DNA from: Dimargaris cristalligena | Taxonomy: Eukaryota | Reading direction: 5' to 3' | DNA: 57,147 nucleotides | Assembly (NCBI GenBank): GCA_003614675.1 | Contig: ML002252.1 | Span: 1 to 57,147, forward strand | Part shown: piece after piece, positions 1 through 57,147 of the stretch | Layout of the letters: each line of letters opens with the position of its first letter | Position numbering within the stretch: position 1 is the stretch's first letter | The notes under the pieces: model-generated | What the model was told of the DNA's origin: nothing | Databases searched by the model: none | The model's input: the letters and a program-made list of their open reading frames with translations, nothing else | Translations under genes and position numbers: made by a program

Positions 1-567
1 TGGGGGGGGGGAGAATACGGTCGGGGTATGGGTTACAATAACTTTTAATGGAGGACTCGGGTAGTTCCCGCAAGGAAAGACATAAAAATAAAAGTGAGGG
101 GTGGAGTATTGAACAATGTGAATGGTGGAATTAAGAGCATGGACAATTGTGGGTGAGAGGGGGGAGAGAAAAGAACAAAATAGGCTTGGTATCTTTTGGC
201 CTGTCATTGGTTGCTGCTTGGTATGCGTGCTATAGTAAAGGCTCTCTCCAATACAACCGGTAAGTGTACCGGGATGGCATACCAATAACACTCTATTCAT
301 AAGAAGGCAGGGAGGGGGGGCCTCTAGCCACTTCCACGTCACTCTTCGGCTTTTAAATTGACGCCTGTGCATTTGAGACGCATATTACAATAAGCCTACT
401 ACTATATACATGATTAGGTTGTATTATACATTTTAGTAGTCGAGAAAATAAAAGAAAATAAAACCAAGTACTAAATACTAAATAGAACGGAGTTGCCCTC
501 GCTGCGTAGTATGCGCCAGAACGGACATGCATCTAGCCGGGATTAAATTTATGGCCTCCGTGTTTGA

Positions 568-1909
568 CTATGCTAGTCTGTTTTGGGTACTTTTGCCGAG
601 CGGGAAGCGCTCGATGACTAGCTCTAACCCAACGGCCTGGCCAATTAATGACAGCCAAGTTAGCAGATAATTAGATACCATACGCGGACCACGGCTTAGG
701 ACACTTTCCAGTGATTGCGGGGGGTCTTCGGGTAGGGTGGCATCGGGGCTTTCATCGACGCTAGCCAGTAGACTGGTGGTGTTGCAGGGATGGATGTAGA
801 AGTAGGGTACCCCAAGGAACGGATGGTCCTATATATATTATACACCGGGGTATAGCCCATTCAACAGTAAAGAGGGTGAGATATAGTTAGTTAGACCCGG
901 TTAACGGACATACGGTGCCAATGTATATTGCCCAAGAGGTATGATTTAACCCTATACAAGATCATGGAAGAGTCCATGCAGTCGCGGCTTTACCTGCATA
1001 CTAATAGCGCCGCCGTAGGGGACACTATCCAGCGACGGCTTCCAGGTCTGCGAAATGACGTGCCTCTGAACACTGTCTAGATCTAATGTCTCCCCGGTTA
1101 CTACGGAAACAACGAGGGTTGATGGGGTAGGATGTATATACTGGGCAGTATTGGTAAGTATTGGGAGCTCCAGTGGCCATACCCGTATAGGAATATGGCG
1201 TATATATATATATCATCGAGAATGTATGGGTACCATCATTGAACAGGGCAACATGGGCTTCCGCTTACCTAAGTAGGTTGACCGAAAATGAAGAACGGGC
1301 ACCTGGTAGGAGGCCGAATAAACAATATGGTACTCCGTTTCGATCCACTGGCCATTAGCGGTATGGTTGATGGGAAGCTAGACGTAGCCAGAGAGAAGAT
1401 CCAGAAGATATTTGGTAGGCCCCGTTAATCCAATTAGCCCTCCTGAATTCCCAGGGTCTCGGGGTATTGTTCCAATACCCAAATTGACGGATAAAGCTAT
1501 AATTACTAGGGATAGGTGGTATAGCCATAATCACCTAGTATGGGAGGAAACAGCCCGGAATACCCGTGAATCAAGGAGCATCCCCTGAATAGATTAGAGC
1601 GGTATTGATGTGACCTACCGCTGACGGGTCGATATCCTCGGGCTCGTACGGTAGGTCTTCGTCCTGACGAGTGGCGGTGTTCTCGGCAATTAGCTTGGTT
1701 TGTTTATGGACCAGGTAGCCAGGTTCGGAAGCCGGGCTGGTGGTCCGCGTAAGTGTTCTCGGACCCCGGGAACGGGAGACGGTCACCCAGTGCCAGGGGG
1801 AATTGCCGGGCAGCCAGGTACTGGCTATGGCGATAAGCCCCTGGGCCGCCTCGGTAAATTGGCTAGGAGTTAGACAGGGGTATTGCGATAGCGTCCCGTC
1901 GGCCGCCAT
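568..1909 (-). CDS. ATG10: Autophagy E2-like conjugating enzyme Atg10; exons 1909-1619, 1377-1269, 1100-994, 828-568
   Basis: GT-AG exons join in frame by manual translation. The product contains EYHIVYSASYQVPVLHF, DHPFLGVPYFYIHPCNT (catalytic HPC) and NYLLTWLSLIG, typical of Atg10. Confidence 0.85.
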
Positions 1910-2926
1910 GTGGGAGTGCAGAGAGAAGGTGGGACGGGCAGGGTCCGGAGTTGGGGGTTGGTAAAGACAAGGGTGGGGGAGGGGGTATTATAGCTATGAA
2001 ATGAGACAATGCTGGGCAGCGCTCTCTATAGTTTAGGGAATGGGAGCGAAGCCAGGAGCTATCCAACCAACTAGGAGACGGAGTAACTAAGTGGATTTAG
2101 GGCAAGTAACTACTACCAACAGTTGGCAATCGATGACCAGTTAGTTGAAAGGGGAAGATAGAACCACGTGACTGGATTAGTAGGCAGTGGAATAATGGAT
2201 GGCAAAGTACGACTATATAGTCCGCGCCAACTGTTGAAATCCCCCCCCCACGCCAGGACATTTAACGCTGAGTGGAAAAAAAAGTGCGGAGAGTAATAGT
2301 GAAGGAGAGAGAAGTGGTGGGAATAGCAAGTAGGCAGAGGAGGAGGGCTATTGAGACCGCAGATGAGCTCGTTTAGGGAGATCTAAACTCCCGGCCACTA
2401 GGGCAGTATTCCTTTCCTCCAACATTGCCTGGTTCACTCCCTCCTACTCAGCCGCCATTCTCCCCGATCCACACACTTGTCGAGCCCTCCTTTCTCCGTT
2501 TGTTGCCGGCTAGTCTCTTTGGTTGATTCCTCCTTCTGATCCAGCTTCATCTAACTTCTTTCCATCACCCTTACTTCGTTACCTTCTCCAAGGTAGGTCA
2601 AACCGATTCCATCCAGCTTCAACTAAAACGACTGAACAGAGTGCCAAAACCTTGCCCGAGTAGATCGCTCCTGAAGCCAGCCGATTCATCTCCTCCCTAA
2701 GTCCGCACGGCGGGCTCGGATTCCTACGCAGGTGAATCCCCGTCGACCTGCCCGTAGCGCATACACTAAAGTATCAATCAGGCCCTCTCATCTCATATGC
2801 GCACACCCCCACTCACTGAATCCCCATTTGTTTTACCCATTCCTCTATTTTCTTATTCCCAAATCCCCAGAACGAACCCAATCCCTGGAAACCTCCTCAC
2901 AGCCCCTCCCGTATTATACACACAGC

Positions 2927-4386
2927 ATGGAAAACATCAACACGATTTTTGTCGACGGCACACTAGGCCAACAGGCCGAGGAACTGGCTATCCACATGGC
3001 TAAGCTGTCCGGTGTCGAGAAGCCCGAAGAGGCCCCGCTCGTTCAGCAACTCAAGGCCGCTGACAACGATACCGATGTCCTGGTTCAAGCTATTCTGCCC
3101 CAGCTGAATCTGCTATCGCAGACCCCGCCCAAGGAATACGAGGCGGTCTTCAACCAGTTCTTCATTATTCTCAAATCCGCTTCGTCGGAGGCCGTGGCCA
3201 AGCTTCTGCCCGAGATTATCAACGAGGTCGCCAACGGCTCCACCGCCGTAGTACCGGCTCTGCGAATGAAGGTGTAAGTACATTGCGCTAAAAATAGTAT
3301 ATATATATATATATATATAATCTCATTTCGTTGGAAACCTATTAGACATGGTACCGATGGGGTATTATCGTCGGGCTGGACCCCTCTATCATATTATTCC
3401 CCCTCCCAAGAATTTCTTCTAATTGCGTACTATATATATATATATATATATCATCTTTACCCCCACCAAAAAAATCAATAATCGCCAGGCTTTCGAATCT
3501 GTTTAACATCCTCGACGCCAACTCGGCGCTTCGGGCCGACGTATTGGTCGCCATCGTTGACCTTGCCAGTACCCACAGCATTCTCCGCACCCTGGGCTCG
3601 CAGCTCAACAAAGTGGACTTTTGGATTAAGGAATGGTCCCTATCGCCTTCCGCCTCCACCCAGCTCTATCTGAGCCTGAGCCGCGCCCTGGGATCCGGCC
3701 GGTTTTCCGCCCAGTCGCTGGAGTTCTTGGTCAAGGGTCTGCGCTCGGTCGAACAAGACCCATCATTCCAGTCGGGAAGCCTCCAGGCCGAGGCCACCCA
3801 GGCGGTGTGCAAAACCCTGCAGAGCTCCCGCCTGTACAATGCCGAGTCTTTGGCCGAACTGCTGCCCGTCCGGCAACTTAAGGGTACCAAGGTGTTTGAG
3901 CTTTTGGACATTTTCCTCCAGGGTAACCTGAGCCAGCTACAGGGATTTATCGCCGCCAACGGTGCCGAATTGGCCGAACTGGACCTCGAGAGCGAAGCCC
4001 TGGTGGCCAAGATGCGCCATATTGCCCTGGCTGCCCTTGGGGCCCGCTTCATTGGCCAGAGCCTGTCCTACAACGACATCGCCGCGGCCCTCGACATCCC
4101 CGTCGACGAAGTGGAGATGTGGACCATTGACGCCATCCGGGTCGGTCTGGTCCAGGCCAAGATGGACCAGGTGTCCCAGACTGTCCAGGTGAACCGAACC
4201 TTCTACCGCTCCTTTGGCAAGGACGAGTGGGCCGCCATCCGCAAACAGCTGGTGCACTGGGACAAGTCGCTGGTGGGTATCCTGCAGGTAGTGGGCAACG
4301 CCAAGCTGATTGCCCAGCAACAGACCCGTGTCCCCCACCACCCCAAGCCCCAATCCACTGCCCAGGCCAACTCCGCCTCCGCTTAA
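2927..4386 (+). CDS. eIF3m: Translation initiation factor 3 subunit M (PCI domain); exons 2927-3273, 3489-4386
   Basis: Start MENINTIFVDG. Intron 3274-3488 (GTAAGT...CAG) joins the frames. C-terminal PCI/winged-helix segment LSYNDIAAALDIPVDEVEMWTIDAIRVGLVQAKMDQ and RSFGKDEW match eIF3m. Probable 5'UTR intron at 2593-2925. Confidence 0.88.
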
Positions 4387-6097
4387 TTCTCCTCTACCTT
4401 GAATGAAATTTGACCTGATTAAACCTATTTCTTCTCTCTCTCTCTCTCTCTCTCTCTGCCTTCCACACATTACTGGTTGGTCCACCAGCACCCAGGTGAT
4501 ATTTGGGCTAGCCCTATAAAATTTATCCAATCATCTTTGCACCCCTCTACACCGTACTTCTTTGATTATTCCTCCAGGCATACCCATCAGATACATTCCT
4601 CCTCCTGTGTATTGCCCGTCCATTCGCTTAACCCTTCCATTATTATTGAGCTCGTTCTATTTTATTTCATTTGATTACATCTTGTTTTGTTTTCCATCTC
4701 ATTATTTTCCATGGGGCCTCACTGGGTTCCTACCCGTTTACTGTGTCCGTTTGTCCGTATGTTTAAATATCCCAATATAATCCCGAGTGGCGTACATAAA
4801 TACTTTTCGTTACCCCCACCGTATGGCTATTTATGGAGAAACTGGTCAGATACTTGTTTATTTTTAGATGCCGATTAAAAGTGGATGTGTTGGGGGTGAT
4901 CGCGATCTTCTTTTTTTATAATTTTTTATTTAATCGTTTAATCCTAGATGCCGTTGACTATGTTGGCATCTAATGCATTCGTCTATTTGAGCCGCTGCGG
5001 ACCATCCCTGGTCGGTATAAGGCCTGTTCGGGGGGTTCGAATAGCACACGTCCTTGAACCTTCGGCGCATTAAAGCCCAGTGACTAGATTAAAATATCGC
5101 CCCTAAACATAGGCAAAAAAGGAGGACCTGGGCACTGTAAGGATTTAATATTGGGTAGAATCAGGAATAATATGTTATGCTTAGAATAATACAACATGGG
5201 GGGGAGGAATCACGCTGCAGCTTTGGGGGACCCTGGGGGTGATTAATTTGCCTCCCTGCGGCGGTATTCGACTTTCGTAACGAAGGCCCAGACCAACAGT
5301 GAGGGGTGTTGGTGTATAGGCGAGGAAATGGTCTCGCTTCTTGTTTAACCTACAGGGACATGTCAAGCCGACTGTTGCCTGGTACCCTAAACAATCCGCC
5401 GCTGCCACCTTGCAGGTCGTTATGGACACTCCGCGACTCCGATGCCCTGGCGACATGGGCGTTTTTGGCGGTGTTTAATGATATTTTTTGAATCGGCAAT
5501 GGTGTGTGTAACTCTATTTTTCCCCTATGATGTAGTAGTGTCTGTTTCTCTCTAAAAGGATTGGCCGTACTGCGGTACCAAGGAGGCGCGCGAGTTGCTT
5601 CCAGCACCCCCTTTCTTTGGGTTGCTTATTCTCCGTTCCCACAGGCCACTTGTGCAATTTGGCAAGTTCTGATTGGCTGGGCCGGGTAAGATCACCTGCC
5701 ACTCAGAAACGGCCACGTAAAACCGTAGAGAATCCAACACTATGAGTGTGAGGGGATATGGAATCTAGGGGATAATAATTTAATAGCCGTCTACGCCTAT
5801 ACTATATATTACACAGTACACTGTTATTGTAATATATCTTCTACTGAGGGAGTGGCTTCAGAACAACTATTATATTTCCCCCGACCTTGGCACGGCCCTA
5901 TATAAGCCTTGTCCAAGTCGCGCCCGCGTTCGTTGATTTATGCATGTCTACATTTTACGGCCGTTTGTCTTGTGTGCTTAGTATACCATTTTACCGACTT
6001 TCTTAATTAATTCTCTTGGTTTGGCTTGGCGAGTCCTTCCTTCTGCTTCTCCCTTAACTCCCCTCCGCGCTTTCCCACTGCCTTCTCTCCGCCTCCC

Positions 6098-7575
6098 ATG
6101 TCTGACCCCATGCGACAAGCCGCAGCCTCCACTTCGCCAACCGCCGAAGCGGAACCCCCCAGCGGTTCTGGCGGGACTGAGCCGTCGTCCAACTGGTGGT
6201 ACACCACCGACTTGACCGCCTCTTCGTCCATGGACACCTCGAGCTTGACCAACCCGTCTTTGAGCGATAAGGCCGCCCTGGACCTGCTGTTGTATTCGTT
6301 CCTTAGGGAGTCCGGGCTGAATGCCTCCAACGATTCCGCAGGGGAGTCGTCAGCGGCCGCAGCAACGGCCCCCGAGCAGGCACCCACCAGCCCCTCTTCG
6401 GCTCTACCGCTGCTGCGGCCTCGCCTGTCCACCCACTCCAGCCAGCCGACCTCACCCGAGACTGGCGCAGCGGGAGCGGCCCCGTCACGGAAACGCACCG
6501 TCGCCGAGCGCGAGGAGTCCGTCTGCGAGTCCGTCGAGGGGAGTAGTAGCCCGGCGTCGTCGGTCATGACCACCGCCGTGGAATCCCCGGCTTCCCAAGG
6601 TCCCCCCGCCCCCAAACGCTCCCGCAAGGCGCTGAGCGAGGCGGAGGTACGCCAAAAGAAGCAGGAGCGCAGCCGGCGGAACCGCGATGCCGCCCAGCAG
6701 TCCCGCGAGAAGAAGAAGCAGTTCATCGCGGACTTGGAGGTCCAGAACGGCCAATTGCAAAGTGAAAATGGGGAGCTTCGGGCCCGCATGACGGACCTCG
6801 AAACCCAGAACCGGGCGCTATGGGAGCGGCTCGAGTCCCTTACCCAAGTCGTGCAGCAGCTTCACTCCCCCCTGGGAAGTGCGACGCTTGGTCCGATGGC
6901 CCAGGCGGGCGGCGTTGGCCTGGGTGCGTTGCCGGGTTTGCTGGGTGTTGGCTCGGAGGGCCTACTTGGCTTTGGAGGACAGGGGGGCATTCAGATTTCC
7001 TCGGCTGGTTTTGGCGAGTCGGCAGTACTCGACCAGTTGGGCTCCGTGCTTTGGCCGGGGCTCAATTCTCGGCAGCAGAGACCAGTCCAGGGGCTGTCCA
7101 TCCCTCTCCCTCCCCAAGTCCTAGTTCCCCTCCAGTCAGCATCAAGCCCGAACCCGCTTCACCCCATGTTCAACCTAATCCCCACCTCCACCACCATACC
7201 AACGACGACCAGCTCCGGTCAAGTGGCACACCCTTCGACGGCGTCCCCCATATGGACGACGCTGAACTCGGTCAGTTCCTGGACGCCCTTCTCACTGCCT
7301 ACCCAGCCGCTACCGCCGACCCTGCTGGCGCTCTGGTCAGCCTACTATGCCCATCTCACTGCTCCACCCCTCAGTCCCAGCGGTCCAAACATAACATCCC
7401 CTCCCCAACAACCACTGGCGGACAGGGTACTCCAGACCTGGGCCACCCTTCGCCTCTCAGTCTACTGGATTGTTTGCCGTCTCCGGCAGTACTCCCTCCG
7501 TCTCCAGCCTTTGCTCAAATGTACCCAAAGCTGGAAACCATCGCAGCGCCGCCGGCTATTGCACTTCCTCAGTAA
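6098..7575 (+). CDS. HAC1: HAC1/XBP1-like bZIP factor, predicted IRE1-spliced isoform join(6098-7022,7073-7575), 475 aa
   Basis: Removing 7023-7072 gives ...GESA-AETSPGAVHP... and enters the open frame ending at 7575. The new tail has IKPE and the acidic/hydrophobic segment MDDAELGQFLDALL. Confidence 0.75.
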
Positions 7576-7876
7576 GGCCCTCCAGTCGCCCAATCAGTCC
7601 GTTCGCAAGCAGGGCCTGTCGCTGCTAGCACTTCCCGCTGTTTCTCGCACTACTACTTCTATTACTACTTCTTCTTCTTTAGCTCCCGGTGCTTCGTTGC
7701 CCAATCCAGTGTCTACTCCGACTCCAACCTCTTTGCCTGTTTCGCTTGGGATGTCATCACTCCCGTCCATTAACTCCTCCGGAGAATTAGATGGGTGGTG
7801 GATGAATAACACCTGGGCTCTCCGCCGCGAAGACGCCTTTCGGCTGAGCCCCAAGCCCGTCGCCCTAACCTACTAG
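6098..7876 (+). CDS. HAC1: HAC1/XBP1-like bZIP transcription factor, unspliced isoform (592 aa from ATG 6098)
   Basis: bZIP basic region QERSRRNRDAAQQSREKKK plus leucine zipper, resembling Hac1 RNRxAAxxSREKK. It is followed by an IRE1-type intron. Confidence 0.85.
   Translation: MSDPMRQAAASTSPTAEAEPPSGSGGTEPSSNWWYTTDLTASSSMDTSSLTNPSLSDKAALDLLLYSFLRESGLNASNDSAGESSAAAATAPEQAPTSPSSALPLLRPRLSTHSSQPTSPETGAAGAAPSRKRTVAEREESVCESVEGSSSPASSVMTTAVESPASQGPPAPKRSRKALSEAEVRQKKQERSRRNRDAAQQSREKKKQFIADLEVQNGQLQSENGELRARMTDLETQNRALWERLESLTQVVQQLHSPLGSATLGPMAQAGGVGLGALPGLLGVGSEGLLGFGGQGGIQISSAGFGESAVLDQLGSVLWPGLNSRQQRPVQGLSIPLPPQVLVPLQSASSPNPLHPMFNLIPTSTTIPTTTSSGQVAHPSTASPIWTTLNSVSSWTPFSLPTQPLPPTLLALWSAYYAHLTAPPLSPSGPNITSPPQQPLADRVLQTWATLRLSVYWIVCRLRQYSLRLQPLLKCTQSWKPSQRRRLLHFLSKALQSPNQSVRKQGLSLLALPAVSRTTTSITTSSSLAPGASLPNPVSTPTPTSLPVSLGMSSLPSINSSGELDGWWMNNTWALRREDAFRLSPKPVALTY
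7023..7072 (+). other. Unconventional (IRE1-cleaved) 50-nt intron
   Basis: Stem-loops CGAGT-[CGG|CAGT]-ACTCG and TTCT-[CGG|CAGC]-AGAG both have 7-nt CNG|CNGN loops. Flanking exon pairing 7003-7010/7080-7087. Length mod 3 = 2. Confidence 0.8.
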
Positions 7877-10800
7877 GAAGAGCCGGACACCCTAATTAGC
7901 TTTAATTCAGTCGACTACCATTTAAAATCATCTTTTCGGCTTTTAGTACCACTATGTAACAACAAAACCCTCCAATTTTTTTTACATTTTCCATTACCAT
8001 AATGACATTCGCCTCCTCTCTTAACGTCCATACTACTACTCCTCTATTTATAATACCGCCCACACAATAAACGTCCAACGAATTAATGAAGTACGGCCTC
8101 ACTCGGCGGGAATGTATTAATAAGTCCCGTGCCACAGTAATTTAAGGCCCAGTGTAATTTTAGATAGACTTGGAGTTAGGGCTGGGGCTGCCATGCTAAT
8201 GTATTGAACTAATCTATCTCGGCAATGTCCACGCTTCGATGCAGATAACGATGTGCACTCGGGTTTAGTTGGGTCAAATTCACCAAGTGGTCGTTAATGG
8301 AGTTGGTATAGGCACCTTATCTACCCCCCTCTCCGAACTAAAGAAAATCACATCTGTGACTTCTTTGAAGAGGGGGATATACCACTATTGTTTTGGTGAG
8401 GCCATCAACAGTACTCCCAAGGGATTTGCCATAAGTCATCAAAACAAAAATTGCAACAGGGAGGAGATGGCCAGCGGGATGATCATGGTGCCTTTTTTTT
8501 CGTTCAAAGCACGCCTCCCGTCATTGGGGATTTTCACCGAATGCCATCGCCCGATGACGCTTTCCTTCGGCCCCGCCGGCACTGGACCCGAATCTTCAGG
8601 GTTCCCTTTTTCACTACAGCAGGCTGACTGCTTAGGTGACTTGGGGATGGCCCCCTCTGCTTGGCGGTCCCAATCCTTCGTATTATTCGTGCTGCTCTCG
8701 GGCCTTCCTCAGTCAGTATGAGGGAGCCAAGACAAAAAGAGCAATAATATATCTATAGCTATATATATATATATATATATATGGAGGCTGCGCAATACAT
8801 TAAATAATGCTAGGGTCCATTGTTATTTTGGTATGTTTCGCTGGGAACTATATCCATCGGTGCCTCTTAAAAATAATAAAACTTATACGAGTGAGGCTAT
8901 ATTCCACTGCTCCACCAGGCCTATTGTATAGCGGCGAGAGTGGCTTCCTCGGTCGAGTCCTTCTAAATAGGACGAGCCAGGGGAGGATGCAGTCGGTTAT
9001 TGGCTGTAAGCCTTGGAAACACCAAAGTAGATGTGGTTGTATAGAGATGGAGTGCGTGCACCTATTTCCGACTCGGTTTTTCATAGTTAATATGTCCCTT
9101 TTACTCCCGCAGCCCCACCCTGATTGTACTCGGCGCTTCTATGGGTCCGTTTTCACTTCACTTCCCTCCAATGAAGTCTGCCGAATGCACTGGCTGATCC
9201 ATAACGATAGATAGGCAGCAGGCCCCTCTCGACACGACACGCGGGATACAGCCCTGCCGTTCTTCGGCCACTTGACCGGGTCATTGGGACCAACCGTATC
9301 AGCATCATCCGCCAAGACCCATATAGCCAAACATAATATCCATAGTAGTCATCATAACCATAATCGTAGATTCAAAGATGGTCCTCTCTTCCTCCCTCCC
9401 CTCGCCTCTCCTTCCCCGACGCGTCGATTCATTCACGTTTCCAAGACAAACGACGTGTGTGTGTGTATCGCCCACCCCTTTCCCAGCTAGGAATAATCCA
9501 CTACTCCCCCTCCATGTTGATAATGGGTTCCGCGGTTGGCCCAATTACCCTGCATCTTCCATTCCGCCCATTGTAACCATCGTGTGCTATATGCTATTAG
9601 TGGTGCCGCCGGGTCAGAAGGTGGTGGTGGTACCTTCTCTAGACACCACTGTGTATTGTTATTGCACCGGCTTAATCAGTCGGTTTAAGGGTCGGGAAAG
9701 AGAACGCCAAGTGGGCGGAGGTGAAGATGTAGAAGAAGAAGAAGGTGGAGGGTAAGTAAGAGTTGGCGGAGGGGGGGGCGGTTCAGCCCAGGGGCACACA
9801 CCACGGGTCCCCGATTCAGTCCCGCCACGGGATCCAAGTGTGGCTGGCCTGCATATCCACTCGGACGATGGCTCAAAAGAGAGAGAGAGAGAGAGAGAGA
9901 GTCCATGCCTACTCAAGTTGGCCCCCCACTCCCTCCCAGCAAAAAAAAATAGGGAGGAGGAGGAGGGGGAGGAAATAGAGTATGGCTATACCTCCCTCCC
10001 CCCCTTCCCCACTCGATGAGATTCCGAAATAATAATAATAATAATAGCGCACTGGTCACCCAATCTAGGTCTACTATCTACTACTCGGTGTGAGCGCGCT
10101 GGGTCCCACCACTGCGGGCGGCGGTGGTATAGGCGGTGACTTGGTTACTCGACAGGGCAGTGCAGTATTATTTTGACTGAAGAGCACACTTTCGGCACAT
10201 TTATTAGCTTCGCTAAATCAAGGACATGCCGCAAATTACTCGAGCCACCATGTATAGTCTTAGCCAAACCCGGTCTCTGGGTATAGGGAGATGGGGGAGC
10301 AACTGGGCAATCAATTGTACGCTAAAATGCATTTCAGAATGGGGGGAGGTACTTAATAAACCGCTAGGCTGCCGAAACGGCCCACGTTTTATTGATGAGG
10401 AATTAGGGGTGGGTAGTGAGGGGGGGAGATAATGATGGAGTAGGGGCTGTGTCACGGCGACTAAGCTTGTTAGACTCTCGGGTAACAACTCCCGGTAAAT
10501 AAGCAACGTACTAGAGGTACATATAATAGGGCCGGGTAAGACGAATGAATGGATATGGGTATGAATAAGACATAAAACTAAAAGTACGCTTAAAAATGAA
10601 CGGCAGGCGATGTGGACGGGCCCTATAGAAAAAATAGACGTGGTAGTGACTCCAGGGTACTAATCAGTGGCTATCGTAAAAGGGGTGTAGCCCACACGTG
10701 CGCTATTGTGGGGAGGAAGAGAAAGGTGGGAGGAGGTAATGCCAATGGAGGATTTTGTTGCAATGTATCCTAGTTAAGCGGATAGGAATTCAAGTCTCGA

Positions 10801-11286
10801 GAAATTAGTGGCACATTCATGGTCGCCGGTGGACTCTAAAAGGTAATGAAAGTTGGCGCTAAAAGAACATAAATATAATATATATATATATGTGAAAGAA
10901 GAGGCAAAAATACAAACAGGTGGAGGGGGGTGCAAGTAATAATAATAATATCATACAATTGTAGAAAAATGGACATCAACGAACCCGATGAAGTTAAAAG
11001 GCAGTTTGGTCAACCAAACAGACTATGGACAGGGGGTCATGAAGACCATTTACGTGAAACCATACAGAAAAAAATAATAGTACTAATAATAGTAGTATAG
11101 TAGTAGTATTTGTGCAAATAAGAAGGAGAGGGGGCATTACCGGGTAGCCAGTACTGACGTCAAAATAGAGACTTTTTTGAGGGTCAACGAGTATAGTAAG
11201 GTACAGCCCGAGGCGGCTATGGTTAGCCCCTGACGCCTATTTTACGGGCGCCACCGGCTGCTGATGCTTTCTCTCTATTCCTTAGT

Positions 11287-12423
11287 CTAAGAATGGCGAT
11301 AAAACATACTGGAGCTATGCAGACTCGAACCAGTGGAATCCAGTCGATTCCGTGCCCCCGATCCCCGGGGGTCGGAACCAACCGTCGTAGCGAAGGAGTG
11401 GTGGTTTAATTGAGGAACGAAACTAGGCATGTACCCGAGGCCCGGTTGGGAGTGAAAAGCGGATCCGAGGACGGGACTAGTGGTGATCGGCGATAATAGG
11501 TCAGGGTGGGCGGACAGGGGGGTGGTGTTGCCCATATGTACGTTCAAGTAGGAAAAGGAGTGCTGGGAGAGAGGGGTAGTAGACACCGACACTGAGGACC
11601 CACTAGGGGGGTAGCCGGCCAATGAACCCGAGCCCGAGCCGGAACCTGAACCGGATGTAGGATGCCCCAAAAGGCCACCACTCCCTCCTTCTCCCACTGC
11701 CGTGGTGGTGTACATCGGCCGAGACCACACGTCCGTGTCGACATGGAGTTGGGAGGAAGGGGAAGGTGTGATGGGGGATGTGTTCATGTAGCCACCTCCA
11801 CTACCAGTGGAGTCAGCGTGGTGGTGGTTAGGGTGGTGGTCACCCGTATACATATGGACGGGTATCGATGTGTCCACCTCGATGATGCTGCTGCTTCCGT
11901 GCGGTTGAGGTGACGTCGACCGGGCGGAATAGCTCGACCCGGCCGCCATGGGGCTGCGTTTTCCCTCGACCGCCCGTTCCCGCTTGTACTTGGCCCGCCG
12001 GTTCTGGAACCACACTTGGACTTCCCGGGGCGTCATGCCCGTTTGGTCCGAAAGCTGCTTACGTTTTTCGGCATTGGGTTTCTGCTCGTGGGCGAATACA
12101 CTGCACAACAAAGTGAGTTTCTCGGGGGTCAATCGTTTACGCTTCTTGACTTGTTTATAGGCGGGCACTTGCGAAAACTGGTCGTAGTCGTAGTAGGGGT
12201 GGGTATGTGAGGCATGGCCCGGGTGCGTGGGAGGGGGCGGGAGATTCAGAAAATGACCCCCGACCCCGAGGGCCGTAGGGGGCTGGTTCGGCGACGGGTG
12301 GCTGTAAAAGGGCGAACCTAGCTCGACCGAAAACATGTCATTCTTGGGGGTGAGTACATATGGTAACCAGCTGTCTTCCATCGTGATTAAGGGCTGCGAT
12401 GAACCAGAGTGATTGGGATCCAT
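11287..12423 (-). CDS. Homeodomain transcription factor (single exon, 378 aa from ATG 12423)
   Basis: KKRKRLTPEKLTLLCSVFAHEQKPNAEKRKQLSDQTGMTPREVQVWFQNRRAKYKR is a homeodomain with WFQNRR. Flanks are S/P/H/G-rich. Confidence 0.9.
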   Translation of the reverse strand: MDPNHSGSSQPLITMEDSWLPYVLTPKNDMFSVELGSPFYSHPSPNQPPTALGVGGHFLNLPPPPTHPGHASHTHPYYDYDQFSQVPAYKQVKKRKRLTPEKLTLLCSVFAHEQKPNAEKRKQLSDQTGMTPREVQVWFQNRRAKYKRERAVEGKRSPMAAGSSYSARSTSPQPHGSSSIIEVDTSIPVHMYTGDHHPNHHHADSTGSGGGYMNTSPITPSPSSQLHVDTDVWSRPMYTTTAVGEGGSGGLLGHPTSGSGSGSGSGSLAGYPPSGSSVSVSTTPLSQHSFSYLNVHMGNTTPLSAHPDLLSPITTSPVLGSAFHSQPGLGYMPSFVPQLNHHSFATTVGSDPRGSGARNRLDSTGSSLHSSSMFYRHS

Positions 12424-14146
12424 AATAAGGAATTGTGGAGTGTATATATATATATAAGGTAAATATTCCGAGTGGGGGAGGGAAACCAGATAGATTAAGG
12501 TAATATATATATATGGCCACAAGGGGGGAATTGCCTAAAGGGTGAACACAGTGAGAGAAGGAGGCAGAGTAGGGGACGCGATCTCGATGTAGGAACGCCA
12601 GATGCTTGCAGAAGGGGGGAGGGAGGAGGAAGATGAGATTCTACATGCGATTGAAAGGTGCGAAAAGATGGCAATCGATGTCGAATGGACGGGGGGCGCG
12701 GTAGTATTTATATGAAGCGAACGAAAGAGAAAGTGGTTGAGATAGAGACAGACAGACAGAGAGAGAGGCAGGCAGAGGAGAGAGAGAGAGAGAGTGAGTG
12801 GAAAAAAGAGGGGATTATTAACCAATATTCGGGGTTGAGGTCGGGTGAATATACCATAACGAGGGTGCTACTTGTTCCCTACATCAGGGGACACCCGTCT
12901 ACAGCTGGGCGGCCCTGTTTGGTCCCGCCAGGAGCTCAAGTAGGTGCAGCCCACAGCCACCCCCGCGTGCGCTACTGTGAACGACCGGTAGCAGCGAACC
13001 GAATACATCTTGTTAGATCGGGGGGGGGGGTCTACAATAGCCATAGGAGGGTCCATGGTCCCTCGCTGCCAAACAATGGCCCGGCAGTGGGCTAAGGTGA
13101 GGTTTGGGCTGACCCCTCCCCTCCCTTCGTATCCTTCCCTGCTTTCGAACTCCCCCCCTCCCTTCTCATCCTACCCCACTAACCAAGCATCCCCTCCCCT
13201 ACCTGCTTACACCTGCCAACCCCACCTAACCTTCCCAGGTAGACGAATAGCCATTTTCTTACGCCCGACCGGAATAACTCCCGGGGAAACTTGGCCATTT
13301 TGTGCTAAGCGCCATCGGGCCAGCCTTTCCCAAGCAGGCTTATTTCCTTAGTGGGTCGGTGCTTTCATAAAGAGGCTAATTAAGCGGAGGAGGAGAGAAG
13401 CGAATGAGCGGGTCGAGGTGGGCATAGTCGATGGGGAGAAGAGCGGGTGGCGGGGCACGCCAGGAACCAAGCCCACCCTTTGCTTAGGGAGCTAAATCAG
13501 TCGGCCACACTAGCCGGTATCCAAAATAAACGTAAAGGCTATAGGAAGGGGGGACTTACCAGGAATTAGGCAAATCGTTTACGAGTGACAAGCGGTAAAG
13601 TATGATGTTGGTGATGAAGAACAGACCAGTGGGTAATGATATTGGCGGGCGGTGGGATACGAGGGTAGTGGGGTGCGGGATAGAGGGCAGAAAATGACGG
13701 GCAGCGGACGACACCACACAGATGGGGTTTAAAAAATAAATATCTATTAAGCCACTTCGTGTAATTGAAATAAATACAGGGTATATTGGCGGGGTACACT
13801 ATTTACATAGGGGCTGGGCAGCTCGTTCTGACAGCAGCTCGACTCAATCAGTGGGTAGAGAAATTAGTGGGTATATATTTAAATTTGAAAGTAAAAGACG
13901 GAGGAATTAAAAAACTATGCGTGGGTGAAGAAGGGCAACAGTCAAGGGTAGCTTGTGTTTATCGACCGGCTGGCTGGGACGGGACGGGGCCCGATATTTA
14001 TAAGAGGGGGGAGAGGAGAGTTATAACAAGGATAGGTAGGAAGGAGGGGAACGGGAGGGAAGCACAACGGGAGACATTGTGACAAGGAAATGACAGGCCC
14101 TGTTGCCCACTCCACTGATGGAGAAGGGGAAGAAGTACTGGTGAGC

Positions 14147-14184
14147 AGTAGTAGTAGTAGTAGTAGTAATAGTAGTAGTAGTAG
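14147..14184. repeat. (AGT)n microsatellite
   Basis: About 12 AGT units with one variant unit. Confidence 0.9.
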
Positions 14185-17100
14185 GCCGCAACAAAGACGT
14201 GGCTCGAGATCCGATACTGGAGATCCGTTGGCCCACCAGTGTCGACCATCCAATAACCAGAGTGAGATCCTAAAGTGTGAATGGTGGGCGATGATAGAGA
14301 AACCCAAAGTGCACAAGGGGGGGGATACGGAGACAGCGGCCGAGGCGAGCGGGAAATAGACCGGGGGGATCCTCATCCTGTGGTGCTGGTTTTCGCTTAC
14401 ACAGGAGGAGTGGAAGCGAGGTGGATGTCAATCCCCAGCCATCATTGCTCCCTTTCTTCGTCCTCTGTACCTCTCCCCCCTCCTCTATTTTATTCCAATT
14501 ATTATTATTATTATTTCATTCCGGCTGGCCGAAATGTATATAAGCAAGAATAAAATCCCTCCATGGCCGCCCTGGAGTATTTTTAGCCGCTCCCGACCGC
14601 CTGTCATCACCCTTTGGTCAAATCCTTCCTATCGTGAATTCCACATCCGTTGTTTCGGAGGGCCCTTTACTGCGCGGCCCACATGTTGGGGCGGCCGTGG
14701 GGTCAAGGAAAATGAGGGTGAGGGAGGGACGAACATTCTAAAGTGGAATGCGGCCCTTCTGCTCCGTCACCTATTTTTAGGTCCTCTCGGCCCCGATGGC
14801 TAAGGCAACGGCGGTTCAGGTTCAGGGGATACTATCGTGGGCTATTTCAGAGGCACCGTCCTCGCCTTCGGGTCTAGTAAACTTGGGTTATTTCCAGGCC
14901 TATTACACCCATAGTAGCGTAAAATAGGGAGTAATTCGACCGCCCTCACTATTTCGTCGTCTACTTCCCTCCATTCGGGATTTCGTGCATAGTCCCCAAA
15001 CTCTGTCCAGTCTGGGCCTATAGGAGAGTCCACTAGAAACGTGGCCATTGCCCCCCCTCCCCTCTCCCCTTCTCCCCCACGATCTTGCCTTAACCAACAG
15101 TTTTTTGGGTCCCGTACCGGCGCCCTAACTATTCGTTGGTGGCATCGTATGGAGCTTATAGACCAACCGGTGGATGTGTTTGATCCGATCATTGTTTGCA
15201 TAAATCGATTTGTCCGACCGTATCTGGGGGGTAAATACTCCTCTACTGCAGGGCAAGACAAACATATCCACACTCCGGGTACCCCCAATTTTCATACTTG
15301 GCCTAATGTACTGTGCCTCGGCATTATCACCCCCAAATTATTGTTATGGATATACCCAATCGACGATTTATTAATGGCCGGATTGATTGTTGCCAATATC
15401 CGACAAACATACTTCATTTCGCAACCTCCTTGCGTTTAGGCTACCCATATACAGGCCGATAGCCAATGCCAGTGGTAGAAGGTACTCCACTAAAACCCAT
15501 TAGCAGCTCCCTCGCCCCCAATTAATGAAACTCAGACTCTTTCATCACCCACTTGCCCGTAAAATAAGCCAGGTTGTCCCAGTAGGGTTAGTATCCAATC
15601 CGGGAGAGCAGTCAAATAGAGCCAAAGCCAACGAACTATCCTACGCCAATGACCTAGCTGGGCATCGAAGTCTGTCTGTGCCCCCCTCCTCCTATCTACC
15701 TCACCTGTTTTTATTTCACGTTCGCGCGCACGCACTCATGAGTCTAGCCCTCTTACGATAGAGTTGGATCATCCCCCGGCTCCCCGTTTTCCCAGCCTCC
15801 GTTCCGGAATAGCCTGATAAGTGATTTTAATCGAATGCGGGGAAGAGCCCCTGTCAGTTGGGCTGGCGGAAAAGATTCTATCCTTCGGGCCATATCGCCA
15901 CCGGACCTTCCCCCCTTGGGAACCGATGGCCACCGATCCAAACGACCGGATTAGCGTCCGGAGGGGTGTGTATGTGTAGAACTATAGGGCCCAGTAGTGC
16001 ACAATATGGGAAAAATGAACCAGCGGGTGACCGCCCCCTGCTGGCCCCTGCACCATCGCCAACACCACTCCCAAGACCGTGGAGTACCGGGAGAGGAGAA
16101 GAAGGAGGGGGAACACCCTCGGTTCACCCGGCCATGCATCGCGCCTCCTTTGGAGGGTCAGTAGAGAACAGCCCATCCCGGGTGTGGAATCACAGTGAGT
16201 AGTTCCCTAGCAAGCTTCACCGTCATTAAGTAGCCAATATGCGCTAGATTCAATTGTATTCGGTAGTGTACCACGAATGAGTAAGCATGCGCAATTAAAG
16301 TATATATTTGACTACAGGGGCTGTGAAACCGCTATTATGGGTGAATGCTTAATATAACCAAAGCGTAGTATTAGGTTCAGAGCAACAATACCTGTCGTGT
16401 ACAAACAAATACACTAGGGCATCAGCAGACCCTGGAAAGGGGGGGGGTGAGGCATAGGCCTTATACCTCATACAGTCGTCAGCATCCTTTACGTCAGAGC
16501 CGTGTCTCATTCAGCCATTATGAGTATACATCTCTGCCATTACTCAAGTGTATTCTAGGGTGCACCGCCTGACTTACTTACCCACTCTTTATTTCTACAT
16601 CGGGCGACGGCGGGTCTGGCGCTGCTCAACGAGCTTCCAAACCAATAAACAAACCGGTACAAGGCGACAGGTGGCCAAATGCGTCTTAAAATGTTTTCCC
16701 TAGCGGAAAACCCCAGTGGTTAGAATGGATAGGGCGATCCTGGAACCACAACTTGGCCTGGAAGGCCGAATATAGCAAAGGTGTGGGGGGGGGGGTTGGC
16801 TTAAGTCACAGGGCATCTCAAACGTCAGTGAATGGCAAAGGCTATCGGATACTTTTGATAATCCCAAAAGTGCCCCCATATTAGAGTAAGCGACGGTTTC
16901 TCTTTCCATTTTAGGGATGTCACCAAATGCCGCTCTTCTAAAATAAATGGGCCGAATGTGGCCGGATTCCCTATTTAGTACTTCCCCAGGACCGGTATTA
17001 AAATCGTTTCCCATTAATTATAATTTTTCAAAAGAGGTTGTTTTCCGCAGGTATTTCCCATAGTGACCGACCGTACTCCCCAGCCAGAAAAACTCTTCGA

Positions 17101-20003
17101 AAATAAAGGGGAGTGGGTGGGGGGTTGTAAGTAAGAGGGCTTTTTGTCTATGGCTAGGCCAACAGTAGCCATTTAAGTAACAGGACTGGTCAAACTCGGG
17201 CCCGGACAAAAAATAGTGAACTGCGTCCTCGTTCGTAGAGCAGCCCACCTGAATACCACCGTCATTCCGAGTTTAATACAGTGAACTGAGCTAAACCATA
17301 CTTCAACACCCCAGCATCTTCCTTTTGAATGATAGCTCCGCCAAAATGAAAAATAATAATTTGGGCCCTACCAAACGGTCAGAGCTATACCCAAACGTAA
17401 TTACTATCCTCAACTCCCGAAGATTGGGTGAAACTGAATGCAACACAAGTCCCCGGGGCTCTAGATTTACCAGCATTACTTCTTTGGGCGCCGAAATGGG
17501 CTGTTAGCATATTGGCCAGGAAGTCAGTGAAACACTAATGGTGTCCACGGAGACTGGCATGGCTATATAGAAAAAGGGGGCCTACTCTGCCATTCAAAAC
17601 ATGTTAATCGCGCATTGTTTGGGTTTGTCCAAACTACACTATGCAGGGATGTGACCACTATATGAGCCTGGTAATAACCGGTGAATAACATCCCTTCCCG
17701 TACGAATTATTAAAATAAAACATAGGTGTTCGCCCATTGGCAGTAATGTAGCACTCCCGAAAAAAAAGGGGGAGTTTCGTGATTGACTGAACGTAAACCT
17801 CCCATTTGCTGGATCGGCACCGGAGAAGGAGACAATATCCTGGACTTTGTTAGGTATTATAGTGCTGCCCTTTTGGGACTGTGCGCCGTAACAAGATGCC
17901 CGCATCTATACCCGGCTGGCCATTATTCAGTAGCCTCATAATACTATTGAGGTGGCCTCTGAGGGAGGTCGTACATCCTACCACTCCCATCATTTACCGT
18001 CGATTAGGGGAATGTCTGCCTCGCGCTAGGCCGATCCGCTAAATCAAACAGCTTCCATACTGACAAGTAAAGGGAATCTCAGCATTCAACTAGCTAAATT
18101 ATCCACCTGTCGAGTTTTCCAAGTACGGGACAAAGGAAACCACTCTCCCCTCTCTTCCAGCTTTCTGAGCCGTGGATCCCCCTGCCCCCTTTTGCCACCC
18201 GCTTGTCCACTGGCATGGCCACGTTTCTATTTGGCTATTAATAATGAACTTGTACAATGTATCCTCTCCGGCTTCTTGGGTTTTGCTGAGGCGCAAGGTT
18301 AATCGCATGATCACCACCTTTGCAAGCGGCAATCTGTAAAGTAAGAGTCGGTCCGAGGAATGGCGGGGATCGTAGAGGCATCGGTGTAGCGTTGGAGAAA
18401 TCATGCCTAGTCCTGTCCCAGGCCCAGCAGTCTAAGAGACTGGTACTGCGCAGTCACCAACATCGCCCAGTCAATGGTGCGTGGACGGTAGCATTTTGAC
18501 GGTCCATTCTCCTCCACTCACCCTCCCTCCCCATTGTATTAGTCGTTTGTACCACAATAGCGATTATACCCAGTACTAGGATTGGCCTACACGCTGGGCC
18601 ATGTTTCTTTCCCCGTTGACATTTTCTTAAATAAGTCCAAACACGAATCACCCAAACTAATATCCAGACAGTTGGCGGTCATTTCTACAGCCACACACCC
18701 CTTGGGCTTAAATTGAATAAAGGGTCGGCCGGGCCCTAATGGCAAATAGATCAGCGGTGACCACGTAGAGTATGGCTAGGGTTGAACGGGTCTCGTAGCT
18801 GGCCCGCCAAGTGACACCATTGGCCTTCCTATGTGGGGTAGGAAACCAGTATATTTTTTTTAATGGACCTTGGGGAAGCCAATCTTTATTCCAGATAGAT
18901 AGGGCGGCATAGTTGAAACCCTGTTTGAGATGACCAGGTAGCGGGCCACCATGCTCGATCCGGGGTAATTGAGACGGCCAGGGTGACACGAGAAGGGGGA
19001 GATGGTCCATAGCCGGGTCCATCATGACTCGGCTTGATTAAATTTTCAACAAAAAACACCTTGACCGGCAGCTTATCTATAAGGGGCCATTCATGTATGA
19101 CCCCCAAAGTGATTAAAAGTACTATAAGGTGCTAGCTAAATCCAGGGGCGAGTAGATTACCGAAACTGCCCCCAAATACCGGATTCCAGTCTAATACACG
19201 AGAGATCAGATTGCCTAGCGTCCGGTAGTCTAGGGATGCATGGAGCCTTTCCGAAATAGTGGAATACCCATTCCCTCACCCCACCCCCCTTCCCCCGGCC
19301 GATCCCTTTTATACTTTAAGGGGTTTAATAGGCAATCAATGAAGCCTATTTACATTGATGATAGATGTTAATAGCCTGGCTATGCAGATCACCTTAGCCA
19401 GCTAATTTCGTCGGAAGAACAGCCGGTCCCGCATGGTTGCTATGAGAGGACCTGGGCAAAATATAGCATGCGGCACAATAAATAGATGAAGAAAAAGGGA
19501 AGGGTAGAGTGATTAACCCCCCCTCCTCCTCCTCCCCACCGGGTGGTTTGAACTAGATAATATATGTGGCTTTGCCAATATACCGTCGGGGCACCGGGCA
19601 AGTGTAGAGATCAATATCAGTCACCCCCTTCATATCACCCACTTTATTCTGCCTTTCCGCACCACCCCCTCCTCTCCTTCCGGGTGAATATTAATCCCCC
19701 AAATCATCCTACTTCATCGAGACCATTTTTCGGGGAAAGGGAAGTTGGTATTGTTTCAGTTGTTTGTCTTTTATTACCTAATTCGGCTATTCATGCATTC
19801 CTCAGCTATCCCTGTCCGTTTGCTGTGAATATCATATGTGGGGAAGATCTAACACAACTGAATATAAATGGGAAAGAATAGTATGGTCAACATAACAGAA
19901 TATGGGCTTGGTTCCAATCAATGAGGCCCAGTCTACCCAGGTAACCTATTTTGAATGCACTGCTGTGGCGGTTACTACGGATTGAGGGGTGTGGTATGGC
20001 AGT

Positions 20004-20080
20004 GGTTCATTTCAACTGTATAACCGAAATACTGCCGGGTGAGGCAGATTTTACAGATTAAAATCGAACTTCCTCCGTAT
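20004..20080 (+). pseudogene. Relic copy C of a dispersed unknown coding family
   Basis: About 65% ungapped identity by eye to 37409-37485. Translates GSFQLYNRNTAG*GRFYRLK. Confidence 0.4.
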
Positions 20081-22005
20081 GAACAAATCTTTGGCGGTGA
20101 ATGATGATGACACTGAAAGCTTTTTAGAGTAGCTGCAGGGTTTTGTTGTGGACTGTACAGTACTCAATGGCATCCAATCAAACCTGCGTGCTTAAACAGC
20201 TGAGAATTCAGACTAGATGACCCCCAATATTGGTCGTGCATCTTCGGGGAATATAGGGTACCTCATAGATATGGTGTTAAAACAATTATTACATCAGAGC
20301 CAATGGATCCCAATTATTAAGCCTTCCAATAAAAATAATACGAATGGGCTGACTCCTAAGATACTACTTCCCAGGGCTAGTCCCGATATTCCAATTGCTT
20401 GTAATCTACTAATAGGTTGATTTCCTCTGAGGTTCAGCCCGGCTTTAATTTTGCCGATTTCTGGATAAAGTGGAATTGATGGGCAGACTAGACGAGGCAA
20501 CACGGGGCCTATTTGGGGTGCCATGTGGTAGTAGTAGACCCTATTTGTGCAAACGCGAGGCAGCAAGGGATGGGGCCGATGGACCGGGGCGAATACGCGG
20601 AACTGGGTATGGTTCGTTGGCCGCCGTTAGATCAAGAGGTCAGCTGCCTATAAAAAAAACATTGTCACCATAAAGGATTAAGGGGTGAGGTAAGCGAGCA
20701 TGCATCGCCGGCCACCGTACAGTGTCGGTCAACATCGAGTAGTTGTTGAATGGCGGCAAAACGATTATCAGTGGCCGATCTTCTCCTGTACTACGTATAA
20801 TGCCTCGACCCTTGCAATAAGTTGGTTTGACATCTTTATACCTATTTAATACCAGGGAGGACAAAGAGTGACTGGCATAGATTACCTACTAGAGATTGGC
20901 TGGCTTACCGCATGATCTCTTTGTCTTGTCCTCCTCCCCTCCCCCCACCTCCCACTCCTCTCCCTCCCTCTCTCTCTCTCTCTCGCATTTCCCCTCTACG
21001 AAAGTATCCTTCCCCGTCGCCTACCCCTGCCCCTCACACTCCTAGCCTCCCCGTTGTGTGGTTCAATTTCCATGATCTTGATCTCGACCTTGGCTTTGTT
21101 GGTCCGTCCTCAAAGACAACAAAAATAGCTCTACATTGACTGCTGCCATCCGCCAATTCCCCCTCGGGGATAGGTCTATCGATAATCAATCAGGAGATTT
21201 ACATATTATTATTTTTTCATGTTGCTAGACGATAGGAGCTCCGGTGAGCGGCTGTTCATCCTTGGATAATCCACAAGTGGAACCAAGAAATGTGATAGAA
21301 GAAAGAATATGGCATTTCGGATATTCTCCGATCTACAGGATAGTGAATCTATCCAAGACCATGAATATAGCTATCCAACATTGTCAACTTCTGCCTACCG
21401 TGAACAGTGGGGTTCGCCCATTACCTTGTCATTGAGGCGAACTTAAACACCAGAACGGTTGTTATGTTTACCTCTGATCGCCTCCAATATACAGCGAACA
21501 CGCCAAAATGTCCTAAACACTGAAACTGGATTGCCTAATTTTTAATTGACGAATCTAATATAGTATATAGATACTGCCCGGGTATATTAGGCAAAGGGAC
21601 TACCGTTTTGTTAGGAAGATGTATTTCACTGAGTCGCCAAGGCGACGTCATTCACTATTAAATCTCAAATTTAGCAGCTATTATCAAATTTTAACAAATA
21701 TACAATAGTAGGCACGGGTGAACTTACATCTTACAATAGAGTCGTCTACCCTAATTGGAGACATACTTCCCAGGACAACTACTCCCTGAGCAATACTCCC
21801 GATACGGGCCTTAACCATAACCCGCTGCCCAGCAAAGTAAAAGCAAGTTCAAATTCGAGCATTTACCATTAGTAAAGGTCAAATAAATTTAATGGAATAA
21901 AGATTTCACCCATTTAATTTAGTCATTACCCACCCAGTCCTACTAATAACTACTGCATTAACTAAGACATCTCAGTTACTGACCATTTGGTATTTTACCT
22001 GAACT

Positions 22006-22223
22006 CTATATCCACAATGCATTTAGTTGAGGCACTTTTGATGACACCAATTGTATCCACAAACTATTATTATAATCTATATAATTTACATATAGGTGAA
22101 GTTCAGCTTGGTTGTATAAGAGTTTAACTGATATGTGTATGGGAAAATCGGTGGGATGTTTATTTTCAACCAGTAATATTTGCCTCATCCAATGGATTTT
22201 TCATTATACAGCCTTGTTGAACT
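22006..22223 (-). pseudogene. Relic copy B of a dispersed unknown coding family (frameshifted, with flanking stops)
   Basis: 12 mismatches over 90 ungapped nt against 37410-37499. Translates SSTRLYNEKSIG*GKYYWLKINIPPIFPYT, then a 2-nt indel, then SVKLLYNQAELH...PQLN. Confidence 0.6.
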
Positions 22224-24337
22224 ACTCTCATATTAACAGAATGGCCCTAATAGGACGGTGATGGAATTACATTGTGGCTAACATTCACTTGTCCCAGGCT
22301 TGCTATAAAATAGTGTGAATAACCAACATTCATTCTAAAAAACCTGTATTCGGAAATTACTCAAACTGGTTAGATGACTGGATACCAGAAATATAAACTA
22401 GGGGTAGACCTGATTCACCTATACTGAACTACACTATCCTATATTTATTTTAAACGGATCAACCTGGCAATAGCTCCTCTCATACGGCAATCACTTAATT
22501 CTCCGTATGCTACCTAAATGTGATATTGATAAAGCCACGCCACATTTGTTATCGCATTGTATTCGGTGGCAAATACTTTACAATATGAACAATAAAAACC
22601 GTCAGAATTGAAGGGTTATCGACGCAAAACTAAAAAAAAAGCTGCCGTAATCGAAACTGAAGGGTGTTTAATAATTGGCGAGGCCAGGGGGCTGTAGATC
22701 AAGAACACTTACTCGTTCTGATGAAACTGATAGCTGCTTAATCCATTGCAATGGCAAATATGGCCAACAGCGTTTGCACTATCTTTTGTATGGGGAGATT
22801 GTACCTTTTAATATAGCGTACATTGACATTCTATTGGGATAACCAGCTAACTTTCCCTGCTCTATTCCAGGGACCTCGTTTACTTCCATGGACGGGAATT
22901 ATGATTTTCCACAGCTTCGCACTAATCGCTTGTCGAACTCCTCACACCACCAGTTCATCTAAGACCTATAACTCAGGCATTCCATGTATTTCACCATCAT
23001 TATATAGCCTCTTAATATTCGAACGCTACTCAAAATTACAGCCTGCTAAAGCCAAATGCCAGCTATTATATACCGATATAAATTAGTTGAAACCAGAATT
23101 CGAAAGTAGCTGTCGGAAAGCCGCCGGTAGAGAACTGGCTTGCTGTACATACCAGCCCATACACTGCCGGTTGTTTCCGATTTCGGGGCTAGTCACGAGA
23201 TTTCTTCCTATTCCCAAATCCATTTCCCAGCCACTGGCGCTCCCGATTGATATGGACTAAAGTTCGAATGGACTTTTAATAGTGAACCGACCGTTCACTT
23301 GAATTGAGGGGACTACTCTTTATGCGGGGCGATCCCGTTATTGACGTGCCTAATGGTTTCTAGGACCTTGTCGGACTTTTAGGATTTACCCCCCTCTGCT
23401 ACGATTATCCTCATTTAGCCGCCCTAAAACATTGCGCTAATCTACCCCTGGGATCTTCGGATTAGAGACGAGCCCACACAAGCCTTTCCATAGAAGGGGG
23501 GGAGAGATTCAAACGCCATGCAATAGTGTAGCCTTCTGCTGAAGGCCACTTCGTTTCCTACTGCAGCCTACATATGCTCGCACAATTCCCAAATCTATTC
23601 TGACCATGGATGGCAAATAAAAAGATCACCAAGACACATTAATCGGTTCGAAAGGCCCAGGAATTCGTTATATCCATAGTTACAATCCGCAAATAACCGA
23701 TTAAGGAATGATTTCCAATTGAAGCCATTTGTTTAGTTTGGCTATTAGCGCACTGTAAATAAGGTATTCGCTGGGGTATAGTGAGTGGGATATACTGATG
23801 GCCGAAGTACCCCAGAGTGCGTCCATGCCAGCGAATGAAATATGTATAGTTTATGTGTTGGCTTTGAAGCGGCGCTTTAACCGCCACTATGTTGTTGAAA
23901 ATCAGCACCCGATATACATTTAAAACATATCCTAACCCTCTAACCCAAAACACCACCACTCACCACACAACTATTAAGATATCCTTTACTAAGGAATATA
24001 CAGGTATTCAATAAAAATACAAAGAAAAATAAAATATAAAAAAGGGGTAGGGGAAATGCATCTGTAACATAAAAGTAACAACTGCCCATCCTACTCAATG
24101 CCAAACAAGGGGTAAACCCAACGCTTAATTATCCCTGGGAGGTCATTAGCCATAGGAAACATAAAGCATCGCCAATACATTTAAGAAATAGCCAATAATA
24201 AAGTCCAACCAACATGGACTTCGATACGGGTCTGTCCAACCCGCGTGCCCTTGGGCAAAAACAAAACCCGAGATAAACCAACCCTGGACTAGCACATATC
24301 ACCCAGGAAGGATATCAAACCGTATTGACACCAATAC

Positions 24338-27300
24338 CTATTTGGGTCGCTGACTCTCTCTAAGACCAGGCTGACCGACCATTTGCTTACGCACCACCAA
24401 GAACTCCGGTTCACTTTTTAGCGGCGTGCCCGCCACCACGACGTCCTCCGGTTCGGATTCACTCTGCGATATAATGCCGTGGTTACGGGCTTCCGCCTCG
24501 TCGTCCTCCACCTCCCGGCGTTCCACCCGCACGGGACGTTCGGTGGCCTGGGCCTCCGTCACCTCCACCATATCGTCCAGCACGGACGAGGTCGGTTCCT
24601 CCCCCTCCGCCCACCGGTGCCTGGTGGTAGGCAGCGGGCGGCTTATTTCGGCAATCGGTTGGGGGGCCATGGTTGCCGCAGCCGAGATCACTTCAATCGA
24701 CGAATCACCATCCCCCGGGACGAGTGTATCCAAGGGACTATTATTGCCCAAATAAGTGGACCCCAACGAACCGGTGTGGCAGTGGGAGTCCGGAACCGAT
24801 ACTGATGCGATCGATCGCCGGCTAATAATGTGCTCGTAGGCCGAGTCATCATCCTCGTCACTTCCCTCCTCATCCAGGACCTGTTCTCGGGACCTATCCG
24901 ACTCCAACTCATCTGCCATACTGTCGTCATCGTAGGGGTCCCCCCCACTATCGCTAGCGTCGTCCCCATACAGATAATCGGGCGCGCGATCGGCTATTTC
25001 AAAGACCGGCGTACCTAACCCACGATTGGTGAACTCGGTCAGTTGCTCCCGGAGATCCTCGAATTCGGCTATATTACGTACGAAAAAGCCAAGCATCATA
25101 CAGGGATCCAAGCGGTCGAGGGAAATCTTGAAAGGCGTTGAGCAATGGAAAGACGGGGTATCAAGTGTGCTGGGCAGTTGGTCAGCGGGGTCGAGTTGGG
25201 GGCTAGTTCGTGTGAAATGGGGGTCGAGGAAAATGAACCCATTATCCTCAAAGCCCACAAAATAGGCGGCTGATCCCGGTTTGCCTCCGGCAATGCCCAC
25301 GAAATGGGATAGAGTAAAACAATACTTTAAAAAAGCGTAGTAAATCTTGTTGATGTTCTGAATACCAAGCCGGGTGGGCACCAAAATCAAAGTAGGGTGA
25401 ATCGACGGGGTATCGCCGTCCTCTTCTTCTCCGGAGCACTTGGATTGGGCGACAAGGGTGTCTTGGTATACCACCCCATCCGTGGCCAAGTAGGCTTGTA
25501 GGCCCATGGGACGAGTCCGGTTGATGAGGTCCCTGATAAAATAGTTGGCCAAAAAGGGGGGGGGGGTGAGAGATTAGGGGAAACAGAGGTCGTGAGTTGA
25601 AAATTGGGGCCGTCGAGGAAGAGGGGAGCCAGGGGGGATCACAGGGCGACCTTTTGGGCTGGGCTTCCAATTTTTTTTTAAAAAAAACCCCTACGAAAAT
25701 CACTAGGTAGTATCAACACCACCTAACCTACCTGAGTACATGGCAGGCCATGTGGGGGCCAAACCAATTTCCGACGGCATTATCAAACTCCGCACCCTTC
25801 TGGGCTAGGTTGTGGATCGAGAGGGGGGAAGATGGACCGGGCAAGTCCACAAATAATTTGAGGATCTACCCAGTGGAATGAGTGGACGAATGTGTTTAAA
25901 TAAAACTGTAAAAAAACGTTAGTTCCGAACAGCCTTAAGAATGTTAAAAGGAGACAGCATGTCGAAACGACAACTCCCTATAAATATTTCAAAAATATGT
26001 ATATGAATATAAAACCCCTTACAAATCGACCCCAATTGTCCAGCAACATTGGATTTTATATAAATTATTGGCCTAAATTCCCCAGTATTACTCCTTCTAA
26101 GGTTATAAACAGTACTTACCTGGCGATAAGTGCGATAAACACTCTGGTCTTCGTCAGTGGTTCGCCAGTCACGGCCCAAAAGATAGACCACATAGGCCTG
26201 GGCCACCAAAGACTGGGCCGACCTGAGCATGCATCCCCAGCCGGCATCGGTGGTCAGGGTCGAATTCGGTAGCGCCGGAAACTGCGATCGGTAGGTGCAC
26301 CAAATACGGGACTCGAAGTCGTGTAAAAAGGCGGCGGGGTATGACGCCGATGCCCCAGACAACCCCGCCAAGGGGTTGGTGATAGAGCCAATAAGCGACG
26401 AGGCATAGGGGATTTCCTTTGGAGTCGAGGTGCCGAGGGCCATCGCCCGCTGGAGGGGGGGCTTCGGGTCTGGTAATGGGGAGGAATCCCCGGGAGTATG
26501 TGGGGTAGCAGGAGGGGCAGCAGGAGGGGATGCGGATAACCTCGGGCTCGATTCATAGACACCTTCGGGAGCCGACGGGGGCGATTTACCCTGCGGGGAA
26601 GTGTCGGGATTTTCCCGGTAATACTTATGTCCAAGTATCCACAGCTCTAGGTAAATAGGCGACCCGATTGGAGGTTCAAATAGGAGGTTGCAATGGGAGT
26701 GTGGCGAGTTAACGTGTGGCATTAATAAGCAGCCTGGAAGTAGGGCCAGTGGTTGTATATTCAACTAGGTCCGTCACAGCCGAGGTGTTCGACTAAATAA
26801 ACGGTTGGACTCACGTTCTCCGATAAGGGGGAGGGGGGGGTCACCTTGTTTGGTGGCAAAAATCGACTCAACTAGGCAAATTAGACATGGCCGGAGAAAA
26901 AAAGGAAGGAGACGTACCGTTAGAGAAAGGGCCGGCCGGGCCCAGAAACCCCCATTGTTCCACTGCATTGGACAGTGCGTGAAACCAGCTTCGGACATTG
27001 GTGGTTACGGCTGTCGAGAGACTCTGGGCGGCTGGGGTCGGCAGCGCCTGGTCGGGACTGCCCGCTGTTAAGTAAACCACCGGAGTAAAAGGGTGTATAG
27101 AAGGGAGCGGGAGGCTAGAAAAAGGTGAGCAGCCCGTCTATTCGTTGCGAAAGCCCGGAACTATTTTTCTTTAACTGTCCACTGCTTCGATATATATATA
27201 TAACGGAGCCAACCACCACCATTCAACACTAGGATTCAAGAAAGTGGCCTGCCGAAGCAATCAGGTTTAGCAGTCCTCCCAGTGGTAATGAAGGGGTCGG

Positions 27301-27415
27301 TTGCATTACTTCGAGCGGACGGTCAAATGGCCTAGCCTGGCTTACCATGGGTTTTGGGAGGAACCGTGGGGCTCGGTTTAGCCTCTTCGTCCGAGGAAGA
27401 CACAGAGTTCGGCAT
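24338..27415 (-). CDS. ATG4: Cysteine protease Atg4 (peptidase C54); exons 27415-27346, 27064-26918, 26646-26120, 25865-25732, 25532-24338
   Basis: Motifs TDAGWGCMLRSAQ (catalytic Cys), GNWFGP, GIAGGKPGSAAYFVG, FLDPH (Asp/His) and LDPCMMLGF. All introns are GT-AG with consistent phases. Exons 1-2 are less certain. Confidence 0.92.
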
Positions 27416-28806
27416 GGGACAACCAGAGCACAGCCGGGTATACGTGTATAATGTGAGATGGAAGAAGTAAATAAGTCCTTCCGAATATTCCCGTGAGGGT
27501 TCTACGTGGGTGACTGGGGGTGGGGGATACGAAGCGGTACAAGAAGTATAGAACTGAAAAAGAAGTAACCAATGCCAAACTATACTAAGGAGGCGATGAG
27601 CAGCCCAGTTCAGAAAGACAACCTAAGCCCGGTACTGTCAGAGCATGAGAGTGTCTTCATAGTCCTTCTTCCTCCCCTCCCACGGTGAGCTACGGGCCAG
27701 GAGGGGAGGGGAAACTACTACGTATGTGTGCTGACTACCGGGATGTAATAACGGCCTGTTGCCAAGCTCCGGAGTGGAGAAATTCCTCCTATCCATCATA
27801 AGCGAAAAATATCGGCATTTCCTATCACTTCTACCTCTTTATCAGCTAGCATAGGTTCCTTTTGATTGGGAATAGTAAAGCCATGCCCCGTTTCCTAGAA
27901 GCGGCCAACAGCCCCCACATATCATCTGACTGGCCCCATGTCTTACAGCACCCATATAACAGTTGAAGCAAGGACAAGAACAGCTTAATTATCCGAGTGA
28001 AATCGATCATCTATTACCAAATCATACGGTCGCCCAAAGCGTACAAAACCACATAAGCCCATTTGCATGTTCCTCCAATTGTGCCATTAGGAGATACAGG
28101 GGATGTTCGAATTAACCGTGAGTCCTCCTCCCACTGTCCAGTCACTATTATGACCAGGAGAAAGGACTAAATTTCGAACACGGCTATCATGAATAAAGCG
28201 AACGTATCCCCCGACTGAAATATGAGCAGTCAACACCGGACCCTGGCATTGCTAATCCGCCAATGTTACCACCCCCGCAACCCTCTACATCTCACCCAGT
28301 AAACTCGAGCAGAAATATCCAATTATATCAGCTGGTTTATTATAGGCACTGGAGGGGCATATCCCCTTCAATTATAAAACCCCCCATATTCCAGCCAAAT
28401 AAAATAATTGAAATGGTAATGAGGCCGCGGTTAAGGGCAGCGCGCTAAAAACCGCGGGATTAGAACCCGTAAAAAACCACAGAAACAACATCAACTAAAA
28501 CTAAGAATTGGGAGGCGTGTATAAAAGCCTACACACGTCCGACAACAACCTGACCAACATCAAGGCTGTATTTTTTTTCTATGAACCGAATTATTAAAGA
28601 AGAAAGCAGGAAGGGGTATATATGGTGATAAAAATAAGTACCGTTAATCGTTGGAATGACTCCCTCATACTCCACGAGAGAGAGAGACTAGGAGAACCTC
28701 TATCCAAACGATTGGGGAAAAGAACGATGCGTATAAAAAAATAATAATTGAAAATGCGGTTGAGATGTCCCCCCCTTCCCCTTATTCCGAATTGAACGGA
28801 AGAAGC

Positions 28807-31800
28807 TCACATCTTGCTATTTATGATCTCCTCGGTCGAGCGAGTGGGTTCCCACATGTTCTTGGCGATGTGCTCCCGCAGAGCGTCCGAGCCATACAGG
28901 TCGAGCACGGTAGCGTCGTTGGCCACCTTATCTTGGACGGCCTGGTTGCACACGGCCAGGGCCACATCGACACTGACCTCACGGATGCGGGTGAGACGGG
29001 GGTAGAGCAGGTTGTTTTCGCGTTCGCTTTTGTTGAGCGATTCGGACAGGGCGCGGGCAGCGGCGTAAATCATGGTGTCAGTGATGTGGGAGGGTTTGGC
29101 CAGGGTGGCCCCGAGACCGAGACCGGGGAAGATGTACATGTTGTTGCCCTGACCGGGGATCCGGACCTCACTGGTGCCGGGGATGGTGTAGGCCGGGAAG
29201 GCGGTTCCGGAGGCGAAGATGGCGCGGTTGGCGGTGTTGACCATGGCCTGTTCGAAAGTGCACTCGGCGTTGGCCAGAGGGTTCGACAGGGGGAACACGA
29301 TGGGGCGCTCGTTGAGCTCGGCCATCCGGCGGAGGGCGGCCTGGTCGAACACCCCGGACTGGGCGCACAGGCCAATCAGAGCGGTGGGCTTAACGTAGTT
29401 GATGGCGTCCAGAAGGGTCTTGCACTGTTGGCCCTCGTTGTCCTGGCGGGCAAAAAAGACCTTGTGGTTGGCCAGCTTGTCGCCACGGTCGGTGGTGATG
29501 AGGCCCTTGCTGTCGGAGAGCCAGAACTTCTTCTTGGCTTCCGCCTCAGTGAGGCCGTGCTCAATGACGAAGTACTCCATCAGCTGCTTGGCAACACCCA
29601 CCCCGGCGCTACCCGCACCGTGGAAGAGAATCCGGTGCTCGGTGGCCTTGATGGGCGCGTGCTTGACGGCGTTGATGAATCCGGACAGGATCACGGCACC
29701 GGTACCCTGGATATCGTCGTTGAAGCAAAAATATTCATCGCGGTACTTGGCCAGGAGGTCAAAAGCGTGCTCGGACGAGAAGTCTTCGAACTGGATGAAG
29801 ATGTGGGGGAAGTGGCGCACCAGGGCCTTCATGACCTTATCCACGGCCGGGAAGAAGTGGTCGTCGTCGGGGCGGCCCTGACGTAGACCCAGGTACAGCT
29901 TGTCCTTGAGGAAACGGTCCGTGTTGGTACCAAAGTCCAGGCAAATGGGCAGGGTACGGCGGGGGTCCAGACCGGCAGCCGCGACGTAGAGCTGCAGCTT
30001 GCCGACGGGGATACCCATACCGTTGACACCCAGGTCACCGAGTCCCAGGATACGGGAACCATCGGTAATGACGGTGATCTGAGGCGTCAGCTCGGGATCG
30101 GGCAGAGCGGCGTTGTAGTTGGCGAAGATCTCGTCGAGGTTGTCGAGGTCCTTGATGGAGATGAACAGACCGTCGGGCTGGCCGGGAGGGGCCAGGAAGG
30201 GCTGAATGTGGGAGTACTCCAGGCAAGCGGAGCCCACAGTGGGGGTGTAGATCAATGGAGTGACTTCCTAATAGAGGGGTGGAGTAATAAATAAGGGTCG
30301 AGGAGAGGGTGTCTCATATAGTATGGCAGTGGGTGAGTGGGTGAGTGGGTGTGATGGGTGATATTAGATGGAGAGTGGGTATCCCCGTGGTCACGTGGAG
30401 TGGAGGGAAGAAAATAGCTCAGCTTAGTGGCATTGGCTGGCGATAATAGAGATTGGTGGTGGGAGGAAATGATTGAAAAAGAGTCATCCCAGGCAGGGTT
30501 CGCGATACCAATCGGGATGTAAACCAACCAGGAAGGCACCGAAACCACCCGATTGGCAGCGGGGAGTGAGGGCCCAAATACAGACAGGATAGGAAGACGA
30601 GGAACTCAGCCAGAGCGGAGTGACAGATGACCAAGCTGGCTGCCCCGCCAACCACGGCTCCCGATAAATAACGAAAGGACATTTAAAGGAGGTTAAACCA
30701 CTTAGGACCGGCACGTGAGGTTAGGAAGCAGCCCCCGCTTTACACCCGTCAGCTACCCAATAGCACCGCCATTTTTAGTAGACCGGCCAGGTCAAGGCCA
30801 AATAAACTGGTCTAGGTAGGTAGGCACGGAAAGCAAAGCACATGTGGCCTAAGGGTGGGGGCGGGGAACTGATAATGACAATCCTTTTTTTCATTATCAT
30901 CAGCCACGGCCTTGATCTTCAAGAGTAGCCTAATCAGTTCCCGGATGCCCCCGACTCCACACAGTGCTGCCACCCCAGCTGGACTAATAGGGCCAAGTTG
31001 ATGGACCATCGCATTAAAAAGGCAACATGGTGACACTCGGGGGGAACACTGCACCGCTCCATATTAAGCGAAGGGGCTAATATGCAGCTCGCAGGCCGCT
31101 GTTCCCCCATTGCATTGCAGTACACCTTAGTTAGCGCATTTCCCTTCTCGGCAAGCAAGGACCGCAATCGCCCTAACCCTCCTCAATCACCTTCGCATAG
31201 GGCCATTTAAGGTGAATGAACGGATGGAAAGGAAAAGGACATTGGCCCCACACCTAATAACCCATTAATAATAAATGGCTAGAGAAGAAGGTGTAATATA
31301 TAGATGGATAAATATCACAAAAAGGCCTTACCTCCAGATTATCCAGCAGCACACGGTAGAAGAGCTGCATATTGGTGTTCTTGAGCCACGACAGGAACAT
31401 GTACTTTTCAATGTCGGTCTTCTTGAGGCGCAGCTGCTCCAGGGCGCGTTCCTCCTGGTTTTCAAAGCTGTCGATACCGGCCGGCACCAGACCGCGCAGG
31501 TGCAGCTTGTTGCGGACCTCATTGGGGATCACGGTACCTATAGGACCAGGAGCCCGGGTCGGGAATGGGAATGAGGAGCACAATTAGTAACGGACCGACT
31601 GAATAAATAAATGGGAGGAGGTGTTTATATGTGCTAGCGGCTTTTTTAAAACTGGGAAATACCCCTTAAGCGTACCTTGGTTATCGAAGTTGGAGTGGAC
31701 CCAGGTGCGGGCAGCCTCCTCGTCTTCGAGGGGATTGGGAGAGTGTCTCGAGTGGGTCATGGTGGCGGATATCGAAGGAACACGGGCGGAGCGCTGAATC

Positions 31801-31871
31801 AGACGAGCGGAGATGGTCGAGGCAACAAGGCGGGAGCGGGGGACAAGTTGAGTCCAAGGACGACGGAGCAT
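28807..31871 (-). CDS. MAE1: NAD(P)-dependent malic enzyme; exons 31871-31676, 31537-31332, 30267-28807
   Basis: Motifs PLIYTPTVG, TDGSRILGLGDLG, IQFEDF, FNDDIQGTG, GAGSAG, FPLSNP and GQGNNMYIFPG. Introns are in phase. Confidence 0.93.
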
Positions 31872-32708
31872 TACCAGGGGGGCCGGTAGGGCAGTGCACA
31901 CAGGCGAGCGATAGCGAGAGAGGGGGGAACAGAGGAACGGCCAACGGTAGCGGGCCAAGACGGGCAATAAATACACGCACACTGGAACTGGAGAGGGCCT
32001 GAAAAAAAAGGGCAATGGCTATAGCTATTATTAGAGCTATAATAGAGGAAGAGGGATGGGACAATTAAAGCGAGGATGGGAGGAGGTTGTCGTTGTTGGT
32101 CTTCACAGTTACACACACATGGCAGGTGAAAGAGTATAAAATCGGGTTTTACTAGTAAAAAGGGAGTCAGCCCACCACCACAGCTCTCTCCCCGCCAGCG
32201 TTTTTATACGCCGGAACGCCCCAGGAGACAAGATGAACGAAGAAGAAGATTTCGTTACACATATATCTGCCTCCGGTCTACTCCGACACCCAGCAAGCAT
32301 CTATCACCTCCTCCCTGCGAAATAGCCAAAAATCCATCACGTCAACAGGCTTGTTTTTGACTAATGACTAACTGTCACCACAAACCGACAATTGGTCAAA
32401 GCGAGGGGCACAGCGGCCCCCTTCGCTGCTGATAAAGGCGCCTCCCACTTCCCAAAGATATAACCAAAGAGTAAATGGTAAAGGTTTGGGTGACTCATCT
32501 TACCACCACCACCAACCAGCCTTTCAAAGAGGCTAATATTAGTAGGAGGAGAGAGAGGGAGGGACCCTACCGATTATTACCACTGCTGGGGGATTATCGA
32601 AGCACTTTAAACCGAGCGGAATTCCCAGGAAGTCAGCCAATTCCACCAACAGGCGACTAACCAATTGTATGGGATTCTCTAATCACAATAGAATATGTAA
32701 TAATCCGA

Positions 32709-32742
<34 letters not shown>

Positions 32743-35065
32743 GATCTTGGGCTTGGTTTTGTTAATAAATAATAAAATAAGAGATTGTCGGTAGTATTCA
32801 GCTCGGAATTTCAGGTGAAGGTCTGCTGGCTCCGATTCCTTCATTTCTACCCAATATGCTCTTGACCCGTAATCTCCGAAGAGTGTCTTGGCAGCGAAAA
32901 TAAATGAGTGGTAAACCACATTATATTCCCTATGGCATGGAGTCGTACTTTTTTTTCCAAAGAACCATCCTTAGGCCCGGCTGGGCGCTGCTATATATAT
33001 ACGATAGTTGATCGGATGGCCATTGTGGGACCACCACCTCTACTCGCTTTGGCAACCAAAACCCATTCCCCTGTTCCAATCAGATATGGCAGGCATTGCA
33101 CGAGTGTCCACCCCCCTATGCTGGGCTTTAGTCACCTGACTTGATATACTCCAATTTCCTCGTAATTTTAGTACCGTCTAACCTCATTAGCACAGAGTGC
33201 TTGCTTAGGCGGCCGCCGAAATAAGCCCCGGCTGGGTAGAGGGGGCGACGGCCCCTACCGTAGCACTCCCCGCATCACCCTCATGTGAGGCTCTACCCCT
33301 CGACTGGACACCACCGGGACTGCCGCGCATTAAAAATGTAATTAACTAACTTTCGAGTAAACTATTATTCGACTATGCCTATGCAAGGTCCAGTCTGTAC
33401 TATTAAACACAGACGAAGGGGCTCGGAAATACACGGGTCGAGTCATCGAAATGCCCACCATACCAGGAGGGGTTTGGTAGGATGACTTATGACTACCGTC
33501 CATATTTGGGATTCTGTGTGTGTGGGACATGTTAATTTGCATTGGAGAGGTATCGCCAGCAAACCAGCGACCCATCCTTTGCTACCCAGTCTTGGCATCG
33601 CCTGGCCAAATGGACTTACTTAGTCGTTCCAGGAAATACGGCTAATTGCATACCCAACTGGCTCGTTGTTGCCTTCCATATTGCGTTCAAAGCGTTCCAG
33701 TTGGTGGTGGTGGTGGCCGGGTTTACTAGGCTTAGACGCCATAATAGGATGGGCGTATATGATACGATGGCATCCATTAATACAACAAACATATAAGCTG
33801 CTTATCCGGTCCATCTCTGCTCCCTCATATCTGCGCGTGGATATTTTACAGCCAGTCCCGAAAGCCTAGGCCGGTTACTATAGCAAATGCGCGAATTAGA
33901 CGAATCGTAGATTGAAAAATACCATCTCCCGTCCAAATAGGCCCCCCCACCCAATTGGCACATACCTCCCTGGGTTATTGGTAAATTAGTGTCCAGAGCC
34001 CTCAGAAAACGAGACTCGTATTACATAGGCTGCCCGTTGATTGCTTTGATTTTATATCTGGCACCCAATAGAAGTACCCTATATGTATTATATCCGTCAT
34101 TAGTCTTATCGCAAAAGACCCGCATCCCCCCTCATCTACAGCAGATCAACTCGAAGTAAATATATAATATAACACTGCCTATTCCTAAGTAGAAATAGAC
34201 CGAGGGGTTTTTATCGACTATTATTGCCCTGGGCTTCTATTAAACAACTGCAACAATAGTCTATAGTTCCTAATCTATAGGAGCGCTTCTAGGGATGCCC
34301 ATTCCACTTTACCAGGGCGGCTGGCCTTAACAGAGCATAAGACAACCCACAGCAGTGGGTGTGGGTAACACAGCCAGAGTGGGATTTATTCTCAGTTACC
34401 AGGCAAGTGGAAGGTACCCCGGTCGGTATATGAAGCGGCTATGGTATTATCCAGCGCGCTAAATCCACCGTATTCGATATTTAACTGCCGATTATCTTCT
34501 GCCATGGCTTAATCTCCCTCCTTGATTCATAGGCTGGCGGTATCTTTGCCTGTGCTTACCGTATCCCCTTCCCCCTTTTAATACAAAAGGGCTGTTCTGA
34601 AGCTGTAGGTGTATAGCGGTGAATGGCCTTCGCAGTGGCAACTGATACCAAGGGGCTTACCGACTGAAACATGTCTGATCGATGACACTAGCCCTCTCTA
34701 TCCCTTCGCCCTCTCCATTAACGACGACGAAGTCACCCCCCCCCCCCCCCAAAGCCTGCCAATATAATGGATTGAAAAAAATCGATTCCTGGTTAAGGTG
34801 TGAGAGAGAGAGAAGGAGTATACTTATGTCCCCCGTATAACTGCGCGTTGCCCATCCGACTTTACGTTATTATTGCATTAGAATACACTTAACCCTAGTC
34901 TCCCGGTTTAGCATAACACTTCCCTTTTCACCACCAAGTCAGTGTTCACATTCATACCTGTTAGCCGGTTAATTATTATATCCGGCCACTTTCCACCTGC
35001 CTCAGTTTCTTATAGAGGCCCTCCCCACCTCCTTACCTATCTGATTTGACCGTGCTACTCCTACC

Positions 35066-35944
35066 ATGTCGGTCCAGGATGCGTTTCAACTAGCCAACCG
35101 CCGCTGGATACCAGCGGTCGGTTTAGGAACGTGGCGTATGACCAAGTCCCAGGTCAGTACGTCGGTCCAATATGCTCTAGAAAGTGGTTACCGCCACTTT
35201 GATACGGCATCGGCCTTTGGGACGGCCCATATTTTAGGGGATACCCTCGCACGATTCGACATCCCCCGCGAACCGCTGTTCCTTTCGTACAAGCTATGGC
35301 CCACCGAATACCGGCGCCACCATGTTCGGCCCGCCGTCGAAAAGATGCTACAGGACCTGCAAGTGGATTATCTGGACGCCGTCTTGCTCCACTTTCCCGT
35401 GGCGTTCCACACGGGGGCCGGCGGTAAACTAACCATTGACCGCACCCACGATATCGGCGAAACGTGGTCCGAACTAGAGACGTTCGTCACCGAAGGCCGC
35501 ATTCGGTCCCTGGGGGTATCCAATTTCAGTATAGCCGACCTGAACCATCTGCAGTCCCGCGGGGGTAAAATAGCCCCCGTTCTTAATCAGGTGGAACTCC
35601 ACCCTTTTCACCCCCAGTGGGAATTGCTCGAGTATTGCCGGAACCACGGGATTCATATGATCGCGGCTAGTCCGCTGGGCGGCACGGCCGGTAAGGCTTT
35701 GCGGAACGATCCCACCATTAATCGCATCGCGCAGGCCCATAACAAAACCGTGGCCCAGGTCCTGTTGAGTTGGGCCATCAAGCGAGGTACTTCGGTCGTC
35801 CCCCGGTCGACAGACCCCCAGCGGATTGCATCCAACATGAAAGGCATGTCCCTGACCGACGGCGAAGTGGCCGAAATTAACGACCTGGAGGAGCGGGCCC
35901 AATTTATCGACCACAGTAAAGTGCTGGGTATTGCCGGCCTTTAA
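35066..35944 (+). CDS. Aldo-keto reductase family protein (catalytic Tyr position is Phe)
   Basis: Motifs IPAVGLGTW, GYRHFDTA, LLHFP, SLGVSNF, NQVELHP and VPRS. Single 292-aa ORF. Confidence 0.92.
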   Translation: MSVQDAFQLANRRWIPAVGLGTWRMTKSQVSTSVQYALESGYRHFDTASAFGTAHILGDTLARFDIPREPLFLSYKLWPTEYRRHHVRPAVEKMLQDLQVDYLDAVLLHFPVAFHTGAGGKLTIDRTHDIGETWSELETFVTEGRIRSLGVSNFSIADLNHLQSRGGKIAPVLNQVELHPFHPQWELLEYCRNHGIHMIAASPLGGTAGKALRNDPTINRIAQAHNKTVAQVLLSWAIKRGTSVVPRSTDPQRIASNMKGMSLTDGEVAEINDLEERAQFIDHSKVLGIAGL

Positions 35945-36015
35945 GGGAGGGAGAGAGGCACCTTAATTTCTACCAGACTTCGTAATAATAAAACGGGCCT
36001 TGGTTTTATAAGCAC

Positions 36016-36051
<36 letters not shown>

Positions 36052-37408
36052 TACCCTTGTCAATTGTATCTGTGGGACTGGGATTTCGATAGCCGCCTTA
36101 TTTTTACCACGACACCAGCGGCGTGGTCTACCAGCAGCTAACCATTGGGTGGATTTGTATTTTGGCCAAGCATCCCCAATACAAAAACAATATAGTCAAC
36201 TTTTTAGTTAGCCTTGTGTATCATGAGCATGCAATGATTTTCATTTTAGGGATATGGACAGGAATCCTCACGCCCGTATAAGGGGGCCTGCTTAACATGT
36301 CAATGGAGGAATAGGTGGGAAGGGCGTGCTTAACCAGCAACACCCGTTGCATCAGGCGAGTTATTCGGCGTATGGGGGAGAACTGGAACCTCCCCCCCGT
36401 ATTTACAACCCTGAAGTTGCCACCAGGTCAACGTAATCATTCGACCAGACTCTTTAGAGATCGCAGGATGGGGGAGGTAATTGGTCCAAACGCTTATCGA
36501 GAATCATATAATATGAAAAATAAAGAAGGATGCAGTAGTAAACCAGACCGCACTCGCTAGAGCGTATTTGATTTCAGCAATGAAAGTGCATGGGCCAGTA
36601 CCGAGAGCTCCGGTATCTTCAGCGATATCCGGAAAATGAATATTGGAAGCGTTCAACTCAGTTGTAGTAAGTAGCAGGTAGCATAGTGTTGAACTAGGAG
36701 GGTTTAGTATACAATACACAACCCATTTATCATCATCACCCTCGTATATCGCTCAAAATGCGATACAGCGGAATCCCCACCAACCGCGGGGCCACCAACA
36801 TTACTGCGACCCTCCTATACATTCTCCGGATCATTAAAGCTGCCCTATTATTACTTAGCTATAACGCCTTTCATGTACTTCCCCATTAGCAAACCATATA
36901 TGATTTAAATAGGTAAGGTTCCCGGAATTCAGTGGCCGTGCCTTTTCTCCCTCTCTCACCCGGCTCGATTGGGATTGGTTTGTGGAAACGCCCATCCCTG
37001 GAATTAGTCTATTCTTAGCCACTCAGTTTGATTCAGTTTAGTAATGGCTGATTCTGGTATTAACTTACCTAATCACCTTCCCATATACAGATAAGCCATG
37101 ATCCTAGCTAGCAACATAGCCGCCGCCCAGCATGGTGCAATGTTTGGGCACCATCGCATGTGTCCCTCCTTTACAGCAGCCACCTTAATAAATATGCCTC
37201 CCATCCACCGTACCGGTATTATTTTCGACTCTCTCTTTGTGTTTTTTACCACACTGGTGTGGTGGTGGGGTTCATGGAATTCTCTTCATTATCCGTCAAA
37301 GACGGGATGGTGGGGTATGCTCAGGGTATCTCATTTTCTCCATCCACGGATTATCCCAACCGGCCGGCCAATTCCCTTTTAGAGGGAAAAACGGCTCAAG
37401 TTGGGAGA

Positions 37409-37660
37409 GGTTCAACCAGGCTGTATAACGAAAAATCCGTTGGATGAGGTAAAAATTACTGGTTAAAAATGAATCTCCCGCCTATTTTCTCATACACATC
37501 ATTTAAAACCTTGTACAGCTGGGTCGAATTTCACCCAGTTCAATGTAGTCTAATGTGCCTTTGTGACGTGTTTTCGCAGGCTACAGGGGATGGCAACCCC
37601 CAAGTAAATTACGTAATAATCTTATTCAATGATTACATTCGGTGCTTTGACGATGGTTGA
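37409..37660 (+). pseudogene. Relic copy A of a dispersed unknown coding family, or a TGA-recoded exon
   Basis: GSTRLYNEKSVG*GKNYWLKMNLPPIFSYTSFKTLYSWVEFH...PQVN. The frame is open across 37160-37660 except for TGA 37445-37447. Homologous to 22006-22223 (-) and 20004-20080 (+). Confidence 0.55.
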
Positions 37661-38385
37661 ATCTACCCATATACTTTTTCACTATGGACCCTTTTATCAG
37701 TACCCCCCGTACGGACCAGCGCCGGTTTGATTAATGGGTTGCGGATACCCAGTAGCGGCGGTGGCTTGCGATGGCGAATGGCACCCGCTAGGCCTAGGCT
37801 AAGGAAACATCGGATAATTAGCGCGGTGGCGGGATCAGACAGGAAAGGTAACACCAGTCGGACTCTAGGAATTCGCTTGGTCCGGCGAAGGGTCAAGTCC
37901 CGGTTGCAAGGGGTGGTGGTTGGAATATAGTAGGGCAGAGTGTAATGGAATGGAATGGAATGTACTGTAACGATAAGGGATGGGTGGGTTACCCATGGAG
38001 TGGACTGAATCGGGAAGGGCGGTGCGGTTTCGCTGGCTTGCAGTTGCGGAGACCTATTCTCGTTCCCATCCTGCCAGTCCCTATTATAAATCATTCAACA
38101 ATGGCCAGCAAAAACGAGCCAAGAAGATCGGCCGAGGACAGGAAGGAGGAAGAGAGGTGTGGTGGAGGTGGAGAGGGGTAATCCGAACTTGGCAGTGAAT
38201 GGAAAATGTAAAATGACTGTGGGCTGACAGAGTACGGGGGGGTTCGGTAATCCACTACTACCTCACACTCTAGATTAGCGGAGCGGTCTATTCGCCCGCT
38301 GTCCGCCACTGCTAATCCGCCGAGGGTTAGCAGCACCTCCTCGCCGTCCACCCCTGTCATCAACGCACACCTTTGTGCTTCGTGG

Positions 38386-38425
38386 TTATGATTATGATTA
38401 TGATTATAATTATAATTATAATTAT
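38386..38425. repeat. (TTATGA/TTATAA)n hexamer microsatellite
   Basis: ttatga x3 followed by ttataa x3. Confidence 0.85.
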
Positions 38426-39811
38426 GGTAGCGATGGTGTCAGTTCGCCGGAAGGTGGGCCAATCCGCCTCCAATGTCCCCACGACCCTCTTCCATCGACG
38501 ATGAAACGAAGATGCGTTGGCACTGCCCGCTGCAGCCTCGCAATAGAAGGCGACATAACAAACCGGGGTGGAGAAGTAGGGAAGGCCTGGGGACGTTAAC
38601 AGTGTGGCTGCAGGGTGTGGTTCAAAAATGGGCCAAGTGAATAGGGGTGTGTTGTTCGCGTTTGGGTCAAGTTGTCTTCCGCACATACCCGTGCGATGCT
38701 CAGGCTATATGTATCGCAGTTGTCGCCTTTCTGGGCCCGAATGGCGAGAAGAGGCGGAAAGGTATTATATTATTACTCCGGTTGGTGGGTCCCTTTGTCC
38801 TCCTTCTCATATGCTAAACTCAGTGAGGCCAGCAGCACTACTCTTAGTTATCTATAGTCTCTCATTCGCCCGTTAACCAACCGGCGACTGGAGCGGGGAT
38901 GGCCCAGTAGGGAGTGTGGGAGGCCATGGGGAGACGGGCCAATGGCCAGCCACGGGGAGGCGGGTAACAGTCGCTGCTATTGCTTCTTGGATTTTTTATA
39001 TTTCGTTGATATTCCCTTGTTCATTATCCCAAGTGGAGGGGGGCAATCGATGTGGCACCTTACCTCATATTCGGTTGGCCAGCTCTCTCCCTAAGTTAAG
39101 TTGGTGGATGTATGCGCATACATTCACTGGCATTCGCTAATCGTGCTTGAGAAGGGTCTGTTCAAATCAATCCTCCTATAAAAGCCGCTGGCCTCCTCCA
39201 CCCCTCTCTTGCTCGTTTCTTCATTTTTTTCTAACCTGAAAGGTGATCCCTATTGTTTAGCCGTATCTTACCTTCATTCCCCCTATACCATCCCCCTTAG
39301 TTGGCCGGCATTAGCGGCACACTGCCTTTGCTTAATTTAGCTCTCCCATAGCCAAATTGACCGGTTACACACTTTGTAGTGCCGTGTTTTTACCACCTCC
39401 ATATTTACCGACCGACCGGTTTTTTTTCGCTTATCTCCTCGCTGCTCTTTTTTCGGCATTTTATACTTTAGCGTTGTCATCATCATTTCCCCCCTGTGCA
39501 CAACACACCCTACGCGGCCAATATAAATCCGCCTTGATACCCTTCTCTCAACCACACTTTCTCTATCCCTCTTTATATACCCCCCCTGTAGCCTCGACCT
39601 AGTTTGGCGGCCTCGCTTAGTATTTAGCCAAACCCAGTCTCACCCGTATATATTACGCCCCGCCCTCCTGTTTTACCCCCATAAAACCTCTCCCTCCATT
39701 TTTCTCCTCTATTCAACAAGTATACCTCTCGCGCTCCAGTCGCCGTGTCCCCTGGTCCGCTTCCCTTGTCCTGCATATTTCTATCTATAGTGTTTTCCCC
39801 TGTTTAATAAT

Positions 39812-41524
39812 ATGGCCCTTCCCGGGTGGAACAAGCTCCTCGGCCTTGTCCGGAGGCGCGAGGTGACTCTAGAAGTCTCCGATTCTCTACTCCCTACCGC
39901 CAACTCTTCTACCCCCGTCCCGTCTGAACCCAATAGCTCCGACGAATCCACTCCATTCCTACCCAAGAGGCCCAGTCGGTCCAAGCTAACCAAAGCCCAT
40001 CAGACTAGCGACGCTGAGGTTCGTGGTCGTACCCCTTTCACGTCCTACGACTCCACCGTTACTCTTATTAATTCTCCGTCTTCGAGTTCCCTACTTAGCT
40101 CGTCCTCTAGTCTTTATGAGGAAAGCGAACCAGCCTCATGGGCCGAATACCGGACCGAGGCCAAGATTCTCAGCCGACTGACCCTACCCGTGGTTTTCAC
40201 CTACCTGCTCCAGTCCTCTATTAATATGGCCAGCGTGTTCTCTCTGGGTCACTTGGGTGCCAATGAACTGGCTGCCTCGGCCCTCGCCAGCATGTTCGCC
40301 TCGGTAACCGGGTGGGCGGTCGGTATCGGTCTCGTCACTGCTCTCGATACCCTGTGCAGTCAGTCCTACACGGGGGCCCGGGATGTCTACGCCGTCGGCA
40401 CCTACCTCCAGCGTGGTATCGTAGTGATCACCGCTTGCCATATCCCTATTCTATTGATTTGGTGGAATAGCGAGGCCCTTCTTCTCGCCCTAAACCAGGA
40501 TCCCGTCATTGCCAGCCTGGCCGGCACCTACCTACGCTATTTGATGTTGGGCTGCCTGCCCAACCTTCTATTCGAGTGCGTCAAACGCTACCTCCAGGCC
40601 CAGGGCATCATGCACGCCAGCACCCTCGTCCTGTGCATCGTGGCCCCGCTCAATATGTTGACCAACTACGCCCTGGTCTGGTATGAGCCCATTGCCCTGG
40701 GTTTTGTCGGGGCCCCTCTGGCTACTAGCATCACTTACTGGCTTATGTTTATCCTTTTAGTCCTCTACACCGCCTACGTGGACGGCTACCAGGCCTGGGG
40801 TGGATGGTCCCGCCAGGGCTTCCGTAAGCTGGGCCAGTTCCTGCGACTGGGCCTGCCCGGAGTTCTGATGATCTGCGCCGAGTGGTGGGCCTTTGAGTAC
40901 GTGTCGCTTACCGTGTCCTACTTTGGCAACACTTCGCTGGCCGCCCAGTCCGTCATCATGACCACCACGTCACTCACTTTCCAGATCCCCCAGGGTATCG
41001 GTGTGGTTATTACCACCCGCGTGGGTAACCTGCTCGGTGCCGCTCGGGCTCGGGCTGCGCGTATGTCCAGTGCTCTGGCCATCGTCTTCGCCTTGGCTCT
41101 TGGCTTAACCAACTCTCTTTTTTTCCTGACCGCCGCCGGTTGGTGGGGCCGGGTATTCACCAGCGCCCCCGAAGTCGTGGAAATGGTTGCCAGCCTGATG
41201 AAGGTGGCGGCCCTGTTCCAGGTTTGCGATGGGTTGGCCACCGTAACCGGTGGTATCCTGCGCGGTCAGGGCAAGCAAAAGCTGGGTGCTATGCTCAACA
41301 TCCCCGCATACTACGTGTTGGCTATCCCAGCCGGGCTCTTCCTTGGTTTCCGGATGGAGTACGGCGTCTACGGAATCTGGGCCGGTCTCTGCATTGGTAT
41401 TTTCAGCGTTTGCTTCGGCCAGTTCTATTTCTACCTTCGAACCGACTGGGAAGAAGAGGTGGCCAAGTGCCGCAAGCGGGTCGGCGCTGATGACCACGAG
41501 TATCTGTCAACCACTCATGTCTAA
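39812..41524 (+). CDS. MATE family (multidrug and toxic compound extrusion) transporter
   Basis: Motifs LGHLGANELAASAL, ALDTLCSQSYTG, RYLQAQG, CAEWWAFE, RVGNLLGA and GILRGQGKQ. Many hydrophobic helices. Confidence 0.95.
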   Translation: MALPGWNKLLGLVRRREVTLEVSDSLLPTANSSTPVPSEPNSSDESTPFLPKRPSRSKLTKAHQTSDAEVRGRTPFTSYDSTVTLINSPSSSSLLSSSSSLYEESEPASWAEYRTEAKILSRLTLPVVFTYLLQSSINMASVFSLGHLGANELAASALASMFASVTGWAVGIGLVTALDTLCSQSYTGARDVYAVGTYLQRGIVVITACHIPILLIWWNSEALLLALNQDPVIASLAGTYLRYLMLGCLPNLLFECVKRYLQAQGIMHASTLVLCIVAPLNMLTNYALVWYEPIALGFVGAPLATSITYWLMFILLVLYTAYVDGYQAWGGWSRQGFRKLGQFLRLGLPGVLMICAEWWAFEYVSLTVSYFGNTSLAAQSVIMTTTSLTFQIPQGIGVVITTRVGNLLGAARARAARMSSALAIVFALALGLTNSLFFLTAAGWWGRVFTSAPEVVEMVASLMKVAALFQVCDGLATVTGGILRGQGKQKLGAMLNIPAYYVLAIPAGLFLGFRMEYGVYGIWAGLCIGIFSVCFGQFYFYLRTDWEEEVAKCRKRVGADDHEYLSTTHV

Positions 41525-43546
41525 GCCTACCCATCCCTCTCTTTATCTTCGACTCCGCTTTCACCGAAGCCAATCGCGCCCAGGTAGTGCGTATTATTGG
41601 TATATCGCATGCCACCAACGTTGCCTTTGTCTCTTTTTCCTTCGCCTATTTTGGTATGCTTTTTTGTCCATAAAAGATTACACGGTTATTAGCAACCCCA
41701 TTATCTCGATACCTTCACATTGCATATATAAGGGTGTGTTATTCATCACCACACCCCTCCTCCTTCACCCGTTCTGTTCCCGCCAGGGCCAAAGCGGGCA
41801 TTACCACCGTCCATTATCCCTCCCTTCTTCATTTCGCTCACCCTGCGCCTATTTTTATAATTTCTTTTTATACATATCCGTATTCCTTTATACAAACTGT
41901 TTTATATGTTCATATCCCTACCCTCTTTCATCGCAAAAATTTTTTTAATAGGTGTGGCTGATTTATTGCTTTGGTAATTGACGACCACCACCTTGTCCTG
42001 CAGTGTTTACTGGTAATAAATCAAAAACTGACAGTTTAATGCTAACTTGTGTATTTGGCCCACTACAGTAAGAAGCCCCTATGCTACATCTATTATAGAT
42101 TAAGTGGCTACTTATCCATAGTTAAAGAGGGGGGTGCGAATGCATCTGATTTAGGGGAAATTACTGCAGCCATATCAAATGGTTTAAGACAGGCGTAATA
42201 ATAGGCCATGCTTGATGAGATTTCTGATGTTGGTCTAGGGGAGATGCTGGCGTGCGGGTGGCGTCTTACTATACTTTGATAATCCGCCTGGATGCAATTT
42301 AAAAAGGGAATGCTCACCTGCCAATTCATTAGTTCGGATTAGTCATTATTACACATCAGTGTGATTTATGGTTATCCAATCCACTTGGTTAATAACGCCT
42401 CGAATCTCAGTATCTATCCCTTCACCACTATTCCTTTCCTCAATCGCCGCCAGCTTCAGAAACACCCCGCGGTTGGTCGTTTTCCTAGGCTGAAAACATG
42501 ATCATAAAGGAGCGGCAGTTATAGCCCGCGACCCACGGAGAAATGATTGGTCAAAACCACAATCCTGCGGACTACCATTGAAGATTCACTATTATAGTCC
42601 TATTGGTATGATTTCATTTCAAGGATCAAATATCAAGATAAATAATATATATATATATGTGTGTGTGTGTGGAAAGTGCAGGGCCAAATTCATTATAGAT
42701 ACTATAAGGGTGCCTTGATTTGGGGAGATATGAATGGGGGGGTCATTTAAAAGCAAAATAGCCAGTACTGAATCAATGTATGTAGGGATTGGGGGGGGAG
42801 GTCACAAAACGTACGGAATTAGACTAAATACAGCGGGCATTATTTATTGTCTGGTGCTTGACTGACCAAGACCAATAGAGTAATATTGGTTAGATTTCAC
42901 GAACGTCCAAAGAAAGTGCACTATATATTACCATTATTCGTATGTGTGGGATGACTACTACTGTAGAGTATACAACATATCACTTTTGGTATGGTGTGGG
43001 GATCTCACCAATATACACAAGTATAAATTGACTTACAAAAGCTATAGTGGGATATCGTGGTGGTAATATAACAACTCTATACAAGACAAGAGTATTGTTA
43101 TTGTGGCAAGGGTTACAAATATCATACTAATAGAATTTATGTTTACACCAAAAAATAATGAGAAATAAAAAGGCAAGAGGATCGAACGATAAAGATAAGG
43201 ATAATAAATGGACCATGTGTGGTGTGTGATGAGGGGTATCCCAAACGGAACAATATTATTGATTCAGGCGATACAACCAGCCGAGGAAAACACACCACAA
43301 TAAAACCAAAGTAGGCCGACAACTTCGAGCCAACGTAAAAGAGCTAGGCAACCCACCCCCCTAGGAGCGGCTAGGCCTATATTTATATTGGTATAAATAC
43401 TACGTAAGTGTATAGAGGGGGATGTGTATGGTATGTGTACGTGAATGGACAAGCAGGTAAAACGGCGATGGCGATGGGGACGTGATAGTGATAGCGATAG
43501 AGAGATCCGGGACACCAGTGTGAAGGAGACGGGAAGGGAAGAGCGT

Positions 43547-44413
43547 TTACGTCAGTTCCACCTCCTCTTCGGTCAGCGCCTTCTTCACCCGCAGCAGAAT
43601 GGTAGTTTTCCAGTTATCCAATTTCGTCATTTGGTCGTATTCAAAGACAAAGTGGGTAAAAGCGTCGACATCGTGGTTCCGGGCCGCGTCGGCCAAATGG
43701 ACCAGCAGTTTGCATTCCCGGGTCGACCCGAACGCCACGTCCATTTCCTGGTAACGGTGCAGGGCATTTTGCGTGGCAATGTCGTCGCCCGCCGCCAGCC
43801 GGCAAATCCCGGCCTTGAGCAAGTATTCCTTGACGGACCATTTGGTGAGTTGGTTATCGACACTGGCCGCCGCGATGCGTTCGAAGATTTCCATGGCTTT
43901 GGGGTACTGTTCCAGCTGGGCCGCAAACGCCGCCACCTTGAGGAGACAGTTATTCGTCTGGGCCACCGATTCTTCCCCGCTGTACAGTTCCGCCGCCGCT
44001 TCGTACGCGTCCATGGCCGCCCGGGGGTCCAACAGTTCCGTTTCGTACAGCTGCGCAATATCCTTCTGGTGGTTAGCCGCCGGATAAAACCGGCCTCCCG
44101 CATTGAGGACTTCCACCGCTTTGCGTAACGTTTGGATCGCTTCCTCCGGGTTGCCCTTCTTGTAGCACTTGGACGCCGCGATGTACTGGTTCGCCGCTTC
44201 ATCCTTTTCCCCCGCTACCATGAGCAGTTCCGCCGCCCGGAGGTACGCATGTCCCGCATCGTTCCACTTCTTGCCGAGCTTGAACCCATTGCCCGCCTGA
44301 CGGTATAAATCGGCGGCTTCATCGTACTTGGGCCCGCCGAAACCGAACCAGCCTTTGCTGGTGGCTTTCTTGGCGGCTTGTTCCATTAGACTACGGGCCT
44401 CGGACTCGGACAT
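43547..44413 (-). CDS. SEC17: Alpha-soluble NSF attachment protein (alpha-SNAP)
   Basis: KYDEAADLYRQAGNGFK, LTKWSVKEYLLKAGIC, TRECKLL and LDNWKTTILLRVKK...EEVELT match Sec17/alpha-SNAP. Confidence 0.96.
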   Translation of the reverse strand: MSESEARSLMEQAAKKATSKGWFGFGGPKYDEAADLYRQAGNGFKLGKKWNDAGHAYLRAAELLMVAGEKDEAANQYIAASKCYKKGNPEEAIQTLRKAVEVLNAGGRFYPAANHQKDIAQLYETELLDPRAAMDAYEAAAELYSGEESVAQTNNCLLKVAAFAAQLEQYPKAMEIFERIAAASVDNQLTKWSVKEYLLKAGICRLAAGDDIATQNALHRYQEMDVAFGSTRECKLLVHLADAARNHDVDAFTHFVFEYDQMTKLDNWKTTILLRVKKALTEEEVELT

Positions 44414-45366
44414 GATGCAATACGATACGCTACGCTACGATGGGATACGATGGGAATAGGCGCAGGTGTGGGTGGGGTAAAGGTTGAAAATAAAAAAATA
44501 AAATAGGAGGGAGTATAATAAGAAAGATGGAAAACTGAAAACAGGTTGTAGGGAAGGTGAAAAGAGTCTGGTGAATTGGCCCCCACAATTAAGCGAAAGG
44601 CTTGGGATAAGGTTAAGAGAGTGAATGGGAAGAAAGGAAATAAAGTGAGAGAGAGAGAAGGAAAAGAGAGAAGGTATGTTGGAGAGAAGCACACAATACA
44701 GGCGGTGTGTCTGGTCACTCTCTAAAGCAGAGACGGTGAGCAGGGTGTGTATGTACGATTGTACAAGTGAGGGAGAATAGACAAAGGCGTGTCTTGGGTT
44801 GGAATGCGATGTACCGTAATGGTATAAAGCAGTAGAAAAATATATAAAGGAGCCGGGCAAATGCAATGGAAGGAGGTGGGGGGAACTTTGGTTCTGGCTG
44901 GTTTTTTAGATACACCCCTCCCTCCTCCCCTCTCCCCCTCATATTGGGGTGACTCGGAGGGAAGGGGAGGCGTGGGGGAAAAAGGAGAGGGGGGTTAGGG
45001 GAAGGGGGACGTGGGGGCACGGGCCTGGCCGCTTGCAGCACAGAGATAGGTGGGCTTAGCAGCCAACGGAGGAAATAGCACTCTCTACTCTCTTATGGCT
45101 TATACTCTCTCTCTCTCTCTCCTATTGTAGCCACACATAATGCTAAGTTTGGTCTACCATACTGCGCCAGATGCCCCCACACAAGGGCAAATAAACATTC
45201 ATGTAACAAATTTATCTCTGGGCCTTATTATAATAGGTCAAAAAGGAGAATCCTAACTATAATACTATTATACTCGACAGCCGACTACGTAAGGGCTAGG
45301 CTGGGCGTCGCAGTAAGCCAGTCCCAGTGGATTTATCTGGTGATACCGTTGCCGTGATGGTCATCG

Positions 45367-45703
45367 TGTAACCGGGATGGCCGAGTAGGACCAAGCAACT
45401 GTAAAGAAATAACTATTCCGTCGAGTAGGACGAGGGATCAAAGAACAACTAGATAAGAATTATAAATTGGATAGATATTTATTTGAAAGATAAGGAACAA
45501 AGGGTTGGCCGCTCGGGGCGGTGTATTTTACTCCTCTGGGGTGAGGTATTGCTCTTGTGCTATTAGTGGGGAGGTATCCTCCTCTAACAAGGGGGTCGAG
45601 TTGACCACTGTATAGTTCCTTGGGTTTTCCTCACTTGGATGGGACGCACTGTGGGGGGGATCGGCCTCTCGCCTTTGGGTGGGGGAGGCCTCTCCTGGTT
45701 GCA
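45367..45703 (-). repeat. 3' LTR (337 bp)
   Basis: tgtaaccggg...cctggttgca, identical by eye to 50721-51057. Confidence 0.97.
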
Positions 45704-48700
45704 CAATACTCCAGGGTAATTTCTCATCCTCGGAGGTGGTGGTTTGTGATTCCTGAACTTCTCGGTCCAGCCTTTCCCGGAGGTGCGGGAGTGCGAGGAG
45801 GGTAGGGCTGGAGGACTCACATAGCCTTCGGCGAATTGTCTGCGATGCTTCGGTTTGCGGGGGAGATTGTGAAGCTTGTCTCTTAGAGCCTTGTGTATAC
45901 ACCTCTAAGGGTAGCTGCTCTAGGTCTTCATCTGATAGATACTCTGAGTCCGACTCGGATGTGAACCACTGGTACATCTCTTCTTCAGAGACATCATCTT
46001 CACTACTATATTCCACCCGTGAGTTATCGACTGGGGAGAGTGAACCTGTTAGCAGCATGCTTGTTCCATCTAATTCGATGTCTTGATCTCCCTGGATGTT
46101 ATTGCTCCAGTCTCCAGTGGTTCTGCCGCTCCTATCTTCGATGGTTTCGCTATTCCTGTTCTCAATAGTTTCATTGTTCCTGTCCCTGTGGTTTCTTTCC
46201 TCGGTGGTGCTATTCCCTCCCTCTCCATCACTGGTGGTCCAAACAGTTGGCCCTATTCTAATTGACGTAGCCTCTGTTTCTCCTAATAGAATATCCCCGT
46301 CATCATTACTTACATAATACGGGAGGAGGAGATCACCATGAACATTTCGGGGTCGGGGGTTTCCATCAAGGTCAGTTAATCGGTAGGATAGGCCTGCCCT
46401 CTCTAGGACTCGGAATGGCCCTATCCTTCGCTCTGGCTGGCTAGCTAGATTGGCTGGTTTTGGTAAAACTTTGACTGTGACTAGTTCACCTGGGAGGTAT
46501 TGTTTCCTGGTTACATGTTGGTTGTATCGCTCCATTGCCTGCTTTCGAACTCGGGTGCGCCTCTCCTTGGCCTGGCTAATTGCCCAACGTGCAGCCTCTT
46601 CTGGCCCTGCCTCGGTATCTGGGTGAAGTAATAACTGGGACATATCCACGGTAGATTCAATGCCCTTGAGTGCCATCCATGGTGAGATACCAGTCTGCGG
46701 GTCAGGGATGATTGCATGGGCAGCCGTAATTCGAGGGAGGTATTGGATCCATCCGTCTGTAGTACCATACTGGCTCAAACATTTTCTCAGTGAGTTTTTG
46801 AGTAGCCCCACATACCGTTCGGCCAGTTCCGAGATGGGATGGCTGCGGGATGAGAATATATGTCGAATTCCTTGATCCACTAAGTAGGTTTTTAGGGTGT
46901 CAGCTGTAAACTGCGGCCCATTATCGGTGGTAATTATACGAGGCTTCCCAAAGGTACCTATCCACCCATCACGTAAGCTCTCCACTATATCTGATGCTGT
47001 GGATTGTAGGAGTGGTATTGCCTGGTAAAATCGGCTAGCTGCATCAGCAATAATGAGGAATTGAGTCTCCTCATCTGTGCCAATTTGACCGATATGACCT
47101 ATATCCAAATAGAGATGTTCTCCTGGTTTCCGGTCTCCATAGGTGGTGGACCGAGGGGTGTTGCGAATTGTGGCAATGGCATTAATCTGGCAGACGTGAC
47201 ATGTTTTGGTCAATTGGTCAATAGTCTCCCGTAGAGCAGGGTGTGATAACCGGGATTGGGTAAAGGCTAGAAGTCGCTCTTGGCCTGGGTGACAGAGTTC
47301 CTCATGCCACCGCTTAATGGCCTCCTTCATCATAGGAGTGGGGGCCAGTGGCACCCAGCTACCCATTGTGCCTGGTAGAGTACTGGGGACTAGTTTACAG
47401 AGTAGTCCGCCCTGGATGGACATTCCATCTACCTCGGTAAACAGGGGATCCTCTTTACCAATCTCACTTTCCCTCCTGAGGCATAGGCGATACCATGCTT
47501 CCAACTGGGTGTTACTCCTTTGATCCTCCATGGTGATAGACCATCGCCAGGAGTTTGGGAGGGCAGCCCTAACCATAGATTCACCAGTGAGTCTGGAGGA
47601 ATCTAGGTCTGGCCCGTAATCCTCCTCCTCATCAGAGGTTAAGGAGATGTCTACTGCCTCCCCCTCATCGCTACTAATAGTAAATTCCCCGGGGGTGATT
47701 CCTATAGCAGCAATGGTTATAGCCTTGGGTTTAGTGGGCTTACGTGGTCTCTGGCGTTGGAGGGCGCGTGATAACCAGTCAGCGGTTAAATGTGATTCAC
47801 CTGGCCGATGATAAATCATATGTGAGTGGATCCCCATTTTTGACAGCTCCACCCGGAACCCGGCTAGTTCATCTGCTTGGCAGGTGTCTTTATGGTTGAA
47901 TAGACCCAGTGCCGTAGTGGCATCTACTTCAATTCGGAGGTTAGTAGCACCATCCAAATAAGTGTAAAAGTGACGGACTGCCCGAACCAGTCCCCAGGCC
48001 TCCCGAAATCCAGGATGTCTTCTTCCCTGTTGGCCATCAAAGGCTTTGCTGAAGTAAGCAACTACCCGATCTTCCTGATTATCAGTATGAGCCAGCAGTA
48101 CTGCTCCTACTCCGGCTTCTGCTGCATCTACCCTTAGGGTAAGGGGATCACCGGGCCGTGGCTCATATAGATGTTTGGTATCCAGAAGGGCTTCTTTCAG
48201 TCCTTCCCAGTGAGGCTGGAGTTCGATCAGATGTGTCTTAGATAATCGGTGGAGTCCAGTGAGGGCATAGAAGGGTGCTAGTAATGCCGCAGCCCATGGT
48301 AGGTGGGCAGAGATAGCATTGATGCCACCTGTTAGTCGCTGAATCTCTTTGACAGTCCGTGGCATGGGCAGTTGTTGAAGGTCAGCGATTCGGTGGTCTG
48401 GGATTGTCCAGGTACTCCCCTGGGACCAGCGGTAGCCAAGGATCTCTACATTTTGTGTACCTGCAAACTCACTCTTAGGCATATTAATTGTAAGACCCCA
48501 TGAGGCTAAGCCTCGAATAAGTTTACCAATATCTTGAATGTGTTTCCCAATGTCCCCATCAATACTCTTTAGGTAAATATTATCAATATAACCTAAGAGG
48601 AGGCCATGTAGGTCTGGCATACTGTTAAAGACATGCATAAGAAGTGCGTGGGCGATTGCAGGACTTTGGCTATTACCCTGAACCAAACGGGTAGCCCGAA

Positions 48701-49817
48701 CTCGGCCATTAGATCCACCATCAAAGGTCCAGAAGTCTCGAACTTTAGTTGCTAGCCTAATCTGGGTGAAATAGGAAGCAAGATCGATGCTAGTAATAAC
48801 TTTTGCATTATTTACAAAGGATCGGACTTCATGGAGCTTGGGGAGCTGCATTCCTAGGGAATGCATATTAACTGTGCTCCCCTGGCTATCATCCAGGATA
48901 ACTCTCCGGGCATCAGTATTAGGCTTTGGTAAGCTGTAAACCGGCAGGTTGGCATGAGCAAAACCTGGCTCATCTACTCCATATTGGAGGCGAGTCTTGA
49001 TATATCCATCCATGAATTCACGATCTGCTTGACTCCTTGGGGCTTGAGGGATATACAGGAGTTTAGCATCAGGTTTCAATGGAGGTGTGACTGGTTTGAG
49101 CAGACAAGGTGGGGGGCAGCTTGGTGGGTATTCTCGAAGGGATTGGGTCCCTGTCATGAGTTCATCCACAAGCTGGTTTCGGGTTTGGGAGCAGGGTAGC
49201 TGTTCCTTTAGCCTAGACTTAATATTCTCCCTGGTAGTGGGAGGGTATTGGTCATTAGCTTGTCGGTATTCCTGGTCCATGGCTGGGTTTATTCTACTAA
49301 AGGTATGTGCGGGTAGCCCCCTTGGCTCTAGGGTTTTCCTCTGGGTAACCTTAGGTGGTACTGGAGAGTCAGATGTGGTAACCTCAAGGGGGCTCACCTT
49401 TAGACTGGGTGGTGGTCGTAGATCAAGGTCAAGGCCATCTAGATCATAGCGGCCAACTAGTAAGTCAATATCAGAATTTACTTCAATGACTGTCAGTTTA
49501 ACCCAGCGTTTTTTGGGGGATTCCGCTGTTGAGAACCGTGCCCGAGTGACACCTAAGGTTGGGGCATAGTTGTACCCACCAAATGCCCGCAGATGGGGTC
49601 TTATATATGGGTTAATTTTGAGGTGGAGACGGGTGGCTGCTTCTCGTGTGATAATGCTAGTGGCAGCACCTTGATCTGCTGCTGCCTTGACTGGGATTCC
49701 TCCCAGAGCTGCGTCCTGCAATAGTCTCCAATGGGGTAGGCTGTCTTCGGTGGTAAAGGAATGAATACTAGGTTTATTGGAAGTAATGGCCGCTAGTATT
49801 ATGGGGGTCTCTACCAC
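45528..49817 (-). CDS. pol: Retrotransposon Pol (protease, RT, RNase H, integrase), probably made as Gag-Pol by -1 frameshift
   Basis: PR: ADQGA. RT: SIDLASYF, LVQG, YIDN. RNase H: VDAAEAGVGAVL, REAWG, ADWLSR. IN: H-x4-H...CHVC, LDI, TDNGPQF, AERY, GPF. The ORF has no ATG at its 5' end. Confidence 0.95.
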   Translation of the reverse strand: MVETPIILAAITSNKPSIHSFTTEDSLPHWRLLQDAALGGIPVKAAADQGAATSIITREAATRLHLKINPYIRPHLRAFGGYNYAPTLGVTRARFSTAESPKKRWVKLTVIEVNSDIDLLVGRYDLDGLDLDLRPPPSLKVSPLEVTTSDSPVPPKVTQRKTLEPRGLPAHTFSRINPAMDQEYRQANDQYPPTTRENIKSRLKEQLPCSQTRNQLVDELMTGTQSLREYPPSCPPPCLLKPVTPPLKPDAKLLYIPQAPRSQADREFMDGYIKTRLQYGVDEPGFAHANLPVYSLPKPNTDARRVILDDSQGSTVNMHSLGMQLPKLHEVRSFVNNAKVITSIDLASYFTQIRLATKVRDFWTFDGGSNGRVRATRLVQGNSQSPAIAHALLMHVFNSMPDLHGLLLGYIDNIYLKSIDGDIGKHIQDIGKLIRGLASWGLTINMPKSEFAGTQNVEILGYRWSQGSTWTIPDHRIADLQQLPMPRTVKEIQRLTGGINAISAHLPWAAALLAPFYALTGLHRLSKTHLIELQPHWEGLKEALLDTKHLYEPRPGDPLTLRVDAAEAGVGAVLLAHTDNQEDRVVAYFSKAFDGQQGRRHPGFREAWGLVRAVRHFYTYLDGATNLRIEVDATTALGLFNHKDTCQADELAGFRVELSKMGIHSHMIYHRPGESHLTADWLSRALQRQRPRKPTKPKAITIAAIGITPGEFTISSDEGEAVDISLTSDEEEDYGPDLDSSRLTGESMVRAALPNSWRWSITMEDQRSNTQLEAWYRLCLRRESEIGKEDPLFTEVDGMSIQGGLLCKLVPSTLPGTMGSWVPLAPTPMMKEAIKRWHEELCHPGQERLLAFTQSRLSHPALRETIDQLTKTCHVCQINAIATIRNTPRSTTYGDRKPGEHLYLDIGHIGQIGTDEETQFLIIADAASRFYQAIPLLQSTASDIVESLRDGWIGTFGKPRIITTDNGPQFTADTLKTYLVDQGIRHIFSSRSHPISELAERYVGLLKNSLRKCLSQYGTTDGWIQYLPRITAAHAIIPDPQTGISPWMALKGIESTVDMSQLLLHPDTEAGPEEAARWAISQAKERRTRVRKQAMERYNQHVTRKQYLPGELVTVKVLPKPANLASQPERRIGPFRVLERAGLSYRLTDLDGNPRPRNVHGDLLLPYYVSNDDGDILLGETEATSIRIGPTVWTTSDGEGGNSTTEERNHRDRNNETIENRNSETIEDRSGRTTGDWSNNIQGDQDIELDGTSMLLTGSLSPVDNSRVEYSSEDDVSEEEMYQWFTSESDSEYLSDEDLEQLPLEVYTQGSKRQASQSPPQTEASQTIRRRLCESSSPTLLALPHLRERLDREVQESQTTTSEDEKLPWSIVQPGEASPTQRREADPPHSASHPSEENPRNYTVVNSTPLLEEDTSPLIAQEQYLTPEE

Positions 49818-49819
49818 CT

Positions 49820-50692
49820 CTAGGCTTTTCCCGGCTTGTTGTTCATTGCCAGCTGAAGCCTGGTGTTTTCGGCCCGCAATTCAGCCATTTCCTTGGCCTG
49901 GCGATCCCTACGACGACGGTTCCTGCCTTTGCCCTCTGAGTTAGTAGTTGGGGTTCCTCCTTTCATAGCTGCAAGGACTGCTGCCACGATGGACTCGGTA
50001 GAAGGGGGGCTGGGGTCCCTAGTGCCTTGTAGTGGTAATTCCCGGACTCCTTGGGATAGTGGACCACGTCCTGGTGCTGTTCTAAGGGCAGCCTGGCGGC
50101 CTTGGTAAGCTAGTACTGCTTGAGTGATGTTCTTGAACCGTTCAGCCATAGTTCCCGCTGTGTATTCCTCAAAGTTCCAGAGTTCGTTTGGGGCCTGTTC
50201 GAGGTTTGGGTGGAATTCAGCAAGTAGGGCCTTTGTGACCTGGATGCACCAGTGGCTAGTACCCCCCAGCTGCCAGGCGGCATCGTTGGCTATGGTGCAT
50301 GCTACATGGATGTTCTTCCCCTTAAAGAGGGTTCCCGAGTGTAGGGCAGTATCATAATACTCTGCCCACAGTGAGGCTGGGTAGGTAGCCTTCATAAAGG
50401 CCTCGAAGTGTTCAGTAGTATCCTTGCTGGCCTTGATTACTAAGTCGCGGATATCGTCCTGCAAGAGTGCAATGGTCAGACGGAACTGGGCTCCCGGGGC
50501 CATCTGGGGGTAGTAGTCCCGGGTGGTAGCAGTAAGTGATAGCTTCCAAGAGTCCCAAGTGGGTCCGGGAGGTTTGCCTGTAAAGGGTTTTACATTCTTT
50601 AGCAGGGTGTCAAGTGCACCGGAGGGGAGTCCAAGTTGGGGGACAAAGGGAGGGTCACTGATCTGTTGCGGGGTGGGAGTATTGGAGGACAT
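49820..50692 (-). CDS. gag: Retrotransposon Gag (290 aa, basic C-terminus, no CCHC knuckle)
   Basis: ORF lies between the 5' LTR and pol. It has a KPFTG...W capsid-like start and the basic patch RNRRRRDR. Confidence 0.85.
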   Translation of the reverse strand: MSSNTPTPQQISDPPFVPQLGLPSGALDTLLKNVKPFTGKPPGPTWDSWKLSLTATTRDYYPQMAPGAQFRLTIALLQDDIRDLVIKASKDTTEHFEAFMKATYPASLWAEYYDTALHSGTLFKGKNIHVACTIANDAAWQLGGTSHWCIQVTKALLAEFHPNLEQAPNELWNFEEYTAGTMAERFKNITQAVLAYQGRQAALRTAPGRGPLSQGVRELPLQGTRDPSPPSTESIVAAVLAAMKGGTPTTNSEGKGRNRRRRDRQAKEMAELRAENTRLQLAMNNKPGKA

Positions 50693-50720
50693 AGTTTTAT
50701 AGATCTTTCAAATAAAAGTT

Positions 50721-51057
50721 TGTAACCGGGATGGCCGAGTAGGACCAAGCAACTGTAAAGAAATAACTATTCCGTCGAGTAGGACGAGGGATCAAAGAAC
50801 AACTAGATAAGAATTATAAATTGGATAGATATTTATTTGAAAGATAAGGAACAAAGGGTTGGCCGCTCGGGGCGGTGTATTTTACTCCTCTGGGGTGAGG
50901 TATTGCTCTTGTGCTATTAGTGGGGAGGTATCCTCCTCTAACAAGGGGGTCGAGTTGACCACTGTATAGTTCCTTGGGTTTTCCTCACTTGGATGGGACG
51001 CACTGTGGGGGGGATCGGCCTCTCGCCTTTGGGTGGGGGAGGCCTCTCCTGGTTGCA
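50721..51057 (-). repeat. 5' LTR (337 bp)
   Basis: Direct repeat of 45367-45703. Confidence 0.97.
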
Positions 51058-51917
51058 ATCGGGTGGCCTATGAGAAACAATGGCCTTGAAAGAGGATACC
51101 AGACAGACTATGTCCCGGTCGTTATGAGGTAGAGGGGGGGGGGTTCCTTAGTATTTGCCCCATTTTGAGCCCAAAACTAGCGCCAGCTTGATTCAAATCC
51201 GATCTAGTTGGTAAAATATTGGCATTTGATTTTTGATCTACAGGATTGGGACTAAGCTACATCTACCCACCTCCGCAACTAGTAGTCGCCTTAGCTTCAA
51301 ATAGTATTCAACCGACAGGTCTGTGGCAGTGGATTCGAAACTGCAGGAGATCCCTTCGGCCGATATCAGCCTCCCTCTTCCCAAGGCAAAACCTTATTGT
51401 AGCACAGTCTCAGAAAGGAGCAGTAAAACGCAGTGTATTTTTCGTTCATTTTCAAGGAGGAAAGCTACACTAGTAGAGAGTAGGCATGTCATTTAAATGT
51501 TCCAAACTCGTAAAAGGTGCCAATAATGAAAGGATTCAGATAAGAAATACATAAAAATAGGAGTGGCATGAAAAAATCGGCGGAGAAAGGGAGGAAGCAC
51601 ATGGCAGGAACACTAAAAATACGAAAGGACACGAAAAATGGCATATGGTAGGAGAGGAAAAGGGCGCGCGAGTGGTAGACGAGGGAAGAGAGAGAAAGTG
51701 GAGGTGATGCGGCATCTGAGCTCCGCGAAATGGTCAGGAGAAATGCCCTGATCTAAAAGATACGGTAATACGGTTTCAAATGACAAGAATGGGCAAATGA
51801 TGGAAGAGCAATAATGGGTATTAAATGAGCGAGTAGTGGGGGGGGGGACGTGAGGGGTATATATTGGGGGGAGCCACCCTCATAAGCGGCTCTTTGTCGC
51901 CCCCCTCCTTTGTTCAT

Positions 51918-53354
51918 TTACTCAATATAGTCCATCAGCCGGTAGTTCACCGTGTTGCGCTTAATGATATCTACCACTGGTCCCAAGAGACGCACAAAGG
52001 CCTTCTTGCCCAGCGTAGCGCACTTGAGCCGACCCTTGGCGCGAATGGTAGCCTGGCGGGGTTTGTCGTTGAGGAGGGCCAGTTCCCCAAAGTAATCACC
52101 CTTCTTGAGGCTGGGGTAAGTACGCGTAACTCCGTTCTCCTCCTTGGTCACGGTCGCTTCGCCGGACTCGATGATATAGAAGTTGTCGCCCACGTCGCCC
52201 TGCTGAATCACTACTTCGTTGTCCTGGAACACTACCGTATCCAATGCATCGGCAATCTTGTGCCGTTCGTAGGGCTCCAGGGAGACCAGTAGGGGAACCT
52301 CCTCCAAAAACTCTTCGTAGAGGCGGCGCTTACGCGACGTACGTTCCATAAGTATCCGACGGAAGGTGACACGGTCCAGGGCCCAGACCACGGATTCCGA
52401 CGTCGCCTTGACGGTGGCCGCGCGGGGGGAATTGTACATGAGCGCCAGCTCACCGAAACTGCCCCCGGGGCCGTACTGGTAGACCTTCATGGGGGGATTC
52501 CCGTCCTTGGACACGAACACCTCAAAGGTGCCCGTTTCCACCACGTAGAAGTAGTCGCCGATATCGCCCTGCTGGATGATGGCTTCGTGGTTGGGCACGG
52601 GCTTCTCGGCCATGGCGTCAACCACGTCGCGGTACTGCTCATCGTCCAAGTTGCGGAACAGGAAATTGTTAGCGATGGAAGTCCGAATGCGCGACCGTTG
52701 ATCGTCAGACTTGGGGATCACCACCTTGACGAATTCCTCGTCGGTAGTGGGGGCCATGGACTCGGCACTGACCGAGGAACGGCGGCCCCGGTTGTAAGCC
52801 AGGCTGGGGTCAATTTCGGGGGGCGGCCCGTCGTCATGGTCATCGTCGTCGTCCGCGTCCTGCATCAGGTCATCCTCCTGGTAGTCAGCGCTAGCCGGGA
52901 GGTCCGCCAGGGTAGGGTCGGACGAGTCGTCGGGCCGACCGAGGGGTTCAGCCACGGTGGTCATGGTGGGATGGGGAGGCCAATGCACATGGGGACTGCC
53001 GTCTTCGTGGGTATGGCGGTGGTCCAGCGCGGCCCCCGCCGCAGCGGCCGCGGTGACGATGGACGGCGACGCGGGTGTGGTGGCGGCCAATAGGGCTTGC
53101 GAATCGACACGCGAGCGCTGCAGGCCCTGGGTGATGACCGGTACGCTCACGTTTTCGGGGGCCGGGAGCAGGGCAATGTCACAGTATCCGGGGTTACTCT
53201 GGGCCAGCGTCGCTAGCTGGGCCCGCTGGTACGCCAGCTTCTCTTGGAAAAAGTAGGAGCAGAATTGGTAGACATCTTGGGGCTGGTGTTTAAGGAGAGC
53301 CTGGCGTAACTCATCCAAAACCACCTGCGGGTCGTAGGGGTGAGATGAACTCAT
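51918..53354 (-). CDS. pkaR: cAMP-dependent protein kinase regulatory subunit (478 aa from ATG 53354)
   Basis: N-terminal D/D-like helix pair, inhibitor site RRSSVSAE, and two cNMP domains with FGELALMYNSPRAAT and FGELALLNDKPRQAT. Confidence 0.96.
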   Translation of the reverse strand: MSSSHPYDPQVVLDELRQALLKHQPQDVYQFCSYFFQEKLAYQRAQLATLAQSNPGYCDIALLPAPENVSVPVITQGLQRSRVDSQALLAATTPASPSIVTAAAAAGAALDHRHTHEDGSPHVHWPPHPTMTTVAEPLGRPDDSSDPTLADLPASADYQEDDLMQDADDDDDHDDGPPPEIDPSLAYNRGRRSSVSAESMAPTTDEEFVKVVIPKSDDQRSRIRTSIANNFLFRNLDDEQYRDVVDAMAEKPVPNHEAIIQQGDIGDYFYVVETGTFEVFVSKDGNPPMKVYQYGPGGSFGELALMYNSPRAATVKATSESVVWALDRVTFRRILMERTSRKRRLYEEFLEEVPLLVSLEPYERHKIADALDTVVFQDNEVVIQQGDVGDNFYIIESGEATVTKEENGVTRTYPSLKKGDYFGELALLNDKPRQATIRAKGRLKCATLGKKAFVRLLGPVVDIIKRNTVNYRLMDYIE

Positions 53355-55307
53355 GGCGACCAAAGGAGAGGGGTGGGGTAATGAGGGCTAGGTTGAGCAG
53401 TGCAATGGGAAATGGTGGACGGTAGAAATCAAGAGAGAGGAAGGGGAGGACAAAATAGACTGGTCTGGGAAGGACTTGGGGGGTTAAATAAGGTCCAAGA
53501 ACTAGTTAATGGCGAAATGGAGAAGGTTATTCGAGGCTGAGTCTAATAGAGACAGATAAGTTAAGAGTAGAAGGACACAGGGAGAGTGAGGGGTGCGCGT
53601 TATTAGTATTGAGGAGGGAGGAGGCAGGGTTAGGGCTAGGGAGTTAGGGGCGCAGACAAGAGGGCTGGGCGGGTATGGTTCTCTCGGTCAATGTCCAACG
53701 GTTGGACAGAGCGAGTTATTAGAGGGAGCCCGGGCTATCCAGAGAAGCTAGCTAAAGGATGTATGAAAGAAGGCAAACAAAGGGGGTATGGCCAGGGATA
53801 TAACATACGGTCGAAGACACTCGCTTTAGCTGTATAGATAACCGAAGCCGTGGGGAGTAGCACAGTTTGGGCGCGTATCTAATGGTGTTGGTGGAAATCC
53901 ACGACGATGGCAGTAAACACGCGAGCAGACGACGAGCACACTGTGGAGGGAAATAGTTAAAAAAGAAAGGGATGCTTTATACTTAGGGCACCCGCTGGTG
54001 GTTTTAGTTAATGGAGAGAGTGACCATGAATTATATATAAGTAATAGTGGATAATTCGATTGCTGCGACACTAGACTAGTAGGATGGGCCACCAAAACGC
54101 GCGAGGCATTAGCAGCATACCTGTGGTTCGCAGGAGAATTATAAAAATAGTGAGCGGTAGCAAAAAGCGCAAGAGGGGCGGGAGGGGCGGGAGGGGGCAA
54201 CAAGGTGCAGCAGCATCCCCTCACCTTTATATAAACCAACCCGAGCGGGGGCAGCTGCTTCCCAGTGGAATGAATGCGAGGGAGCCATGTATGCGTTGAT
54301 GAGAGATGGAGATAGTCACAGCAACTCTGTATGCGCAGGTAGTCTTCACTACAATATCACCCCTCCCACCTTTTTACACGTTGCTTCTTCTTCTCCTACA
54401 TATCGCGAAGCAATGGTGGGAAATAAATAACTACTATTGATGAAGTAGTTGGTTGCCTTTTGCATTTCCCGTTTACATCGTTTCATCATTAATCACGGCC
54501 TGGACGCATCCACATGTGTATTAACTACTACTACCATCTATCGGCTTATACAGTATGTGGGGGATTCCACCACTATTTACAACAAATGCGCATACATGGG
54601 CTATATGCGCGGATGAACTGATATAATAAAGGCAGCAACCGGGGGAGCAGTGGTGGTGTCCAGCTGGTTAGTTTGTCCACTAACAACGGCTGCTACATTC
54701 AATCCTTGTTGATTAGGTGGTTTATCTAAAAAATGAGTGTGTCCTGCGCCCTCCGCGAACCCGCCCAAGTCACACCTTCACCAGCCAACTAAACTCTACC
54801 TTACAGGGAGACGCAACATCGCCTCGCCAAGTAAGTTCCTTAAGAAAACAAACTGAGGAGGAGTGAAGGCCTAACGCTGCTTAAGTTTCCATCAATTTAA
54901 GAGGAGTGTGGTATAGAATGTGTAATAAAAATGATATAACTCTCCCTGGTTGGTGTACCACTTACTCATAGAGAAAGTAGACAGGGTTTTATTATAAACT
55001 ACCAGGCAAGGGGACTGGGGCACATTTCCGTCCCACCAAAACCCTCCAACTGACTGGCCTTTTTCCATCCTCCATTTCCTACAGTTCCTTAGGTGAAGTC
55101 AAGAGGCCAAGCCGAGAAGAGTAACCCTTCTTGTTCCAATGTCGAGTTCCGGAGCACCTCAGCCTTTTCTTGTATACGCCCCAATTCGTTATATCCCCTT
55201 ATTTGGTTTTCCGTTACTAAACCGCGAAGGAAAAAACCTTCCCCATTCACTGCTAAAGCAACCACCACTAACCACCACACCTAGTCTGGGAAACCAATCC
55301 TGTCGAA

Positions 55308-57048
55308 ATGGCCGCCGAGTCTATTCCAAGCTCCACCTCCACCGCTGGGGGAGACCCCTCCTCCCCTTCCCCTTGTTCACCACTGGCCCGGACCGAACAG
55401 TATCTATACAAACTCCAGCAGCCCCCGTACCCGCCACCCTGCTTCACCGATTCAGCCCAACAGCTCCTGGTTCCTCCGCTCAATTTCGCCTTGGTGGTCC
55501 CCGGCATTTACCGGTCCGGCCACCCTAACCCCAAAAACCACTCGTTTCTAACCCGCCTGGGTATTCGGACCGTCATGTAAGAAATATGATTCAATTCATG
55601 ACTATTCCGCATTGCCCTATCATCCACTCAATTATTTTGGCTTCACCCCTTCTGACCTACGCCTAACTAGATTGTAACATCTTCTTTAATAACCCCCCAT
55701 CCATCAACAGTTACATGAACGAGGACGACCCCCAACCCGACCACGTGGAATTCATGAATCAAAATAACATCAACTTCCATCATTTCCGCGTAGAAGCTAA
55801 CAAGGTAACTGTGGACTGATTTCGCCATATTTGGTTTACGTCATTAAATCAGGAAGCCCACCGCATGGTCTACGCCTATTTCCGCCGTGTTTTATCACAG
55901 GGACTCCCGAATCCCTCAATCCTTTCCTTTTATTTAGGATGTCCGTATACAACCGGAATGCACACCTGCCTTTGCTAACTAACCAGCTATTCCACCCCCC
56001 TTCTTGTGATTATATACCTACGTATATCTTGGATTGACGGGTGTAGGAGCCCTTTACCGAAACCAGCCCCGCCGACATTGCCGCGATCCTCGCCATTTTA
56101 ATGGGTAAGCAATCCGTGTCTTTGGTCAGCCAGGTTGGTTGGCCTTACGGCAGCCTCTCGTCAATATTTTGACTGCAGTGCTCTATTAGGTGAATGTCCA
56201 TTATACTGCCTTCTCAACATTTATGATATCATTTGCATTTTCCCCGGGCCTTATTTTGCCGGCCTTCGGATTTTCCCGCCAGATACTCGCCATTACCCTA
56301 CACTAATCCACTGTAATAAGGGAAAAGTAAGTCTAGCCTTGCCTTTTATGCATCGGAGTCGGATGCTTTCCTCACCATTCCCTAGCTCCAACTGCGCCTC
56401 AAATCATTTGATGGTTTATCATTACCATCTCCTCCCCAAGAAGGGGCATTTCAAACTCCCGACTTTTACCAATCCCCTTTACTAATGCCAAAAATATGTG
56501 CATTAACCGACCCCATCTTTATCATTAGAAACGGATCGGCTGTTTAGTGGGCTGTCTCCGCAAAATACAGAGTTGGTCCATGGCCGCTATTTTCGATGAA
56601 TACCAGCGCTTTTCCGGTACCAAAATCCGGATCGCTGACCAACAGGTAAAAGATATACTGAACCCCCCCTCCCCCTGCCACACATACACACCCGTTCGCC
56701 TTTCGTTTCACAACCCACTTTACCGGCAGCCGACCGGTGGATCAATGAGGGAGGGCTCCTTCATTTATTCTGGATAAGACCGTAGAGTGCCATAGCGGCT
56801 ATGTGGGTGGGAATAGTATGCGTCGTTTAATTACTATGATTATGGCCAATCCATGAACCCGCTCCACCTCGATCAGTTCTATTATATCCCCACACTAATG
56901 TAAATTCAATTGGTTGCAACTATTATGTATATGGATGGGTGACCCACATTTACCAATATCCCTGGCTTTTTCACCTCCCTAGTTTATTGAGCTATTTGAT
57001 GAATCCATCGTTATCGATCCTGAACACCGCCCGCTATGGCTCACCTAA
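55308..57048 (+). CDS. Siw14/OCA-family atypical dual-specificity phosphatase; exons 55308-55576, 55711-55804, 56047-56104, 56283-56326, 56529-56645, 56983-57048 (215 aa)
   Basis: Motifs PPLNFALVVPGIYRSGHP, NKEPF, YPTLIHCNKGKKRIGCLVGCLRK, IFDEYQRF and DQQFIELFD. All introns are GT-AG and in phase. Confidence 0.9.
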
Positions 57049-57147
57049 CCTACTATGGCCTGACTTTACACCTTGCATCCATGTGGACCACTTGCCCCCG
57101 TCGCCCTGACATTCATTTTTTTGTGTATAATATACCTCTTTATTTCA

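Follow-up and report, generated by a model that had tools for sequence, protein, structure and literature searches.

Fungi in general are presumed to possess IRE1 as well as Trl1 or RtcB as RNA ligase, and the intron structures of Hac1/Xbp1 have reportedly been surveyed by Hooks and Griffiths-Jones in 2011. The intron of Ustilago maydis cib1 is 65 nt long. Introns of HAC1 as a whole range from 19 to 848 nt (PMC6222058). The consensus given for the loops is CNG'CNGN (PMC8071499), and that for the junctions is C(C/U)G CAGC (PMC4687415). Metazoan XBP1 has a 26-nt intron with two 7-mer loops of this junction type, and forms a bifurcated stem-loop composed of a central exon-exon stem (S1) and two arms (S2 and S3). 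Removal of the intron causes a +2 shift and provides a new C-terminus, and the long unspliced ORF overlaps the spliced one. After cutting, the exon stem of XBP1 is predicted to become longer, with the restored junction no longer in a 7-mer loop (PMC4687415).

In filamentous ascomycetes, the hacA/hac1 genes have introns of 20–23 nt, twin stem-loops with CNG'CNGN loops and two alternative C-termini; a potential 526-aa Hac1u against a 417-aa Hac1 is described for V. dahliae (PMC8071499), and 5'UTR truncation or uORFs reportedly regulate these genes. A regulatory role has been proposed for the unspliced mRNA of U. maydis cib1 and its deduced protein (PMC8071499). Saccharomyces cerevisiae HAC1, with a 252-nt intron, a 5'UTR-intron translational block and a 3'UTR bipartite element, is a bZIP gene with an IRE1-type junction, in which splicing supplies the protein with a new activation segment at the C-terminus (PMC11077094). 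An intron of intermediate length is found in Cryptococcus neoformans HXL1, for which IRE1-dependent splicing of 56 nt was shown experimentally (PMC3154848). For Rhizopus arrhizus, a likely HAC1 is described as "difficult to detect", with a non-canonical intron that the annotation lacked and RNA-seq revealed (PMC10946435). In the literature searched, neither HAC1 nor the unfolded protein response was the subject of any paper on Kickxellomycota or Zoopagomycota.

Host gene, reading frames and fold of the element

The window analyzed here is a stretch of 57,147 nt (contig ML002252.1, forward strand) of Dimargaris cristalligena (Kickxellomycota, Dimargaritales), a species of a genus parasitic on moulds. 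An ORF in this window is very probably a Hac1/Xbp1-like gene with a 50-nt IRE1-type intron, whose excision in this species is predicted by comparison with relatives. The features are listed in Table 1. The initial annotation had recognized a bZIP gene as the host of the intron, and the Pfam matches to two bZIP families, both scoring above the curated cut-offs, bear this out. When the Dimargaritales orthologues are aligned, the basic region (ERSRRNRDAAQ.SRE) proves to be invariant, and the N-terminus can be aligned with the Dispira orthologues, M1 and S2 being invariant. The intron would start at codon 309, which is 3' of the leucine zipper, and the relatives found by profile are arranged likewise.

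Table 1. Positions of the gene, the predicted intron and the structural elements in the window.
Feature	Position	Strand	Basis or description
Unspliced ORF (Hac1u-type product)	6098–7876	+	Single open frame from ATG 6098; 592 aa and stop
bZIP domain	6653–6805	+	Residues 186–236; Pfam bZIP_2 (E 5e-09) and bZIP_1 (E 3.1e-08)
Basal exon-exon stem, 5' strand	6997–7010	+	Pairs with 7080–7093; C7002/C7088 mismatch
5' cleavage hairpin	7012–7035	+	Stem 7015–7019/7027–7031 and extension; loop 7020–7026; predicted cut 7022/7023
Predicted IRE1-excised intron	7023–7072	+	50 nt (2 mod 3); starts with CA and ends with GG; no GT-AG borders
Intron-internal hairpin	7036–7066	+	11 bp; loop 7047–7055; pair probabilities 0.85–1.0
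3' cleavage hairpin	7067–7079	+	Stem UCU/AGA; loop CGGCAGC 7070–7076; predicted cut 7072/7073
Exon 2 in spliced frame	7073–7575	+	166-codon tail, Ser/Pro-rich, then acidic-hydrophobic MDDAELGQFLDALL; stop 7573–7575
Basal exon-exon stem, 3' strand	7080–7093	+	Same basis as 6997–7010
WWMNN motif, unspliced-frame tail	7796–7810	+	WWM.N about 22–27 residues before the stop in three Dimargaritales genera

The frame switch claimed initially was reproduced: removal of 7023–7072 moves the frame of ATG 6098 into one that is open for 503 nt from 7073, and the computed spliced product has 475 aa against 592 aa for the unspliced one. Because the borders of the intron are CGG|CAG repeats, the product is identical for any shift of the cuts within the repeat. 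From 7073, the three frames are open for 267, 166 and 16 codons. Both of the longer lengths were attained together in a fraction of 5e-05 of 20000 composition shuffles, while the spliced frame alone was open by chance in 1.6% of the shuffles. As a general property of the window, long spurious ORFs are frequent in its C-rich sequence.

Both cleavage loops conform to CNG|CNGN, and a cut is expected directly 3' of the G in position 3 of each loop. Loop 1 (CGGCAGT, stem CGAGT/ACTCG) and loop 2 (stem TTCT/AGAG, pairing as U-G, U-A, C-G and U-A) are present as first described. The basal stem had been given as GGCTGGTT/GACCAGTC at 7003–7010/7080–7087; these coordinates are right, but G7080 had been assigned to both the basal stem and hairpin 2, two pairings that exclude each other, and the fourth pair of the 3' cleavage hairpin, a U-G, competes with the basal stem. 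The internal stem, given as GGGCTCCG/CGGGGCTC at 7039–7046/7056–7063, is present but was drawn too short, since it extends to 11 bp at 7036–7046/7056–7066.

When 6990–7100 was folded, a check that the initial annotation had proposed, 3 of 200 shuffles folded equally well or better (z = −2.46), and the canonical register of hairpin 2 was disfavoured. The basal stem is found in both the MFE and centroid folds (pair probabilities 0.54–1.0 for 7003–7010), and the stem of the 5' cleavage hairpin, which gains about three more pairs (7012–7014/7033–7035), has probabilities of 0.72–0.75. Hairpin 2 is weak, with a probability of 0.11–0.15 for the canonical register versus 0.44–0.46 for a register shifted by one, and forcing both canonical loops costs 3.2 kcal/mol (−45.1 versus −48.3 for the MFE). 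A search of Rfam with 5900–8100 at E up to 10 gave no relevant family, and the three matches to snoRNA/lncRNA models were at chance level.

Conservation of the element and comparison with known systems

The protein encoded in the window has an overall identity of 29–37% to the orthologues of Dispira (two species), Tieghemiomyces and Dimargaris verticillata, and there is little else in common beyond the bZIP domain and two peptide blocks. These invariant blocks, F.(E/K)(S/T)AVL and SRQQ.P, exactly overlie the two hairpins: the 5' hairpin encodes ESAVLD and the 3' hairpin encodes SRQQ.P, with ES of the window replaced by KT in Tieghemiomyces and KS in D. verticillata while AVL is retained. From the read-through protein models of these relatives, introns of 53 nt (Dispira simplex and D. 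parvispora), 41 nt (Tieghemiomyces parasiticus) and 44 nt (D. verticillata) are predicted, and the motif pair is found also in Coemansia, Basidiobolus and Conidiobolus. The alignment of orthologues, which had been named as a check, thus finds the peptide blocks over both loops conserved at the protein level, and the structure is matched in environmental loci by the covariance model described below.

In 39 of 60 metagenome loci encoding relatives, one twin CNGCNGN hairpin was present on the sense strand, whereas four of the 60 antisense strands had such a pair. The loop spacing was 2 mod 3 in 38 of the 39 loci (17, 20, 23, 29, 44, 47, 59 and 62 nt, with seven loci at 44 nt). The 5' hairpin stem of the window is identical to that of three loci (L015, L020 and L037). 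A G at loop position 2, as in both loops of the window, was observed in none of the 39 loci, and the consensus leaves this position free. The 44-nt loci and one further locus (L012) adopt the same arrangement of basal stem, 5' hairpin, internal hairpin and 3' hairpin. In the basal stem of the 44-nt loci, five pairs have changed on both sides, and 94.8% of the cells are paired versus 30–44% when the partners are slid.

A covariance model (R1) was built from the seven environmental loci with 44-nt introns, the window being excluded. In the 114 kb searched, R1 had one full-length match in the window, at 6996–7100, with 46.7 bits and an E-value of 1.4e-10. The covariance-model alignment was used for comparing pairs, and MAFFT of all elements of the intermediate class misaligned the internal hairpin at an indel. 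The R1 alignment retains standard pairing in the window for 33 of 36 pairs, in 11 cases through compensatory changes, numbers which come from an alignment fitted to R1 and hence are biased toward the structure; with the same bias, the basal stem (6996–7010 with 7080–7094) has 13 standard pairs out of 15, six being changed on both sides relative to the 44-nt group, and all ten pairs of the internal hairpin are standard, four being changed on both sides and three on one side. The three-arm form claimed for the intron therefore recurs in relatives and is maintained by compensatory changes.

Excision of the homologous intron was observed in another fungus. In an environmental transcript contig (L028), precisely the 44 nt of the homologous intron are missing, the cuts lying at CNG|CNG, and the encoded protein passes from ...FGESAA to EIDSQLF. 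The interpretation of the window element as an IRE1-type intron is thus supported by the elements in 38 environmental HAC1-like loci, to which it is homologous in both sequence and structure, the match of R1 and the excision in L028, from which we infer splicing in D. cristalligena itself. Introns of 41–62 nt with a conserved internal hairpin can be regarded as a recognisable class between those of 17–29 nt and the long introns of yeast, as supported by the covariation and one spliced transcript.

Compared with the described systems, the element is like XBP1 in the two 7-mer loops, whose junctions are of the C(C/U)G CAGC type, the exon-exon central stem, the +2 shift leading to a new C-terminus and the long unspliced ORF overlapping the spliced one. 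The lengthening of the exon stem after cutting is also shared: the computed spliced RNA of the window folds like the observed L028, with a longer exon stem and the restored junction in a 9-nt loop. Differences from XBP1 are a fourth helix within the intron, the intron length (50 versus 26 nt) and the G at loop position 2, and the unspliced tail has no clear counterpart of the HR2-like hydrophobic segment of XBP1. The hacA/hac1 class of ascomycetes corresponds to the environmental loci of 17–29 nt, and unlike the window element, their introns are too short to hold an internal hairpin.

With HXL1, the element shares an intermediate length, borders formed by stem-loops with CAG at their junctions, a divergent bZIP gene as host that BLAST detects with difficulty, and the lack of complementarity between 5'UTR and intron. 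The phylum is different, and splicing is shown there and predicted here. The initial annotation had spoken of an intermediate-length three-arm intron; length and arms were found as described, but an intermediate length is not new, since HXL1 has a 56-nt intron. Rhizopus arrhizus, belonging to another phylum, is similar in being early-diverging and in having an orthologue that is hard to detect and an intron overlooked in its annotation. Pairing of the presumptive 5'UTR (5910–6097) with the intron did not exceed chance, at −28.7 kcal/mol for the best duplex versus −30.7 ± 3.6 for shuffled UTRs, of which 71% paired at least as stably. Since the unspliced frame is long and open, a translation block of the yeast type is not indicated; the long open frame is paralleled by the proposal for the unspliced mRNA of cib1.

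Alternative explanations and public gene models

The prediction that standard gene callers would fail at this intron was confirmed by the public models, one of which is a 94-aa fragment and another of which hops between frames. The public D. cristalligena protein model differs by one residue over the mapped parts. When a 485-aa model (P0152) was mapped on the window, one exon ended at 7035 and the next began at 7125, the segment between them starting with GT (7036) and closing with AG (7123–7124). This GT...AG segment (7036–7124) is 89 nt, also 2 mod 3, and leads to the same downstream frame as IRE1 splicing. It could accordingly be supposed that ordinary spliceosomal introns shift the frame, as in this public model, and that the twin hairpins are incidental. 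We regard this as very unlikely, since P0152 requires two further "introns" (7375–7426 and 7622–7686), by which it hops to the unspliced frame and on again, and such hops are typical for an ab initio caller following coding potential in overlapping frames. The models of Tieghemiomyces conflict similarly, one (P0004) reading through and the other (P0005) jumping frame. Spliceosomal splicing also leaves unexplained the invariant peptide blocks, the covariance-model match and the excised homologous intron.

Another explanation takes the hairpins as by-products of the conserved peptides GFGESAVLD and SRQQRPV, with the mRNA uncut and the 592-aa read-through protein as the sole product. The peptide motifs are indeed conserved in all read-through models, and the unspliced frame, open for 267 codons, has a higher third-position GC in the overlap of frames (0.68 versus 0.57 in the spliced frame). 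This explanation appears extremely unlikely, however, because R1 matches the structure too, with the compensatory pairs including intron positions that are translated differently in each lineage, because the same element is excised in environmental relatives, and because a spacing of 2 mod 3 in 38 of 39 loci would not be imposed by a purely peptide constraint. The KT or KS found in place of ES with AVL kept, known at the protein level, is what a compensating stem would allow.

In a GC-rich gene, two functionless CNGCNGN hairpins might also arise by chance. Scanning of the window on both strands for 7-nt CNGCNGN loops closed by stems of 4 bp or more gave 16 hairpins; just two pairs had a spacing of 15–300 nt, the bZIP element and one at 26933/27039. 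To meet one twin hairpin within 57 kb is thus nothing rare, and spurious long ORFs are common in the window. The pair at 26933/27039 (106 nt apart) was taken as chance, being accompanied by no ORF of at least 120 aa and no match of R1. In contrast, a twin hairpin directly 3' of the bZIP zipper together with an independent covariance-model match is rare. Chance as an explanation for the bZIP element is scarcely credible, considering that R1 matches it alone in 114 kb, that it is located 3' of the zipper, that it is conserved in five Dimargaritales proteins, and that the antisense control gave far fewer pairs than the sense strands.

Proposed mechanism, protein tails and significance

In the proposed mechanism of IRE1-type splicing, the mRNA just 3' of the leucine zipper would form a four-helix junction composed of the basal stem, the two loop hairpins and the stable intron hairpin. 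Under ER stress, the RNase of IRE1 would cut after G7022 and G7072 and release the 50-nt intron, while the basal stem would keep the exons together and grow longer. The exons would then be sealed by tRNA ligase, for which Trl1, not RtcB, is expected in fungi (PMC10946435). The +2 shift would give the 166-codon tail, whose acidic-hydrophobic stretch is a likely activation domain, and an active 475-aa factor would replace the unspliced protein of 592 aa. The most likely role of the internal hairpin is to compact the longer intron, which would bring the cleavage loops as close as in introns of 20–26 nt. For D. cristalligena, we infer the IRE1 dependence, the regulation by stress and the roles of both protein tails in this scheme.

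BLASTP of the unspliced tail against relatives gave no significant similarity (E 0.56 for Dispira and 0.16 for Tieghemiomyces), and a marginal, suggestive match of its C-terminal 29 residues to D. verticillata was obtained (E 0.017). For the spliced tail, neither a significant BLASTP similarity nor a co-linear match was found in Tieghemiomyces and D. verticillata. The acidic-hydrophobic stretch of the spliced tail looks by eye like MSDGEVDSFIHALTGLL of the frame-shifted Tieghemiomyces model, but this candidate was rejected, as the best HSPs of BLASTP are elsewhere (E 0.015, N-terminal region).

The best 19-residue Kyte-Doolittle mean is 0.99 in the unspliced tail versus 1.03 in the spliced tail, and hydrophobic windows of 1.4–2.2 are found in relatives (Tieghemiomyces, Basidiobolus and Dispira simplex). 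Hydrophobic Trp-rich segments are present in Coemansia (LWTIFC.LWWIL), Basidiobolus (LVWWILIWIF) and Tieghemiomyces (VVLIPIWTVALTAYSLLLS), and the proteins of Coemansia and Basidiobolus have an aromatic-Pro-Pro-stop ending. A joint reading would be that Zoopagomycota and other early-diverging fungi translate the unspliced HAC1 mRNA into a protein whose tail acts like XBP1u or plant bZIP60u. The hydrophobic Trp-rich segment would guide the mRNA with its ribosome to the membrane of the ER, a conserved C-terminal motif (WWM.N or aromatic-Pro-Pro-stop) would stall the ribosome, and the internal hairpin, as a spacing adaptation, would maintain an XBP1-like spacing of the loops in introns of 41–62 nt. 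We consider this reading, including an ancestral origin of mRNA delivery, to be doubtful. If it is true, the ancestor of fungi and animals would already have delivered the mRNA to IRE1 co-translationally, and budding yeast would have lost this route.

The mechanism itself belongs to textbook knowledge, and what the internal hairpin, with its conservation, and the mis-annotation add to it is modest. The twin-hairpin scan combined with a small covariance model is reusable, and finds such introns where protein searches struggle. The present results correct the annotation of the master regulator of the unfolded protein response in Dimargaris, and extend the signals of IRE1-type splicing to Kickxellomycota and Zoopagomycota.

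Position and frames of the RNA element

A single long open frame of 592 codons contains a bZIP domain at residues 186-236 (Pfam bZIP_2, E 5e-09; bZIP_1, E 3.1e-08), and the twin-hairpin elements are located about 70 codons 3' of the zipper. The loops, the basal stem and the internal stem (7039-7046/7056-7063) were all found where the initial annotation had placed them, although its structure assigned G7080 to two pairs at once. Removal of the 50 nt between the predicted cleavage sites changes the frame, as had been proposed, and leads to a second open frame with a product of 475 aa. From 7073 onward, 267 codons are open in the unspliced frame, 166 in the spliced frame and 16 in the third frame, and the fraction of shuffles reaching the observed lengths was 0.0011 (unspliced), 0.0156 (spliced) and 5e-05 (both jointly). 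The gene has AT-rich flanks on both sides, with a TATATAAG box ~190 nt 5' of the ATG and, if transcribed, a candidate uORF. No 5'UTR-intron pairing beyond chance was found in the window gene.

Features of the window related to the candidate intron
Feature	Position	Strand	Basis
Unspliced open frame	ATG 6098, stop 7874-7876	+	sequence
Candidate intron, 50 nt	7023-7072	+	
Stop of spliced frame	7573-7575	+	
Hairpin 1 (predicted 5' cleavage), CGAGT-CGGCAGT-ACTCG	loop 7020-7026	+	sequence
Hairpin 2 (predicted 3' cleavage), TTCT-CGGCAGC-AGAG	loop 7070-7076	+	sequence
Basal stem (exon-exon)	7003-7010/7080-7087	+	sequence; ensemble pair probability 0.54-1.0
Internal hairpin, 11 bp	7036-7046/7056-7066	+	ensemble pair probability 0.85-1.0
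AT-rich flanks	5750-6000, 7880-8060		
TATATAAG box	~5901-5908		
Candidate uORF, ATG-initiated, short	from 5940		
Second CNGCNGN pair	26933-27045 (loops 26933/27039)		

RNAfold of 6990-7100 gave -48.3 kcal/mol (z = -2.46), with equally good folds in 3 of 200 shuffles. The basal stem, hairpin 1 (ensemble pair probability 0.72-0.75) and the 11-bp internal hairpin were well supported. Hairpin 2 was weak, with pair probabilities of 0.11-0.15 for the canonical register against 0.44-0.46 for a one-shifted register; a fold constrained to contain the two canonical loops is 3.2 kcal/mol less favourable. The fold computed for the spliced window RNA is like that of the RNA observed for the environmental HAC1-like locus L028: the exon-exon stem is longer and the restored junction lies in a 9-nt loop, not in a 7-mer hairpin. 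Peschek et al. (PMC4687415) report a like rearrangement of XBP1 after splicing, which there blocks re-cleavage.

On both strands, the window has 16 CNGCNGN 7-nt loops with a closing stem of at least 4 bp, and two loop pairs 15-300 nt apart. Because a second pair exists, the twin hairpin by itself is not decisive; position and conservation carry the decision. This second pair, 106 nt apart (1 mod 3) and with GC-rich stems, has no ORF of at least 120 aa over it and no covariance-model match, and was treated as chance.

Probable homologous introns in environmental loci

Searching metagenome contigs with the orthologue alignment yielded 60 loci, and exactly one sense-strand twin CNGCNGN hairpin was present in 39 (antisense control, 4/60). 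Loop spacings are 17 (8 loci), 20 (7), 23 (9), 29 (4), 44 (7), 47, 59, 62 and 121 nt, and all but the last (1 mod 3) of these 39 loci are 2 mod 3. Intron lengths fall into discrete classes (17, 20, 23 and 29 nt), each with its own characteristic stems. In the 21 loci that this simple scan missed, the contig may be truncated, the stems weaker or the intron longer.

In the seven 44-nt loci and in locus L012, the basal stem and the 5', internal and 3' hairpins form the four-helix junction of the window. Among the 44-nt loci, pairing holds in 94.8% of cells, compared with 30-44% when partners are slid, and both partners differ in five basal-stem pairs; the three remaining helices are near-invariant and therefore uninformative there. 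The covariance model R1, built from these seven loci without the window, gave a single match when both strands of the window were searched, at full length (6996-7100; 46.7 bits; E 1.4e-10, a rough value from a shortened calibration). In this model-fitted alignment, whose fit is biased towards the structure, 33 of 36 window pairs are standard: 14 are unchanged, 8 have one partner substituted and 11 have both (6 basal, 4 internal and 1 in hairpin 2).

Aligned with loci L016 and L037, L028 lacks exactly 44 columns between the two CTG|C motifs, and its translation runs ...FGESAA and then, in the other frame, EIDSQLF... An intron homologous to that of the window, and alike in architecture, is thus excised in nature, with cuts at the predicted bonds.

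These three transcript contigs start with a second copy of the exon 1 end and intron (L037:52-136, L016:13-100, L028:4-78), which runs to the 3' cleavage site ...CCCTG and is joined straight to what appears to be that gene's own 5' leader. Every such copy is identical to the downstream one in its contig, lineage-specific bases included. This looks like an RNA-level join at an IRE1-cut end rather than an old genomic duplication; the source could be an intermediate that was circular or had been re-ligated, or else template switching by reverse transcriptase. The R1 search found no second copy of the element in the window.

Relatives, public gene models and protein tails

A word-based search (8000 candidates scored) returned two Dispira proteins only at E <= 0.001, and a profile search of 1.84 billion representatives returned 1456 proteins at E <= 0.001, 62 at E <= 1e-10 and 3 at E <= 1e-30. 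The best 150 of the 1456 were inspected; relatives identified by name include Tieghemiomyces parasiticus, Dimargaris verticillata, Coemansia and Basidiobolus species, Conidiobolus coronatus, Endogone, Actinomortierella and chytrids. Five Dimargaritales proteins share 29-37% identity overall, and what is invariant in them outside the bZIP is F.(E/K)(S/T)AVL and SRQQ.P, the two translated hairpins. The 5' motif lies 3' of the bZIP domain in 21 of 156 proteins collected. Protein-level inference from read-through models gives loop spacings of 53 nt in Dispira, 41 nt in Tieghemiomyces, 44 nt in D. verticillata and Conidiobolus, and 47-59 nt in Basidiobolus and Coemansia.

A public 94-aa protein is identical to residues 157-250 and clusters with a 485-aa 'hypothetical protein' of D. 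cristalligena (Kickxellomycota, Dimargaritales). The latter model takes the second Met (6110) as its start, carries a single substitution relative to the window, Ile for Thr at residue 114 of the model, and exits the unspliced frame at 7035 via a GT...AG 'intron' of 89 nt (7036-7124). It then follows the spliced frame up to 7374, the unspliced frame at 7427-7621 and another phase at 7687-7770, so that three frame-hopping 'introns' (7036-7124, 7375-7426 and 7622-7686) are implied in the dual-coding region. Two Tieghemiomyces models conflict likewise, one reading through and the other jumping frame. Gene callers therefore miss the 50-nt intron, as had been anticipated.

Ser and Pro are abundant in the spliced tail, which also has an acidic-hydrophobic stretch, a composition that makes an activation domain plausible; BLASTP found no significant similarity to relatives. 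For the unspliced tail, BLASTP matches to Dispira (E 0.56) and Tieghemiomyces (E 0.16) were not significant, and its last 29 residues matched D. verticillata at E 0.017. A WWM.N motif occurs 22-27 residues from the stop in unspliced tails of three genera. GC3 is 0.76 upstream; in the overlap it is 0.68 for the unspliced and 0.57 for the spliced frame, which hints weakly at translation of the former. Trp-rich hydrophobic segments are clear in the unspliced tails of relatives (1.4-2.2) and weak in the window (0.99). Unspliced products of several Zoopagomycota orthologues, from Coemansia (P0028, P0120, P0130, P0133) and Basidiobolus (P0081, P0146) as well as P0007, end, 3' of such a segment, in aromatic-Pro-Pro-stop (LFYPP, LFSPP, SLWPP, LWPP, also DAQPP). 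A Pro-Pro ending could slow termination.

Comparison with known introns

The intron measures 26 nt in XBP1 and 23 nt in bZIP60 (PMC11077094). Among fungi, it has 20 nt in V. dahliae (PMC8071499), 19-848 nt across Saccharomycotina (PMC6222058) and, according to PMC3154848, 19-29 nt in several species and 56 nt in HXL1 of C. neoformans. A 2024 paper describes a probable HAC1 of R. arrhizus whose non-canonical intron is missing from the annotation (PMC10946435). Among the literature matches listed for HAC1 or UPR combined with Zoopagomycota, Kickxellomycotina or Dimargaris, no paper treated the two together. The window element has all testable sequence and structure features of the HAC1/XBP1 unconventional intron, and 7023-7072 is very probably an IRE1-type intron with these borders. 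The element is real and very probably a UPR splice switch, ordinary in kind, in an under-studied fungal lineage, and its modest additions are a conserved internal hairpin and a 41-62-nt intron class.

Follow-up and report, generated by a model that had tools for sequence, protein, structure and literature searches.

How does an LTR retrotransposon start its first DNA strand when no tRNA-type PBS follows the 5' LTR? This question is raised by an element on contig ML002252.1 of Dimargaris cristalligena (GenBank assembly GCA_003614675.1). The whole stretch analysed, positions 1 to 57,147 of the forward strand, is called the window here and all coordinates refer to it. A preliminary description, made from the DNA letters, had proposed that this element is primed by its own RNA and that it may define an undescribed lineage. 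We examined both proposals using the element itself, its copies and variants in the same genome and its relatives elsewhere.

An intact Ty3/gypsy-type element

The minus strand of the window carries an intact LTR retrotransposon of the Ty3/gypsy type, 5691 bp long. No other LTR element was found in the 57 kb. The two LTRs (51057-50721 and 45703-45367) have TG...CA ends and do not differ at any of their 337 positions; the repeat tool returned 300 nt for them, the true length is 337 nt. LTRs ending in TG...CA, a short TSD and the pol order PR-RT-RNase H-IN are those of Ty3/gypsy (Metaviridae) elements. The features are, in the direction of the element:

51058..51061, minus strand: TSD CGAT on the 5' side, the same 4 nt being present at 45363-45366
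50721..51057, minus strand: 5' LTR, 337 nt, TG...CA, identical to the 3' LTR
50846..51057, minus strand: predicted U3, 212 nt, delimited by the position of the putative self-primer
50878..50884, minus strand: TATA-like TAAAATA, a presumed promoter motif; in the 3' LTR its TAA serves as the stop codon of pol
50832..50845, minus strand: putative self-primer ATCTTTCAAATAAA, predicted first 14 nt of the transcript (start of R)
50837-50832, minus strand: AATAAA, inside the putative self-primer
50721..50831, minus strand: predicted remainder of R, and U5
50717..50720, minus strand: AACT spacer, 4 nt, between the LTR end (CA) and the PBS
50703..50716, minus strand: putative PBS TTTATTTGAAAGAT, perfect complement of 50845-50832
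50693..50702, minus strand: CTATAAAACT spacer, 10 nt, precedes the gag ATG
49820..50692, minus strand: gag ORF, 290 aa, no Pfam family
49826..49832, minus strand: slippery heptamer G GGA AAA, read in the frame of gag; candidate site of a -1 shift into pol
45528..49817, minus strand: pol ORF with protease (DQG), RT (motif C YIDN), RNase H, integrase and a tail of about 330 aa
45720..45731, minus strand: purine-rich tract closest to the 3' LTR, GAGGATGAGAAA, 16 nt before the LTR
45367..45703, minus strand: 3' LTR
45363..45366, minus strand: TSD CGAT on the 3' side

The gag product (290 aa) did not match any Pfam family. In the 1429 aa of pol, RVT_1, RT_RNaseH_2, Integrase_H2C2 and rve were recognized by Pfam; the match to an aspartyl protease was weak. 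The closest PDB structures are those of Ty3, 7q5b for RT-RNase H (E 1e-28) and 4ol8 for integrase (E 6e-21), and acidic residues which align with those of Ty3 RNase H are retained. Chromo and SH3_Tf2-1 did not match pol at E <=0.01, nor were they detected in its last 390 aa at E <=10. Downstream of a GPF/Y-like segment of the integrase, pol continues for about 330 aa (45528-46520), which are acidic, rich in Ser/Thr and not assigned to a Pfam family. This C-terminal tail may be a targeting or a disordered domain.

Relative to gag, pol is open at -1. Directly before the gag stop lies the heptamer G GGA AAA, which has the canonical slippery form; a slip at this site continues into ...GKSLEVVETP... 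of pol. A -1 frameshift from gag to pol at the heptamer is plausible. At its other end the pol frame extends 173 nt into the 3' LTR, i.e. the first 173 nt of U3 are the end of pol. Because the pol stop TAA belongs to the TATA-like TAAAATA, U3 is coding and promoter sequence at once. No polypurine tract adjoins the 3' LTR; the adjacent 16 nt, TTACCCTGGAGTATTG, are not purine-rich.

Motif C of the RT reads YIDN (window about 48591-48580, minus strand) and aligns to YLDD of Ty3, i.e. the second catalytic Asp is replaced by Asn. YIDN is also present in two Coemansia proteins and in a metagenome contig, L001 (about 2260-2275), and the metagenome sister clade described below has YVDN. Among the 99 stored proteins which could be aligned over the motif, many of them near-duplicates, 39 have xxDN. 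On either of the two trees below this label requires three changes, and it occurs in three separate clades. A limited literature search found no paper linking YIDN to a reverse transcriptase. YxDN instead of the catalytic YxDD is a separate point of interest for retroelement enzymologists. The active-site triplet of the protease (window about 49700-49690, minus strand) is DQG here, DNG in L001 and DTG in the Coemansia consensus; its T/S position is variable in the lineage.

In its anatomy of the element the preliminary description was accurate. The 4-bp TSD it had claimed is CGAT on both flanks (51058-51061 and 45363-45366), YIDN and DQG are both present in pol, and the lack of a clear PPT was borne out in that no purine tract touches the 3' LTR. 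Its statement that a chromodomain is absent holds even when the last 390 aa of pol are searched at E <=10, and the -1 frameshift it had read is plausible at 49832-49826.

Contigs from four DNA runs (X1-X4) of one organism were aligned to 44800-51600 at 80% likeness. All four runs contained exact copies of the internal region, without a single difference (e.g. records 6, 12, 17/18 and 23). The contigs end about 29 nt inside the LTR, and LTR starts are joined to other flanks too (loose ends 51057 and 51059). Because of the exact copies in four runs, the contig breaks in the LTR and the LTRs at other flanks we consider the family to be multi-copy and young. The element itself is a young LTR retrotransposon of the Ty3/gypsy type and probably active. 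Its RT with YIDN is presumably functional because the element looks recently active. Given the identical LTRs, the TSD, the open gag and pol, the exact copies and the LTRs at other flanks, the element must possess a working primer site.

The LTR-leader complement and its possible use as a primer

On the element strand, the 5' LTR ends in ...GGTTACA (end at 50721) and is followed by AACT, TTTATTTGAAAGAT, CTATAAAACT and the ATG of gag (50692), which is 28 nt from the LTR end. The 28-nt leader does not contain a TGG, so priming by the 3' end of a tRNA is excluded, and its length leaves no space for a second PBS. The stretch TTTATTTGAAAGAT (50716-50703), offset by 4 nt from the 5' LTR, is 100% complementary to ATCTTTCAAATAAA within the LTR (50845-50832). 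In an inverted-repeat search 115 nt separated the two 14-nt arms. No other long inverted repeat was reported for the LTR plus leader; the one further pair is a 10-nt palindrome in U3. The 14-nt pair cannot be extended, with T-C and T-T mismatches at its ends. The partner in the LTR starts 33 nt past the last base of TAAAATA (50884-50878), begins with an A after a T and contains AATAAA. Transcription typically starts at about such a distance from a TATA box. Judged by these properties, the partner would fit the start of an R region. A scan for bacterial-type promoters and terminators was set aside as irrelevant to a eukaryotic element. Re-reading of the sequence confirmed what had been claimed for this region, i.e. 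the layout of the leader, the 28-nt distance to the ATG, the absence of a TGG-starting tRNA PBS, the perfect 14-mer complement, the TATA-like TAAAATA about 33 nt before the partner and the AATAAA inside it.

Both arms are AT-rich (23 of the 28 leader nucleotides are A or T), and a complement in AT-rich sequence may be due to chance. In 20000 dinucleotide shuffles, in which the leader was fixed and the LTR shuffled, a 14-nt complement never appeared; the longest had 13 nt. Shuffling the AT-rich 140-nt part of the LTR alone had the same outcome, without a 14-nt complement. In the 57-kb window the 14-mer is present three times, in both LTRs and as the complement at the PBS, against an expectation of 0.03 (<=1 mismatch); three matches occurred in none of 100 shuffles. 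These counts make chance an exceedingly improbable explanation. The 14-nt complementarity is real. A published self-primer signature is a stretch of at least 10 bp which begins 0-5 bp behind the 5' LTR and is complementary to it; as stated in PMC6317226, 12% of the plant elements surveyed had it. The element displays this signature with 14 perfect nucleotides at an offset of 4 nt. Complements of at least 10 nt starting no more than 5 nt from the LTR end arose in 45 of the 20000 dinucleotide shuffles.

According to PMC7175516 the first 11 nt of Tf1 RNA anneal to the PBS, and cleavage by RNase H falls between nt 11 and 12. The Tf1 start site is described as the 5' end of the self-primer, and Tf1 is reported to require a 'pretzel' of three duplexes, in which the sequences next to the PBS are bound by LTR sequence from beyond the primer (10.1101/2022.12.06.519325). 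For the element studied here, self-priming of the Tf1 type, by its own RNA instead of a tRNA, appears to be the best explanation and we regard it as moderately probable. The RNA would begin at 50845 or close to it, 33-39 nt downstream of the TATA-like motif. Its nucleotides 1-14 would loop back across roughly 115 nt of R-U5 and anneal to the PBS, which lies 4 nt beyond the LTR. The RNase H of the element would then cleave this RNA on the 3' side of nt 14, between 50832 and 50831, and the resulting 14-nt RNA primer would be extended by RT through the spacer, U5 and the remaining R. The strong-stop DNA of about 115 nt would be transferred to the 3' R. What we infer from the sequence is that the duplex serves as a primer, where transcription starts, where RNase H cuts and where R ends.

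When the RNA was folded from 50845, nt 1-14 were paired with the PBS in the minimum-energy and in the centroid structure. Pair probabilities were 0.68-1.0 for RNAs starting at 50845, 50855, 50865 or 50875. The isolated 14-bp duplex has a predicted energy of -12.9 kcal/mol. The stability of the whole RNA fold was unremarkable (z = -1.84; 9 of 200 shuffles folded equally well). A comparison with 1000 shuffles gave no support to the flanking duplexes of the Tf1 'pretzel', taken as the most stable pairing between R-U5 and the sequence on either side of the PBS. The duplex of R-U5 with the 24 nt before the PBS was equalled or beaten in 678 shuffles, that with the 28 nt after the PBS in 172.

Self-priming may also take a form other than that of Tf1. 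The same 14 nt would be used, yet the RNA would start upstream of 50845 or act in trans from a second packaged RNA, and a Tf1-like folded structure would not be formed. This agrees with the failure to support the flanking duplexes of Tf1 and with a pairing that is independent of the exact RNA start. However, the complementarity ends exactly at 50845, as it would if the PBS were copied anew from a primer that shares its 5' end with the RNA. The re-copying of the PBS from the primer reportedly goes back to work by Atwood-Moore from 2006. We assign a low probability to such a deviating form. A different possibility is that the PBS binds a host RNA, e.g. an internal tRNA fragment as in copia/Ty5-type elements or another small RNA, and that the match with the LTR is secondary. 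Priming by half-tRNAs and by internal tRNA sequence is known in LTR elements, as reported in PMC6317226. Against it, just 2 of the 14 nt in the PBS complement are G/C and, by eye, this complement could not be placed on the anticodon or T arm of a tRNA because the would-be stem bases do not pair. In addition, an LTR match that was seen in 0 of 20000 shuffles would be left unexplained. Judged by these features a primer from the host is quite unlikely. No tRNA genes were found in the 57-kb window.

Finally, the 14-bp pairing may constitute a regulatory RNA stem and not a primer, with priming carried out by another RNA. The leader would hide the 5' AAUAAA, thus suppressing polyadenylation in the 5' R and allowing it in the 3' R. 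As no PBS follows the 3' LTR, such a stem is restricted to the 5' end. Alternatively, it might serve packaging or translation control. In agreement with a regulatory stem, the AATAAA lies wholly within the paired 14-mer, pairing is of high probability even with transcription starting 10-30 nt upstream of 50845, and the motif retained in a diverged LTR (see below) likewise ends in AATAAA. Yet the element, with a 28-nt leader free of TGG, would then be devoid of a candidate primer site, and the complement sits exactly at the position of a PBS. Furthermore, fungal poly(A) signals are loose and masking of AAUAAA is perhaps unnecessary. We consider it unlikely that a regulatory stem takes the place of a primer; as an additional role it could coexist with self-priming.

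Variants in the same genome and relatives elsewhere

The four runs also contained diverged copies. What is said of these variants draws on 40 of the 1262 differences and 24 of the 137 loose ends. One diverged LTR, present in X1 and also in X4, there at the corresponding place of the 3' LTR, matches U3 up to 50864 and continues with 17 nt which could not be aligned. It then reads GTCTTTCAATAAA where the element, after 18 nt, reads ATCTTTCAAATAAA (loose ends 50864 and 45510). The motif is kept while its surroundings diverge, and this points to selection on the motif. At primer nt 1 the diverged LTR has a G. A variant leader in X4 is unchanged in the LTR end, AACT and TTTATTT and continues with AGAAGAC in place of the GAAAGAT of the element. 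It carries a C at PBS nt 14, the position at which the element forms an A:T pair with primer nt 1. The G at primer nt 1 and the C at PBS nt 14, seen on two unlinked pieces, could be a covariation. If the diverged LTR and the variant leader belong to one element, their pairing would, by eye, be reduced to 6 + 6 bp with a small internal loop in between.

An LTR variant of 230 nt in X1, with its PBS out of view, shows A to C at primer nt 8 (50838). One of 14 nucleotides is changed in the 14-mer versus at least 11 of 111 in the adjacent R-U5. Conservation of the 14-mer in this variant does not exceed that of the flanking sequence, which counts against self-priming. In an LTR variant of X3 the TATA-like motif is changed to TAAACTA. 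Several diverged relatives are present in the same genome, about 80-87% alike in parts of gag, pol and LTR (45696-50700). They form a small swarm of families, suited to a study of covariation. Taken together, the self-priming proposed at the outset retains the support of the complementarity, its position and the lack of a TGG; the three-duplex structure of Tf1 was not supported and the comparative evidence is mixed.

Relatives outside of the window were searched for at the protein level. Among the 100 matches listed in a word-indexed protein search, three Coemansia proteins were 40-50% identical and the other 97 were 21-31% identical. An exhaustive search gave 30191 representatives at E <=0.001 and 415 at E <=1e-30, the best being 76% identical. 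The named proteins are from Dimargaris cristalligena (P0101), Coemansia species (P0102, P0109 and P0113) and Ramicandelaber brevisporus (P0111). P0105 and P0106 are from metagenome contigs and about 30% identical.

A first tree (FastTree) had 155 rows, i.e. the element and 154 RT-to-integrase proteins from 266 stored matches. The element was in a fully supported clade with P0105, P0106, P0143, P0251 and P0252. A second tree, a quick IQ-TREE run with 46 hand-picked rows, recovered the clade of the element with P0105, P0106 and P0143 (support 100) and placed a chromodomain-bearing clade (P0036, P0096, P0031, P0049 and P0074) elsewhere (support 100); deep-node support was as low as 9. Tree rows were labelled by Pfam content, with no named rows for Tf1, sushi, Maggy or Ty3. 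From its Pfam content, we take P0031 to be sushi-like. Chromo and SH3_Tf2-1 were not found in the sister proteins P0105, P0106 and P0143. Because it forms a separate clade in both trees, the element is Ty3/gypsy but outside of the sampled chromovirus group. Judged by these searches and trees it belongs to a deep, chromodomain-less YxDN clade, whose named members are from Kickxellomycotina fungi and whose sister group is in metagenomes. What remains of the 'undescribed lineage' is a well-supported, deep clade without chromodomain, in a tree whose rows are labelled by Pfam content.

The metagenome contig L001 is 53% identical in RT and carries an in-frame stop there. It covers no more than 163 nt ahead of gag and lacks a second LTR. 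In its AT-rich leader 19 weak inverted pairs were recorded over 220 nt, and a convincing complement was absent within the 163 nt before gag. L001 appears to be from a different, AT-rich host because it is very AT-rich with N/K-rich proteins. At the 5' end of this contig (1-2854) a 24-nt tandem repeat is located. At about 97-115 it reads CA, GAT and then TTTATTT..., which resembles the layout of LTR end and PBS seen here and could be chance. A profile search with alignment A1 of genome_contigs and viral_contigs yielded no relative, and neither alignment A2 nor P0252 found anything in viral_contigs. With P0252 the single match outside of viral_contigs, in a bacterial MAG (L002), was spurious and covered 17 residues only.

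Comparison with known and predicted self-primers and Ty3

Self-priming as such is an established mechanism and has already been predicted in several lineages; what is new here is a lineage in which it had not been noted before. To our knowledge, experimental proof exists only for Tf1; elsewhere it is predicted, mostly for Tf1 relatives and for one copia lineage. A limited literature search found no paper which connects self-priming with elements of Zoopagomycota. The element presents a clean signature in early-diverging fungi and in a chromodomain-less Ty3/gypsy clade unrelated to Tf1. Such a signature would suggest that tRNA-independent priming arose more than once or predates the chromoviruses. 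It would also provide a second, structurally simpler system for the requirements of RT/RNase H in cutting an RNA duplex and priming from it. Because it looks recently active, the prediction is directly testable.

Tentatively, and with considerable doubt, one may go further. The deep chromodomain-less YxDN clade might self-prime independently of Tf1/sushi and in a simpler manner, with a single 14-bp duplex, no pretzel and a poly(A) signal within the primer, such that one fold-back would accomplish priming and masking of the 5' AAUAAA. Together with the absence of a PPT at the 3' LTR, the priming steps of both strands would then deviate from the textbook scheme.

Like the element, Tf1/Tf2 of Schizosaccharomyces pombe, Tj1, Tosmo1-3 and Tcry1 have no tRNA-type PBS according to the sources cited here, and for Tj1, whose transposition as a marked element was assayed by expression in S. 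pombe, self-priming has been proposed (PMC4600332). With the Tf1/sushi group, as portrayed in these sources, the element shares a post-LTR sequence complementary to the predicted 5' end of its own RNA, downstream of a TATA box; both are of the Ty3/gypsy type with the order PR-RT-RH-IN. The complement has 14 nt in the element and 11 in Tf1, and the two additional 'pretzel' duplexes of Tf1 are not supported in the element. In contrast to Tf1/sushi, the element is devoid of a chromodomain and of an SH3_Tf2-1 match, links gag and pol by a candidate -1 frameshift and not by a single ORF or an in-frame stop, has no PPT next to the 3' LTR and carries YIDN as RT motif C. In trees without named Tf1 or sushi rows it is located outside of the chromodomain clade.

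Self-priming is further predicted for the Tcn1 clade of fungi and non-seed plants and for the TAR lineage of copia elements (Houba, Osr-1), as given in PMC6317226. Because these two groups have the same signature, predicted self-priming is, following this source, not confined to Tf1/sushi. The element has the same kind of signature as they do (at least 10 bp, 0-5 bp after the 5' LTR; PMC6317226). Tcn1 elements are chromoviruses related to Tf1/sushi and TAR is Ty1/copia, whereas the element is part of a chromodomain-less Ty3/gypsy clade. Ty3 of Saccharomyces cerevisiae is like the element in domain order and provides its closest structures, 7q5b and 4ol8. It differs by YLDD in place of YIDN. 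Ty3 uses a tRNA primer.
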